A stretch of 64,000 nt of DNA, taken from Podarcis tiliguerta. Taxonomy: Eukaryota. The notes beneath the pieces are model-generated. The model did not search any database. It saw only the letters and a program-made list of their open reading frames with translations, and was not told the origin of the DNA. The position numbers and the translations under genes were made by a program. The stretch lies in assembly GCA_965153285.1 (NCBI GenBank), contig OZ229125.1. One strand, given 5' to 3'. Positions 1-64,000 of the stretch are shown here, piece by piece. Numbering within the stretch: position 1 is the first letter of the stretch; every line of letters begins with the position of its first letter.

Positions 1-746
1 CTAAAACATCTGGAAAGCACCATGCTGGCAAAGGCTACCGAAAACTATTTCATAATGTCTTCTCAATCGGTACTTTTTGCCCCAGAGTTTTCACTCGCAG
101 AGCCTGGGCACTGGCGGCTTTCAGTTTTTGCAGACAATTGAGCAGCTGTGGGTTGAATGAGAACAACCAGATTCTCAGTTCGTGTCCATCCCAACTTCCT
201 CTCCTCTTAGCTGGTCTAGCCAGAAGGAAAGGAGCTAGGAAAAGAGGCAGGGGCTGCCTAATCTGTTCCCCACATCCCCATCCCCAGAACTTTGCTTGGT
301 TTGTGGGGGAAGGGGGGGATAGGCTGGTTGGCTGGCATCGTGCCCGGTCTACAAATCTAGATTTAATGGGTGCAAAGCTGTAGAGCCTCGGATAAAGCCT
401 GCTGAAGATGTGACCCACTTTTTTCTTTCTTTTTAAGAATACTGAGGCTCTCTGAGCTGATGGAGAAGAATCAACTGGGGGGTTGTGGGTGGGAAGTAGG
501 TGCCAGGGCTCAAATTAAGCCCCCACCCATCTCAACAGCTGGAAAATATCTAGGCTGAAAGCACAAGCACCATCAGCCTGATCTCAGTGCAGCAACAGTC
601 TAACATCAGTGGTTCTCAACCTTTCCCCCCGCTCTGGATCATTTTGAAATAGTCAGGAGTCTTGGCAAGCCCATCAGCATTGGCATAATTGCCAAAATGA
701 ATACTGTATTATGAAAATCATGGGTCCTAGGTCATGGGCTTCAAAG

Positions 747-1495
747 GGAAAAGCTGTAGCTCAGTGGTACAGCTTCTAGTACTGTATGCAGGAGGTCTCA
801 GCTTCAAACCCTACTGGCATTTTCAGGTAGGGCCCCAAGGTGCTGCAGAGAATGGGTTTGGGTCCTGGTGAAAAATGGATGGGGCCCCCCAGCATGGGCA
901 GATGAGCTAAACATATTTTCATGGGATACAGAATAACTGCATGATCTCATTTTAATAATAATAATAATAATATTCATACCTGTTGAGAATATTAAGGTCC
1001 TAATGACTAATATCAATAACATAAGCACCCACACAATCATTACTGAACTATCCATACACTTAACTGTTAAACAACAACTTTGTTCGGTTCGCACAGTGTT
1101 TGCTTATGAAAACACACAAATGAGACTGCGCATCATAAAATGAGACTGCACCATTATACTGTCAAAGAGCAGGAGCGAATGTTCGCAGAGAGTTGGAAAT
1201 ACTCAGAAACACTCAGTTCGCGACACAAGTTCCCAAACCATTATTCAGAATTGTGCATGCATTGAACATAGTACATAGGTTTTGTTAAGAATTTCATGAA
1301 ACATATGCAAGAGAGTTGGGCCCTGGGACCCCTTCTGGGCCTGGTAATTTGTACCTGCTTTCCTGCCTTTCCTAAACCCTGGGACTGGAGGAGACTCCTG
1401 CCTGATACCCTAGAGAGCTACTGTCAGTCAGTGTAGACAATATCAAGCTGGATGAACCAACGCCCTGAGTACCAATGAGTAGGCAGCTCCTATAT
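747..1495 (+). mobile_element. tRNA-derived SINE with CR1/LF-SINE-like tail, interrupted by a ~550-bp insertion (about 833-1380)
   Basis: Head GCTGTAGCTCAGTGGTA...CAGGTAGGGC at 747-832. The body resumes at 1381 (GAGACTCCTGCCTG...GTCAGTGTAGACAAT...GGCAGCT). An intact copy is at 55668-55858. Confidence 0.75.
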
Positions 1496-2796
1496 TGCTG
1501 GCTTGTTGAATACAGAACTATCTGAGCACCAGAGCACTCTCCCCTCCTGCAGTTTCCTACAACTAATCTTCAAGAGCACTGACTACCCCTCCTGATCTAC
1601 CATAAATCATGGGCGGGGGCAAAGGGAAGATTGAGTAGCTAGGAATGGCTGCGACAAGAGCACCCAAGAACACGGCACTTGAGATGTTACCACAGAGACA
1701 CATGAATTGTGGGCAGCAATTTCAGAGCTGCCTGAATAAAAGTCCTAAAAGCTTAAGAGGTTCTAAATGTGGGGCACCCTGACCAGAAGCATTCAGTGTT
1801 TATGGTGCTATATTAATCTTGGTATCATGCAGCCCCGCAACCTGGGACAGAAGAGGCAGAGGCCAGTGTTTTGGATATGAGGAGAGAGGGGGCCGATCTG
1901 GCTGTCATTTGGCCCCTTCCTTCTCTCTGCCTCTTGCTCTTCTCCCCTCCTCCACTCTAATAGAGCATGGGAGCTCCCTGGGGCAGGGACCATGGCTCCT
2001 TGGCTGCTTTCTAGTGCTTATCAAGTCATAAAAGGTAGTGAGACGCCAGTAACTCACAAAGGCTTTACATAAATCAAAGTCTTGGGGGGGTATGGGGGAG
2101 AAGGAAAGCCCCCGGAGGATAAATGCTCTAGCTTTGGTGGGGGGAGGGAAAGGTTAAAGGTCACATGCCCCACATTCACCCATGCATGGCTGGGCAAGAG
2201 AGTTTCAATTCCAGGGAGGAGTTTTGGTGGTGGTATGGACAGTGGAATTTTACCAGGTGCTGACAGCCTGAAAGCCTTTAACAAAGCATCCTATGAAGAA
2301 AAATCTGGCATTTCAGCCTTGAGCTGCCAGTCCTGGGCTCCTGCAATGTGAAGGGGGCGATAGAGGCCATCTAGGCCGACCCTCTGGCCCAGAGGCAGGA
2401 TCACCAACCCCCTCCTGTGTTTCCATTCCCAGGCAATCTGACACAGACCTACCCAAGCTAAGCCTGGAAACGAGCAGAATTAGAAGTCCACTCTGCTTCC
2501 CTCTCACCATAACGAGCAGAATTCAGGCAGTTTCAGGTCACCATTGGGATAGCTGTGCCTACTTGAATTTGTTGTGGCCACCTCCACCTTCAAACCAGAC
2601 AGCTGCATGCTGTTGTTGCAAGAATACTTTTTTGCACACCAGACCACACAGAAATGCAGATTTACTGTGCTCTGCAAAGCAGCTTGATCTTGTGTGTGTC
2701 AATGGTTCAAGGGGGGGGGCAAAGGGCACCCAATTTCAAATGCCTCCCAAGAGCCTGGTTGTTGCACTGTTTGCCACACAGCCCCACCTGAATTAA

Positions 2797-2871
<75 letters not shown>
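2797..2871. repeat. Compound microsatellite (CT)n(CA)n(GA)n
   Basis: Directly visible. Confidence 0.95.
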
Positions 2872-2875
<4 letters not shown>

Positions 2876-3562
2876 GCCACTCCTTGCTGTTTGTCCCCAC
2901 TATCTGGTATCCTTGGATACACTGAACATGGAGGTTCCATGTAGGAATCAATAGCTGTCTGTAGGTGGTCTTTTATTATCCAGGGAGCATTATCAGTGCA
3001 CATTTACAAAGTCAACAAAAGCAAGAGTGAAAGCTCCATGCTCCATGGGGCCTACACTGTCTCATTTCAATGGTGGAAGATCCAGTAGAGGGGTAAGGGG
3101 CAAATGTGTCTCCCCTAATACTTTCTAAAACAAAACAAAACACTTGACCATCTAACCACTCGGCAGCAAATATGTATATAAAGAAAACACACACACAAGT
3201 ATGCCGCTGAATGAGCACACATAAACAAATCAGCACAGCTCTACTGTTTACTCCCTGTCCTGTGCTCCTACTATGCTCTGCAGGAAGCCAAAGCAGCAGC
3301 ATCATACAGAGAACTAGCCTCTTTCTGAATCTAAAGCATCAGTGCCAACCTTGCAACAGCGATCCTTGCAAATAGCTGGTCTCCAATCGACCTTAGCTGA
3401 GCCCAGTGTCCACTCTGCTTCCCTCCCACCATATCCTCCTCTGTCTACAAGTGTGTGGGGTGGGGGGGAGCAGGGAGGAGAAAGGGTTGGGCTCCAGAAC
3501 ACAATAGAGGCTCAATGTTTCTGGCTTCAATCTGAGCTACTAGTTGGGAACTGAGCCAGGTA

Positions 3563-4450
3563 GATAAAAAGAGCAGAGCTGGAAGGCATGGTGTGGGGAA
3601 AGTTGATAAGAGAAAAAAATTTTCTCCCTCTGTCCTAACATCAGAACTCGTGGACACTCAACGAAGCTGAATGTTGGAAAATTCAGAACAGGTAAAAGAA
3701 AGCCCTTCTTCATGTAAAGGTAAAGGGACCCCTGACCATTAGGTCCAGTCGTGACCGACTCTGGGGTTGCGGCGCTCATCTCGCTTTATTGGCCGAGGGA
3801 GCCGGTGAACAGCTTCCGGGTCATGTGGCCAGCATGCCTAAGCCGCTTCTGGTGAACTAGAGCAGCACACGGAAACACCATTTACCTTCCCACCAGAGCG
3901 GTACCTATTTATCTACTTGCACTTTGACGTGCTTTCAAACTGCTAGATGGGCAGGAGCTGGAACCGAGCAACGGGAACCGTCAACCTTCTGATCGGCAAG
4001 TCCTAGGCTCTGTGGTTTAACCCACAGCACCACCCGCGTCCCCCTTCTTCATGTAGTGCATAGTTAAAACTATGGAACAGGAGGCAGTGATGGCCACCAA
4101 CTTGGATGGCTTTAAAAGAAGATTGGACAAATTCATGAAGGGGAAGGCTATCGATGGCTACTAGGCACGATAGCCATGCTTTGCCTCCACGGTCAGAAGC
4201 AGAAATGCATTTGAATACCAGTTGCTGGAAATCGCAGGAGGGGAGAGTTCTCTTGTGTTCGAGTCCTGCTTGGGGGTTCCCCACTGGGCCATCTGGTTGG
4301 CCACTGTGAGAATAGGATGCTGACCTAGACGGGCCACGGGCTTCATCCAGCAGGCTCTTCTTAGGTTGCTCTGCAGAGTTCCCTTGTGCTCAAATCCTGC
4401 ATGTGGGCTTCTTGCAGGCATCTGGTTGGCCACTGGGAGAACAGGATTTA
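3563..4450 (+). mobile_element. CR1 LINE 3' fragment, split by the Sauria SINE
   Basis: Typical CR1 3' sequence (GGCATGG...TTTTTCTCCCTC...GGATGGCTTTAAAAGAAGATTGGACAAATTCATG...CCAGCAGGCTCTTCTTA) resumes on both sides of the SINE. Confidence 0.8.
3717..4041 (-). mobile_element. Sauria SINE (subfamily ending ...GGACCTAATGGTCAGGGGTCCCTTTACCTTT) inserted into a CR1 fragment
   Basis: Head GGGACGCGGGTGGTGCTGTGGG and tail (ACCTTT)n on the minus strand. TSD CCCTTCTTCATGTA at 3703-3716 and 4042-4055. Confidence 0.92.
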
Positions 4451-5359
4451 GGATTAACGGAAGTGAAACCCACACCTACACAGGGCTGTTTGCCTGCCAG
4501 TCACATCTGGCCTCAGCCTGGCCTCAGTTTCTCCCTTCCTTTTTCATCTTCTTCACTTTCAGCACTGACAATGTAAGCTCCTGGGGGCGGGGGCTCATCT
4601 TAAAAAAATAAATAAATCACAAGAGTTGGAAAGGCAGCATCCCCAGCAATATAGGGCATGGGAACATAAGAAAAGCCCTGCCAAATCAGACCATTAGCCC
4701 ACCTAGTCTAGAATCCGGTTCTCGCAGTGGCTGACTAGACTGCCTGTGGGAAGCACGCAAGCAGGACCCCAGCGCAGGAGCCCTCTCCCCTCCTGCAGTT
4801 TCCAGCAGCAACAGCATCTGCTTAAAAACCTTAAATACTTTGCTATATCAGGTGCCTTCCTTCTTCCTCATACAAAGGGAAAAGGCAGCCAGGAGGGTTT
4901 TAAGACACTGCAAAAAGATCATTTGCTCAGGTCAAGCAAAGAAATGAAAGTGAAATTGAGGTTACAGGTTCCTCTGGAAACAGGTTTTCTCCTCTCGATC
5001 AAGCAACCCACAGAGCCCCAGGCCTCCTGGAACCTGACATGTAGAGCACTGATCTGAAGTGTATTTATACATACAGAACTTGAAATCTTCTTTCTCAGAG
5101 TTTATTTAATCTCAAGGAAATATCGCTGCTTGAACTCCTGTTCACAGCTCTTTCAGGATTCGCTCTTTGGCCTTGAACATATATATTGGGGTAGGGTGGG
5201 GTAGGATACCCTGGCCATGAATCTACGTATAAAATCTCCTAACCTCAAAGGCAAGGATGAAGTGGAAGGTTTGGTGTTCCTGTAAAAGCAGCTGAGTGGG
5301 AGAGAAATGAGTTTGACCTGCTCTCCACAAGCCACTGCGACAGCCTCATGGAGACAAAT

Positions 5360-5548
5360 AGGAACATAGGAAGCTGCCTTTATACTTAGTCGGAGCACTG
5401 GTCCATCTGGCTCAGTATTGCCTACACTGGGTGGCAGCAGCTCTCCAGGGTCTCAGGCAGGGTTCTTTACCAACCCTACCTAGAGATGCTGCCTCCAGGG
5501 ACTGAACCTGGGACCTTTTGCACGCAAAGCCAATGCTCCACCACTGAA
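5360..5548 (-). mobile_element. tRNA-derived SINE with CR1/LF-SINE-like tail
   Basis: Reverse complement of the 55668-55858 family. Confidence 0.8.
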
Positions 5549-6349
5549 CCTATAGGGAATGGGGGAGCACTGTGCTTTTGTGTACTTCTTGTTCAACCTG
5601 AAAACATCCCAGTGGACTGGGCCCCTGTGGTAACGGTGCAATGCTGTTTAGATTTCCCACCTCAAGGTATCAAAACATTTCAGACCGCCCTCTCTTAAAG
5701 GCTCTCTGGATACTGCTGGACTGCAACTCCCAGCATCCTTCCCAATCCCTGGCCATGCTGGCCAGGGATGATGGGAGATGGAGTCCAACAGCACCTGAGG
5801 AATCCCAGGCTCCCCATCCCTGTAGCAAAATGTTGTAGTGCTTGTGTTAACCTTTGGGTTCTTTGCCCCTTTGCAGAGTTCTTAGTGTAAGAACCTAAGA
5901 GGAAACTGCTGGATCCAGCCACTAGCTCATCTAGTCCCGCATCTTGTTCTCACAGTGGCCAACTGAACGCCCCAAAGGGAAGCCTACAAACAAGACCTGA
6001 GCACCATAAGAATGTAAGGAGAGCCTGCTGGATCAGGCCAACGGCCCATCTTGTCCAATACAATATGCCTGTGGGAAACCCGCAAGCAGGACCCAAGCCC
6101 CCCCTGTCATTTTCATGCCTTAAAAGGAAAAACTCTTACCCAAATCTCTAAATGCAGATTGGCTGCCTCTGCCAATCACCAGAGACAGAGTTCTGGGCTC
6201 GATGGGTCTTTGGCTGTTCTCATCTCTAAATTGCTTAGACCCTTTCTCTGTTCCACCCAGGCAACAGATGTCACCAGCATGGGGGGCAGGGAAGATCAAT
6301 ATTTGAAAAAAAGAACTTGTAGAAAAAGTAAAAGTTGGCAAAGCATTCA

Positions 6350-6405
6350 ATACATACATACATACATACATACATACATCAAGCAAGCAAGCAAGCAAGC
6401 AAGCA
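6350..6405. repeat. Compound microsatellite (TACA)n(AAGC)n
   Basis: Directly visible. Confidence 0.9.
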
Positions 6406-6547
6406 TTATCTGACACTATGTTTGCTAAGCTGGTGTCCTCCAGATATCCTGGACTACAACTTCCATCATGGTGGCTGGTCCTGATGGATGTTGTAGTATA
6501 AAATGGCTGTGCTGGCTAAGGATGATGGGAATTGAAGTTTAGTTTTT

Positions 6548-6742
6548 CCATTTATATCCCGCCTTTCCTCCAAATAGCTCAAGGTGCTATACATAGTTCT
6601 CCTCCACCCCATTTTATCCTCAAAACTACTCTGTGAGGCAGGTTAAGCTAGGAGGCAGTGAATGGCCCAAGGTCGCCAGGTGAGTTTCATGGCTGAGTGG
6701 GGTTTTGAACCCCGGTCTCTCCCAGCTCCTAGTCCAACACAT
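6548..6742 (-). mobile_element. CORE/MIR-like squamate SINE
   Basis: Reverse complement of the 27870-28087 family. Confidence 0.78.
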
Positions 6743-7670
6743 ATCCAGAAGGCACCAGTTTGGCTCACAGAAACACAGAAAGATGCCTTATCCTGAGTCA
6801 GGCCATAGGTCTGTCGAGCTCAGCATTGTCTTCTCTGACAGGCAGCAGCTCTCGAGGGTATCCGCCAGGGCTCTCTCTTAGCAGACTGCCCTAAACAAAG
6901 AGATCCACTTCTTCCACAACATCCCAAGAGAACAAAGGACAGACAGATCAATTCAGCTGCTGGCAATCTCGACACAGGAATGAGATGGCGCAAGGCAGCT
7001 CCCCTTCCCCTGCCCCCCCTCACTCCCCCCTTCACCCCGCCTGAGTGCACATGGCCACCCTCTTCCTCTGATCTCCACAAACAATAACAATGGGGAAAAG
7101 AGGCCGGAATTTGCAGGGCCTATAATGAATTTGTGGATTACTATTGACTAAAGGACATGGCAGCTGTTTGGGGAGGGGTCCTCGGGAGATGGCCGCATTC
7201 CAAAGGCCTGGCTCATTCATTCCTGGAGAAGCTCAAAATAATTGGGGAGAGGGAGAGACGACTGACAACATGGGACTTGTTTTGAGTTAATGCCAGGATC
7301 ACTCATCCTGCTAAGTACTCCGTAGAGAAAGCCCCCACACCCAGCAAATTCAGGGCTCCCTGCTACAGGATTAACCATCAGGGTCCGTCCGTCCCCGATG
7401 AGAAAGGTGTGTCTAATTTTGGCTACCAAATACCTAACAGGGTAGCCAATATAATCTCTAATATAACATTCAGATAAAATTCTCTCTGACACTAATTTTA
7501 AAAATTGTGCGGAAGACAGTGTCTGCGGCAAACTTGTGTGTATCTGTGGAGCGAAAGACATGGCATGAAGGATGAAGAGATATTTGAATGTTGCCCTGAA
7601 CCAAGGCTTTTAATCCTGTATTAGCACATAAATGCGGGTGGTGCTGTGGGTAAAAGCCATAGCACATAAA

Positions 7671-8028
7671 CGCGGGTGGCGCTGTGGGTAAAAGCCTCAG
7701 TGCCTAGGACTTGCCGATCGAAAGGTCGGTGGTTTGAATCCCTGTGGCAGGGTGCGCTCCTGTTGCTTGGTCCCAGCGCCTGCCAACCTAGTAGTTCGAA
7801 AGCACCCCCGGGTGCAAGTAGATAAATAGGGACCGCTTACTGGCGGGAAGGTAAACGGCGTTTCTGTGTGCTGTGCTGGCTCGCCAGATGCAGCTTTGTC
7901 ACGCTGGCCACGTGACGCGGAAGTGTCTCCGGACAGCGCTGGCCCCCGGCCTCTTAAGTGAGATGGGCGCACAACCCTAGAGTCGGACACGACTGGCCCG
8001 TACGGGCAGGGATACCTTTACCTTTACC
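7671..8028 (+). mobile_element. Sauria SINE, near full length
   Basis: CGCGGGTGGCGCTGTGGG head and TACCTTTACCTTTACC tail. TSD TAGCACATAAA at 7660-7670 and 8029-8039. Confidence 0.93.
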
Positions 8029-11000
8029 TAGCACATAAAATGAGAGTACTGACCATGTGCAAGGCATAATTTGCAGGCAGGCTCAGCCTGGGGCCTGCTT
8101 TCATTGTCAGGGCTATTTTAATTTTTATTATCCCAACAAAGACAGGAGGTGACCCTGAACATGTGCAGAATGTGTTGTTTTCCATTGTGTAATGGCCGAA
8201 CATGCTCCTGAGCATATGCAGAATGCCTTCCCAGATGGGCAACCACATCCAGGTCAAGAAATGCAACATCCATACAGGACTGAGCGCCAGCCTCTTCCTC
8301 TAGAAATTAAGCACCAGTGGGGAAAAAAACACTGGGATTACATGTGGGAGACCTGAGTTCATGAAGCCAGTCACCTCAGTTGCCTTTCCATTACAAAATA
8401 GCTTACCTCCAGGGGGAAATCTTAAGGAGAAAACAGGGGGGGGGGGTTCTTTGTGGGTTGCCTTAGGTAGGCTTTTGGCTCTTTTCAAACTGCAAGGCCC
8501 CATTCACACATGCAGGTTTGTTTGCATGTGTGAACGAGTTTGTTGTAGAACAAACACCAGGCAGGTGGAATTCGTTCTGCCTCAACTCCAAATCCCTTGC
8601 TCTTTCCCATAGAAGTGGTTTCACAGACACTCAGCCGGGTGTCATCATGTCATCAAATGCTGAGTAATGGAGAGAGGCACATGAACAGGGTGATTTTAAA
8701 TCCTCGGGTTAACATAGCATATTCAAAACCCTAGTCTTTGGGGGCATGGGGAGCGATTATTCTTCCACCCTGCTTGCAAAACCTCAAGTTTCCGCTGGAA
8801 CATCTGCCTTATTATGGCCTGCCTCGTTTGGCACCCAAGAGGGACTTGGGGCTTTGTTGGCAGTGCTGCCCAATACAGCTGCCAACTGCAGAGGGCCTGG
8901 CTGGCGCCTGGCCAGAATGACGGAAACCTCTGCCTCTCCCCACCCGCTCCCCATTCTCGCAGCACCAGCTGGGGCCCCAGGACCCTCCCACCAGGCAAGG
9001 ACGGAAACCAGGCTGATGGCTTGCTTTCGAGATACTGAGAGGTATTGCATCATGCGAGGCCGCCTCGTTTCACAAGAAGTTGGAGGAGAAGTGGGAGGGA
9101 GTAGGCCACTGCTCTTTATATTTGTAAAATGAGAGGGGCTGGGGTGGAAGTCATAGCCTTCCACAATGGAAGGTAATTTACCATTGCCCTACATGAATAG
9201 GGGCAGGCTGTGGCTGGAACCCAGCACATGCTCAGGGGCACTCTGTTTGTCACTGCAGCTTCATTACAGTTCTCAGCTGTGCCTTGGCACTGAAAGGAGA
9301 GCCCCTGCCCCTTCCAAATAGGGGCACAACAGAAAACAGAGCCAAGCCCTCTTCTTTGGGAAAGGAACCCCCCCCAAAAAAAGTTTACCCCTCTCTTCTC
9401 CTCCCCCACCCCGCAAAAAACCCTAGTGGAACCAAAAAAGTTAGCAGGTAGACCAATGAGTCATCTATCCCAACCCCCTCTGTCCCAAGAAAGGATGTAT
9501 TTTACCTAAAACATCCTCAGCCCCAAGGAGGGAGATTCTCACATTTCTTAAGACGCTCACTCCAGTGTTAATTTAAAAGCCTTAGATAGGGCTCAATCTA
9601 TGTCTGCCATGGCATTTGTTCCTTCCATCCTCCGTGGAACTCCCTGACTCTTGATATATGCTAACAACTAAGCAGATGCACAGCAAGACCTTGAGCACTA
9701 TGTTGCTACAAAAGTTTACTCAGATGGAATGTCCCCCTGACTTCAATAGGACCTATTCCCTAATATTTGTGGCTTGGGGTTGCTGTGCAATAGTGCAAGT
9801 TTTTGAGGTTTCAGTTCTATTCCTGCTATGGGCTCAAGTGGCCTTGCTCAAGTCACATTTCCTCTCAACCTTGGTCCCCCATCTGTAAAATGGAAATATG
9901 CCACAGGATGTTTGTGAGAACAAATGTAATGCATTTGCAAGTTAAAAGTGCTATTAGCTATACATATATATCAATTAAAAACCAACAGAGTTGGGTTTGG
10001 GTCATCTTGATGTATAACCAACTTCATGCATCGCAGGGGTTAGACTAGATGGCCCTTGGGGTACCTTTCAAGTCTACAACTGTAATATTCTATCCCCCAC
10101 CCCTGTTGGCAAATACACTGCTTAGTTTTAACCAACCCACTAACACCAGCCTCAAGTATTTAGGCGTGCTCGATATTTACTAAACACATTAATTTGTGGC
10201 TGTTTATCCTCAAGCCATGTTAACATTCGCTTAAAAGGGGGGGAAAACTCTGAGGAGGAAAATAGAAGTTTTAAGAAGGAGCAGCTATTTTAAGCTCGGC
10301 GGTTCATATTTTGTTTTGAAATAGCTACAAAAATCCGTGCCTGTTATAGACATTCTTCCATCACGCACAACGGCCAATGAATAAATCTCCCCATAAGGGC
10401 AGCTGGAGCATAAAAGGTCCCCACCCACCCCCACCCTCTCTCTGCCTAATGCTGGGGAACTGAAGGGGTTAATGGTGGGAGGAAGCAGATAAACAGAGGC
10501 TGTTCCCTTTTCTTGGTTGTTTCATTTCACAAGGTTACTCCAAGGCTTTACTTTTGAACATTTTTTAAAAAAGAATCCACACTGTTAGGTCGCTCTCTTC
10601 TAGAGAAGCAGAGAGTTCCCTTCCTCCACTCTCCCCATGTTTGAATTAGCTCTTGATTTTATTTTGTTTTGACATGGGGGGGGGGGGCGGGAAATGGACG
10701 GACATAAGTAGATCAATTTCAGGCAAAGAAAAAGGCAACCTAACAGGGTTAGGCACCCTAACACCATCAGCACCCTAAAGCAAAAGGGATCTCAAGCCAC
10801 AATGTGTTAAAAGTCTGCCCAGAAACAGGGGTCCAGTTAGCCAAAGTTTCTGAATTGTGGTACCAGTTTTGCAACCTGAGCAGAAGCACAAGGTCCAATA
10901 CTGTATACAAAACTCAAAAGAGTTCTGCGCTAAACAGAGACATCTTGGAGAATGGCACGTGCTGTGGCCCTTTTGTGGAACCCATCTTGGGCTGGAGGAC

Positions 11001-12230
11001 CTCCATCACCACGTGGCTTTGGTGTAGAGAGCCCTCCTTTCCCAACTGGCCTTGTTGGGTTAAAAGCGCCCCCCCCCCCAATATCCCATTGTCTTGCCAC
11101 ACACAAAGGAACAGTAGCAAAAGCCAGGCAAAGGCTGAGCAGCCAGGGAGGCACAGAAGCAGAGGTGAGAGTCAGCTAGAAAACATGGTCCAACTTTTGC
11201 TCCCTGGATGCAGGAATCAGAACAGGAGAAGCCACAGAAGGAAGGTTTAAGAAATGTAAGAAAAATAATGGTGAGGATGGGGGGGGGATACCCAATGAAA
11301 ATGACCCAAGGGCAGAGGAGGAGAGAGATGCAAATACCCGTTCAGAAGTCTGGGAATGAAATTTCTAAATATCTGGGACACACAGCAGAGCTGTTCTGCG
11401 CCCCTTTCATGTGGCATCGACAGAGAAACTTGATTGCTCACCCGTTGAAGAATAATAGGACATCTGGCAAGGCGAGATCTGGGAGGGGAAAACAGGGGTG
11501 TGGGAGGGAGGGTGCATTTTGTTTCAAAAGAGTAAAATAAAATTGAGGGTTTCCTTCAGGGCCACAAGTCGAAACAAGCTTGCCAAAACACACATGCAGG
11601 GTCATGAAAGAAGATCGAGAATATTTGGCGTTTGGCTGAGATTCTTGGTGAGAATATTTATTTGCAAGTCAGTGAAAGGCAAATGTGTTCAAGGGTTGAG
11701 CTTGTGGGGGTCGCTAATTTCACTGAGTCTCAACAGCCTGGAAACTTTTACAAATCAAACCAAATCAGATTAAGAGTCGGACATGTGTGTGTTTTGTTTC
11801 TCTCAAACAAGCAAACGATTTCAAGGGAATGTTTAAAACATAGAATAACTTCTCTGAATCTGAGACAGAAGCTTCCCCTCCCAAAAAAGAAACCAACAAC
11901 ATCAACCAACATACAAAGACACTTCTAAGGGCAAAAAGAGGTTACAAAGAGCAGGCTGCTAATGTCCCAAGATCATGCCCCCCACCCCAATATTTCTAAA
12001 GCCTTCTCTATTGAAAAGATTATATGCCTGTCCCACAAATGTGTCCCCACCCCCGCCCCATCATGCCACAATAGTCCAGCTGCTCTCAAAGGCACCCCTG
12101 AACCTTCGCTCCTCTTTCCAGAAGGTCACCCAACACATCCAGTCCCCCACCAGACACACAGACGCTAGACAAGGCAATGTGAAATGTCCCTCCATCACCC
12201 CCAAACTTCAAGAGCTGAGCAGGGACAAAC

Positions 12231-12293
12231 CTTCAAGGCGATCTCCTTCGCACGATCACTTCTCGATCTGGCCAACGACTCTATCCGAGACAT
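12231..12293 (-). CDS. ARHGEF2: ARHGEF2 (GEF-H1) canonical first coding exon, MSRIESLARSRSDRAKEIALK
   Basis: ATG at 12293, 21 codons, then donor AAG|gtttgt at 12230 (phase 0). The peptide closely matches the mammalian GEF-H1 N-terminus MSRIESLTRARIDRSRELASK, same length. Too short for the ORF track. Confidence 0.93.
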
Positions 12294-12700
12294 AATCCAA
12301 GACTGAGGCCAAACGACCCCCCAATCAATCCCCGACTGGGTCTCCCGCTAGGTGAATTGCTGGGGGTGTTTTGGGCATGAAAAGCAACGGGGCTTGGGGT
12401 GGGGAATCAGAACCAGAAAAGGACCAGCGCAAGGGATGAATGGATGGATGAGGCTCTCTCCGGAGGACAAAAAGAAGGAGAGAGGCAGGCAGACGGAACA
12501 ACGCTTCAGGCTTGCTCAGCTCGGCACATCCAACTCAGAGCAGGAAGTTAACTGGCTAAGCTCGCTCAAAACTGTACTCTGTCTGGGCTGTTCAAACTGC
12601 ATCGCTCCTCCTCTCTCTTGAAAGAGGAGATGGAGGGGGAGGAGGGGACACTCGCTGGTGGCTTGGAACAAACAAGAGAGACGTGAGCACCACAGCCAGC
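12294..12700 (-). promoter_or_regulatory. Putative 5' UTR and proximal promoter of canonical ARHGEF2 exon 1
   Basis: Repeat-free, relatively CpG-containing sequence directly upstream of the ATG, with an ETS core CAGGAAGT at 12541-12548 and a G/A-rich Sp/KLF-like tract at about 12625-12647. The TSS cannot be determined. Confidence 0.5.
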
Positions 12701-14749
12701 AGCTCTGATCCTGAAGAACAGCAGCCTGCAGCGGCAGGAGGATCCTCAGAGGTCTGTGGCACAGAGCTGGGTGGTCCCCGTGTGCAGGACCGTGCAATGC
12801 GCTCAGGTTTTCAAACCCTTTTGCCCAGGATGCTCACCACCTCTGGAGCCACACGTGGATCACTCAAGTGGCACAGACCCTGCAAGTGTTCTGACTCCTT
12901 GCCCTCCGGAGATGGGGAGAGAGATGGACCTCCGCCCAAGAATCTCAGGCACTGGGGTGATCTGGACGCAATGCCTCATGTCAGTCAGCCGTGTGAAAGG
13001 GTTGAAAGCATAGCTGTCAACTTTTCCCTTTTTAAAAGGAAAATTCTCTTATTCCGAATAGGATTCCTCGCAAGAAAAGGGAAAAGTTGACAGGTATGGT
13101 TGAAAGTAGCAACTGAAGAGGCCTCCCCTATTCCCAGTGTGGTGCTACAAGGTTTTTCCACACACCTGTCACAGGCACATAATAGCCACAATAGGGTAAC
13201 AATTTAGCAATCAAGCAATTAAGAATGCAAGAAGAGCCTGGCTGCCAGATAAGGCTAAAGGATCATCTAGTCCAGCATCCTGTTGTCACAGTGGCCAGCC
13301 AAGATATCCCTGTGGGAAGCCCACAAACAGGATCCGAGCACAACAGCTTGTGATTCCCCGGCAAGCAACCTACAGAAAAGCATACTGCCACTGACAGTGG
13401 AGGGAGCATATAGCCATCATGGCTAGTAGCCTTGCGCATTTTGAATTTATCTTTGCACCTTTTAAGCTGGCCAGGTTGGTGGTCATTGCTTCATCCTATG
13501 ATATCAGAGCACAATCCTATACACATCTACTCAGCCTTCTGTCCTTGCTCCTGCCAGCCATCGAAACTCACCAGGCACTAGGTGCATTTTGCACCTGGCT
13601 ATTGGTCACTTGTGACCTGTGAGCCAGGTGGCACCTGACATCTCCACCATCTGGCTAGCTGGCACATGGCAGTGCTTTTTTGCTGCCATGCTAGGATGTG
13701 AGTCACCTGGCTCCCACCATAGCACTTCAGCAAAAGAGCAGTCTTCTGCTGCGAGCCAGCTGATTCGCATAGCAGCGCAGCAGCAGAAAAGTTTTACACT
13801 GAAGTGTGTCGTATGATTTCATTTTGAAACTGGCATAGCTGAGACCCAGCCCTACCGCGGAACTGAACCTAAATGTTTAGCAGTATTTCTTCTCTCTTGT
13901 CCTGTTCAGTTCTGATCCAGACATTAACTTGAAATGATTTAACAACTGGCTCAGTTACTTTCAACTTATTCAGATACGTATTGTGCAGAAAGATGTCACC
14001 AACTTTTATTCTTGCGGAGTAACTCTGGTGGGAGTGAATATAATGTTGAATATTTAACTAGAGACCTATTTAAAACATGGTGATGGATCCAAAGGACAAT
14101 GCTCCTTCCTCCATGTCATTCCCCTGAACAGGATTTGCTGAAGCCTGAGAACTTGCAGTTGGAAGAGGAAATTGTAGACCACCACATAATTGCTTAGGTG
14201 CATGCCTGGGGATCATTGGATCTTGACTGTTTTCACACACTAATGCCACATCCTGTGTAGAAATCTATCAGTTATATTTTATCTGCACAGTCAGAATGAA
14301 TTTCAGGAACCAAAGGGCTTTTTCTGTGCCACCTGCGCAGGAGCGGTGAGCGTTATTGTTATTTGTTGTAGCTTGTCTTCACTTACCCCACCACACTGCC
14401 CTGCTCATAGTTGTGAAGAATATTCTTACATTATGAATGGTTAATGCCACCATTAAGAAAAATAGGTAGGCATGGGCCAATATATATGTGGACTGTCCCT
14501 GGATCAAGTGACTTTTCTTCTTTAAGTTCTCAAAGTTCTTAATCTAGCACAAGGCAGAGGCTGACTTTGCCACTTCAGGGGTGTGTAGGTGTGTGTCCAG
14601 CTGAGCACCCCACGTCTGAAAGAGGAAACATTCCTTCATTTAGGTTTGGGGTGGTCTTTTCCCCTTCTGTGGCCCTAGCCACCTTGGAGCACAACTGAGA
14701 GTGACCTTCAAAGGGGGAGAGAGAGAAGCTGGGGCACTCCATGTTAGGC

Positions 14750-14935
14750 GAAGGACTGCAGCTCAGCACTAGAGTATCTGCCTTGAATGCCAAAGGTCCC
14801 AAGATCAGTCCCCAGAATCTCCAGATACGGCTGTGAGAAAACCCTTCTTCAAATGCCAGTTGTCTACCTGCCAGTTGTAGGCAATACTGAGCTAGATGGG
14901 CCAATGGTTTGGCTCATTATAATGCAGCTTTCCAT
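14750..14935 (+). mobile_element. tRNA-derived SINE with CR1/LF-SINE-like tail (diverged)
   Basis: GCAGCTCAGCACTAGAG...GCAATACTGAGCTAGATGGGCCAATGG. Confidence 0.75.
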
Positions 14936-15956
14936 GAGAAAGAGACCAGTCTCTGACCCAAGGAGATTGCAGTTTAAAAGTGGACCTCAGGGGAGGCAAC
15001 AAAATGGATGCAAAGCCTTTGACTGACCCATTTGTGCAAAAGATTGATTGCCACAGTTAAAAGTAACAAGCCCAGATTTTCATGTTAATTTTTATTCAGA
15101 GCTGCTTGCCGTTTCACGAATTATTTCCCCACCTGACCCCACCCCCATCCCGTGTTAATCATCCCCCTCTGAACTGCTCAACACATTTTTTCAGGAGCAA
15201 AATGCCTGGCTGTTTTGGGGGGCTTCATCTGAGCTAGGCCTCAATCCCAGAACATACGTTTTAGGGAAAACAGTCCTAGAACACGTGAAGTGACACAAGA
15301 GTGCCTCCAATACGAGCCGAGTGTGCCATTCTCCCCACCCCTCCCGGCCATCTGAGATTAGAGGTCAAACTGCAGGCAGACGACAACATCATAAACTTTC
15401 AGAAATTCATCTCTTTCCCTCCCCTTTTTCCCAATCTTTTTTCTGAGTCTCCTCCACTCTCAAGCCCCCACTTGGCCTCACTGTGTTGGGGAGGGGTTAG
15501 GACAGCAACTTACTCAATAATGGTTGGGGCACAAAGCCTCTTGGCTAGCTTTTCAGCTGCTGGAGTAAAGGACTGGCTCTTCTCTGCCTGCCACACCAAC
15601 TGGACATCTAGCTTTGACTGACCCGGTAGGACGAAAACAAAATGACTCTCTGGCTGAGGCTGCAGAGCCCACCCCTGCCTCAGGGCATTTGACTGCGACT
15701 CACAAGGGGGGAATTTCCTTTTCCTTGACCTTCCGGGCTATTCATTAACTGAGGTCGACTGGGTCCCAGCAGCAGCTTCAGCAAAGCTTCCAAACCCTGC
15801 ATTTCGTTAGGTCACCCTGTCTCTCTCTCACACCCACACACACAACAAGCATGTGCACAGGATTGTTTCAAATTACTTTCCTACAAGGAGCTCAAGGGGC
15901 ATCCATGGCTCTCCCTCTCCTCATTTTAGCCTCAGAAACCCTGTAGGGCATGGTAG

Positions 15957-15959
<3 letters not shown>

Positions 15960-16005
<46 letters not shown>
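15960..16005. repeat. (GA)n microsatellite inside a CORE SINE fragment
   Basis: Expands from the SINE sequence AGGCTGAGAG. Confidence 0.9.
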
Positions 16006-16008
<3 letters not shown>

Positions 16009-17739
16009 ATCCAAGGTGGGATAGAAAAAGGTGGGATATAAATGCAATAAATTAACAACAACAACAACAACAAATCCTAGTGATAAAACTGACCCTTGGG
16101 TGTGGGATAGGGTGTTAAGTTCATTGGAGCACAAAAAGGCATATACTGTACTTTTGGTGGACTCAATATTAATGGGGTGGGGGGGAGAACTCAGTACACC
16201 ACCTTGAGCTCCTTGAAAAAAAAGAGAGATATAAAGGCAATAACAAGCCAACAGCACTCCCTCTTTAGAAGTAAAGCTGTGAGCAAGAGTTTTACCACTT
16301 CCTCGATTTTACAAACTGTCAAAGAACTGCCATGGGTCAGCTTTTGCATGTGACTGGCCGGCAACCCACTATGGAGAGATCAGGGCCTGGCCTACCAACC
16401 AGCAGGGTCTGCGGTCTCACAACCCACTCCCCACCCAAGACTTTGCTGGCCCAGAACACATCTGTCAAGCTGGTCATGGGCCATCATAAATGCTTGGCTG
16501 GTCACATGTTCTTCCACCCTTGCCATATGTCTCAGGGCAGCAGCTCTGATACAAACAGCCTCCAGATCCACACCACACGTTTAAAGCACATGCTTCCCCC
16601 AAAAGAATCCTGGAAGCTGTAGTTTGTTAAGAGTGTTGGGAATTGTAGCTCTGTGGGTGGGGAAACCACCATTCCCAGGATTCTCTGGGCGAAGGCATGT
16701 GATTGAAGTGTGGATTGGGTGTGGTGGTGTGAGACAGTGCTACATCGGTTCATCCTTGCCCTGTTTTTCTAGCGAGCAAGACTCCCTGGAGCCCAGCACT
16801 TATGTGGCTCCCCCCCCCATCTCAAAAAAATGTCCATTGCCCATCTTTTTCTTCTGAGTGATATAAAACTGAAATCCCCCAGGCCAAGTTTAAATGTTGC
16901 TTCTCAAGTTGCATAGTTGGAGAAAACAGGTACCCTGCATTACTGAGCTGTTTAAAAAAACATAAATCCTGGCCAGAGATCAACTTGAGGATGGTTTGGT
17001 GCTTTCTAAAAAAAGGTCCAAGCTCTGTGTCATTCTTTCCAACTAAAGTTGGCAAGAAGGTCCACTCGAGGAAGAATAAAAACTCAACTCCCATGTCACC
17101 CCCACCCCACCCCCTTTCCGTTCCCACCCCCAGGGATTTGGTGTTCCCTCCCACCAAATAAGAAAAGCATAGCCTTCAACATCCAGAATTTTAAGAGGGA
17201 GAAGCTAACACCAGCCTTATGGAGATAACTAAATTTATCCCGGGGAACATTACGGTGGAGGAGAACACCCACAGTCATTCTGTTAGGTCTCAAGAGACCA
17301 GAGATGGAATCTTAGGCTGACATCAAGCCTCTTAAAAGACAATGCAGAGCAATCTGGAGGTAGTCAGTTGAGGGATTGGCTTCGTAGTCAGTCTTGGAAC
17401 ATATAGCGCAACAACAAGAGCACTTTGGAGCAGCTGCAAAGTGCTTCTATAGCTCACCGCCAATTATGCACACTCAACGTATCTAGGATGAGGAGGAGCA
17501 TCGCTCTGCTGCAGATCAGAATTCTGCCCGCAAAACTCATTTCCATGCCTGGGCTCAGCTCTGCAATATTATGAGCATGTGCAGAGTGCCTGTCCCTCCC
17601 CGGTTCCTTGATATGGGATTAAGGGAGCAGGGCTTCCAGATCAGAGGATCAATGTTGAGCCCTCAAACTGAACATTTTAGAAATGAATAATCCACCCAGT
17701 TCTGCGAAGGAGCAAAACTCAAGCAGTCACAATGTGTGG

Positions 17740-18450
17740 TGCTTCTGGAAAGGCCACAAGCAGGACATGAAGGCACAGGATGCTCAGAGGTGTCCTGCTT
17801 CAAAAGATGGAGGCTCCGTGTTGCTGCCATGACTGGTTGCAGTTGCTAGAACCAACTTCCTCCATGGACGTGTCAAAAGGTCTTCCAAAGACAGAAAGCG
17901 GCTTTTGCCACAACTTGCAGCAGTGTATTCCTAGGATGGGGACGCGGGTGGCGCTGTGGGTTAAAGCCTCAGTGCCTAGGGCTTGCCGATCGAAAGGTCG
18001 GCGGTTCGAATCCCCGCGGCGGGGTGCGCTCCCGCTCTTGGGTCCCAGCGCCTGCCAACCTAGCAGTTCGAAAGCACCCCTGGGTGTAAGTAGATAAATA
18101 GGGACCGCTTACTAGCGGGAAGGTAAACGGCGTTTCCGTGTGCGGCTCTGGCTTGCCAGAGCAGCGATGTCACGCTGGCCACGTGACCCGGAAGTGTCTT
18201 CGGACAGCGCTGGCCCATGGCCTCTTTGAGTGAGATGAGCGCACAACCCTAGAGTCTGTCAAGACTGGCCCGTACGGGCAGGGGTACCTTTACCTTTACC
18301 TTATTCCTAGGATGAGGTATGCACTGTGTGAAGTATTTCCTTTAATCTGTGCTGTATTTACTGCCCCTTAGTTCTTTTGGTGGACCCTGAGTTCTAGTAT
18401 TATAGGACAGGGATTCCCTCCCCCCTCAATCTACTTCCCCTACACTACAT
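17740..18450 (-). mobile_element. Old CR1 3' fragment hosting the Sauria SINE
   Basis: CR1-like sequence continues across the TSD (...GTGTGAAGTATTTCCTTTAATCTGT...GACCCTGAGTTCTAGTATTAT). Confidence 0.6.
17939..18301 (+). mobile_element. Sauria SINE, full length, young, inserted into a CR1 fragment
   Basis: Highly similar to 7671-8028 with CpGs largely intact. Perfect 13-bp TSD TATTCCTAGGATG at 17926-17938 and 18302-18314. Confidence 0.95.
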
Positions 18451-19368
18451 ATAATGAGTTGGAAAACTTTTTCAGCTCAAGGAGAGCTGCGTTCCCTCAT
18501 GGGCAAACTTCCAGAGGCTGCATGCCAATGGAGGGCAGGGCTAGAAGCAGAAGCAGTCCAGCCTGTGAATGCGATTCTGTTTGGAGGCAACATTCCAGCC
18601 ACCCAAAAGCCAGAGGTTTCAACACACCTGCACATCTATGTGTCCCCAGTCTCCACCCAGGCAAGGATGGGTTCCTCCAGATGGCCTGTTATGTACTGAG
18701 CACATTCATCCTGATTTGTTTGCACAAAGCTTATCTGGAGGTTAGACTATTTACAGTCTTTATTGAGCATTTATTCTGATTTGTTTGTGCATTTATCCTA
18801 ATTCACTTGTGGGCGGGGGGCGGAGGCAGTAAACATCTTCCCATTCATCCTGCGTTTATCCCACACTTTCCAGAGCATTTCCCTGTCACTTTCCAAACTG
18901 CAAAAGCTTGATTTTTTTATTATTTTTTTTAAAGTGGGCTTGCTGTGCTAGGGGCCAAAGAGAGATCCATTGTGATTGCACAAACCTAAACTCATGGAAT
19001 GCACTTGACGCCCTCTGCCAAGTCTGAAGGCACCACAGAAGGTATCATCACAGCCAGGCAAAAGCACCTGAGGGCATGGAACAGGGACAGTGAGAGTTCT
19101 GAGGGCCAGAGACAGATGCCTGGAGGGCCACATGTGGCCAATAGGCAGGAAGTTCCTCATGCTTGATGTGTAACTTTATAAGCCTACCCAGTGATTGTCT
19201 GCACACCACCTCTCTTCACAAGAGGAGCTTGAACCCAGCTTTACGTTTTGGGCATCTAAAAAATGATGTCCGAACTGACATGGAAATACACATGCATGTT
19301 AGTATTAAAATTCTCATCCTCTTCCATCCTTTTCTAGTATGGAGAAAAACCTGGACGTTGACCGTCTT

Positions 19369-19477
19369 GCTGTTAACCAGACGGTTGGTGGTTCAAGCCC
19401 ATCCAGGGACGACTGTGGGCCAAATTCCTGCATTGCAAGGGGTTGGACTAGAGGGCCCAAGTTATACAATTCTATGA
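19369..19477 (+). mobile_element. tRNA-Asn(GTT)-derived SINE fragment with CR1 tail
   Basis: GCTGTTAACCAGACGGTTGGTGGTTCAAGCCCATCCAGGGACG matches the 3' half of vertebrate tRNA-Asn. It is followed by TCCTGCATTGCAAGGGGTTGGACTAGA...ATTCTATG (CR1 3' end). Confidence 0.7.
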
Positions 19478-21063
19478 AAACCATCAGTGCTCATCTATAG
19501 AACTTCATCCATTTGCAGGGGGGAGCACATTCTTCAGACCACTCACATTCAAAAGCAACATGTTTAGAAACTGTTATTCCAATTTAAAATGCACTACTGG
19601 GTTTACACATGTTGTTAACTGCATTTGCACATATCCCAAATGACAAAAAATGTAAAGCCCTAGATGTGTTTGTTTGAGGGCACCGTCTACATTTATCGCA
19701 GCACAACTGCTGCTGCTTCCCTCCCCATCTCCTGATTATTTAGCTCTTCTCCTCTTTATTCCCCTCCTGGCCTGCCTGTCAAATAAAGAGTAGAAGCTGC
19801 TGCCTTTCAGCCATTCCTTTTTTTTAATTATCTTTCGCTTCCTGGCTTAAGTGGAACCAGCAGTGGTGCAAGCAATTAATCCCAAAGAGCATTAACAGCG
19901 GGGCCTGGCTGCCTTGATTGAAACTCATCGCCCAGCCCTTACACATCCTCAGACCTTGCCCTACCACAATGGCTCCACGGGCCACCTCTCCAGGATTCAT
20001 TAATATGAGTAATTAAAGAAAGAGCCTTCCCTTGGGGATGGGGGGGTGGAGCAGGAAAAGGAAATTGCAGGGGGGGGGTAAGCAGAATAGGGAATCCCCT
20101 AACACTGATCTCTGTACCCTACTTTTGATACCATGGAATAGTCTTTAAAATTAATTATAGATCAGAAAGCACCTCCATTTGAATCCATTGGTTTGGGTCC
20201 TAGCCTCCGGAGCAGAAGAAAACAGGCTTCCTCCATCTTCCTTGTGACAGCCCTAAACCCCAATGGATTATTCTCCACTATGAATTATTTTTCTCTATGG
20301 CTAACAAAACCAGAATAAAATTATGCAAAAATAAATACTATGGAAAGGAGCTTGATTTGCACAATGTACCAAAGACACAGGGTTGAAATATCCTTAAGCA
20401 TGTACTTTGGACACAACGGAATTCTGATGGATCTTCTCACTGAGAAGCAGACACAGCCATTTCTCTGTATGACAAAGGCCCTCAAAAATCAGCTCTGTGT
20501 CCATTAAGTGCTTGAAATGTAGGAAATAAAACATGAAGGAGCAGTAAGTGGGTCCTAAGGCAAAAGGGGAGCCATCAGCTGGTGCACAGCCAATCTTCAG
20601 AAGGAGAATGGAAGCGCCACCAATCTAAGAGAGGGGTGGGAGGCTATGGTATATTTCTGACCAGAAGAGAATGAAAAACTACAAAGAGACAAGGAGGGAA
20701 TCTTTCCCTGAGGCCTAAAAAGCATCTGAGAAACATAAAATGAATTAGAGGCAAAGGAATTCGACACACAATAAATTCACTCAGCTCAACAGGACGTGCA
20801 AAAGGCAGGAAACTACAACGAAGGACAATGGAAAACGGGTTAGACAAAAGGTGCAGTGTCCTCCCTTTGGAATGTGGGGCCTGCTTTTCACAGGGGAGGC
20901 AAGAGCAAACAAAATGCTTTTCTCCCCCAGCTAGGTGTACAAGGAGAGGTGGCAGATGTTGCAGAGATATAATAATTTCCCAAGCCATGGTGGCAGCAAG
21001 AGGGCACATTGTAAAGGGGCAACTAAACCCAATGGAAAAAATGCCAAAGGACAATTCTGTAGT

Positions 21064-21990
21064 GACCAATGTGACGTTTGAATCATAGAATAGAATCATA
21101 GAGTTGGAAGAGACCACAAGGGTCATCGAGTCCAACCCCCTGCCAAGCAGGAAACACCTGGAAGCTTCTTTACATAATCACTGGTGTTTTAGGTAATATT
21201 ATCTGAATTCCAATTAAGATTAAAGTATTTGTGTGTTAACTAGACTGGCTTGATCTTCCCTACAAAAATATTCAAGAAGGTAGTTCAAATGCTTTCTTTT
21301 TATTGTGTTTTCAAAGATGCGACCAATGTAACAGTTTCACAACTGGGGTATAAATGCAATCAATACATAAATAAGGCAAACGTTTTATCTAAAAGTATGA
21401 ATCAAAAATAATTTCATCATACTAATGTTTCATGGGCAAGTGTCAAATTTATGGTAATGTTTATTTGAAAGTGTGGGGAAAAGGTTTTTCTGCAAATTAC
21501 CTGTGGTCAACATAACTACTCTGAGGTTTTTATTTTGTAATAATAATAAAAAGTGGTGTATAAATTATATGAAATAAAATTAGGAAATAACACGGCCAAT
21601 GTAACCTGTGTTAATTAATGGATAAAAAGATAAAGGTAAAGGACCATGTGGGGAGGTTGTAATGTCCAGGGTAATTTAAAGTTAGCTGTGGCAAAACCCT
21701 CACGATTTGTTTCTTTTCAACCCAATGTTTTCAGGGAAGACAAACTTTACAGAAGTCCCCTTATTAAGAAGAGGATATTGCATCACCTGGCCAACCAATT
21801 TTCTTTTCAATTTCCCTGTCTCAAACTCAACAACAACAAAATTGCCAACCGACACTTCAGCGGCTGTTTCTGCTTCCGCTCTTTCTTTCAGGATAGCCAC
21901 ATTATCCACAAGGACATTGTTCTCTGTGTTTGTGGTGTTTTATTTTAAATTATGTTGAAAATTCATCTACATGTTTCGCAGGGTTGTCAA
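21064..21990 (-). mobile_element. Old AT-rich DNA transposon relic: frameshifted C-terminal coding remnant plus subterminal repeats
   Basis: Minus-strand peptide VSVGNFVVVEFETGKLKRKLVGQV...KFVFPE, then after a frameshift VEKKQIVRVLPQLTLNYPGHYNLP. The motif GRCCAATGTRAC occurs at 21064, 21321 and 21594. Confidence 0.55.
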
Positions 21991-24900
21991 GTTCCCTGAG
22001 GCAAGGCAAGAAGAGGCCTTCAGCTCCTGAGGTGAATTTTTATATCTCTAGCTCGGGAGTGGAGAAAACACCCAGTGCCGTACAGGTCACCCAGTGAGCT
22101 ACATAGCCAAGTGAGGATTCGAACTCTGGTCTCTCCATAGTCCTACTCTGACAGTCCAACTCCTACTGGCTCTCTTCCTCTGGGTCAGCCATCCCCTTCC
22201 TGGTTCCTTCACCGGCTGCCTTCCCCTGGCCCCAGAACTGTTCTGCCTCAGACCCTGCCAAGGCCAAAAGCCCCAATTGGCAAACTCCCTGTCTCACTAT
22301 CTCAGGCCAGCAAAAGTGCAGCTGTTGACTCTTTGCACATTCTGCAGCTGTTGAAGGCACAGGAGCTGTGCCAGAAGCAAAGTGTGGCAATGCCAAGGCC
22401 AAAAAGATTGCCTTCTGAGACAAGCCTAACCTCTCGGACTGGAGAACAGAGCCTGTTATGTTGACCAAGACCAGGACCAGAGAAGGCTCCCATCTGTAAA
22501 GCAGCCTATTCTGTGCCTATTTACTTGAAAGTTTGATTGGGGCACCTGCAAATGACCAGTTTATTGAGCCCCTTCATCCGGATTTGCCTTCATGGAGATT
22601 ATATCATAGAACTGTAATGCTGTGAACATTCATCCCAGTATGGTCACAGGCTGCTGAATCATTCCTTCCTCCCACAATTTTCAATCCATTTCTCAGTCTC
22701 TTTCCAAACTGTAATAATCCATATGTATTCATTTTAGAGGAGGGTTTGTTGCACCTTGGGTGCAAGATGGCATTAACCCACTTTAACTGAGTAAACCTAA
22801 ATATACGCTATGCAAAACAGTGACTAGTCTGGAGGCACCCAATGTTGGGTTTGGCTGCTGTAAAGCACCTAGGGATTTGTACAAAAGGTGGCATAATAAA
22901 AAATGTTTCAAATCAATAAGCGAAGTGAAAGCCCACTAAGCTGAACGGTGCTTTTATCCAGTAAGTTAAGTGTGCATGACAAACAGCTTCAAAACAGCTT
23001 CCCTTGGCACCCAAGGGAAAAGTCTATTGGATGCAGTTTCTCATATCGCTGTAGAAGTGTGATAGGAAAAGCTGAACGTGGCTGAATTCTTACTTCTGTG
23101 CCGTTTTCTGTGCACACCCAAGTGCATTGCAGGGGGGTTGCTCTAAATGACCCTTGGGGTCTCTTCCAACTCTACAATTCTATGATTCTATGAAATATCC
23201 ACAATCAACACCATGTTTAAATGGGGTAACTGCTCTTATGCATAACAGCATTGGCACAATGTTCCCCAACCACAGGTGGACAGAAACACGTCTGCCCCCC
23301 ACTTTACATTGGGCCTTAAAAGTTTTGGGAGCTCTCTGAAGGTTTGCATCTTATAACTCCATGAAGTTCGCAGAAGGGGGAAGAGACAGAGAGAAATATC
23401 ATTTGTCTTCCGCCTTCTGTGGGAACTGGCTCCCTGCTTGCTACAGCCTCCACGCCCACCCAGCTGTTGCTTCAACGGCTGAAATTACAATCTGGCTGGA
23501 CAAACCAGGGAAAAGGAGGGAAGGAACTAATCCCCTTGATTCCTCCTAACAGGTGCTCCATAGCAGCAGCATTAGTGATGGAAGGGGATCCCCACCCCCC
23601 ACTCCAGCCACCCTGCTCTTCCGCTGGCCCCCTAGAGGCCAACTTGCTTGAGTAACCAACGGCTAGTTGGCGCTAATAGCTTAGCATGCAGGTCAGTGCC
23701 TGGTTAAATCCTCTTCAAGCATCTGGGGTTTGGCTCAGGCCTGTTTGGAGCATGGACAGACCAACACCCACAACCAGAGTTCAGCCCCAGGTCCTGTAGT
23801 TAACTACTCGTGTGGTTGCCATTGGCAATCTGGAATTTCACACAGGCGAGTCCTTCACTAGTCCATTTGATTTCCATGCTGGCAAGGGAAGGTGGGAGAG
23901 GCTTTGTTTCCTATTAGATCAGGCCAAAGGTCCAATTGGCCAGCATCCTGTTCCCAACGGTGACTGGTCAGATGCTTCTAGGCAACCCACAAGCAGGGCA
24001 TGACAGAGAGGGCAGCTTTCGAGTTTGTCCTCAGCAGCTGACACTCCGAGGTGGACTGCCTTTGGTCATGGAGGTTTCACTGAGCTAGTTGTCGAGGACA
24101 GAGTTATGCCCCCCCCATCAGTGGCTATTCCCCCATCCCACCCCCATCCAGACATCTCCCACAGCTGGTCTGTCACATTAGTGCTGACCCACCCTGCTGC
24201 TATTTATAACAACCTACAGTAAGCCAGCCTACTTTGCAAGAGGAAACTGATCCCAATCGAACCACCCCAAACTTCCCCTTCAGCCCCACTGGGGACTTTT
24301 TTTTTTGCCAGCGTGAGACTTCCTCCCTGCTTCTGTGGCTGAGAAAGCAAAGCCGGGGACTCCCCACCCCCTCATCAGTAACCTTATCAGGCCTCAGCCT
24401 CACTCAGGGTCTCTTCCTGGGATGGGCAGGCCCACTGGAACAATAAACAGATGATGGGGTTTTTGCTGGCATGCAGGATGGAAGCTGCAAGAGGGTCTGG
24501 TGAGGGGGGCACTGCAGGGTGGAAGCCCCGAGACTCCAAAGAAATGCAAGTTATTGTCAAAGCAGCAGAAACCCAAAAGGCTCAAGGCATAGAGCCCTTT
24601 GCCAGTTCTTTTTGCAGAAGTCTCAAGTCAAAGGGCTGATGTATGCACGACATCTACTGTAGAAAGCACTGCTCAACCAAAGCAGCCGTATGGGCTGCTG
24701 AAACATGAAAGTGGTCCTTGTAACCCCCTCATGGCTGCCACTAATTCACAGGAGGGATGTGCAGCAGATTTGGGTGAATCCCAAATCTCAAAGCAAAAGT
24801 TGGTTGCTTAAAAGGGACTTTTGGCTTTGCAGAGGGGAAGCCAGTTCAGTACAAGGAGGCATGAGTTAAGGTGCTTCATGGCACCTCAGCAATCTGGGCA

Positions 24901-26726
24901 TAAGTTTACAGAGTTCTATCATGTCACCTGTTACTCGCCTTTTCTCTAACCGGAAAGTCCCAAATGCTGCAACCTTTCCTCACAGGGGAGTTGCTCCATC
25001 CTCTTGGTTGTTTTGGTTGCCTTTTTCTGAACTTTTTTCCAGCTCTACAATAACCTTTTTGAAGCAAGGCAACAGGAACTATGCCCATCCCCACTCTGCT
25101 GGCTGAACCCGAGGTTGGGATCCCAACATGCCCCTGATGTTTTGGCCAAGGGTGGGTATTCCTGGCTCCACACGTTGCCACACATTTCATGGGTGTTCCA
25201 CCCAGTGAGTCCCCACAAACAACATGCCAAGCAGCAGCGCTCCATCCAAACAGCAAGGCCTTGGGAACAAAGGTGGTTCCCTCGAGGAAAGCCACCTGCG
25301 GCTCAGGTGGCAAACAAGAAACAACCATGTGCGTGTGAGTCACAGGCTGAAGACTGCAAGGCCCCAAAAGTAAGGTAGAAACACACAGGTGGTGTAGGAA
25401 ATGCTTTTGCCACTGGCTTGCTGAGCTGAGCCTTAAACCAAGCTGCCTTTCCACTCTCCAAAAAATCAGGCCTTTCTCTGTAGACTGACCCTGGGAACCT
25501 TGGGTCTTCCCAATAAAAAATGCTCTCCCTGGCCTGGGGAAGATCCCTGCTTCCCTTCAACTGGGGCAGACAGGACCGTGTGAATATGAACCCACAGTGT
25601 TGCAGCCCAAACACATGGTCTGCCCCAGCAGTGCTGAATTTATTAACTCATTTTATTTCATGAAATTTATACACACCTTGATTGCAAATAAATATACAAA
25701 CCTCAAAGTGGTTTACAAAAAGATAAACACTAAAATCAAGGAAAGATTATGACAATAGGTTAGAACGTACAAAAGGATAAAATACTAAAAGAAATTAAAA
25801 TTCGCATCAACTTCCTAACCCTCTCTTCAGAGAACCAACAACTCTTTTGAGGGGAATGGATGAGGGGGAAAGTGAGACCCCTGCGCTGAGAGCATTTACC
25901 CCTTTGCTTTACCCCACATGACCAGACCCAGCTCTGCCTGCTTATGAGGACGGGAGGCAGAGCAGCCCCAGGAAGCAGTAGGCGTCAGTAAGGCAAAGGT
26001 ATTTCTGAAGGACTGAGTCAGAACTACGCCAGTACGTCTGCCTCACAGTGGGGAGGTCTTGTGACGTGAGGGTGGAAAATGCACTAAAGCTCAACCTACC
26101 CACGGCATCTAGCACCTTCCCTGACACTTAAAATAGAAGAATGGAGAGAAAAAGTGCCACCAGCGTGAATAAAATAATTGGGGGGGGGGGGCACAGTAAA
26201 AGGCTCAGTGGTTTGACGATGGTGGCTGGATGTGGAAGGGTAGAGGAACTGGAAGCCGGAATCCCCTCTTAGCAATGAAGCGTAATGAGAGCCAGAGCGT
26301 CAGGCTAGGACCTAGGAGTCCAGCGTTTGAAAACCTGTGATTTAACGCTGAATTGGGTTCCCCGCAGATTACCATTTAGCGCTAAAGAGTGGATTTCCCA
26401 GGGGAAAGTTGCAGGGCAAAGGCAAAACCACTCAGCCCCATGCCTAGAAAGCATGGGACAAGCAGAAAACCACTCCGGCCTGTGCTTTCTAGGCAGGGGA
26501 CAAGCGGAAGTGTGGACAAGCCCTCAGTCACAAAGCTCCCTGGGTGACCTTAGACTACTCACTACTTCTCAACCTAACCTACCTCACAGGGTTGTTGTGG
26601 GGATTATATGAGAACTAGGACCTGACAGACCAGGGTTTGAATCCCCACTCAGCCATGAAGCTCACTGGACCAGTCACTGCCTCTCGGCCTAAGCTACCTC
26701 ACAGTGGAAACACTATCATGCATTTG

Positions 26727-27274
26727 TGTTGGGGTGGAGATGATTGGAACCCTCCCCACGTGCTCCCAGGTCCTCTTCCCACGGCTTGGGCTCCCCTCTT
26801 CCACCCCTTGGGCCACCCAAGATATAGGTACGGTGATATTTGTCTTCACCAGAAGGCCTTGAAAACCCCTGGCACCAGGCATGTTAGCTGAACCTTGAAG
26901 CTTGCCCCCAAGTGTTAGGCGAGCTGGATGCTAAGTTTATATTTTATTTTACATTATTACACTCTGCTTATCTCTCGCTCCTCCTTCCTTAATCATTGCT
27001 TTTCTAAAATAAACTCTTTATCATCCAGAATACTGGAGGTTGGCTGGCTTTTTTAGGCCACGACCGCCTTATCTCCCACACACCAGGCGCTGAAACTACA
27101 AGCTTTCTGCAGAGACTCAGGCTGACTCTTGCATCCAGCAGAGACTGGAGGAAGTCGGCTGGCAAGTTTCCCAATTCCCAGGATAAAAGCCGGGAGGATC
27201 CCCACTGCCCTATAGCTTGGAGGCTTATAAGCAGTATTGCCCAAAGGTTAGAGAGGTGGGGGGGGTGTTATACA
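26727..27274 (+). mobile_element. Possible LTR-like element interrupting a CORE SINE
   Basis: Begins TGTTGGGG and has AATAAA at 27008-27013 followed by U5-like sequence. Candidate ends are CCCACA (about 27080) or TGTTATACA (27274); boundaries are uncertain. Confidence 0.4.
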
Positions 27275-27514
27275 GGGTGGATATACCCAGAGGATGCCAT
27301 AGCAGGTGGTCCCCTGCTTCTCCCATAAGAACTTAAGAGCAGTCTGCTGGATCAGGCCAATGTACCATCTAGCCCAGCATTCTGTTCTCACAGTGGTCAA
27401 CCAAATGCAAATCAGCTTAACTGGGTGACTGTCATCATATGATGGAAACAGCTATAACTGTCTCCGCACTGTCCATCACCCTGCAAACCTCTGCAAATGA
27501 TTTCACAGGCCAGT

Positions 27515-27833
27515 TGGAGTGGATCTACTATGAAACTACTGACGCTTAAGCTTCAGGGCTCCTAATCCTGGAGGGGACCCTAGAAGTTACTTTAGTCCAC
27601 TTTGCTTAAAAATGTTGGGTCTAATAGACCCAATTTGAGTTGCACGACTCAAAGTGATTATTTTTGTTGTTGTATATATTTCAACAGTCCCAAAGTTTGA
27701 GAGTCAGTAGCACAGATGCTCTAAGGGTGGAGAAACCCTATTGAAGAAGATAAGTCTCTAACCAGACCTTGTTGCAAAGGGACCCCCTTGACAGTTCAAG
27801 CTTCAGGGCCCCCAAAATGTAGGTCTACCACTG
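27515..27833. mobile_element. hAT-like non-autonomous element
   Basis: Ends GAGTGGATCTAC and GTAGGTCTACCACTG, with subterminal AAGCTTCAGGGC repeated at both ends. Confidence 0.5.
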
Positions 27834-27869
27834 AGGTCAGTGCAGGGGGAAACTGGAGGAAGAGAGAGG

Positions 27870-28087
27870 CAGTGTGGTGTAGTGGTTAGAATGCCGGACT
27901 AGGACCAAGGATATCCCCGCTTGCCCATCAGGAAACTGAGTGAGTGAAGCTCGCTGGTCTGACCTGCCTCACAGGGTTGTTGTGAGAATAAAATGAGGAG
28001 GGGGAGAACCATGTGTGCTACCTTGAGCTCCATGGAGGAAAAGGTGGGATATAAATGAAATAAATAAATAGTAAATAAATAATAAAA
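27870..28087 (+). mobile_element. CORE/MIR-like squamate SINE with L2-type tail (Squam3-like)
   Basis: CAGTGTGGTGTAGTGGTTAGA head, CCTCACAGGGTTGTTGTGAG core, AAAAGGTGGGATATAAAT plus (TAAA)n tail. Confidence 0.82.
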
Positions 28088-29479
28088 CACTTAGATTCAG
28101 CTGTAAACCGAGCTAAACACCATTTCAGAAGTCTTCTCCTTCCGAAAGCGTCACCTTCTCTATTCTTGTCATCACAGCTCCTGCTTGCAGGAACAGCCTG
28201 ACGTTCTAAAATGGGAACGCTGTGGAATAATTTGCCTTTAATGAGTCGCAAGTATTAACTTCGTTCCAAGCAGGTCAGACAGTTTAACTTGCTAATAATA
28301 TACAGTATATATCTTTAAGAAATGGAAAGGGGAAAAACGGGCCACATTGTTGAGACCAGTCATGTGAGCCCTCAAGTAACATGGCGGGGAGAGGGAGGAA
28401 GTTTGAGAACAGCCATAAAAGGGAAATTTGCCTCTCACCCCCTCTGCCTGGGATTATTAATTCTGCAGTGCTGCCCCAGGACACAGTGGTAACCTGGGGG
28501 AGAAATCTAAATGGCACCCCTTCTTTCCAGTAACAAACAAGGGGTGTGATCTACTGGGAGGTCCTTCTGCAAAAGTCCTATGGAAATGAATGTGGGAGAA
28601 CATTCACCTGGACTGTGCCCACCTGAGATAATATGCTTGTTTCCTGCTATGCTGCTCTTAAGGCTGCCCAGCAACTTGTGACCTCACCAGACTCCATGGT
28701 CAGAACAAGGACTGCCCCTGTATGGCCACATTCGCACCCTACATTTAAAGCACTATGATACCGCTTTAAAGGATTCTGGGAGCTGTTTGTTAAGGGTGCT
28801 GAGAGTTGTTAGGAGACCCTTCCTATTCCCCTCTCTCAAGAGCTAGAAATTCTCAGAGTTCCCTGTGAAGAGAGATTGATTATTAAACCACTCTGAAAAT
28901 TATAGCTCTGGGAGAGAAATAGGCAAATCTGGGGCTGATGGGAAATGTAGTCCAAAATGCCTGGAGGACATCAGGGTTGGCAAAGGCTGGGCTACATGCT
29001 CAGTTGTGCACCAATCCATCCGTTGACTCCAAAAACAGCCAGCGTCTGAAAGCAGTTAGGGGCTTAACTGGGTTCTCTTAACAGTGGCTCCATTCAAAGA
29101 CAAGTGAAACCTGTGGATGGAGTGCTGTTTGCCAAAGGCAAATCTTGGATCCGACGCACTAAACAAAAAGTAAAAGAAGAACTACCAACACCACCATATT
29201 AAGAGCCAAGACAAAGCTTAATTAGACTTAATTGTGTCTTCTAAAAGTGACTGAAGCTAAAATATGCTGGATAGAAAAATGCAAAAACAAGTTGCTCAGA
29301 GTCAACTGATAGGCCATTTGCATGCGGTGGAATTGCAGGGAGGAGAGATGGGCCAATGAGAGGCAAAGTCAAGTGCTGTATTTGATCCCAGGATGCCGCA
29401 GGAAATGCTTCTCCTTGGTAGGAGCTGAAGGTATTAATTTTTCAAAGCCCTGGGCAACTTAGGTCCAAGGTACTGTACC

Positions 29480-29892
29480 TCGAGGTCTGCCTGACCCCTT
29501 ATATCCCATCTCGATCACTGAGATCATCTGCAGGAGTGTTGCTGGTTATTCCCAGAGTTGACGAGACTCATTTGACAGTAACAAGGAACTAAGTCTTTAG
29601 TGTCATTTGTTCCCAGGGGTATTCCTGTTCATTCTGCCTCCATGTGGAATGGTGGAATGGAGATTTAGCAGGCAACGTCTGTGTCAACTTCTAAACACCT
29701 GCTGAAAACTTTTCTATTCCATCAGGTTTATGCAGGAAATTAAGAACACATATTTCCATAATAGCTGATTTCCCATTTTAATTTTTTAATATAGTTTTCA
29801 TTGCAGTGTTTTTAACGTGTCATTGTTGTAAGCCACTCAGATTTTCTCTCTCAAGAATAGAGGTATATACACATTTTTGTAAATAAAATAAA
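29480..29892 (+). mobile_element. L2 LINE 3' fragment
   Basis: ACTGAGATCATCTGCAGGAG...CACCTGCTGAAAACTTTTCTATTCC...TTGTAAGCCACTCAG...AAATAAAATAAAT. Similar L2 ends at about 36720-36930, 39595-39990, 44560-44830 (-), 48050-48400 (-) and 52980-53190. Confidence 0.62.
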
Positions 29893-32834
29893 TCAAGTGA
29901 TGTGATGGATACAACATGTCTGAGCTGCTCAACACAGGAATCAGCCTGCTTTCTTGCAGACCGTTAGGCTAAAGTGAGGCAGCCGCTTCAGCTGGTGTAT
30001 TTTGAGGGAAAGGCCACAGGCAGAGTTGTGCGCTGCAAGCCTGCCTTGCACTCGCTAAGCTAGTTTGCTGACCTCAAGTGCAGGGCAGGAGGACACTGAC
30101 ACATCACCAGTGTTCATCAAATACAATTCAACTGCCAATCTGGCACATGGAATAAGGGGAGGCGCCATTCTGTCCTTCACCACAGGAAGCAATATGACTT
30201 GGGCCGGCCCTCCTTGGAGAGCCTCATAGGAGTCTCCCAGATTTAAACGTCATGAACACGGCCTCAGCTCAGGTTTCTCCCTTTCTGTTTTAGCAATAAA
30301 GCGCTGAGCCCAAAGGGCAGGAACCACCTGTGAAAACAGGCCACTTTTGAACTCCAAATCTGTTTATTCGGACTGCTTCAAGACAGGCAAAAGGGTCTGA
30401 TGCAATCATTGCACAAAGCATGCCGTGTCCTCCCAGACTGGCGGGGAACAGCTGGACCTGTTTTTTCTCCCCTTCTAACCCAAATCAGCTGGAGATCCCT
30501 TTCAAGTTGGAGACGGAGAAAGAAATCCGTTCCTAATGACAAGTCCCAGATTTCCTGAAAGGAATCGTGAGCTGGACAGTAAAGGAGCAAGTAAATCAGC
30601 CCCTCCTTCTTCCCCAGGCGACAACGACCACAAAATGCACACAGGCGCAGACACCCTGGATAGTTAAGCAAAAGGGAGCTCACACACTGAAGCAGGTATC
30701 AAAGGCCAGATTGAGCGAGGGGCTAATTGGGGCAAAATTTGAGCCCAGGCAGACCAAACCCAAAGCAGTTTTGTTACCCGAGGCAATTAATCCACCTGCT
30801 CCTCAACACACTGACTACATTACGGAGCATTCTGTGGTATCGCAGCAGGCAGCTCAGAGTTCAAGTACACACAACTGTGTGGCAAGTCTGTTTGTTTCAA
30901 TGCAGGTCTACCCCAGTCTCATAAACAGTGGAAGGGTGCCCCCCCCAACCCAGCTTTCGAGCAAAGGAGGTATTTGTGAGAAGGGAGTGCTATTTCCCCT
31001 GAGTCTCCCTCCCCCCCATACTGGCCAACATTTTTCTCTTCAGTCAACTGATACCAGAAGCGAGCTCAGATGGGGCTACCATGCATAGGGTGGGAGGCTA
31101 CAGGAAGATGGGATGAGGAAAGTTCAGCTCACTTCACAGGTGTGGCCATTACTGCTTCAAAAAGAGCACAATGTCCACTTTATTTCCTACTTTTCTTTCT
31201 TCACTTAAATCTCAGCTTTCAACCTTATGAGCCCCCAAGGTGGCTTGCCAGAATCGTTTTAAACTACTGGAGTAAAACGAGGTAGGCATAAAGACAATTT
31301 CTTCTTGGGGCTGAGAAAGATAATAGCATAGTAAATGCCAGAAAAGCAGATCAAGAGTTTCCCAAGCAGGGTGCCACGAGAAAAAAGGCCCTGTACTACC
31401 ACTTAGACACAATTGGGGCAGGTGGTGGTTTTTAAAAATGATGCAGTACCAGGTTTAGCGCTGAGGTGTGCAGGCTACAAGCAACAGCCAGTTTTAATGC
31501 TTCTGCCAGTGAACTCCCCCCCCCCCCCCATCAGAAAACAGCTGGCGCTTGGGAGTTTTGTGGATACTGATGGCAGCAGTTCTCTGTGGTCTCAGGGAGG
31601 GGTCTCTCCTGGAGAAGCTACAGAGTATTGTACCTGGTACCCTTTGCCTAAAAAGCAGATGCTCTGCCCCTGAGCCACAGCCTGTCCCTACTGAATTGAG
31701 TAGGACTGATCCAAGCTAGTAATTTGAAGTTAAGTTCTTAACTGTGTGTGCTGGTTTCTCATTTCCCCTCCTCCCTATTCAGAAGCCCAGACAAGAATGC
31801 AATTGTAAGGAAATGTCTTTAAGAAGGAGGAGGGAAAGAAAGCTTTGCAGCAGCCTGGAGGGGCACAGAGGGCAAGCATTTACACATCAAAGCCATCACA
31901 GGGCAGAGCCTGACCATGTTAAACAGCTGGCTGGTAATCTAGATCCCCCCCCCACTTCCTTACAGAAATGAGAGAGGGGAGAAGGGGCACAAGATTGAGA
32001 TTAGATCTGGAATCCTGGGCTAAACTACTTCTCTATGAAGAAGGAAAATAATCTTGGCCCAAAGCTGTGGATTCCTAGGCAGGCTTCCCTTTTGTGTGTT
32101 TTGAGAAATGAAGGAAATGCTCTGAACTTCAAGGAGGAAGGACGTTGTCATCAAAGACTCTTGAAAAGAGAGGCTCACCACCCCAAAGTGCTTTTATTAA
32201 TTATTTTTAAAGTGCAGCCTGTAGCTGGTGAACTAAGATATCACAAACCGGATGTTAGAAACTGTTACATTATAATTTTTTTACATTATTTGGGGGCAGC
32301 AGCAACCTTGGCATCTTTCAAGTTTTCCCTTCCATTTCCCCCTTGCTAGAAACAGTCAGTTCATGGCTGGGGCTGGTGGGAGTTGTAGTCCAAAACACCT
32401 GGAGGGCACCAGGTTGGCGGAGGCTGCTATAGAGAGAGGTAAGGAAGGAGCACATCACGTGTTTAAAGCACATGACACCCCCCTCACCACAAACAAATAA
32501 TCCTGGTAACTGTAGTTTGCTGGAAATTGTACCTTTGCGGAGGGAAAACTAGTGTTCCCAGGATGGGGGGGGGGCTCATGTGCTTTGAATGTGTGTTGAA
32601 CATGCTTTAAATGTGTAGTGTGGATCTGGTGGTGACTGGAGTTTTGTGTCTTGTGAAAATATGGGGGCAAAGCAGCTTGGATCCTTATCCTTCCAGGGCC
32701 ATCCTAAGACATTTCCATGCCGAAGGCCCACTTTGCATACCCTAATGGACATGAGGCACAGCCTTGAGGGAATTTGTCCTGGCATGGGCTCTACTGAAAT
32801 GAAAGGAAGCTGGTCAGACTATATGTGGAAACAT

Positions 32835-33030
32835 AAGAGCATGGGATCAGGCCCATGGCCCATCTAGCCAAGCATCCTGTTCTCACAATGGCCTACCGGA
32901 TGCCTGTGGAAAAACCAGCAAGGAGGATCCGAGCACAAGAGTCCTCTCCCCTCCTGTGGCTTCCAGGAACTGGTATTGAGAAGCACTGCTGCTCCAACTG
33001 TGGAGGCAGACCATACCATTGCCATCATGC
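32835..33030 (-). mobile_element. CR1 3' end
   Basis: AACATAAGA...GGATCAGGCC..TGGCCCATCTAG...CATCCTGTTCTCACA. Similar copies at about 4662-4810, 5888-6095, 13222-13495 and 27325-27405. Confidence 0.75.
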
Positions 33031-33104
33031 ATCCAGTTCTGCATGACCAGAGGAGGTGAGCAGGGTGGGGAGGGAGCTGGGAAGCTAAATCGTCTCTGTG
33101 GAAT

Positions 33105-33990
33105 GGTTGAAAGAGTTGGAGAAGAGAAGATGAAGGGGAGACACAGTTCTGGTCACCTCACCTCAAAAAGGATGTAAAAGGTTCCAAAAAGAGCAACCGA
33201 AATCATCAAGGGGATGGAGCAACTCCGCTGCGAATAAAGGTTGTAGCATTTGGGATTTTGTAGTTTAGAGAAAAGGCAAGCAAGAGGCAATGTGATGAAG
33301 GTTTATAAAAATATGTGTGGCATGGAGAGAGTGGACAGAGAGAAGTTTTTCTCCCTCTCCCCTAACATCAGAACATCAGTGTTAAACTATGGAACTCGCT
33401 CCCATGGGAGGCAATGATGGCCGCCAACCTAAAATGGCTTTAAAAGAGGCTTAGACAAATTAATGAAGGCTATAACAGAAGGTATGTTCTACCTCCACTG
33501 TTGGAGGCAACAATGGTTCTTAATACCAGTTGCTGGAAACCACAGGCAGGGAGGGGGCTCTGGGGCTTGGGTTCCTCCTTGCTGGTTTCCCCCATGAACC
33601 TGTTTTGCCACTGTGAAAACAGGATCCTGGACTATAGATCGGCCAATGGCCTGACCCATCTTACATTGCAATCTTCGAATCATATCTGAAAGGCTGTCAT
33701 GCAAAAGCAGACTAGTTCTCTGTAGCTCCGCAGGGTGGGATTAGAAACAGTGGGTCAAGAGCGGCTTGGATAATTGCAGGGAAGGAGATTTTGGCCACAT
33801 TGTAGGAGAAGCTTCCTAAGGGTAGCAGCTGTTCCATACTGGCACAGACTGCTGGGGGGGGGGGTCGCTCTCCTTCGCTGTAGGTACTTAAGCAGAGTCT
33901 GGGCAGCCATCTGTCAGGGATGTTGCGGTTGTATCCTGCACTGTGAATCCTGCATTCAGCCAGGATGGGCATGCTAGGCGACCTCCAAGG
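33105..33990 (+). mobile_element. CR1 fragments (RT end plus 3' UTRs of two CR1 families)
   Basis: GTTCTGGTCACCTCACCTCAAAAAGGAT...GCATTTGGGATTTTGTAGTTTAGAGAAAAGG...GGCTTTAAAAGAGGCTTAGACAAATT, then CAGCCATCTGTCAGGGATG. Confidence 0.75.
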
Positions 33991-34799
33991 CCTTCCCAGT
34001 GGCTCTCAGAGCATCTCTTGTGCAGCAGCCTTTCTTTCTGGAGGGGCTTTTGCCAGAGAAACATCTCACTGGGCTGTGCTTCCTCAGTCAGATCAGAATC
34101 CATTACAGTTATATTAGCCGTAGTGGCTTAGTAGAGCCTCCATATTCAGCAGGAGCCTACCACTAAATACCAGCACCAAGCGACATGTCCAAGATGCAGC
34201 CTTCCTGCCCTACTCGTGGGCTGGGAAATAGGGAGGTGGACTTGAGGGGCATTTGTTCCCTTTGCCCCTGGCATTCTTAGACTCTGCTTTGGACACCCAC
34301 AATCTGCCTCCTCCTATTTGTGCTGTGGTAGAGCCACCTCTAGCCCTGCGCGTCCTAAGCGTGTGAGGAAAGCCCCGCTTTCTCTGGCTCTGCTCCCAAG
34401 GAAACAATGGCTGGAAGCTCCTTCCAAACCAAAGAGGCCATGGCTGAAAAAGCCCAGGGTGGTGTCCTTAATCGCTGTGTAAACAAACCCTCGCCTGGCA
34501 TGAGGCAGGAAAAGGCCACAACTTCCTCTGACCTCACCACCCCAGAGGCTGTTGTACAAGATACAGGGAGTTTTTTGAGGAACTGAGAGAAGCTGAGGAG
34601 AAGGCAGTTTTAGGGGCTCAGGGCCTTGGAAGGGCCAGCGCCCCTGGTTCCCAAGGATAAGCTAAATCAAGACTTAGTGTGGATAGGCAAACAGGTGGGG
34701 TCTCCTAAAGAGGAGAAGGTGCCTGCTCTGTACCTTCTCTGGTCTTTCTGCTGCTGCACTCAGCCATGGTTTGATGTGTTGTCCAGAACCAGACTTGGG

Positions 34800-35125
34800 C
34801 CCCATCTGCCCTATCTGTTTAAAGGAGTACCATGCCACAGCTTCCCCCATAGCATCCCCAGTTTGTTAAGGGCGCTAAGAGTGGCTAGGAGACACCCACC
34901 CAGTACTCCAAATTCCCCTCACAAAGCTCCATTTCCCAGAGTTCCCTGGGAAGAGGGACAGACTGTTAAACACCTCTGGGAATTGTAGCTCTGTGGCGGG
35001 GTGGGGTAGAAGTCTCCTAACAACCCTCAGCATCCTTAATAAATCACACTTCTCAGAATTCTTTGGGGGAACCTGTGACTGTTTAAAGTGCCATGGTCCT
35101 GCTTTAAATGGATAGTGCAGCTGGG
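34800..35125. mobile_element. Palindromic MITE, same family as 57285-57720
   Basis: TTTGTTAAGGGCGCTAAGAG...TTCCCAGAGTTCCCTGGGAAGAGGGA...CTCAGCATCCTTAA...GCTTTAAATG. Confidence 0.72.
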
Positions 35126-36944
35126 GCCTCACACATGTGTCGAAAGGCATAGATAGCACATGACATTTTGCTGCCTGAGGCAAAAGCAAGACGGCACTTT
35201 CCCCTGTTCCACCAGCTTAAACCATTCATGAATGAGACACTGATAGCGGGTGATCTGATAGAGGTACCCTGCTCTTGATGGGGTTACAATCCCTCTGAAG
35301 GAGCAGGCACATAGCCCTTTGCTGTCACTTGAAACTCTAGTGGCCTCGGTTGATGAAGTACCTTCCATCAGCTTTGACTGCTGGCCCAGCTGTGCTCCTA
35401 TCTGGAAAGGGATAGTCTAATGTCTGGTACCTATGCTCTGGTAATGCCTAGGTTGGACTACTGCATTGTGCTATATGTAGGGCTGCCTTTAGGTTTGGAA
35501 ACTGCAGCTGGTGCAAAATTTTGATGGCAAAAACAAACAGAAGCATGGGCCTAGATCAAGTAAAACAACAGAAATAGTTAACTGACCAATCACATCGGTT
35601 CTGCCCCCCACAAAAAGCCCTGCCCCCCCAAAAAAACTTGGCTACACTCATGGAAGGAAAAGGGTTAAGCGGCCTTATCCATTCACCTCCCCATCCCTCA
35701 ACTACGGCAAGGTGAGGAGCGGGGGTCAAACCTCAGTGGCACAACCTTGGCATTGCATGCAAAAATGTCCTGGGTTCAACCCCTAGTGTCTCAAGGGAGC
35801 AGGTGCTGAAAAAGACTATTTTTCTGCCCAAGGCCCCCTCTGGAGAGGCCCTGCAGGTCTGAGTAAATAACACCAGGCTGAGTGGGTGAATGGTCGGACG
35901 TGGTGCAAGGCAGCTTCCCTAAAACATGAAGTCTCAAGTGCTGCTTCCAGTTTAGTTTTAAAAGCGGGGAGTAGGAGAGAAGTTATTATGTACTGCTGAG
36001 CATATAAGGTGCCTTTTGGCCCTCGGTGATGTAGACTTAGAAGATAGTTGTGGTGGATGAGTAGGGAACCAAATCAAGACTGCAAAACACTTTGCACATT
36101 TTCTTTTATAAAATCACTATAGAACTGGCCAAAATGGTAGACTTTGCTCATTTTCAAAGTGGGGAAACAGCACCACCTCTTGAACAGTTTTGCCACTCTC
36201 TCACCCGCCCTGAGTCTGGTTAAGTATAAATGTTCAGATCTTAGTCAGTTTGGAGTCACAGTGAGAAAGACTCATTCCTGCTTGTGTATCCTGTGCCTCT
36301 GGAGAGTAGCAAAATAGTTGGAATAGGGGGGTTCTCCCCACCTTTTTACGAGGAGCCACCAAGCTGCATCAAAAGCTATAGATTTAGCAGCTGTGCTCCT
36401 GCAATGCTTTTTATTGCAATTATAAAATGAGGAAAAGGCTCTCCCAAATATAATCAAATTGACAAAGTGTTAATTGAGATTGTCCATACAGAGATAGGTG
36501 ATGTAATTAGGCTGATCTATACACACACCAAAGCTAGGAATCACTCAGGGGCCCGAAGGCATGCTCTGGGAGCAGTGGGGAGAAAAGGACACCTCAGAGA
36601 ACAGCAGGATTTGCAGAATGGTACAGGCTGCAGCAGCGTACATTACACAAGTAATTCCTGTCAAAGCAAACCCAAATACAACTTTTTTTAAAAAGGCCAC
36701 ATACAATTTTTAAATAAAATAGGACGGGCCCCCATCAGTGTTGGCAACCCGCTGATTGACGAAGGCACACCTGTTTAGGAAAGCAATACCCTGGACATGA
36801 ACTTCTGGTTTTATTATTCTAACTATTTTAATTGCGATGCTTTATAATTTTTTGTTTTATTGTGCATTGTAATTAAGGATTTTACAGTGCATTTTAATTA
36901 AAGATTGATTCTATAGTTGTAAACTGCTTAGAAGCCTTTTTTAT

Positions 36945-37165
36945 TATTGTTGCATTTATATTCCACCTTTATCTCCAAGGAGCTCAAGGAGGCATGTCCA
37001 TAGTTCTCCATCTCCCCATTTTATCCTTGCAGCAACTCTGTGAGGTAGGTTAGGTGAGTGACTGCCCCAGAGTCACCTGTAGAGCTTCCTGGTTTGGTGG
37101 GGGCTTAGGTCTTCGTCTTGCCCAGGTCCTACTCCAACACTCTAACCACTACACCACACTGGCTC
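36945..37165 (-). mobile_element. CORE/MIR-like squamate SINE
   Basis: TTTATATTCCACCTT...TCTAACCACTACACCACACTG. Confidence 0.8.
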
Positions 37166-37853
37166 TCAAATTTTGACATACAAGTGGCATATAAATTAAT
37201 TATTATTAACTATAATAATAAATTAATGGTTATAAATGTAATTATTATGATTAATAATAACAACAATCACTGCGAACAAGGGCTCACATTGCGCCAGAGC
37301 CTAAACTTTGGGAGCGTGAGACAGCAGGTACAGAGTGCTGTTCTCCCAGTTCAAAGGTAATCAAAGCCCAACACACAGACTGCTGCTGGCCAAGGAGGGA
37401 GGAAGGAGTCAGCAGGTTTTCCCACCCCTTTGTTTCTGCTGCACCAGCTCCAAGATCAGGCCCCTCAAGGAACCTGAAGCCTGCAGCAGTAGTTTCTGTA
37501 TTTTTACACTAGTGAGTGGCCTGCCAGTGCTAAACCCCCAGCAGGGGCTCTGCCATATCCTAATTTCCTCCAAAGGCAGGGACCAGGGGTTAGGATTGCA
37601 CTGGTAATCCCAAATAGGAGGCGGGGGTGGGGATCAGTAGGATCTGCTTTAAGTGCTAGCACGGAAACAAAGTTGAAAAGTCCAACATAAAAATACCCAG
37701 AATAAAGGAGAAAGACACTAGCACTCCCCCCTCCCGTAAGAATCTATAAGCATCAACACATTTAAATTAATACATGAAATCAAATTGAGAGGCTACCTTG
37801 GACGTTTAGTAGACCCAAAGTGAGATGAAAATGGGTGGGCGGGTGGGACGGAC

Positions 37854-37854
<1 letters not shown>

Positions 37855-37892
<38 letters not shown>

Positions 37893-37916
37893 CACACACA
37901 CACACACACACACACA
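37855..37916. repeat. Compound microsatellite (GACA)n(CA)n
   Basis: Directly visible. Confidence 0.93.
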
Positions 37917-38369
37917 TTACTGGGCAAGTAATGCACAATTTCACAGGGGTGTTCAAATACATGTTATCCAATTGTTATGGAGTATCAAAAGCACACTTTC
38001 AGAGCCCAAATAGCTGTTTCTTTTTTTAAAGAGCTAAGCAATATAAAAAGCAGCCAACATGTGATGGGGAGACTTGTAGGGCATGTGTCAGCTTGGGGAG
38101 GAGTGGGGACTTTTCCATTCTGAAAACAATGCTGGAGAGTGAAAACCACCCCCCCTCAACACTGTGGCTCACACACACATCCCAGGCTACTATTGCTTGA
38201 AAAAACAAAGTAGGGCTTTCTTGGGGGGGGGGGGGGAAGGCACATCTAGTTTGGCCCTAAGGCATAGTGTTTTAAGAAGCAAATTACCAATGCCTGAAGT
38301 TAACAGATGGGTTTAAGGAACTGCAAAGATGAAGAAGTTAACAAGACAAAGAGAAAATGAGATCTCAAT

Positions 38370-38750
38370 GTAAAACAACCCAAAATCTTACATTGGACAG
38401 CTGGTCCCATTAACTCTGGAATATAGCTATAATGGAGAAAACTACGCATAATATGAGATTTCAACAAGGACTAGAAGCTCCAGACACTTTTTATATGGTT
38501 TGACATTCTGGTGTTATGCATACAATGGAACCATCATTTTCAAGGCAACCCTTCTGCAAGCCTGGCAAATCTGGAACTATACTTGATAATTAGATAATGC
38601 TGATATTGTTTACTTGGATTTTGTTATTTTAACTCACGTGCAACTGTACTCATTTTACATGCTTATTTTATAGTTTGCTTTTCCTCTTTTGATTTTCATC
38701 TGTTATAACAGTTTTCTTTGTTTTATATACACTATAAAATGAAATAAGAA
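38370..38750 (+). mobile_element. L1-type LINE 3' remnant
   Basis: Degenerate translation LWNIAIMEKL resembles the C-terminus of reptile/fish L1 ORF2, followed by a T-rich 3' UTR and an A-rich end. Confidence 0.45.
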
Positions 38751-39013
38751 ACATTCACCAAACGAAAGAAAGAAAATGAGATGCTGAGAAAACCTGTGAG
38801 CACTTCTTTGTTCAGGGGTTTTTTTGGGGGGGGTGGCGGGAAACCTGCACTAGGAAACTGATTGAAAACAATTAATTTTCTTTACTGTAGGCATTAAGCT
38901 GTTAAACAGGAGAGATTTGGAGGCCGTGTACAAATCGATGCTTATACAGGATCAGTTTCGCATGGATGCAAGACACGGCAATGAAATCAAACTGTAAACT
39001 TCCAAGGCCCTAC

Positions 39014-39146
39014 CTTTGACTTCCCAGTCATCTTCTTTAAGAAGCTGAGGGTTCGCCCCAGGGTGGTCCCCTCCCTCTGCGGGTGCACCTGGTCTTCGGC
39101 CTCCACCGTGGTGGCGTCCAGCCGCCCGCAGCTCCCAGCGCCAAAG
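39014..39146 (-). CDS. ARHGEF2: Long-isoform exon E: FGAGSCGRLDATTVEAEDQVHPQREGTTLGRTLSFLKKMTGKSK
   Basis: Acceptor ccatgctttcag|C, donor AAG|gtaggg; 133 nt, phase 2 to 0 (same exit phase as canonical exon 1). GTTLGRTLSFLKKMTGKSK resembles AKAP13 GTKVSRTFSYIKNKMSSSKKSK, which directly precedes the KEKEK/C1 region. Confidence 0.88.
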
Positions 39147-39991
39147 CTGAAAGCATGGAAAAAGTGAGAAAGGAGGAAGGTAGCAAAACAAGCACACACT
39201 CACTCACTCACTGGTACCCAAGCCAAACAATCCCCCTTTTTGTTGTTATTGTTTCTAGGCCAGGAAGTAGGGAGGGGCCGGCTCCCTTGGCGGCCCCCAG
39301 TGACCTCAGAGGGTGGCTGCTCCTATTCCCGGCTGGGGAGAGGCAGCACAGAAGCATCACTGTTTGCTTAAGCTCCACTAGCAGCGAGCAGAAAAGAGGC
39401 AGGCTGCACATCATCACCTGGGCCATGAGCAGAGATTTCAGTGCCCCAGAACCTCTCACAGGCAGAGAGGCTCCCCCTCTGTGCCCATCTTGGGGTCTCT
39501 CCTGAAAAGGACTTCCATTAGTGCAGGAATCGACTGCCACGGATCTTTCACTGCTACTCTCATATTTGAGCTCATCACTCAAATCATTAAAAAAAAAACA
39601 GTTTAAAGCCTTGGTGCTTCCCTTTAAAGCCCTAAGCGGCTTGGCATCCAAATTCCTGAAAGCACACCCTTCTGCCCATTCCAGCTTGCTGACAGCCTCA
39701 GATCTTCTGCTGAGATCCTGATCCAAGTGCCTTCCTTACTGGAAGCGCAGGATGCAAATCCCAAAGAAGAGGTCTGGAATAGCATCCCTCAAGAGGCAAT
39801 CCTGGTGCCGACTTAATGATGTTTTCAGCACTGGGTTAATACATTTTAATTTACATCTTAATTCCCGTAATCCTTCACTCTGCTTTGTAATTCTTACCTG
39901 CTGTCTTTTACTGCAGATGCTCAGGTGAGTTTCTTATTGTATTGTATTAGGTTAGTTATCTATATCTGTTTTGATTAAACCGATTAAAGAG

Positions 39992-40215
39992 CCAGAATGT
40001 TTTTGCGGTTAGAGTGTTGAACTACTAGGACCTGGGAGAGATCAGGGTTCAAATTCCTGCTCAGCTGTGAAGTTCATTAGTTGTGACTTTGAGCTCAGTC
40101 ACTGCCTCTCAGCCTAACCTACCTCACAGGATTGTTATTGGGATTATATGAGGAGGGGGAGAACAATATACATCACCTTGAACTCCTTGGAGAAAAGATG
40201 GGATATAAATGCAAA
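39992..40215 (+). mobile_element. CORE/MIR-like squamate SINE
   Basis: GGTTAGAGTGTTG...GGTTCAAAT...CCTCACAGGATTGTT...GGGATATAAAT. Confidence 0.8.
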
Positions 40216-42659
40216 ACAACAACAACAGCCTGTCTCAAAAGTCAAAGCGGGGGTAACATATACAGTAATAATCTTATTATTATTTGTCTCTTATGAAAAA
40301 AAACAATATCTCCACCCCCTTTATATATTCTGGGGGAAAGTATTACTGAACTTTATTTATTTAGCACATTTGTACCCCACCCTTCAGCCAAAAGGGCTCC
40401 GACAGCAGCTCACATGCAATCCCTACCTGCAGGCTTACAATCTAAAAAATGTGGCATGTAAGGAAAAGGGACGGGGAGGGAAGAGGAAAATCAAAACCAA
40501 AACTCAGGCACCAGTTTCTGAACAGCTGTTCCTATAGTGCCCAGCTGGCACAGTTCAGGGGCAGGAGGTGCCTGGTGGAGCTGCCACAGCAGTGCTGATA
40601 GAGCAAACTCTGCTTCCTAGCTCTCCCACTGCTGGAAAGGCAAGACACAGCTCCTAAAGAAGGCAGCCCATGGAATAGCAGAAGTCCTACCAGATGAGTT
40701 CTGGTAATGAAGATGGGAATACGAATTGGCAGGGGCAGCGATGGGGAAGAACAGACACATTCTCAAATACTGGGGTGGGGGGTGGGGGAGACAGTAATCT
40801 GAATTTACAGAGAGGATGGTGGTGGTAATGTGTGATTGAGAATGCTGGGATTTCTATGGGACCTGACCTCTCCTCCATCTCTTGTCTTTGACTTCCTCAG
40901 CATAAGTTAAGCCCTCTGCGCCAGAAGGTATTTTCAATGTGTATGTTTTGTTTGATTTAAGAATTTATAAACTGCTTTATATAGACTAAGCAGTCAACAA
41001 GAATGTATAAAACCAAACAACCAACCAAATAATAAAACAAAATCACGAAGCTTTAATAAAAACTCTTCCTGTGAATTGGCTGCAACAGCAATTCAGCCGG
41101 GGGAAGGCCTGAGTTAGGTGCTGCTTCTTTTTTAATTGTTTTATTTAACCCAATGTTGACATGCTCCATAGCCAAATGTTAAAATTTATGGGGCAAGCAA
41201 GTTTGCTTATTGGGGTGAAAACTCCACTTTGGATCTTGTCATTCTCTAAGCTGCATAAGAAACAACACATGGTCAAGAGTTGTCTGTGGTACAATTTTCT
41301 CATGTTCAGTGCCTGTCTCTTTTTTAAGTTGTCCCCCTTTTACAATTCTGCCTACGCCTCAGGAGGTGTGTCAGAAAGCTCTCCCCCCCCCCCGGGAGGG
41401 GCAGATTAATCAATTTCAATTACTTTCTGCTTCTCATTTTCCCAATCTTAAATGCAGTTCTCCACATTTCCAGTTTGTATTTAAAAAGTCCTCAGGAAAA
41501 CCCATCACAATTTTACTATGGTTTCTCCTAATATACACATTTTTGTATGCAACTTTGCCAAATAGACACATTTAGCAAAGCAATTTTCCTAATGCATTGA
41601 AAACGGGGGTGGGGAAGTTATTTTTGCTCTCAAGACCATATCCTTATCAGGACTGGCTTTGCAGGCCAAATTTGACAGGCCACTGACCTGTCAATCATGT
41701 GATACTGTTATGATGTCACACGATTGCCGGGCAGGTGAAGCTGCCAGCACCCTCCTGTCAAAATTCTTCATGCAGCTTTGCAGGTCTTCCCACACTTCCC
41801 CCTTAAACCCAGTACTGGGGGTTTAAAAGAAGAACACAGGGAGACTTGCAAAGGCAACCACTATAGAGCAGTCTGTCTTAAAGCTGTAACAGGTCTTTTG
41901 AAGTAGCCTCCATCCTGTTCTTCTAAGGGGGAGGTTGCTTCAAAGTGTGTACAGTATTTGCCAAGCACTTTAAGACAGGATCGACTGCCTGTGCTCCTTT
42001 CTCTCTCTCTTCCACTTAACTCTAGAGAAAAAGGTGTTTTTGCAAGCAAAGGCAAGGAGGGGTGGGTGTGTCTCCCGTGCTCTGGTTTGCTTGCAAAATG
42101 CTCCCTTTAAGATTAGAGCAAGATGCAGACTTAGAAGGGAAGAGGGAAGAGGAAAGAGACTGGCAGTGACTTCTGTGAGTCTCCTTGTCCTTTTAAGTCC
42201 CTAATCTTACAGTGATCTCTAATCTCCATTCACCAGCAGATGAGCAGAGATTAAATCCTACTGCTAGGCCTTGGGATCCAATGCAAGGTTAAATCCTGCC
42301 CTCCTGCCCATCAGCTGATGTCACCAGTGACATCAGCTGATGGGAGTGGTTTGGGGAAAACAGCCTGATGGGCCAAAATGGACCCTCTGGAGGTCCAAGA
42401 TAGGTCCATTTGCCATAAATTCTCCACCACCAATTTAAAAAGTTTTTTAAAACATTTAATATCTTTAAAAACTCAATGTGGTATACAGTACACTGTGTAC
42501 AATGGAAAATCAATTTGCATTAAGACAAAAATATACCCTAAAAGAAATAAAACAGTTATTTATCTATTTAGTGCCCTTCTATCCCATATTTTAATTTTAT
42601 TTATTTATTGAATTTATATATCGCCCTATACCCGGAGGTCTCAGGGTGGCTCACAGAAC

Positions 42660-43010
42660 ATATTTTTCTCCAAGGAGCTCAAGATGGCATATATGGTTCT
42701 CCCCCTCATTTAATCTTCACAGCAACCCTGCAAGGTACGTTAAGGCTGAGAGGAGTGACAGTCCCATGGCCACATAGTGAGCTTCATAGCCAAGTGGGGA
42801 TTTGAACCCTCATCTCTCAGGTCCTAGTCCAACACTCCAACCACCATGCTATACTGGCTCTTAACTGGCTCAGCAACTAGATTTTGTAGTCGGGGTGGCA
42901 ATTATTTTCCTTTTCACCCAAGGTCACATTGAGCTACATGGCTGAGGGGATTTGAACCCTGGTTTCTTCCAGGTCCTAGCCCGGCACTCTAACCACTGCA
43001 CCACACTGTT
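42660..43010 (-). mobile_element. CORE/MIR-like squamate SINE, one full and one partial copy
   Basis: CTCCAAGGAGCTCAAG...GGATTTGAACCC...GGTCCTAGTCC, repeated in part at 42930-43008. Confidence 0.75.
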
Positions 43011-43606
43011 TTATTTTATAAAACAGATTGGGGGGGATTCTTACACATAGGTCAGGGTCCGAGCATGCATTTTTGTACATGATTTTCACTAGCATGCACG
43101 TTTATATGCAGGTTTTACCCCAGTATATGCATTTTTTGTAATGACTTGGCTGGAGAACTACACTGCAAAATTCAGAGAAGTGTAGGTTTCAAAGGAGGGC
43201 TGCATCTCTAGCTCTCCATGTCAACCCTAAAGCACTTGGCCTACGCATATCCCTGGTTGCTTTCTTTTTTGTATCCTCCCCACCCCACTGCCTGCAGACC
43301 TCTAAAAATAAAACTGGTACCAGTGATCCCTAGAGGGTAGGGGAGAAGGAGGTTTTCCTGGAGCATCAAGGGACCGTCAGCGGGGAAGATTTAACATTAG
43401 TCATAATTAAGCAGCTACAATTCTCCCCTTTAAAGTTAGACCTGTTATGGAAAAGTTGGATTACACATCTGAGCAGTGCAAAGAGATATCAGCCAAACAA
43501 TGCTGCCATTCCCCTTGAGACCAAGGACTCCCAGGTCAGGAGCTGAGCTACGAGCTCAAATCCCACCACCCTCAGTCATATCTGAAGGGCAAGAAGTGTG
43601 ACTCAC

Positions 43607-43646
43607 CCATTGGACAGGCTCACAGTGTCACCATAAAGGGAGATCC
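43607..43646 (-). CDS. ARHGEF2: Long-isoform exon D (40 nt): (G)ISLYGDTVSLSN(G)
   Basis: Strong acceptor ctcttctcccttcccttgccag| and donor AATGG|gtgagt. Phase 1 to 2, exactly what is needed to join exon C to exon E in frame. Confidence 0.82.
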
Positions 43647-43862
43647 CTGGCAAGGGAAGGGAGAAGAGACATATTTTATCTACTTGAATGACAAGGTATA
43701 TATATCACCTTTCTACTTCAGAAAGTCCTCATGTGTTACCTGCTTTAAAATCACAACAGTGAAATATCAACAATGAAAACCATGGAAACAAAACTGACAG
43801 CGACAAGGAGGGTGAATCCAGATAGGGGCAGATCTTAATGCTGGAAATGGGTTATTGAGATA

Positions 43863-43957
43863 TCATAGAATCAGAATTGTAAAGGTCAAGCCCCAGAAAC
43901 GCAAGAATATGCAATTGTCCCTTATGGGGATCAAACCTGCAACCTTGGCATAATCAT
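43863..43957 (-). mobile_element. tRNA-Ile-derived SINE fragment with CR1 tail
   Basis: Minus strand TGATTATGCCAAGGTTGCAGGTTTGATCCCCATAAGGGACA resembles the tRNA-Ile 3' half, then GCATATTCTTGC...ATTCTGATTCTATGA. Confidence 0.62.
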
Positions 43958-45074
43958 TGCACAGGGCTTGTTTGCAACAAGTCCCCCCCCCCCCTTATAC
44001 AAATATTGAGGCACATGGTCACCCAGAGCTACCAGTATATGCAAATGTCTGCCTCATTTAAGACTATAGAACCTTTATTCTTTATAATAATGGAACTCAC
44101 AGGTGGATAATACTTTTATTTTTACATGTCTTTATTATTTTTGTATTATTATTTATTATTTGTAAAAGGAATATTTTATTTACCCATTTGGAGCTGTGTT
44201 GTATTTTTATACTTTTGACCTTCTGGTCAGTCATACTTTACAGTTTATATTTTTGATTCTTTGTTTCTTCTCTTTTTCTTATGTTTGCACATTCTGTTGC
44301 TGTTAATAATAAATTAATACTTTAAATAAGTTTTTTTGAACATTGGATTTTCATACAAAAGATAAATCCAGATTTTTAGGGAGTGGGGATATGGACTAGC
44401 ATTTTGATGCCAATAATGGTGCCTGGGGGCTGCAAAAAACACACACACACACAAAACTTGCAAGCATGAGCAGCCCCCATCATACAATAAACCTCCATCT
44501 GGAAGCCCCACAACTAAAGCAGCAGCATAAGCAGAGCAAAACTGCAGAAGTTAATTACTGGTTAAAACCCCAACAGTACAGAACAGGGAACAACAACAAG
44601 GACATCTCCCTGGAGAGGGAATTTCAGAGGTGGAGTGGAATTGCAGAGAGCGCCCCCTCTCCAGCCACAACCCCACCTGACTTTCAAAGGCAGCTGGCAG
44701 CTGGATGAAGACCTCATCTCAGAAGAGAGTCTTAACGGGAGGGAAGGCTTCACCTGAGAGAGCAGGTGGTCCTTCAGACACCACCTGCTCTTGGTCTGTT
44801 TTGGCGTTTGAACATGCAAGAACCCCACAGAGGGAGCAACGAGGAGCGGCTAGACGCTAGAGGCTCAGTGGTAGAACATCCACTCTGCATGCCTAGGGCT
44901 GAACCCAGGCTCCAGAAAATCCTACTTTTTAAAAACACAGTGGAACAACTGTGCAATTTCCCCAGGTGTAATGACCTATTGTGCAGCTATTCAACAGCCT
45001 GGCTAGCCAGTTATGGCCTATATAGATTGCTCCAGCCATTTTCCTCTCTCCTCTCTAGGAATCATCACTTAACC

Positions 45075-45771
45075 CAGTGCTTCCCAAATGTTTTCGGGCC
45101 ACCACACCCATGGTTCCCTAACCTCACCTCCAGTGCCCCTTGCCCTGTAAAAACATTGTTCAGAATAGCAGTTTGCACAACCCACTATGGAAGATAATAA
45201 CACAAAAGAATTCTAAACACTAACAATTAATTGCACATTCGTTCAAAGTCTAGTTAAAACTACAGTGGTGCCTCGCAAGACGAAAAGAATCCGTTCCGCG
45301 AGTCTCTTCGTCTAGCGGTTTTTTCGTCTTGCAAAGCAACCCTATTAGCGGATTAGCGCTATTAGCGGTTTAGCGGCTATTAGTGGCTATTAAAGGCTTA
45401 AGGGATTAGCGGATTAGCTGCTAAAAGGCTATTAGCAGCTTAGTGCCTTAGAAAAAGGGGGTGGGGAGCGAAAAAAAATCGCAAGAATCACAAGACATTT
45501 TCGTCTTGCGAAGCAAGCCCATAGAGAAATTCGTCCTGCAAAGCGCATTGAAAAACGGAAAACCCTTTCGTCTAGCGGGTTTTCCGTCTTGTGAGGCATT
45601 CGTCTTGCGGGGCACCACTGTATTCAGTTTAATTAATTCAACAAAACTGATGAATTTGATCCAACGATACCAGCTTTTCAAAATCTGATGTCATTTACAC
45701 CACCAGCACCTCACTCAGGAAATTCCACTACCCCCCTCAGGTAGCACTACCACCCACATTGGGAATCACTA
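45075..45771. mobile_element. hAT (Charlie-like) non-autonomous element hosting the Tigger-like MITE
   Basis: Termini CAGTGCTTCCCAAA and TTGGGAATCACT are inverted repeats typical of hAT MITEs. No clear 8-bp TSD remains. Confidence 0.6.
45263..45620. mobile_element. Tc1/mariner-pogo (Tigger-like) MITE with an internal (ATTAGCGG)-like tandem array
   Basis: TIRs CAGTGGTGCCTCGCAAGACGAA and TTCGTCTTGCGGGGCACCACTG; TA TSD at 45261-45262 and 45621-45622. Confidence 0.92.
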
Positions 45772-46117
45772 AAAGAGAATCACTTCTCTTTTCACATAGC
45801 ATACCCTCTATATTGTTTTCTTCCCTGTGCCCCCCCCCCCAAACTGCACTTGGGGTGGCTAATCATGATCAGGAGTACTGTGAGAGCAAAAGCCAGCATT
45901 TAACCCCCCCTCCCCCAAGCCTAGTGAAAATCACCCTCCCTTTCCCCTCACAAACATATGGGGCTGGGGAAAGTGCGCCAGCCTGGCTACAGAATGTTAT
46001 TTGGATTCCAGAGGTCTGGAACCAGAGTTTCAATTCCACTTCCAGGATAGCAGTGATTGGGTGCTGCTTAATGGTCCACACCTAGAAATGCCCCACCCCA
46101 CAAATCTCCACACTCAC

Positions 46118-46229
46118 CATCTGCTTCTGCCGGGTAGCTGTCGATGCCACTCATGGAAACAGATTTGGACAGAGAGCTACCATTGGAGTTCTGGGATGCA
46201 TGATATGCTTGCATCCTCTTGGAATGTTC
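46118..46229 (-). CDS. ARHGEF2: Long-isoform exon C: EHSKRMQAYHASQNSNGSSLSKSVSMSGIDSYPAEAD(G)
   Basis: Acceptor ctcattttcag|, donor GATG|gtgagt; 112 nt, phase 0 to 1. SSLSKSVSMSGI resembles AKAP13 SSPLTKSISLMTI. Confidence 0.87.
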
Positions 46230-47152
46230 CTGAAAATGAGAGCGGGCTATTAATGTCACAAACACCACCAGAAGCCCTGGGCAAAGGATTCCTCACTTCA
46301 GCAGCAGGAGGGCATAGAAATCTGGGACACATACACTCTACCGATCTAAAGCCCAGCTTACTGCTTCTCTAGCTTTCAGTAAACTAAAAGCTACCCACTT
46401 CTTCATTATTATTTCAGAAGTCACCCATGGCCGGTCCTTAATGAAACTTGGCTGAAACTAAGTTTTGATACAGGCTGAAGTGAGGGGAAGATAAAACCAC
46501 ATTCTTAATATGACGTTCTACCGTTTTTAGCAACCATTATGACAACAAAGGAGAATATGTAAGAGCTTATTTTCAGTCACTAAACCTGCTTGAAATGCCA
46601 TGGGATCCCCTAAAGCATCTGAAACTGGATATTCATTCTTTCATTGACATGGATACCTGTGAGCTAAATGGGTCCAGAGGGCCTCTCTCTCCACACAGGT
46701 GTATCAAGAGAGGCTCCAACCTCCTCCACCAGCTCCTAGGGCCCCAGCCAACAGCCAGAGCAGTTGGAAATTCTGTTCCAACTGCCAGCTGCCCAGGGAC
46801 TGCAACAGCCAAAGGGGAGGGTCACTCTGGCCTCTAACCTTGGCTGGAGGAGCAAGAGCCACTGAGCCACTGCACTGCCTCCATCCATGCTAGGGAAAAT
46901 CAACCTGGCCCTGAAGGGGAGATGCAAGTGACTGTCAACATCTTGCTGCCTCATTCTAGCATAATCAAATCAATCCCTCCTGTAACTTCCTTCTGTCTAA
47001 TGTGACCCTTTTGTTTCTTATCCTTTTTCATCTGTAAGCCAGGCGTCTACGTACAGCGTCTTCCACCAACATTTTGCACCCTAAATTTTAACAAAATGAC
47101 CTTTTGGGGGGTCTGGAAAGTGGGAATAAAAAATCTAAACATACATCCATAC

Positions 47153-47324
47153 CTGAGAGAATTCCTGGTCATCCTCCTCTTCATCCTGAGAGAGCATGGA
47201 CTCCGTCTCATCGTTGCTACGGATAATAGGGGCTCGGCGGGGGTCCCTTTGGCTCTGAGGATGTCCGTCCAGTTGCTCGGTGGAGGAGTCAACTTCCTCG
47301 TGGGCTAGTCCTTTCATACTCATG
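47153..47324 (-). CDS. ARHGEF2: Long-isoform exon B: (S)MSMKGLAHEEVDSSTEQLDGHPQSQRDPRRAPIIRSNDETESMLSQDEEEDDQEFSQ
   Basis: Acceptor cttccttttcag|C, donor CAG|gtatgg; 172 nt, phase 2 to 0. The junction reads QRSMSMKGL (cf. AKAP13 RRSFSLEGL), and ESMLSQDEEE resembles DSLVSLSEED. Confidence 0.87.
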
Positions 47325-47525
47325 CTGAAAAGGAAGCCAATCAGACAGTCAAGAGCTTAAATGTGATTCCATGTTGAGCTACTCACATCCAGTTATAAAG
47401 GACCTTTCCACTGCAGACTCAAATCTGAGCATTTTTCAAAAGTGCACAGATATAGCAGGGTGCAACTGTTAAAATAGTGGTTGCACCAAGTTCATATTCA
47501 CAGCCTGATATCAGTTTCCCAACTT

Positions 47526-47704
47526 GCTATGCACTCATGTGCGGGCCAGCTAGCCAAACCAGTGTGGCATAGAGGATAGTGTGCTAGGCCAAGACCTTGG
47601 AGGCCAAACAGCTGCGAGAACCGTGGCCTCCAAGGTCTTGGCCCAGCACACTAACTTCTATGCCACACTGGTTTGGCTGGCTGGCCTGCACACGAGTGCA
47701 TGGC
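47526..47704. repeat. Inverted repeat: 81-bp arms (47526-47606 and 47624-47704), 17-nt loop
   Basis: The arms are reverse complements with 7 differences in 81 bp. Confidence 0.93.
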
Positions 47705-49044
47705 CATACTCACTATACTCACCAGAGCTTGCTGGACTTGACATCCATCAGAAACCCAGCAAATCCCTTCTGTGTGTAATGAGATTTTTGTCTCTCTCCC
47801 ACCACCACCTTCCCAAAGCTCTTGAGAAGCTGCTTCTGACTTGTAGAGGCACACTTCCTTCTCTAGAGCTCCCCACCGCTGAAAACATTTGCAGAAGTGG
47901 GGAGAGTTTCAGTCTTTCCAAGCAACTCTTTTTGCAGAGAAAGCGAAGACAAGGGGGGTGGCGCTGGAAATCCCAAGTGGGTTTGTCCTCAAGTCAGAGG
48001 CAGAGGAGCCATACTTTAATATATGCTATTTAATTCTATTATTATTATTATTACAACAATTTATTATATGCCCTTCACCCTAAGGTCCCAGGGTGGGCTA
48101 CAACAATTAAACCACAATATTAAAAACAGTTTTAAGCAACTTACGAACACAGAAACAAGGTGGGCCCTAAAACATACATTTCAAGGGTCAAAGGTCAGGG
48201 TAAAGATCCGCTAAACCTGGCGCCAAAGACGGTAGGGAAGAAGGTTGTATTTCAAGTTTTGGGGGGATCTGAATTGTTTAGGGTTTTGAACACTACGGTG
48301 AGCACCTTTAATTGGGCCTGGAAGCGAACAAGCAGCTGTTTCAAAACACAGGTGTTAAAGGGAACCCCAGCCAGAAATCTGACTGCAGCATTTTGTCAGA
48401 CGTCAAGGTTCAATAGTTAAAAAGGCATGATAAAGTTAATTTTAAAAATTGCCTTATACAGAGTCAGACAAATTGGCCCATCTCGGTACTGCTTACATTG
48501 AATGGCAGTGGTTCTCTAGAGTTTTCAGGCAGGGGGCATTCCTAGCCCTACTTGGGGAAGCCAGGGATTGAACCAATGTCTTCAAATCTCCCTGCAAACA
48601 AATTAGGATGCTCAATGAACAGGTTGTCTGGAATAGACCGTAGCAAGAAAACGCCTTGCTGCCAGCAGGGGGCAACCCAAGACTGGTTTGGATGGGACCA
48701 TCCAACCAAGCTGAGTTTGCGAAGATCCCCACTCCACGCCACAGAGTTCAGGTGCTTCCAGGTGCAAGTTTACAGTCAAGGGTTGGAATAGCAGTGAAAA
48801 TGGTAGCTGGAAAAATGGGTACATGTACAAATTCCATACACAGAGTGGGGCTGGGGGGAGCAGACCTGAGACAGCACCCCTGTGTGGAAGCAGCCAACTC
48901 ACACAGCACATAAATTCTGGGGGATTTGCTGCCACAAGGTGCAGTGATGGCTGCAAACTCAGACAACTTTAACAGGAGGTCAGACAAATTCATATAGAAT
49001 TCAGAAGGGTATCAATGGCTACCAGTCACAATGGCAATGCTTCT

Positions 49045-49270
49045 TTTACTTATTTATTGCATTTATATCCTACCTTTTCCCTCCATGCAGCTGAAAGTGG
49101 GTCTCCCCCTCCTCCTTTAATCCCCACAACAATCTTGCAAGGTAGGTTAAGCCAAAAGGCGGTGACTGCCTCAAGGCCACCCTGTGAGCTTCATTGCCTG
49201 GTGGAAATTTGAATCCTGGTCTCTCCTAGGTCCATGTCCAACCCTCTAACCACTGCACCACACTGGCTCA
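49045..49270 (-). mobile_element. CORE/MIR-like squamate SINE
   Basis: Same family; further copies at about 50860-51055 (-), 58398-58597 (-), 60328-60500 (+) and 26300-26705 (+, fragments). Confidence 0.78.
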
Positions 49271-49881
49271 ATCTTTTACCTCTTCTATCCGATGTGGCCA
49301 GCCAGGGTCAGAAGCAAAAGTGGGCAGAGCAATAGATGTGTACAGTAGGGTACATTCTATTTAACGTTTCTGTACACACACCTCTCTATGCAGGCAAGCA
49401 AGAGGCATTAACACAGTTCAAGGACACATTCCAGCCAGGTAAGAGCACTTGATATAGGTGAGCAGCAGAGCCGGTGAGTGGCCATGCCCAAAGGCAGGAC
49501 CCAGAGAGGCCTGGAGGGCTCTATTTGGATACACACCCACCCACCCTGAGCCTAAGATCTCACATGCTTGCTTTATGATGCTGGGTCCCAAGAGCTTCCA
49601 AATTTTACAATAATTCGGACCATTTTCTTCACATTTCCTAGCTAGCTGAAGAAGTGAACTATTCTGAGCACCTGCAGAGAGCTAGGCCCTCATCACTGCA
49701 GGCTGTACAATTAAATTGGATTTGGTGTTCTTTTGCAACAAACCCATCCTCCACCCCCGGAAAGCAACCTGGAGGTTTTCATAGGGAGAAAAGTCACAGG
49801 AAAATGCACCAGACAGACAGTGTGAAATAACAATTGCTTGACGCAACATCTTATACCCTTCCCCACAAATGAAAATGAATA

Positions 49882-50118
49882 CAGTGGTTCCATAGTTTAC
49901 AAACTTAATCCGTTCCGGAAGTCCGTTCTTAAACCAAAGACATGCTTTCCCACAGCAGCGGGGAACTCAATTTACAAATGGAACACACTCAACAGGAAGC
50001 AAAACATGTTCTGCTTCCAAGGCAAAGTTCACAAACCAAAACACCTACTTCCGGGTTTGCAGCATTCTGAATCCAAGTTGTTCATAAACTAAGCTGTTCT
50101 TAAACCAAGGTACCACTG
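49882..50118. mobile_element. Tc1/mariner-pogo (Tigger-like) MITE
   Basis: Imperfect TIRs CAGTGGTTCCATAGTTTACAAAC and GTTCTTAAACCAAGGTACCACTG; TA TSD at 49880-49881 and 50119-50120. Confidence 0.85.
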
Positions 50119-50690
50119 TACTCAATAAGCAGCCCAATGTTCCCTAACCATCACCCCGCAAACAAATCTGGATGAATGCCAAGAAAGCAGCCTTTCTGTG
50201 GTCTGGATGACGGTTTTGTGTGGACACCCCACAACCATTCTATATTAAATGGTTTGTGTAGGAGCAGCCACAGGGTGCTCCCAGGTGACCTGTTTATTAA
50301 GAATTCAATCCTGATTTTTTTTTGATTTTTTTTTTTTTTGCAGGGAGGTTAGATGACAAAGAAAGTGTTATTCCATATTTTCTATTGCATTTGCTCAATA
50401 CTTATTTTCTCATCACTCATTACTGCAAAAAGTTTGATCACGGGGGCAAGCAAATTTGTTGGAATGTGATTGAATGCCTACCTGAAGTTAGTCTGTATTT
50501 GTGAGCTTCTACTAAAATACATGAGCACAAGAACTGAGGTGCATCATATTTCCCACTAAGATATTTAACAGAGTGTCTGAAAGCTGAAAAACAACGGTGC
50601 TTGTAACAAGACAAAAAGGGAGACAGGGATTTTCCAGAAACCTGGATCAGAAAATAGGAGCTGTACTAAGTAAAGAGTGGCAGTTGAAGT

Positions 50691-50692
<2 letters not shown>

Positions 50693-50773
<81 letters not shown>

Positions 50774-50852
50774 GAGCACTTCCAGGTGTGGGTTTATTGT
50801 GAGATGGGTGCTCCTCACTCAGGCAATGATTGATTGATTGATTGATTGATTG
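50693..50852. repeat. (GT)n(GA)n microsatellite and nearby (GATT)n
   Basis: Directly visible at 50693-50770 and 50826-50852. Confidence 0.92.
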
Positions 50853-51689
50853 GCCTGCATAGCCCACCTTTTTCTCCTAGGAGCTCAAGGTGGTGTACAG
50901 AGTTCTTTCCCTCTTCATTTAATCCCTACAACAATCCTATGAGGTAGGTTAGGTTGAGAGGCAGGGACTGGCCCATGGTCACCCAGGCAACTTCACATGG
51001 CCGAGTGGGGATTTGAACCCTGGTCTCCCAGCTCCTACTCTGATACTCGAACCACCAGCTCTCAACATCCACAGGACCTCATTAGTATCAAAACACCATC
51101 TTGTATTTCTACCCCACCCCGAATTTATTCCAGATCTACCCTTTCAGTTACAAAAAACCCCACCCTGTGTTGCCCACAATGCATTTGCAATTTCTGCTGC
51201 CTTCTGGAGCAACCAGTAGAAGCCTGGGATATGCTCAGCCCTGCTTAAAGACCGCCTTTTCCTGAGTGAGGTCAGCTTCTGGCTTGAACAAGCACCTGAC
51301 ACAGTTTTCCACTCAGGGTCAAGCCCTAGCACCACCCTTGCGATAAATTCAGTCTCCCCCACCCTTGCCAGCCTAGCTGTTTTAAGCTCTTAAAAGAGTA
51401 CAAAGGCTCCCTGAACATGGAACTAGCTAGAACCTCAGAGCCTAAACTCTCCTACAGAAACAGTGCAACAGATATGCAGCCCCAGAAGCCAAGGCTTTGT
51501 CCAGACACCATAGATCAGGAAAGGCTATTTTCCAAGACAGACTGCTGAGAGGGAGAGATAAAAGAGGAACAAAAGCAGCAGAGACTGATGGGAAGACCAA
51601 AAAGGGACACATGACTTCAGAAAAAGAAGCTGGGCATCACTTGCAGAATCTGAAAGACTCTATTCCCACAAATGAGATTTTTCAGGGGA

Positions 51690-52050
51690 GCCCTTCTCTC
51701 AGCCTCATCACCCTCAGAGGCATGCTTGGTGGGCTAACAGGAGAGGGCCTTCTCAGCAGCTGCTCCTAAGCTTTCAAACTCCCTTCCTACAGAAGTTAGA
51801 CTGGCTCTTTCTTTGTTTTCCTTCTGCCAGCAGGTGAAGACTTTCCTGTTCCAACAGGTTCTTGGAAATGGACTGTTTTTAAGGAAAGGGCTGGTGCTGT
51901 GATGTTTTTTATTGCCATTATCTGATAGTTCTTATATGTAGTTTTAAGTTTACCCATGTTTAATTGTTGTTTAATTATTGTGGTCCCCCCCACTGGTCTC
52001 TATTTTATCTGAAAGCCGCCTTGAGTCCCTGTCAGAGGAAAAGGTGAGAT
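51690..52050 (+). mobile_element. L2 LINE 3' end with (TAAA)n tail
   Basis: GAGAGGGCCTTCTC...AAACTCCCTTCC...GGTGAAGACTTTCCTGTTCC...GAAAGCCGCCTTGAGTCCC...ATAAATAAATAAATAAAT. Confidence 0.72.
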
Positions 52051-52467
52051 ATAAATAAATAAATAAATAACTATCATCAACATCATCTACCCTCTTGAAA
52101 GGACACTAGGATCGCTTCCACATTACCTATTTACCCAGCTTTCTTCCTGATTTATTTGCAGGGTGGTTATACTCAGATGATTACATGGGTTGCTCACTGA
52201 GCATCCATCCTGATTTGTTTGCAGGGAAGTTATATGACTGTTTCATCAAGTAATTGCTAACACACTTTCCTGTGCATCTCCCCATTACATTTCTTACCGC
52301 AAAAAGTCTAATTTTGTATGGGAGTGGCAGGTTTATGGTCTGGGGGCCCTATGTGCATTCCTTTCTGGGGTTGCCTTTCCCTGTCAGAGTACCTGGAGGC
52401 AAATTCCCCTTCACCACAAACAGACAGATGAATGACCAATTACATTTCTAATATTACTATGGTTTAC

Positions 52468-52800
52468 CTTCGCTGATCAAAATCCGGGTCATCCTCAAGC
52501 ACTTTCCCTGGCTCCCAGCTGTGTCTCCGGAAGGAGTCGTAGGCATGACCAGAACTCCCAAGGATGCCCAACCTGCGCATGTTAACACCCAGGAATCGAT
52601 CTTCCTCTTCTTCCTCTTCCATCTCTTCCCAGCCTCCTGCGGGAGGCTCCACAGCTGACAAGCAGCGGCGCTTCTGGACCCGTGAAGGGCAAGGAGTGCA
52701 TTCACAGGGGCTCAGGACCAGCTCGGAGGCAGAACTGCTCATTCCCCAAGGAGCTCGTGGATCCAAAAGGCAGAAAGGCTTTGCGGAATGAAAAGGGGGG
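52468..52800 (-). CDS. ARHGEF2: Long-isoform exon A: (PPFH...)MSSSASELVLSPCECTPCPSRVQKRRCLSAVEPPAGGWEEMEEEEEEDRFLGVNMRRLGILGSSGHAYDSFRRHSWEPGKVLEDDPDFDQR; candidate ATG at 52742
   Basis: Acceptor ctctttctccag| before 52800 and donor CGAAG|gtaaac after 52468 (phase 2); open frame throughout. The acidic run and FRRHSWEPGK resemble AKAP13 EEEEMD...PFRRHSWGPGK. Confidence 0.85.
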
Positions 52801-54177
52801 CTGGAGAAAGAGGGTGCTGATGTTAAGAAAAGAGCATAGCCCAATAAACCATCACATATTTTTATTACCCTTGTACATACACTTGTATCAGTTTACCTGC
52901 AAAATCCACTCAACCACTTCTATCTATGGAACTGGCACTGTTACAGGCGCTACATAATACCTGTTCTGCATTGGTGAGAAATTAGGCTTTCTTTTCAGTG
53001 TGGCGGCACCCACACTTTGGAACTCCCTGCCATTTGACATCAGGCAGGCGTCTTCACTGTATTGTCATGGTGCTTTTTTAAGGTTTTAAAGAGTTGTTTT
53101 TAGCTGTTTTTAGCACCAATAATTTTATCGTTTTAGTCTTTCGTAAACTGCTTTGAGGGTTGTTGTTGTTTTATTTTTTACCATCAAGGAGTGTGTATGT
53201 GTTACTCATTTATTTCACTTGGGTCCTGAAATACTAAATGGAAAGATCCAACTCTGTAAAGATGCCTGATGACTCTCTCACAAGCCCCTTATTCAGGCAG
53301 AATCAATATATGCAGGTGGGGGGGGGGTGCCAGGATCATGCCCGCTGACCCTACCCACATCAACAGGCTCATACCTATGTAAGCAGCGGCACAGTTCAGG
53401 AAACCCAACCATCGTGGAAAGGCAGGGCCAACGGGCACAAACCCAATCTCACTCCCTTGTCTGGACAGGGATGTGCACACCTATTTGCAGGCCTGCCTGA
53501 GGCCTATTTAGTGTTGGCAAAGCGGGAACGCAATTTCTAGAGGAACCCAGAACCCCAGCCATCAAATCTACACCAGGGTTGGGGGGACCTCAGGCCCAGG
53601 GGCCAAATGTGGACCTGCAGGCATCTCCCCAAATACATTTTGGGGTGCGGGGTGTGAAAATGCCTCAGCCCCTCGGAGTTGGCGCCTTTGGAGCAGCTGT
53701 TTGTGAAAGGTGCCGAGAGTTCTTAAAAAGCCCCTATTCCCCCTCACAGAGCTACAATTCCCAGTTACCTGGGAAGACAGATATGTTTGTTAAGCCACTC
53801 TGGGAAATGTAGCTTTCTTAAGGGAATAAGGGATTCCTAACAACACTCAACAAACTGCAGCACCCAACATTTCTTTGAGGGAAGCCAGAGGGGCACCATA
53901 GTGCTTTAAATGTCTGGTGTGGATGTGCCTAGGCCAAATGCCTCATATACAGCTATAGGCCCTGGACCCCCATTATAAATGGATATTTTTTCCAAGATAC
54001 CTTTGCAACATTATCATTCCTAAAGCTGGCCCACAATAATTATAATTCCTGAGGCAACAACCCAAAGGGATCTGGTTTCTCACACACCACCAGCCTGGCA
54101 TTGGCCATTCAGGCCTACCTCACAACTACCAGCCAGGCCTAGAGTTGCTACGCTTTCTTCCAAAATATTAAAGACCG

Positions 54178-54368
54178 GTGGGAGACTAGGGTTCAAATCC
54201 CCACTGGGCCATGAAGCTGACTGGTTGAGCTTGGGGGGCAACAGCCACTGCCTCTTTGCCTAGTCTACCCCACAGGGTTGTTGTTGTTGTGGGGAGGGGG
54301 AGAATCATGTACTCCACCTCGAGGAACTCGGCAGAAGGAGGGATATAAATGCAACTAAACAAATAAAT
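54178..54368 (+). mobile_element. CORE/MIR-like squamate SINE (5' truncated)
   Basis: GGGTTCAAATCCCCACT...CACAGGGTTGTTG...GGGATATAAATGC. Confidence 0.78.
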
Positions 54369-54899
54369 ATGCCCTTATACTTTCTTTTGTTTACTTTGGC
54401 AGGCAAATGGGAGAGCAAAAAGGAGGAAGGGGAGGCTCCCCCCCCCCTTTTAAGTGCACTCCCTCCATTGCTGCCTTAGTTACTGATTAAACTTTGAAGA
54501 ATTTTGGCAAAAGTGGGCTCTGTCTCCAGCGGCCGACGCCTGAGCGTCTGGACGGGCAGACAAGGGGAACAGCATAGAGCCTCTGCATTGTTTGTGCAAC
54601 GTTAATGGGGGGCATTAAAAGGGGAGACGGGTAAGACTGCAAAAAGGAACGCCAATTTAGATGGCACCTGCAGATACCTCAGAGGGGACGACATAGCAGG
54701 TGGGGAGAGCGGCCCAGAAATGGGCCACATTCACACCACACACGATACCTCTTTTAAGCAGTCATGGTTTCCCCTGGGAGCTGTAGTTTGGTAAGGGCAC
54801 TGAGCTACAATTCCCAGAGTGGTTTAACAATTCCCAGAGTGGGAACTATAGTTCTGAGGGGGGGGGTAGGAAATAGCAATGGAGTGAGCTTGGATCCAC

Positions 54900-55470
54900 T
54901 GTCAGAGCCTATAACCTGTCAGTTTGCATTTCTTAGTGCAGAAAGTATTGATCTGATGTGTAGAGATCTTTCCTATTCTAATTAATTCAAGAGGGTTCTG
55001 GGAGCTTCTCTGTGAGAAAGAAACAAGCAGAAGGTTCATGATGTTTGGGTTATTCCTTCAGAGAAGCTGAGAACAGCTGGTTTAAACTGGTTCTCTTATC
55101 TCTTCTGTCAAGGTCATGCTGACAATAGTAAGGACAGAAGGAGCCTGGGTTTCTCTTTCTATCTCTCTTCCTTCTGGTGTGATGCTCTGCACGTAGTATG
55201 CTTAGTGTTAAGATTTTAGACTTATTGTAAGTTATTGTAAGTTAGTTAAGTCTGCTGCAACTAGATTTCTAATGGGCAGTGCCAATCCTGAATGTATTGG
55301 ATTTGTGACCATTATGCTCATTTGCCCTCAGTAGCAGTAAAGCTCTGCTGGATGAAATATTCATTGCCTTTGGTCTATTTTTTTGAATCCTGCAACAGGT
55401 TTAAGTTGTTACTCTCCTAACTATACATTGGAATCTGCTCTGGATCAATATTGAGTAGAATTTCATGACA
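54900..55470 (+). mobile_element. Probable solo LTR (571 bp)
   Basis: Starts TGTCA and ends TGACA (inverted termini), AT/pyrimidine-rich interior, AGTAAA polyA-like signal at about 55336. TSD not clearly preserved. Confidence 0.6.
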
Positions 55471-55667
55471 TAACCCTCTCCCTGTAGTTCCGAGGGCCTA
55501 AACTTCCCATGGGTAGACCATTTAATTGAAGTTGTAAAAATATTTATACCTGTAACCAACTCATCTCGAATGACTGTGCTTTAAAAATGAAATGATATGC
55601 AAAGAAAAGCTGGAATTTCAGTTTTGCAAACTAAGCAACTTTGTATAATTTACATCATATTGCATAC

Positions 55668-55858
55668 AGGCCGTAGCTCAGTGGTAGAACATCTGCCCTG
55701 CCTGGAGAAGGCCCCAACTTCAATCCACAGCATCTTCAGGTAGGGCTAGAAGAGACTCCTGCCTCAGACCTTGGACAGCTGCTGCCAGTCAGTGTAGGCA
55801 ATACTGAGTAAGAAAGGCCAATGGTCTTGACTCAGTAAAAGGCAGCTTCCTATGTTCT
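55668..55858 (+). mobile_element. tRNA-derived SINE with CR1/LF-SINE-like tail
   Basis: A-box GTAGCTCAGTGG, B-box-like TTCAATCC, tail GGCAGCTTCCTATGTTC. Further copies at about 6772-6870, 35725-35920, 48449-48600 and 61060-61240. Confidence 0.82.
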
Positions 55859-56372
55859 TAAAATCCTGCAAATTAATTTTCTGTTTTGCACAAGCAATTC
55901 TGGAGGCTCGCCAAATCTCTACCCAGAGCATGGTGCATTAATGGATCATGAGTGTATATTCAAAGCCCAATGCCACCATTTTAATGAACAACTTTATTTC
56001 TGGTACTGCTGGCAGGGGCTGATGGGAGATGTAGTGCAAAACAGACTGGATCCTGGAGACAAAGGTCTGAGTTACACGTGAATTAAGAGTTTTGGGAGGT
56101 ATTTAGACCAGGGAAGTGTCACAGAGACTTCTCCCCCCACTGCTAATGCCCCAATCCAAATTGGGGACCCTCTGTGGCTGCTTTTAAGTTTTTAAAAGCA
56201 CTCCTCAGGTAGCCTGATTACAGTACTAATTGCCTGAATGCTTAGCTTGACCCAGTATTTAGACAGAGGAAATGTAAAAACGGAGTGAAACAATGTACTG
56301 CTTTCAACTGGGACCAAACTATTGTAGTAACTCAACTTTAGGATGCCAGAAAAGGAATGCGGCTTCATGATT

Positions 56373-56700
56373 TTAGCCTTCATCTAAGCATTTCTCCACT
56401 TGGGGAGATATGGGATTTGGGGCTGCAGTCAGGCGAGTTGTTAGAAATAAAACATCTTTTATTAACCCAGCCATAGCACCAAATCTGTACAGCAAAGAGA
56501 TGCCCGTCATAAAGTCCTGCTCAAACATTCCTTTGGCTTTGATCTTGCACTTAAACGGCTTTCTAACCCAGCTGGGGTCAGATGTGATCATAGTTTTGGA
56601 GAAACTGGGTCTCCAGCAAGGGCCTAGCAAGAGTGCACCTGTCCGAATGGCAAGGGTGAAGGTAGTGCCCAAGGCAGAACCTGTTGGGTCACCCCAAAAG
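56373..56700 (-). mobile_element. Degenerate non-LTR retrotransposon ORF2 C-terminal remnant
   Basis: ALGTTFTLA..ALLLG..PSFSK..ISLLYRF..VLFLT..ISPQVEKC resembles the LINE ORF2 tail pattern AFTLAR..ALLxGR..PF..RLC..PLL.RF..FLL..VAKF. Related remnants at about 61450-61700 and 30480-30680. Confidence 0.45.
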
Positions 56701-57284
56701 TTGCAAATTTCCCAACAAGGAAAACAAGCCCATGACATTGCATAGACCGTACATTGCTTTATACATTTATTTATAACGATTGGAATTCCTAGGGCTGCAT
56801 TTTAGGGCAAAGACCTCACAAGGCAGGATACCCAACCCAAACAGTTTTAATTAACTCACAACAATCACCAAATGATAACACAAAAATGATTAAAGATAGT
56901 AGCATACTTGAATAGCCAACAGTTGCAGGGGAAAAGGTCAGGTGGGCCAAAGTGCAGAATGAACTCAGGCTTGCAAGAAAGGTTAAAAATGAAACTATAC
57001 CTGCATATGTCTAAACCAGTCTTCCCCAGCGTGGTGCCCTGCTGACTGGGGGTGATGGGAGTTGTAGTCCAAAGCAGCTGGAAGGCAACACGTTTGAAAG
57101 GGCTGGTCTAAACACTCGGGCAACTGCTCACCCCCTTGCGATACTGACACCTCCCCTACCTCCATGGAACGTTGCCCTTGCCTCTTTCCCCCCAACTCCT
57201 TTTTTCGCCACAGTCAAATAAATTAAAAGTGTAGACTCCTTGGGGCAGAGTGTTAGCCTTTCTGAATGAAGCACCACACACACA

Positions 57285-57720
57285 CACCATACATTTAAAG
57301 CACTATGATACCACTTTAAACCATCACAGCTTCCCCTGGGAGTTGTAGTTTGGTAAGGGTGCTTAGTTGTTAGGAGACACCCTCCCTCCATTCTCTTCCC
57401 AGAGCTACAATTCCTAAAGTGGTTTAATAATCAATCCCTCTTTCCCAGGGAACTCTGGGAACTGTAGCTCTTTGAGAGGAGTAGGGGTCTCCGCACAACT
57501 CTCAGCACCCTTAACATACTACAGCTCCCAGAGTTCTTTGGGGGATGCCATGACTATTCAAAGTGCTATGATGCTGCTTTAAATGTAGGGCATGAACATG
57601 ACTAGAGCTTCAATTCCCAGCACACTTAACAAACTACAGCTCCCAGAAATTGCTAGTGGGGGAGCCATGACTTGTTTTAAAGAGGCATGAGACCGCTTTA
57701 AATGTAGTGTGGATGTGGCC
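57285..57720. mobile_element. Palindromic MITE (probably PIF/Harbinger-like) with a duplicated right arm
   Basis: CACACCATACATTTAAAGCACTATGATACCACTTTAAA...GCTTTAAATGTAG; the arms are self-complementary. Family copies at about 16565-16730, 28725-28920, 32455-32630, 34800-35125, 53690-53930, 54722-54870 and 58810-58950. Confidence 0.72.
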
Positions 57721-58362
57721 ATGGATGGATACAATAGTTGCATCTTCCAGGAGGCCTGAACCACCTAACTCCACCCCACTCCACCCCCCAGCTTCAGGAG
57801 GAAGCCTGTCCTAGGGCCCAAATAATTCACCTCTGCTCACCTGCTGTGCTGCTCTCTCCGCCAGTGCCTTCCACAGAGTACGAAAATAAGTTGTGGGCAG
57901 GATTGCAGCTGCCCCTAGGATGGCTCAGGGTAGAAAAGGAAACAGGATGATCTCAGCTTCTTTCCTGTTTCCACAGTCAGCTGGTGGGAACCTGTCCTTT
58001 TTTATTTTATCTTCCTTTATCTCCTGCACCATCAGCACTAAATCCTCCAGAAGGTCAGGGAGCCCCACGGTTCAGCTATGGAGGAGGAGGACCATGGCAG
58101 CCAGGAGGGAAGACATCTTCTCCAGGAGAGAACCTCTTGGGACTATTATTTCAGGTTCTCTTGGCTGTAAGGAAACTTAAAGGAGGAAGGAAGATGGGCA
58201 GAAAGAGGCTCTTGGCTGCCCCACCGTTGGCCTCCTTCGGCCACTGCCGTCCTGATAGTCCACTTCCCCTCCAAGTCCCTCTTCTCAAAATCCACGTCTT
58301 CGTTTCTCCACTTCCTCCACAATCCTGGCCCTGGTTCTGAGAATTAAGAAAGGAGAGCTTGC

Positions 58363-58363
<1 letters not shown>

Positions 58364-58396
<33 letters not shown>
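58364..58396. repeat. (ATT)n microsatellite, the tail of a minus-strand SINE
   Basis: Directly visible. Confidence 0.9.
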
Positions 58397-61300
58397 GTCG
58401 TATTTCTATCCCACCTCTTTCTCCGAGCAGCTCAGAGTGACGTCCATGATTCTCCCCATCCTCATTTAATCCTCACAACAACAACAACAACCCTGGAAGG
58501 TAGGTTAGGCTGAGAGGCAATGATTGGCCCAAGGTCATGGCTGAGTGCGGATTTGAACCCTCATCTCCCAGGTCCTAGTCCAATAATCTAACCACTGGTG
58601 AGTGTGCGTGCGTGTGTTGAGAGGGGTCCAACTGGGAGCACATTGGGGGCTCCAAGTTAAGGCAAGCTTGGCATGTTGTCCCCAGGAGATCACAACAGGG
58701 CTTCTTTAGTTAAACTGTGGAACTCCCTCCCACAGGAGACAGTGATGACCACCAACTTGGATGGCTTTAAGAGAGGACTGGACAAATTCATGAAGACGAA
58801 TGGTTTAGCAATATGGGTCTCCTAGGGGACTCTTGGCACCCTTAACAAGCTATATCACCCAAGGTTATTTGGGGGAAAGCCATGACTGTTCAAAGTGGCA
58901 CACGATGTGAAGGTTTATCTGTGAGAGACAAACTACAGTTCCCAGGATGCTTTGCTTCAGAGGACTGGGGTGTACACAGCGAGGCAGAGAGCCCATGAGC
59001 AAGGAAATTGCAGTGCCAGAGAGGGGAAGCAGGTCCAGGAGGGCTCTCCTCGGTGGGCGCCCTGCTGGAGGGTGGGCCGTGGGCAGGGGCCCCATCATGC
59101 TGACTCCCAGCACCAGCTCTGTAGAGAAAAGGTGTTCTGGAAGAGAGGAGGGGCGTCTGATAAGAAAGCCCAAAAAACCCTAGTTAATCATTTTGCGTTC
59201 CAGAGTTGTGTGTTATCCTTTCTTTGAATAATGAGGTATGAGGTCAGAAGGCAGCACCGAGGAGAGGGGAAAGGGAGTCAACTCTGACCACTTTTGGAGG
59301 AAGCGCTTCCATGGGAACCTCAGCAAGTGTACATAACAAAGGGGAGCCATGCCGCCAGGCTGGGCACCTGGAGAAGGGAATGGCAGGCAGAGGGGAAGGG
59401 AGAGCCAGTATATCCCTCTGGATCTCTCTCTGCAATAGGGGAAAAAGAAATTTGCTTGGGGAAGGAAAAACAAGCCATGAGAGCTCGTCCACACCTTGCT
59501 TGTGCCATGCCTAAAATGCACAGGTCCAAGAGGATTTCCGCTTGTCTTGTGTTTTCTAAGCGGGGGTACAAGAGGTTTTTTGTTTGCCCTGTACTGCACA
59601 CCCATCATAGAGTGACTATTCCAGCACCTGTAACAAACTATGGTTCCTATCATTCTTTGCGGGGAAATTGTGCGCTTTAAACATGCTTTGAATTAGTGGT
59701 GTGTACACAGGCTTAGGACACTTTAAATGTGGAATCCCAAAGATCTGGAAAGCGGCTGAATACAGTCTAGAGGTGCCCGCTGATGTTATGCACTTTTTAA
59801 GCTTTGCATTGATTTATTGCTTTGTTCTTTATATGGAAATCTAAAACCGAACAACAATACTGGATTGGCTTTATCAACTTAAACCATCTCAAAAGTAGCT
59901 ACTGTGTTATTAAATTAGTAAAACACACACAAACTTTTGGAGTCATTTTGATTGTACACAAATCCATTTTCCCACATGCACTTAAACTTGGATGGGGTGG
60001 GGGGCTTTACATACCTTTTTTATTATTTGGGTGTCAAGTATGACCTCTGACTTGTAGGACGATTTAAGTGGATTTACAATCACCCACAAAGCAAATTGAG
60101 TCAGAGATCTTACTAGGGGGCCTGTCCTGAATGAGTGTGAACTGTTTATACGGGCAGGTGTGCCTCTGAACATCTGCAAAGTGCATTTTCCTACAGCTGT
60201 ACAATTGCCAGTCCTCAAACATCTGGGGTTTCATGGGGGCTTATCCCAAGAAGTGTGCATCAGGTACGGACCCCATGTGAGAAGAACTAGCCTTCTAAAA
60301 TGTGAGAGCAAAACCTCTAAAATGTAGCCAGTGCAGTGTAGAGTATTGGACTAGGACCAGGGAGGCCTGGGTTCAAGTCCCTGGCCACAAAGCTTGTTAG
60401 AGACTCCTCACAGGGTTGCTGACCGAATCACAGAGGAAAGGGATGGAATCACACTGTCCTTAGAGAAAGGGAAGGATGGCAACATATTAAAATAGATAAA
60501 GTAATGATTGTCCACCGACCTAACAAATTTGTAAGGGCCTGTTAAGCTCACACTGAGGCAAAGAAAATCCAATCAGGAGTTTAAAAACAACCACAACAGA
60601 AACAGCCAAGAAGTGAACACAGTTTTAAGATTGTTCCAAGCTGAACTCATGATTCTTGGTCAGTCGCTTTACATTTCTATCATTCCTTTGTAGCAAAAGC
60701 CATACACGATAACGAGCTATTTTAATTCTCCACCCAACCAACCAACAAGAAGACTTCCTTCCATGCTTCCTGCTACATCCAGGCTTTTCAAAGTCGCTTT
60801 GAGACATTCGGCTGCTTTCAGTCCAGAGTTGCCCTCAAAATATCTCAACACTGAAATGCTATTTTAGTCTTCGTATGGAAATTTAAGAGACACCCTTCAA
60901 GATCTGCATTTTAGAGTAAGAATTGCCAGTCCTGGGAGAGAAGGGAAAGCCACACTTATTGTGTGTCTACCCAAGTTGCTAACCTGGACTTGCCTCCTGA
61001 CTGGATAAGGACACTCCCCAGGGTGGTGACTCATACAGAGACCTGATAAGTAGTCATAGGGTCATCTGAAGCCACTTCACAGCAAGTCAAGCCATTGGGT
61101 CCATCTAGCTCAGTACTCTGAGTGGCAACAGCTTTCCAGGATTCAAGCAGGAGTCTGTCCCATCCCCACCTGGAGATACTGCTGGGGATTGAACCTGGAA
61201 CCTTCTGCACACAAAGCATGTGTCTTACCACTCAGCCACAGACTTTCACCTCCTCCCTGTCTTCTGTGACAGCAGAGGAGGCGGAATCAGGAATCATTGA

Positions 61301-62299
61301 ATGACCTACATATTCCCGGTGCACAGAGACACAGAATTATCCATCCAGTGAAGGCTGATTGGGGAAATCAGCAACTCACGCGGAGATGCAGCAGGCAGAC
61401 TCCCCCCTGAAGGTGGGCATCCAGGAGCTTCTCGTGACTTTATTTAACTCATTGGCAACTCTTTCTGGGAACTGCTGGGTTAAGGACTTCCAGTAAAAAG
61501 AGAACCACGGCAAGAGTATCATCCTTGAGGGTCTTGGAAGGAAACCACAACATCAGAACTGGTTTCAAACGGTTGGCGCTCGCCCTAATGACAACTAGGC
61601 ATGCCCCAAAGGCAGGAGTGGGGCATAAAATGATAAGCAAAGCCCAGCTCCATCACAGCACGGCACCCTTTTTCGAAAGTGGGCAGCCAGGTGCCTCTCA
61701 GGAGCCTGCAAGCTTCTGGAACTCAGCAACTGAAATTTGGAGAAATATTGCCCCTGATCCTGGAGGGTAATTGAGATATTTGCCACAGGGGGAAAGAATT
61801 ACCCTTGGTGTGTGTGTGTTTATGGTGTATCAGAGGGATTAAGTCCCAAATCATTGGAGCCACACACTGCCTGGACTTAAGAAAATCTAATGGGGTCCCT
61901 TCCAGATCTACAATTCTATTCTTCTAATGGGACACATTGATCACCAACAATCAGACGCAATGGTCCCTGAGCTTTCATTAGCCTTCCAGACAAATTCAAC
62001 GCAACAAGAAAAGAATTAAGAAACCAACAGCAGGTCTGACCAAACCAGCCCACCCATCTCCTGTAAGAGGTAGGGGTGGCCAAGAAGTCTGTGTTACAAT
62101 ACAAAAAAGTGGGTTGGGGGGCGGAGAGGGGGGAGAGAAATGTGCCAGGCAAGAGGAGGAAAAGTACATAACAAAACTCTCACTTCTGCCGGAATGTAAA
62201 TAACTCTTGAAGCCTAGGCTCAAGGAATGTCAAAAGAAAGAACAACAATATTGAAAGAGGATTGTGAGTGGAATTCAAAGATAAGGAAGGAGAAAGCCT

Positions 62300-62490
62300 T
62301 AGAATCACAGAATTGTAGAGGCGGAAGGGACTCTGAGGGTCATCTAGTCCAACCCCCTGCAATGCAGGACTCACGGCTAAAGAATCTCTGACAGAAGGCC
62401 ATCCAACACTTGGTTAAAAACCTTCACTGAAGGAGTGTCCACCCCACCATATTTCAAAAGAGTCCAATTCCACTGCTGAACAGCTCTTAT
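62300..62490 (-). mobile_element. CR1 3' end
   Basis: AGAATCACAGAATTGTAGAG...GGTCATCTAGTCCAACCCCCTGCAATGCAGG. Similar ends at about 10010-10095, 21082-21158 and 23120-23195. Confidence 0.78.
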
Positions 62491-63530
62491 AAATTGTTGT
62501 GACTCACACTGGAAGGGTGGATAAATAAAATAAAGTTATCATCAGGGTTTGTTTTTTTAGTTTCCAGGCTCATAGGCGCTGCTTTTACTCATTGTTTGTG
62601 GGGCTTGGTTCACTGCCTTGAGTTACCTACACTCCTGACTTGTGGCAGCTTGATATGCTATATTGTGTACAGCACAATATGCTGTATTGTGCTTGGATGC
62701 AGGAAATCAAGGTTCGAGAAATGACTTGACTTGATCCTGGGTGGTGATAATTTCCCAACCTAGCCTACCTCACAGGGTTGTTGTACGAGGCTAAAACACT
62801 GCTCTCGATAGAATCAAGCAACTGTTTATACCCTGGATAACGTAGGCGTAATCTAGAATGCAGGGGAGGTGCCCCACAAGTCCAGGAGGCCAGATGCAAC
62901 TATGCTAGTTATTTGTGGCACATCACTGGCCAGAAAAGGAGGGAATAAAACTAGCTCTCTTCCAGCTTGTTTCCTCCTTTGCAGGATTCTAACGCTACAG
63001 GTGACAAAGCAAGAATTTGCAAAGCTGGCTTAGAACGGAAAGATAAGCAGCCAGGCAAAAACTCTGCCCCTCCATTGCTTCACACACAACGGATCCACGT
63101 GTAAGAGAGAGTTACTCCCTGACACTGCAATTGCCGTTGAACGCTGATGCATCATGCCTGAAAAATCTCAAATCAAAACACTGGCAGGATTAATGGAAGC
63201 CAGGCCTTGTAGATAACGGACGGCAGAGGAGGAAGACTCCAGCATTCACCACTCCCTGCCCCAGATCGCTGAAGCATTCTTCACCTACTCCCTTGCAACA
63301 CAAACGCATAATGCATTCATCACCCTGCTCGTTTATGACGGCTGGCGTGTGCCGCTCAGGATCTGTGCCCTGCAACTAAAATCTTTGCCCTGTTAACCCC
63401 CCTCCTCACAAGAGGAGGCTAATGGGAGGGTCATAAAGGAGGTAGACTGCAAGCGCTCAACACCCCCCTCTCCCAAAAGAAGCACACTTTGAGAAAACTG
63501 TCTGGGTTTGGCTGGAGGCATAGCATACAG

Positions 63531-63710
63531 CAGAACATAGGAAGCTCCCTTATACTGAGTCAGACCATTGGTCCATCTAGCTCAATACTGTCTGCACTGA
63601 CTGGCAGCAGCTCTCCAGGGTGTCAGGCAGGACTCCCCTCCAACCGTACCCGGAGACGCTGGGGATTGAACCTAGCAACCTTCTGCGTGCAAGGCAAATG
63701 CTCTTCGGCT
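63531..63710 (-). mobile_element. tRNA-derived SINE with CR1/LF-SINE-like tail
   Basis: GAACATAGGAAGCT...AGTCAGACCATTGGTCCATCTAGCTCA...GGGATTGAACC. Confidence 0.82.
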
Positions 63711-64000
63711 CCTCAGTTTTTGGAGGCTATTCACATTGTTACTAGGGTAAAAAGGAGCAGGAAATCAAGATGCTTTTTGCAACCACATCACCAGGGTCAC
63801 ACCATTCGAACCACCAGCAGCAAGAGCTGCATTAACTGAGAACAGGCCATTGATGCGCAACAGTAATTACAGCCCCTTATTACCCTGCCTTATCTCCTGC
63901 CCGTCCTCTTTCAGTTGTGTCCCAACATGGCGCCTGTGGGTACAGTGGTACCCTTGAGGTCCAGTCCAGCATCCATGAAGCCTCTGAGTCATGAGACAGT

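What the first reader, a model, noticed from the sequence alone, without database searches (positions are those of the whole stretch)
39014..52800. Five-exon, 244-aa AKAP13-like alternative N-terminus for GEF-H1 (ARHGEF2)
Seen in sequence: five GT-AG exons (275 coding nt from ATG 52742, plus 172, 112, 40 and 133 = 732 nt) join in frame with no stop. They exit in phase 0, like canonical exon 1 at 12231-12293, so they can replace the 21-aa MSRIES leader on exon 2. Established knowledge: ARHGEF2, AKAP13, ARHGEF18 and ARHGEF28 are Lbc-family paralogs, and GEF-H1 is usually described as starting just before its C1 domain. Recalled similarity: the motifs occur in AKAP13 order (acidic run, FRRHSWxPGK, RSxSxxGL, acidic SLS-like patch, LSKSVS, GTxxxRTxSF/YxKxM..KSK). 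Inference: this lizard keeps a long, ancestral-type GEF-H1 isoform from a distal promoter, with an AKAP-Lbc-like phospho-regulatory arm. Automated annotation may already predict it, but I know of no functional description.
Basis: partly seen in the sequence, partly recalled or inferred. Interest (0 to 1): 0.85.

Follow-up and report, generated by a model that had tools for sequence, protein, structure and literature searches.

The report
Known long GEF-H1 isoform N-terminus
The five exons are real and encode the N-terminal leader of a long form of the Rho activator GEF-H1 (ARHGEF2), but this form is found across vertebrates, is already annotated in related lizards and in human, and was functionally described in mammals in 2025-2026, so the finding is correct but ordinary.

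Summary
Observation confirmed. Five minus-strand GT-AG exons (52742-52468, 47324-47153, 46229-46118, 43646-43607, 39146-39014) give an open 732-nt frame that ends in phase 0, like canonical exon 1 (12293-12231).

The peptides match, exon by exon and in order (94-100% identity), the N-termini of RefSeq "rho guanine nucleotide exchange factor 2 isoform X1/X2" of Podarcis muralis, P. raffonei and Zootoca vivipara. In those models ...KKMTGKSK joins NKEKERMKE...YTNGHLF (exon 2, C1 domain).

The same arm is predicted in fish, amphibians, turtles, crocodilians, birds, marsupials and many eutherians including human. In mammals it sits on mRNA-sized contigs. So it is not something this lizard specially keeps.

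A 2026 Nature Communications paper describes the mammalian orthologue (ARHGEF2-219 / Arhgef2-207). It has a distal promoter, and its leader binds actin through the RHSWGP motif and a nearby helix, which places GEF-H1 at adherens junctions.

The AKAP13 likeness is only partly verified. The FRRHSWxPGK core matches the published AKAP13 Ser1565 peptide at 9 of 10 positions. The other motifs could not be tested.

Novelty: already known.

The parts
52468..52742 (-). Arm exon 1, coding part from ATG 52742. It encodes 91 codons plus 2 nt: MSSSASEL..RRCLSAVEP, an acidic run, FRRHSWEPGK, ..DFDQR.
   Evidence: Sequence and frame. 96.8% identical to Podarcis muralis XP_028564799.1 residues 1-93. phmmer found 30 relatives, all ARHGEF2 arms apart from one repetitive protein matched only in short stretches (P0024).
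52503..52529 (-). RRHSWEPGK motif (Ser codon at 52518-52520). It fits the basophilic R-R-x-S-hydrophobic kinase consensus. It corresponds to the RHSWGP actin-contact motif of human ARHGEF2-219 and to the AKAP13 Ser1565 site.
   Evidence: R, H, S and W are invariant in a 15-sequence arm alignment. AKAP13 peptide LSPFRRHsWGPGKNA. RHSWGP is required for ACTG1 binding in PMC13696713.
47153..47324 (-). Arm exon 2 (172 nt, start phase 2): SMSMKGL..RDPRRAPIIRSNDETESMLSQDEEEDD..
   Evidence: 98% identical to lacertid RefSeq long isoforms.
47177..47248 (-). RDPRRAPIIRSNDETESMLSQDEE. This stretch aligns with the 51-71 actin-interface helix of human ARHGEF2-219 (EALFLQIREGLDTFLGLQHQG).
   Evidence: Alignment of 25 arms. 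AlphaFold2 predicts a short helix here in the snake arm, residues 127-135. Paper. Human sequence check.
46118..46229 (-). Arm exon 3 (112 nt, phase 0): EHSKRMQAY..SSLSKSVSMSGIDSYPAEAD. The Met in KRMQAY is the start of a mid-length RefSeq isoform (1047-1048 aa).
46140..46172 (-). LSKSVSMSGID motif, conserved from bichir to primates. It is the 'TGMLSK' motif of the 2026 paper.
   Evidence: A weak internal repeat of it (SLSKSVSTTNI) lies after the C1 domain.
43607..43646 (-). Arm exon 4 (40 nt, start phase 1): GISLYGDTVSLSN.
   Evidence: 100% identical to lacertid models.
39014..39146 (-). Arm exon 5 (133 nt, start phase 2, ends phase 0): GFGAGSCGRLD...LGRTLSFLKKMTGKSK, with donor AAAG|gtaggg.
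   Evidence: 100% identical to P. muralis and P. raffonei. In those proteins it is followed directly by NKEKERMKESKDARYTNGHLF.
39014..39061 (-). LGRTLSFLKKMTGKSK tail motif (L-x-R-x-x-S-hydrophobic), a predicted short helix. It is the 'GSSLR-TFSFL-GMTG' motif of the 2026 paper.
   Evidence: (helix 225-237 in the snake arm).
12231..12293 (-). Canonical ARHGEF2 exon 1 (MSRIESLARSRSDRAKEIALK, phase 0). It is the mutually exclusive alternative to the five-exon arm.
   Evidence: 100% identical to P. raffonei isoform X4 residues 1-21.

Best explanation
The five exons are the isoform-specific 5' coding exons of the long, distal-promoter transcript of ARHGEF2 (GEF-H1). This is the lizard orthologue of human ARHGEF2-219 and mouse Arhgef2-207.

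Transcription from a promoter upstream of 52742 skips canonical exon 1. Exon 5 of the arm (phase 0) is spliced to exon 2. This places a 244-residue, mostly disordered leader in front of the C1-DH-PH-coiled-coil body.

The leader carries short conserved motifs: RRCLSAVEP, an acidic run, FRRHSWEPGK, RDPRRxPII plus an ELESLLS helix, LSKSVSMSGI, and LGRTLSFxKKMTGK.

By orthology with the mammalian protein, it most likely adds an actin and Nectin-3/afadin binding surface (the RHSW(G/E)P motif plus the helix). That would move GEF-H1 from microtubules and tight junctions to adherens junctions in polarised epithelia.

Shown here: exon structure, frame, orthology, deep conservation, predicted disorder. 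Inferred: the splice to exon 2 in this animal, expression, and function.
For: Exon structure and frame.

Orthology to lacertid models: exon-by-exon identity of 94-100%, in order, to RefSeq ARHGEF2 X1/X2 of P. muralis, P. raffonei and Zootoca, where the arm joins NKEKERMKE..YTNGHLF.

Breadth: long isoforms of about 1120-1280 aa carrying PF00130, PF00621 and PF17838 are predicted in teleosts, bichir, amphibians, turtles, crocodilians, birds, squamates, marsupial and eutherians including human XP_011508441.1.

Transcripts: Logan contigs of only 4-6.5 kb carry 1167-1193-aa ORFs with the arm motif, C1 and DH together. These must be spliced mRNAs.

Conservation: arm identity to Podarcis is 69% (gecko), 47% (Xenopus) and 39% (macaque), with conserved motifs.

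Structure: AlphaFold2 gives mean pLDDT 53.9 and three short helices. No Pfam domain is found.

[quoted passage not shown] Human P0185 has exactly these residues at these positions.
Against: Exon 2 lies outside the window, so the last junction is not seen.

Function is transferred from mammals, whose arms are only about 39% identical and have lost the SxSLKGL and RDPRRxPII motifs.

The lizard has E where mammals have G in RHSWGP.

Several genomes annotate the arm as a separate small 'uncharacterized' protein that reads through the last donor (P0005, P0022, P0030). An arm-only product is therefore not excluded.
Confidence: 0.82

Rival explanations
1. The arm is chiefly an AKAP-Lbc-type phospho-regulatory module. 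A basophilic kinase such as PKA phosphorylates the Ser of RRHSW. 14-3-3 docks there, perhaps together with the C-terminal RRRSLP site, and holds the GEF inactive. It could coexist with actin binding, for example if phosphorylation switches actin binding off.
For: The FRRHSWxPGK core is 9 of 10 identical to the AKAP13 Ser1565 peptide. Ser1565 is reported as a PKA site whose 14-3-3 binding inhibits GEF activity. R, H, S and W are invariant across arms. GEF-H1 already uses a PKA/PAK site, S885, for 14-3-3. The motif lies in predicted disorder.
Against: A 2022 study found that S1565A alone did not reduce 14-3-3 binding to AKAP13, and that T2467 was dominant. The motif has Pro at +3, not the +2 of the canonical mode-I 14-3-3 site (read from the sequence). 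The only functional study of the long isoform assigns RHSWGP to actin contact and does not mention PKA or 14-3-3.
Confidence: 0.25
2. The five exons belong to a separate small upstream gene that makes an arm-only protein of about 250 aa ending by read-through of the last donor. The long ARHGEF2 models would then be read-through artefacts of gene prediction.
For: Arm-only predicted proteins exist in snake, canary, antbird, colobus and Xenopus (P0005, P0022, P0019, P0030, P0020).
Against: More than 150 independent long models join the arm to C1-DH-PH. mRNA-sized Logan contigs carry the whole ORF. A 130-kDa protein was detected with arm-specific antibodies and by mass spectrometry, and deleting the arm exons removes it. 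The phase-0 exit matches exon 2.
Confidence: 0.04
3. The exons are conserved in sequence, but in this lizard they are not expressed or are only a minor non-functional transcript.
For: No expression data for this species could be obtained. No CpG island lies at the distal start.
Against: All five frames are intact with consensus splice sites. Identity to congeners is 94-100%, and to geckos and snakes 69-72% after roughly 200 million years (divergence time from general knowledge). That level is not expected without purifying selection. Canonical exon 1 also lacks a CpG island in this genome.
Confidence: 0.05

Closest known systems
Human ARHGEF2-219 / mouse Arhgef2-207 (long GEF-H1 isoform; human XP_011508441.1), described in PMC13696713
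   Same: Same gene and same position upstream of the canonical first exon. The leader has the same order of motifs: RHSW(G/E)PG, a helix, LSKSVSMSGI, RT(L/F)SF..GMTGK. It makes the same join to the exon encoding (N/T)(K/R)EKE(K/R)MKE..YTNGHLF.
   Different: Only about 39% arm identity. The lizard keeps the SxSLKGL and RDPRRxPII motifs and the RRCLSAVEP plus acidic start, which therians or hominids have changed or lost. The lizard has E instead of G in the actin-contact motif. Function has not been tested in any non-mammal.
RefSeq ARHGEF2 isoform X1/X2 of Podarcis muralis (XP_028564797.2, XP_028564799.1), P. raffonei (XP_053224123.1) and Zootoca vivipara (XP_060125536.1)
   Same: Identical exon blocks, 94-100% identity per exon, the same start MSSSASEL/MSGSASEL, and the same junction ...KKMTGKSK|NKEKERMKE.
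   Different: A few substitutions and the length of the acidic run. The window therefore comes from another, closely related lacertid.
AKAP13 (AKAP-Lbc) region around Ser1565, upstream of its C1 domain
   Same: The core F-R-R-H-S-W-x-P-G-K is shared. Both lie in disordered sequence N-terminal of a C1-DH-PH module of the same RhoGEF subfamily.
   Different: No AKAP13 protein was returned by three word-indexed searches or by a full phmmer scan with exon 1. Any similarity beyond this motif is weak or was out of reach, because the length filter excludes full-length AKAP13. No RII-binding (PKA-anchoring) element is known or was seen in the arm.

Membership tests
Long ARHGEF2 isoform (ARHGEF2-219 / Arhgef2-207 type leader) | Leader exons lie in the ARHGEF2 locus, upstream of and on the same strand as canonical exon 1 | tested here: met
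   Arm exons are at 52742-39014 and canonical exon 1 at 12293-12231, both on the minus strand.
Long ARHGEF2 isoform (ARHGEF2-219 / Arhgef2-207 type leader) | Collinear sequence homology to leaders of annotated long isoforms | tested here: met
   94-100% per exon to lacertid RefSeq models. E-values from 1e-158 down to 1e-3 to long isoforms across vertebrates. Human and primate long isoforms fall in the same family.
Long ARHGEF2 isoform (ARHGEF2-219 / Arhgef2-207 type leader) | Conserved motifs RHSW(G/E)PG, LSKSVS and RT(L/F)SF..GMTGK named in PMC13696713 | tested here: met
   All are present in the window's exons 1, 3 and 5.
Long ARHGEF2 isoform (ARHGEF2-219 / Arhgef2-207 type leader) | Last leader exon splices in frame to the exon encoding the start of the C1 domain | not testable with these tools
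   Exon 2 is outside the window. The phase-0 exit fits, and orthologous models show the join.
Long ARHGEF2 isoform (ARHGEF2-219 / Arhgef2-207 type leader) | Transcript and protein are expressed in this organism | not testable with these tools
mRNA-sized contigs were seen for mammals only.
Long ARHGEF2 isoform (ARHGEF2-219 / Arhgef2-207 type leader) | Leader binds actin and Nectin-3/afadin and localises to adherens junctions | not tested
   Known for human and mouse only. This needs an experiment.
AKAP13 (AKAP-Lbc) pre-C1 regulatory arm | Ser1565-type motif FRRHSWGPGK | tested here: met
   Window YDSFRRHSWEPGKVL against the published LSPFRRHsWGPGKNA: 9 of 10 core residues are identical.
AKAP13 (AKAP-Lbc) pre-C1 regulatory arm | Significant similarity along the arm, with the remaining motifs in the same order | tested here: inconclusive
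   No AKAP13, ARHGEF18 or ARHGEF28 hit at E<=1e-3, at E<=0.01 or at E<=10. The length filter excludes full-length AKAP13, and no AKAP13 sequence could be fetched for a direct alignment. NCBI's 'AKAP13-like' names for P0021 and P0023 are only a hint.
AKAP13 (AKAP-Lbc) pre-C1 regulatory arm | PKA anchoring (RII-binding amphipathic helix) | not tested
   No Pfam domain was found in any arm exon. No specific search for an RII-binding helix was made.
Canonical 14-3-3 mode-I site (R-S-x-pS-x-P) | Arg at -3 (or -4) and Pro at +2 relative to the phospho-Ser | tested here: not met
   In R-R-H-S-W-E-P, Arg is at -3 and -2 but Pro is at +3. It fits the PKA-type R-R-x-S-hydrophobic pattern instead. AKAP13 Ser1565 has the same spacing.

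The most novel reading that the evidence does not exclude
The RHSW(G/E)PG actin-contact motif of long GEF-H1 is the same ancient element as the AKAP-Lbc Ser1565 PKA/14-3-3 site. It would have been inherited from the common ancestor of the Lbc-type RhoGEFs. Phosphorylation of its invariant Ser would then act as a switch that releases the long isoform from actin and adherens junctions, possibly handing it to 14-3-3. That would link cAMP signalling to junctional RhoA activation. Neither the 2026 paper on the long isoform nor the AKAP13 papers read here makes this connection.
Probability: 0.25. Interest if true: 0.5.

Novelty: already known. Interest (0 to 1): 0.22.

Why it matters
For genome annotation, it confirms that the distal five-exon leader should be attached to ARHGEF2 in lacertids. 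Several squamate, bird and primate annotations wrongly call it a separate hypothetical gene.

For biology, it shows that the junction-targeting leader just described in mouse and human is ancient. It is shared with ray-finned fishes and a coelacanth fragment, and non-mammals keep extra conserved motifs (SxSLKGL, RDPRRxPII) that mammals lost.

The one small new point is the near-identity of its core motif with the AKAP-Lbc Ser1565 site. This gives a directly testable hypothesis for how actin binding of long GEF-H1 could be regulated.

Tried and rejected

As a result there is no dN/dS across squamates and no direct look at the mRNA contigs. I used protein-level conservation and the contig-length metadata instead.

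3. Direct AKAP13 comparison. A phmmer scan of 1.84 billion representatives with exon 1 returned no AKAP13, ARHGEF18 or ARHGEF28. Three word-indexed searches with frog, lizard and macaque arms did not either (the last two at E<=10). One search was a rejected max_evalue setting. The length filter cannot reach full-length AKAP13, so a blank is not evidence against homology.

4. ESM Atlas: no usable hit.

5. Pfam on four exon peptides: nothing.

6. PDB sequence search with exon 1: only chance-level hits through the acidic run.

7. Papers. The string 'RRHSW' and other AKAP13 phosphosite numbers gave nothing useful. A supplement look-up in PMC6313912 gave no peptides.

8. Rfam on the whole window: no match.

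Exons were searched one by one by reference. Database proteins such as P0067 served as full-length stand-ins. My script carried split codons across junctions only to check the frame.


Full report
**1. Observation**

On the minus strand, five exons have the stated boundaries: 52742-52468, 47324-47153, 46229-46118, 43646-43607 and 39146-39014. The four internal acceptors are AG preceded by pyrimidine tracts. All five donors are GT with good consensus: AAG|gtaaac, CAG|gtatgg, ATG|gtgagt, TGG|gtgagt, AAG|gtaggg.

A script that carried the split codons from exon to exon gave 275+172+112+40+133 = 732 nt. It found no stop, start phases 0/2/0/1/2, and a phase-0 end. The ATG at 52742 is the first ATG in its open frame.

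Canonical ARHGEF2 exon 1 (MSRIESLARSRSDRAKEIALK, 63 nt, phase 0) is at 12293-12231. Exon 2, which encodes NKEKERMKE...YTNGHLF and the C1 domain, is not in the window. The final junction therefore cannot be seen here. The window contains no N.

Exons were searched singly by reference. Database proteins served as full-length stand-ins.

**2. What it is**

phmmer of exon 1 (91 aa, by reference) against 1.84 billion representatives gave 30 hits. One was a repetitive protein matched only in short stretches (P0024). The others were the same N-terminal arm. It appeared either as short arm-only predictions or at the front of full-length proteins such as the frog XP_077116333.1, "rho guanine nucleotide exchange factor 2 isoform X1". 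In that protein the arm runs straight into NKEKEKMKE...YTNGHLF, C1, DH and PH.

Region-restricted searches with frog and lizard arms found long ARHGEF2 isoforms of about 1120-1280 aa, with Pfam C1, RhoGEF and PH domains. The groups covered were teleosts, bichir, caecilians, salamander, frogs, turtles, alligator, birds, snakes, geckos, other lizards, opossum and many eutherians.

The closest were the RefSeq isoforms X1/X2 of Podarcis muralis, P. raffonei and Zootoca vivipara. Exon by exon, the window's peptides are 94-100% identical to them and in the same order.

The window thus comes from a lacertid very close to Podarcis. The gene model is already in public annotation.

**3. Is it only a lizard feature?**

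No. A search with the macaque arm found 113 long isoforms in primates (including human XP_011508441.1 and XP_011508438.2), rodents, ungulates, whales, carnivores, bats, xenarthrans and others.

It also found unnamed Logan ORFs of 1167-1193 aa on contigs of only 4-6.5 kb. These ORFs contain the arm motif, the C1 start and the DH motif in one frame. The arm exons alone span 13.7 kb of genome here. Such contigs can therefore only be spliced mRNAs.

A 25-species alignment shows conserved islands in otherwise variable sequence:
- RRCLSAVEP
- an acidic run
- VPLRR
- FRRHSWEPGK (R, H, S and W invariant)
- SxSLKGL and RDPRRxPII (both lost in therians)
- an ELESLLS segment
- LSKSVSMSGI
- CGQLD
- LGRTLSFxKKMTGK

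Arm identity to Podarcis is 69% in a gecko, 72% in a snake, 59% in a turtle, 47% in Xenopus and 39% in macaque. It is always lower than for the rest of the protein, which is 86, 83, 80, 68 and 68%.

No Pfam family matches any arm exon. AlphaFold2 on a 15-sequence arm alignment gives mean pLDDT 53.9 and pTM 0.24. It predicts three short helices, at the ELESLLS segment, the start of exon 3 and the RTLSF tail. The arm is a disordered leader that carries short linear motifs.

**4. How it works**

The literature search first suggested that only short isoforms had been studied. A later search found PMC13696713 (Nat Commun 2026; preprint PMC12776446, December 2025).

That paper shows the following:
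- The long isoforms, human ARHGEF2-219 and mouse Arhgef2-207, are made from their own promoter, named P1 in the paper.
- They are the main GEF-H1 form in differentiated intestinal epithelium.
- They migrate at about 130 kDa.
- They localise to adherens junctions with Nectin-3 and afadin.
- They bind actin through the isoform-specific N-terminus.
- Actin binding needs both RHSWGP (residues 26-31) and a helix (residues 51-71).
- Deleting the leader exons breaks the epithelial barrier.

Human XP_011508441.1, which sits in the same family as the lizard arm, has RHSWGP at 26-31 and that helix at 51-71. In my alignment these correspond to the window's RRHSWEPGK (52529-52503) and RDPRRAPIIRSNDETESMLSQDEE (47248-47177).

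The best-supported mechanism is therefore a leader that retargets GEF-H1 to actin and adherens junctions. For the lizard this is inferred by orthology, not shown.

**5. The AKAP13 idea**

I could not fetch any AKAP13 sequence. The full phmmer scan and three indexed searches returned no AKAP13, ARHGEF18 or ARHGEF28. The indexed searches cannot see proteins as long as full-length AKAP13.

One recalled motif could be checked against a published peptide. The supplement of PMC10099770 lists AKAP13 Ser1565 as LSPFRRHsWGPGKNA. The window has YDSFRRHSWEPGKVL, so 9 of the 10 core residues F-R-R-H-S-W-x-P-G-K are identical. Hominid GEF-H1 arms even have FRRHSWGPG. Chance is a very unlikely source of nine fixed residues including W and H, upstream of the C1 domain of a paralogue.

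NCBI's automatic name "A-kinase anchor protein 13-like" for two marsupial arm fragments points the same way. The other motifs and their order remain untested.

Ser1565 is reported as a PKA site whose 14-3-3 binding inhibits AKAP-Lbc. The same 2022 paper found that S1565A alone did not reduce 14-3-3 binding and that T2467 was dominant. The motif fits the PKA-type R-R-x-S-hydrophobic pattern. It does not fit the canonical mode-I 14-3-3 spacing, because Pro is at +3.

The 2026 paper on the long isoform mentions neither AKAP nor 14-3-3. A phospho-switch on this Ser that regulates actin binding is an open, testable idea. It is not a finding.

**6. Rivals**

- A separate upstream gene. This is suggested by arm-only predictions that read through the last donor. 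It is contradicted by the many joined models, the mRNA contigs and the antibody, mass-spectrometry and knockout data in mouse.
- A silent relic in this lizard. This is unlikely given intact frames, consensus splice sites and the level of conservation. For the same reason, dN/dS was not computed.

**7. Verdict**

The isoform is not peculiar to lizards. It is already annotated in congeners and in human, and its mammalian orthologue now has a functional description. The only small addition is the verified identity of its core motif with the AKAP-Lbc Ser1565 site. Novelty: already known. Interest: low.

Noticed in passing
window 46118-46229 (Met codon in KRMQAY of arm exon 3): Lacertid RefSeq also has mid-length isoforms (P. 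muralis X4, 1048 aa; Lacerta agilis X2, 1047 aa). They start at the Met inside arm exon 3 (MQAYHASQ...) and keep exons 3-5. This implies a further start site or a non-coding first exon between arm exons 2 and 3, or upstream.
   Followed up: partly
not in window (expected beyond coordinate 1, in the intron between canonical exon 1 and exon 2): A fourth N-terminal class exists in Podarcis: MSYPTVYERQLRLGVSRPCRDPPSPGMSWNRRQPSRRGTVAK, in 1000-aa isoforms. It has no match in the window. A fifth class starts at MKESKD in exon 2 (950 aa).
   Followed up: partly
window 46140-46172 versus residues 370-380 of P0067: The arm motif SLSKSVSMSGI is echoed after the C1 domain as SLSKSVSTTNI in the same protein (8 of 11 identical). 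This hints at an old internal duplication or a shared kinase or docking motif.
   Followed up: no
alignment; proteins P0096, P0121, P0159 and others: Therian mammals have lost the SxSLKGL and RDPRRxPII motifs that sauropsids, amphibians and fishes keep. They also changed RRHSWEPGK to KRHSWGPGR.
   Followed up: partly
P0185, P0184, P0181, P0182: Hominid long isoforms begin differently (human MARMLYPSKGQG..., gorilla and chimpanzee MGEIKEGNG...). They lack the RRCLSAVE plus acidic-run start that macaque, lemur and all other vertebrates have. They carry FRRHSWGPG, identical to AKAP13.
   Followed up: no
window 7601-8200 and 17801-18400: These are the only CpG-rich patches of the window (GC 0.53-0.58, CpG observed/expected 0.67-0.84, against 0.24 overall). 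The first holds a 38-bp tandem duplication at 7622-7696. Neither the distal ATG exon nor canonical exon 1 lies in a CpG island. They may be promoters of other ARHGEF2 transcripts or repeats.
   Followed up: no
window 15960-16005, 50721-50770, 37854-37916: Perfect (GA)23 and (GA)25 microsatellites and an (ACAG)16 array lie in the introns.
   Followed up: no
database proteins P0004, P0021, P0023, P0062, P0095, P0151: Public names for arm-bearing proteins are often wrong. Examples are 'nucleoprotein' (Varanus), 'A-kinase anchor protein 13-like' (two marsupials), 'TBC1 domain family member 16' (Platysternon) and 'rho guanine nucleotide exchange factor 1a' (bichir, Megalobrama). Arm-only 'uncharacterized LOC' entries also occur in canary, colobus and coelacanth.
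   Followed up: partly

What the first reader, a model, noticed from the sequence alone, without database searches (positions are those of the whole stretch)
52503..52529. Conserved RRHSWEPGK PKA/14-3-3 switch in the long GEF-H1 arm
Seen: the codons encode RRHSWEPGK (Ser75 of the predicted isoform). Established: in AKAP-Lbc, PKA phosphorylation of Ser1565 in RRHSWGPGK recruits 14-3-3 and inhibits RhoA GEF activity, while canonical GEF-H1 uses a C-terminal 14-3-3 site (Ser885/886). Inference: the long isoform would carry a second, N-terminal cAMP/14-3-3 brake and could bind a 14-3-3 dimer bivalently. Further basophilic sites (RSMS, LSKSVS, LGRTLS) cluster in the same arm.
Basis: partly seen in the sequence, partly recalled or inferred. 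Interest (0 to 1): 0.7.

Follow-up and report, generated by a model that had tools for sequence, protein, structure and literature searches.

The report
Ancient phospho-motif in long GEF-H1 arm
The long form of a lizard's GEF-H1 (a RhoA activator) carries a short motif kept from fish to mammals and shared with its sister gene AKAP13; it is already published as an actin-binding element in human cells, and it likely doubles as a phosphorylation site that would hand the protein from actin to 14-3-3.

Summary
The motif is real. RRHSWEPGK (Ser75) is read on the minus strand in a spliced exon of the long ARHGEF2/GEF-H1 isoform of a lacertid lizard. [RK]RHSW is present in 104 of 104 orthologue records that contain the exon. 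The arm is truly homologous to the AKAP13 Ser1565 region: six of six intron phases match, with the same spacing after the serine. Lizard ARHGEF18 keeps RRHSW too; ARHGEF28 does not. The long isoform and this motif are already published (human ARHGEF2-219 RHSWGP, needed for actin association at adherens junctions, with no mention of PKA or 14-3-3). AKAP13 S1565A alone did not reduce 14-3-3 binding in a 2022 study. Canonical GEF-H1 already has two listed 14-3-3 sites (T114, S886), so this would be a third. RSMS is not conserved. Most likely this is an ancestral Lbc-family linear motif acting as a phospho-controlled actin/14-3-3 localisation switch rather than a direct catalytic brake. Its phosphorylation is untested. 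A new member of a known kind, with one testable, apparently unpublished link.

The parts
52503..52529 (-). RRHSWEPGK motif; Ser75 codon at 52520-52518
   Evidence: numbering; conservation
52468..52800 (-). Exon A, first coding exon of long ARHGEF2 (acceptor 52800, ATG 52742, phase-2 donor after 52468)
57841..57864 (-). 3' end of the upstream non-coding exon (CAG|GT donor at 57841); its 5' limit was not determined
47153..47324 (-). Exon B (phase 2 to 0); holds the stretch that aligns with the second actin-contact segment of human ARHGEF2-219
   Evidence: paper
46118..46229 (-). Exon C (phase 0 to 1) with the conserved LSKSVS motif
43607..43646 (-). Exon D, 40 nt (phase 1 to 2)
39014..39146 (-). 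Exon E (phase 2 to 0) with the conserved RTLSF motif; splices to the shared C1 exon left of the window (G000:C21 about 16732018)
12231..12293 (-). Coding part of the alternative first exon of the short isoform (MSRIESL..., 21 codons, phase-0 donor); identity with the canonical GEF-H1 start is recalled

Best explanation
RRHSWEP is an ancestral Lbc-family linear motif in the isoform-specific arm of long GEF-H1, homologous to the AKAP13 Ser1565 site, that likely helps anchor the protein to junctional actin as reported for the human orthologue and whose serine is likely a PKA-type phosphosite that would swap actin for 14-3-3. Shown here: the motif, the spliced exon, its conservation, the homology to AKAP13 and ARHGEF18. 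Predicted here: disorder of the arm. Shown by others in human cells: W29A/P31A abolishes actin co-IP. Inferred: phosphorylation of Ser75, the kinase, 14-3-3 binding, and competition with actin. The effect would be on where the GEF sits (release from adherens junctions), with any change in RhoA output secondary and shared with T114 and S886.
For: [RK]RHSW in 104 of 120 ARHGEF2 proteins examined; the other 16 lack the exon segment altogether. RRHSW is the second most conserved 5-mer of an arm whose median column conservation is 0.51 (43 non-redundant arms). It is also in a teleost ARHGEF2 (P0098). Six of six intron phases match lizard AKAP13 (2,0,1,2,0,1), with 16 codons between the serine and the next intron in both genes. 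Lizard ARHGEF18 has RRHSWEAP before a phase-2 intron. Four of the seven residues shared by the two lizard genes use different codons, so the constraint is on the protein. Residues 1-249 have pLDDT under 50 in an orthologue model. The basic pair and the serine are kept in all three paralogues, as a kinase site would require. AKAP13 S1565 is a listed 14-3-3 site, and mutating it together with T2467 abolished binding. Trp at +1 (7 sites) and Glu at +2 (at least 12, including GPSM2 RRHsME) occur among the 326 listed 14-3-3 sites, counted by eye. In the published model S28 lies in the actin contact patch and W29A/P31A abolishes actin co-IP.
Against: No source read shows phosphorylation of this serine in any ARHGEF2. 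[quoted passage not shown] The invariance of His, Trp, Pro and Gly exceeds what a kinase or 14-3-3 needs and fits a phospho-independent docking site equally well. The -3 Arg is Lys in 54 of 54 placental-type records. The actin evidence is co-IP plus a model of an over-expressed human fragment, and the second actin segment is poorly conserved and further away in the lizard. The arm starts only 74 residues before the serine, so it probably lacks AKAP13's PKA-anchoring helix (position recalled; my motif test did not locate it in AKAP13 and was uninformative).
Confidence: 0.45

Rival explanations
1. Phosphorylation-independent docking motif: RHSW-x-PG is kept because its side chains bind actin or another junctional partner, and the PKA/14-3-3 look is incidental or minor.
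For: W29A/P31A abolishes actin association with the serine intact. H, W, P, G and the upstream D/F are 88-100% conserved. [quoted passage not shown]
Against: The W/P mutant would also spoil a kinase or 14-3-3 site, so it does not separate the two readings (inference). The dibasic pair and the serine are kept across three paralogues while the residues after Trp vary. The S1565A/T2467A double mutant lost all 14-3-3 binding, so S1565 contributes.
Confidence: 0.25
2. One reading: PKA phosphorylates Ser75, a 14-3-3 dimer bridges it to the C-terminal site, and exchange activity on RhoA is directly braked, as described for AKAP-Lbc.
For: True homology to S1565. PKA/S1565/14-3-3 inhibition of AKAP-Lbc is stated second-hand in PMC5786306 and PMC6313912. 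The C-terminal RRRSLP site is present in 114 of 120 proteins examined.
Against: T114 and S886 already offer two sites. S1565 is redundant with T2467 in AKAP13. The effect of S885/886 phosphorylation on activity is itself contested. The published role of the arm is localisation.
Confidence: 0.18
3. The serine is phosphorylated, but by another basophilic kinase (PAK, Aurora, MARK/PAR1, RSK), or is read by a partner other than 14-3-3, for example to control turnover of the long isoform.
For: GEF-H1 S885 is hit by PAK1, PAK4, PKA, Aurora A and PAR1b, so RRxS does not name its kinase. The arm also keeps LSKSVS and RTLS. The long isoform is selectively depleted on infection.
Against: RRxS followed by a hydrophobic residue is the textbook PKA pattern (recalled), and the homologous AKAP13 site is assigned to PKA.
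Confidence: 0.12

Closest known systems
AKAP13 (AKAP-Lbc) Ser1565 PKA/14-3-3 site
   Same: FRRHSW-x-PGK core, position upstream of SL-GL, SKS-S and RT-S motifs and the C1 domain, six intron phases and 16-codon spacing.
   Different: Glu instead of Gly at +2 in the lizard (some fish AKAP13 also have Glu). ARHGEF2 lacks AKAP13's two phase-2 cassette exons, the RRAETF (T2467) site and the roughly 1,500 residues upstream.
Human ARHGEF2-219 / mouse Arhgef2-207 RHSWGP motif (PMC13696713; preprint PMC12776446)
   Same: Orthologous isoform and motif; the paper names RHSWGPG, MLSK and R-TFSF blocks that match exons A, C and E here.
   Different: The paper compares only human and mouse, assigns actin binding, and has 0 occurrences of 14-3-3 or PKA in the main text and none of these or of AKAP in 11 searchable supplements. 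The lizard has RR..E where placentals have KR..G.
Canonical GEF-H1 14-3-3 sites S886 and T114
   Same: Same protein; both sites are present in the lizard (P0001 RRRSLP at 1094, LRNKT at 335).
   Different: S886 has Pro at +2 (mode I) and is shared by all isoforms; Ser75 has Pro at +3 and is confined to the long isoform.
ARHGEF18 (p114RhoGEF) long isoform of lacertids
   Same: RRHSWE followed by a phase-2 intron and an F-S-L-D start.
   Different: RRHSWEAP, 12 codons to the intron; seen in 3 of 6 lacertid records only (the other 3 are shorter models), not tested in other taxa.

Membership tests
ARHGEF2 / GEF-H1 (Lbc RhoGEF subfamily) | C1, DH (RhoGEF) and PH domains in order, orthology by tree | tested here: met
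   Exon 97% identical to a named ARHGEF2; Pfam C1_1, RhoGEF, PH_16 over cut-off; downstream exons in the same contig; ARHGEF2 clade 100/100.
Long GEF-H1 isoform (ARHGEF2-219 type) | Distal promoter and isoform-specific N-terminal exons spliced to the shared C1 exon | tested here: met
   Five coding exons with GT-AG borders in frame, 244 codons; joints to 47324 and 57841 in contigs of runs X1 and X13. Only the two joints of exon A were seen in contigs, and RNA origin of the runs is the tool's guess.
Homologue of AKAP13 Ser1565 region | Positional homology, not only motif likeness | tested here: met
   6 of 6 intron phases, same motif order and spacing; an arm profile retrieves named AKAP13 proteins at E about 1e-8 to 2e-5.
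PKA substrate site | R-R-x-S-hydrophobic sequence in an accessible region (consensus recalled) | tested here: met
   RRHSW; only RRxS of the arm; arm pLDDT under 50. KRHSW in placentals.
PKA substrate site | cAMP-dependent phosphorylation in cells | not testable with these tools
   No data found; see Tried and rejected.
14-3-3 docking site | Mode I pattern with Pro at +2 | tested here: not met
   Pro is at +3, in AKAP13 too. Many listed sites also lack +2 Pro, so this excludes only the strict mode I class.
14-3-3 docking site | Phospho-dependent binding to 14-3-3 | not testable with these tools
   Needs binding assays with the phosphorylated site.
Bipartite actin-binding element of ARHGEF2-219 | RHSW-x-P segment plus a second segment about 25 residues downstream | tested here: inconclusive
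   First segment met; the second aligns to exon B (IIRSNDETESML) with low identity and about twice the spacing.

The most novel reading that the evidence does not exclude
RRHSW is a dual-use switch inherited from the single pre-duplication Lbc GEF: unphosphorylated it tethers long GEF-H1, AKAP13 and long ARHGEF18 to junctional actin, and PKA phosphorylation hands the arm to 14-3-3 and releases the GEF. This would recast AKAP13 Ser1565 as a localisation switch, explain why S1565A alone barely changes total 14-3-3 binding, and give cAMP (hormones, bacterial cyclase signals) a direct route to strip long GEF-H1 from adherens junctions.
Probability: 0.25. Interest if true: 0.62.

Novelty: new member of a known kind. 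Interest (0 to 1): 0.38.

Why it matters
The long GEF-H1 isoform was recently shown to hold the intestinal barrier together through an actin-binding arm, and the authors list its post-translational control as an open question. This work shows that one half of that actin site is the positional homologue of AKAP13's PKA/14-3-3 site and is conserved from fish to mammals. That gives a single-residue test (human S28) of whether cAMP controls junctional anchoring of a RhoA activator. The lizard sequence itself is ordinary; the value lies in joining two literatures.

Tried and rejected
Complex prediction of lizard 14-3-3 sigma with unphosphorylated residues 52-91: no answer (score 0.02, mark 0.34, alignment not used, controls not folded); not evidence either way. 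Run search: no holder is on record as RNA; not evidence on expression. First lay of reads over the five-exon stretch was not carried out, so only the joints of exon A were seen. A looser motif pattern was swamped by a genomic repeat (204 matches). PDB search of exon A: 3 hits at E about 0.2, unrelated. Pfam: no family for exon A or for 22 other window ORFs. Rfam: 0 matches in the window. Protein atlas: no usable hit for the arm. Phospho-evidence: the IP-MS of PMC13696713 searched no phospho modification and lists no peptide over the motif. The collecting-duct phosphoproteome of PMC10783575 has 0 WGPGK/WGPGR, but the file was cut and its rows are Swiss-Prot entries, so the isoform may not have been searchable. 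Diviani 2004, Meiri 2009 and a PKA-knockout phosphoproteome were not held and are cited second-hand only. A motif test for the PKA-anchoring helix failed even on AKAP13. Earlier findings: none. Rejected: chance match, DNA-level element (codons differ between paralogues), lizard-specific feature, and RSMS as a conserved site. No invertebrate or amphioxus sequence was examined.

Full report
Observation. Window 52529..52503 on the minus strand reads RRHSWEPGK. It lies in a 142-codon open frame whose Met-initiated part is 97% identical to the N-terminus of a named Podarcis muralis ARHGEF2 isoform of 1203 aa (P0001). The window holds five coding exons of the isoform-specific arm (52742-52468, 47324-47153, 46229-46118, 43646-43607, 39146-39014; 244 codons, GT-AG borders, in frame) and the alternative first exon of the short isoform at 12293-12231. 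The shared C1-DH-PH exons lie left of the window in the same contig. Contigs of 4 of 4 runs laid cover 52468 to 52803 or 52802, with no cover in the bins directly beside the exon. In runs X1 and X13 the printed loose ends match the start of exon B and an upstream exon ending CAG|GT at 57841; 68 loose-end rows were not shown. The runs are guessed RNA and differ from the window by a few letters, so they come from relatives. The upstream exon puts an in-frame stop 135 nt above the ATG, so Ser75 is the right number.

Conservation. Of the 120 ARHGEF2 proteins listed by a search with the part of the protein downstream of the motif (best 120 of 1036), 104 carry [RK]RHSW in the arm and the other 16 lack the exon segment entirely. 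RRHSWEPG is in 32 of 32 sauropsid records with the exon and RRHSWEP in 15 of 15 amphibian and 2 of 2 marsupial records; the one monotreme has RRHSWGP and 54 placental-type records (named placentals and unnamed Logan entries) have KRHSWG. A teleost ARHGEF2 has RRHSWEPG. Among 43 arms under 85% identity, median column conservation is 0.51, and RRHSW (0.94) is second only to RTLSF (0.95). LSKSVS is conserved; RSMS is not (Arg in 8 of 43). An orthologue model has pLDDT under 50 for residues 1-249, so these are islands of constraint in a predicted disordered arm.

Relation to AKAP13. A profile of the arm retrieved 79 proteins from 1.84 billion, including named AKAP13 proteins from a ray, a bichir, a dragonet, an agamid and a bat. 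In this genome the AKAP13 locus (G000:C19) has exons matching A to E and the C1 exon in order, with the same intron phases 2, 0, 1, 2, 0, 1 (6 of 6; about 1 in 700 if phases were equally likely) and 16 codons between the serine and the next intron in both genes. AKAP13 adds two phase-2 cassette exons. Four of seven shared residues use different codons. Lizard ARHGEF18 has RRHSWEAP before a phase-2 intron (3 of 6 records, the other 3 being shorter models). None of 114 sauropsid ARHGEF28 records has an [RK][RK]xSW motif before the DH domain. The DH-PH tree gives four clades with ARHGEF18 and ARHGEF28 as sisters (99/97; 25 rows, unrooted). With one fly orthologue for the four genes (PMC6781438, passages), the simplest reading is that the motif predates the duplications and was lost in ARHGEF28 (inference; no outgroup examined).

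What is known. PMC13696713 (abstract, sections 6, 8, 12, 16, supplement 6 read; 11 of 12 listed supplements searched, one without text and one further file too large) describes human ARHGEF2-219 and mouse Arhgef2-207 at adherens junctions. It names RHSWGP (residues 26-31) as one half of an actin interface by AlphaFold modelling and shows that W29A/P31A abolishes actin co-IP. It does not mention 14-3-3 or PKA. Its preprint PMC12776446 (passages) also names the motif and has 0 occurrences of 14-3-3, PKA or AKAP. PMC10099770 (passages and supplementary table 2 whole) lists AKAP13 S1565 as LSPFRRHsWGPGKNA and GEF-H1 S886 and T114 as 14-3-3 sites. [quoted passage not shown] The RRAETF motif of T2467 is in AKAP13 and ARHGEF18 but not in ARHGEF2. 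PMC5786306, PMC6313912, PMC5666830 and PMC8583009 (passages) restate the PKA/S1565/14-3-3 model and the many kinases of S885. The original papers were not held. Ten literature searches listed no paper that links the long-arm motif to S1565, PKA or 14-3-3; most hits were seen only as listings, and subscription papers and preprint supplements are outside the library.

Mechanism. Best reading (0.45): the motif anchors the long isoform to junctional actin, and phosphorylation of its serine by a PKA-type kinase hands it to 14-3-3 and releases the GEF. The sequence fits: it is the only RRxS of the arm, and Trp at +1 and Glu at +2 both occur among the 326 listed 14-3-3 sites (7 and at least 12, by eye). 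Pro sits at +3, so it is not a strict mode I site. The phosphorylation, the kinase, the 14-3-3 binding and the competition with actin are all inferred. Against the direct brake, T114 and S886 already give two sites and are kept in the lizard, and the model site in AKAP13 is redundant. Against my own reading, no phospho-evidence exists for this residue, placentals have Lys at -3, and the second actin segment is weakly conserved in the lizard.

Verdict. Observation confirmed; interpretation partly supported. The isoform, the motif and the AKAP13 site are each known. The homology between them, shown here by exon structure, and the resulting actin versus 14-3-3 switch hypothesis appear not to be in print in the library searched. 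New member of a known kind; interest 0.38.

Noticed in passing
window 57841 to about 58440 (-): A non-coding first exon 5 kb upstream of exon A; one contig runs 600 letters beyond the joint, so the 5' leader may be long. Four upstream ATGs lie in the 560 genomic bases above the donor, all out of frame and closed before the main ATG.
   Followed up: partly
window 46118-46229 (-) versus P0001 371-377: The arm's LSKSVSM repeats the LSKSVST motif of the shared region; AKAP13 has LTKS-S and LSKSVS at both places. A pair of conserved PAR1/MARK-like sites (kinase assignment recalled).
   Followed up: partly
window 39014-39146 (-): RTLSF is the most conserved 5-mer of the arm, is shared with AKAP13 and ARHGEF28 (RTFS) and is the only predicted helix of the arm. 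It may matter as much as RRHSW.
   Followed up: partly
P0125, P0126, P0136 (frogs): Three frog models replace exon A by another first exon that carries an S-V-S or R-S-A-S motif and joins exon B; no counterpart was looked for in the lizard.
   Followed up: no
P0144, P0152, P0154, P0155, P0132, P0135, P0138 (mammals): Intermediate isoform models start at or shortly before MLSKSVS and so keep LSKSVS and RTLS but drop RHSW.
   Followed up: no
G000 contigs C1-C10, loci L002-L031: An abundant repeat encodes RRHSWQPG by chance in one frame; many copies come in same-strand pairs about 5.8 kb apart, as terminal repeats of a retroelement would.
   Followed up: no
P0036, P0048, P0004: Split gene models that look like the ARHGEF2 arm are annotated as 'AKAP13-like' (lungfish, sawfish) or 'nucleoprotein' (Komodo dragon), so the arm is often mis-named in databases.
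   Followed up: partly
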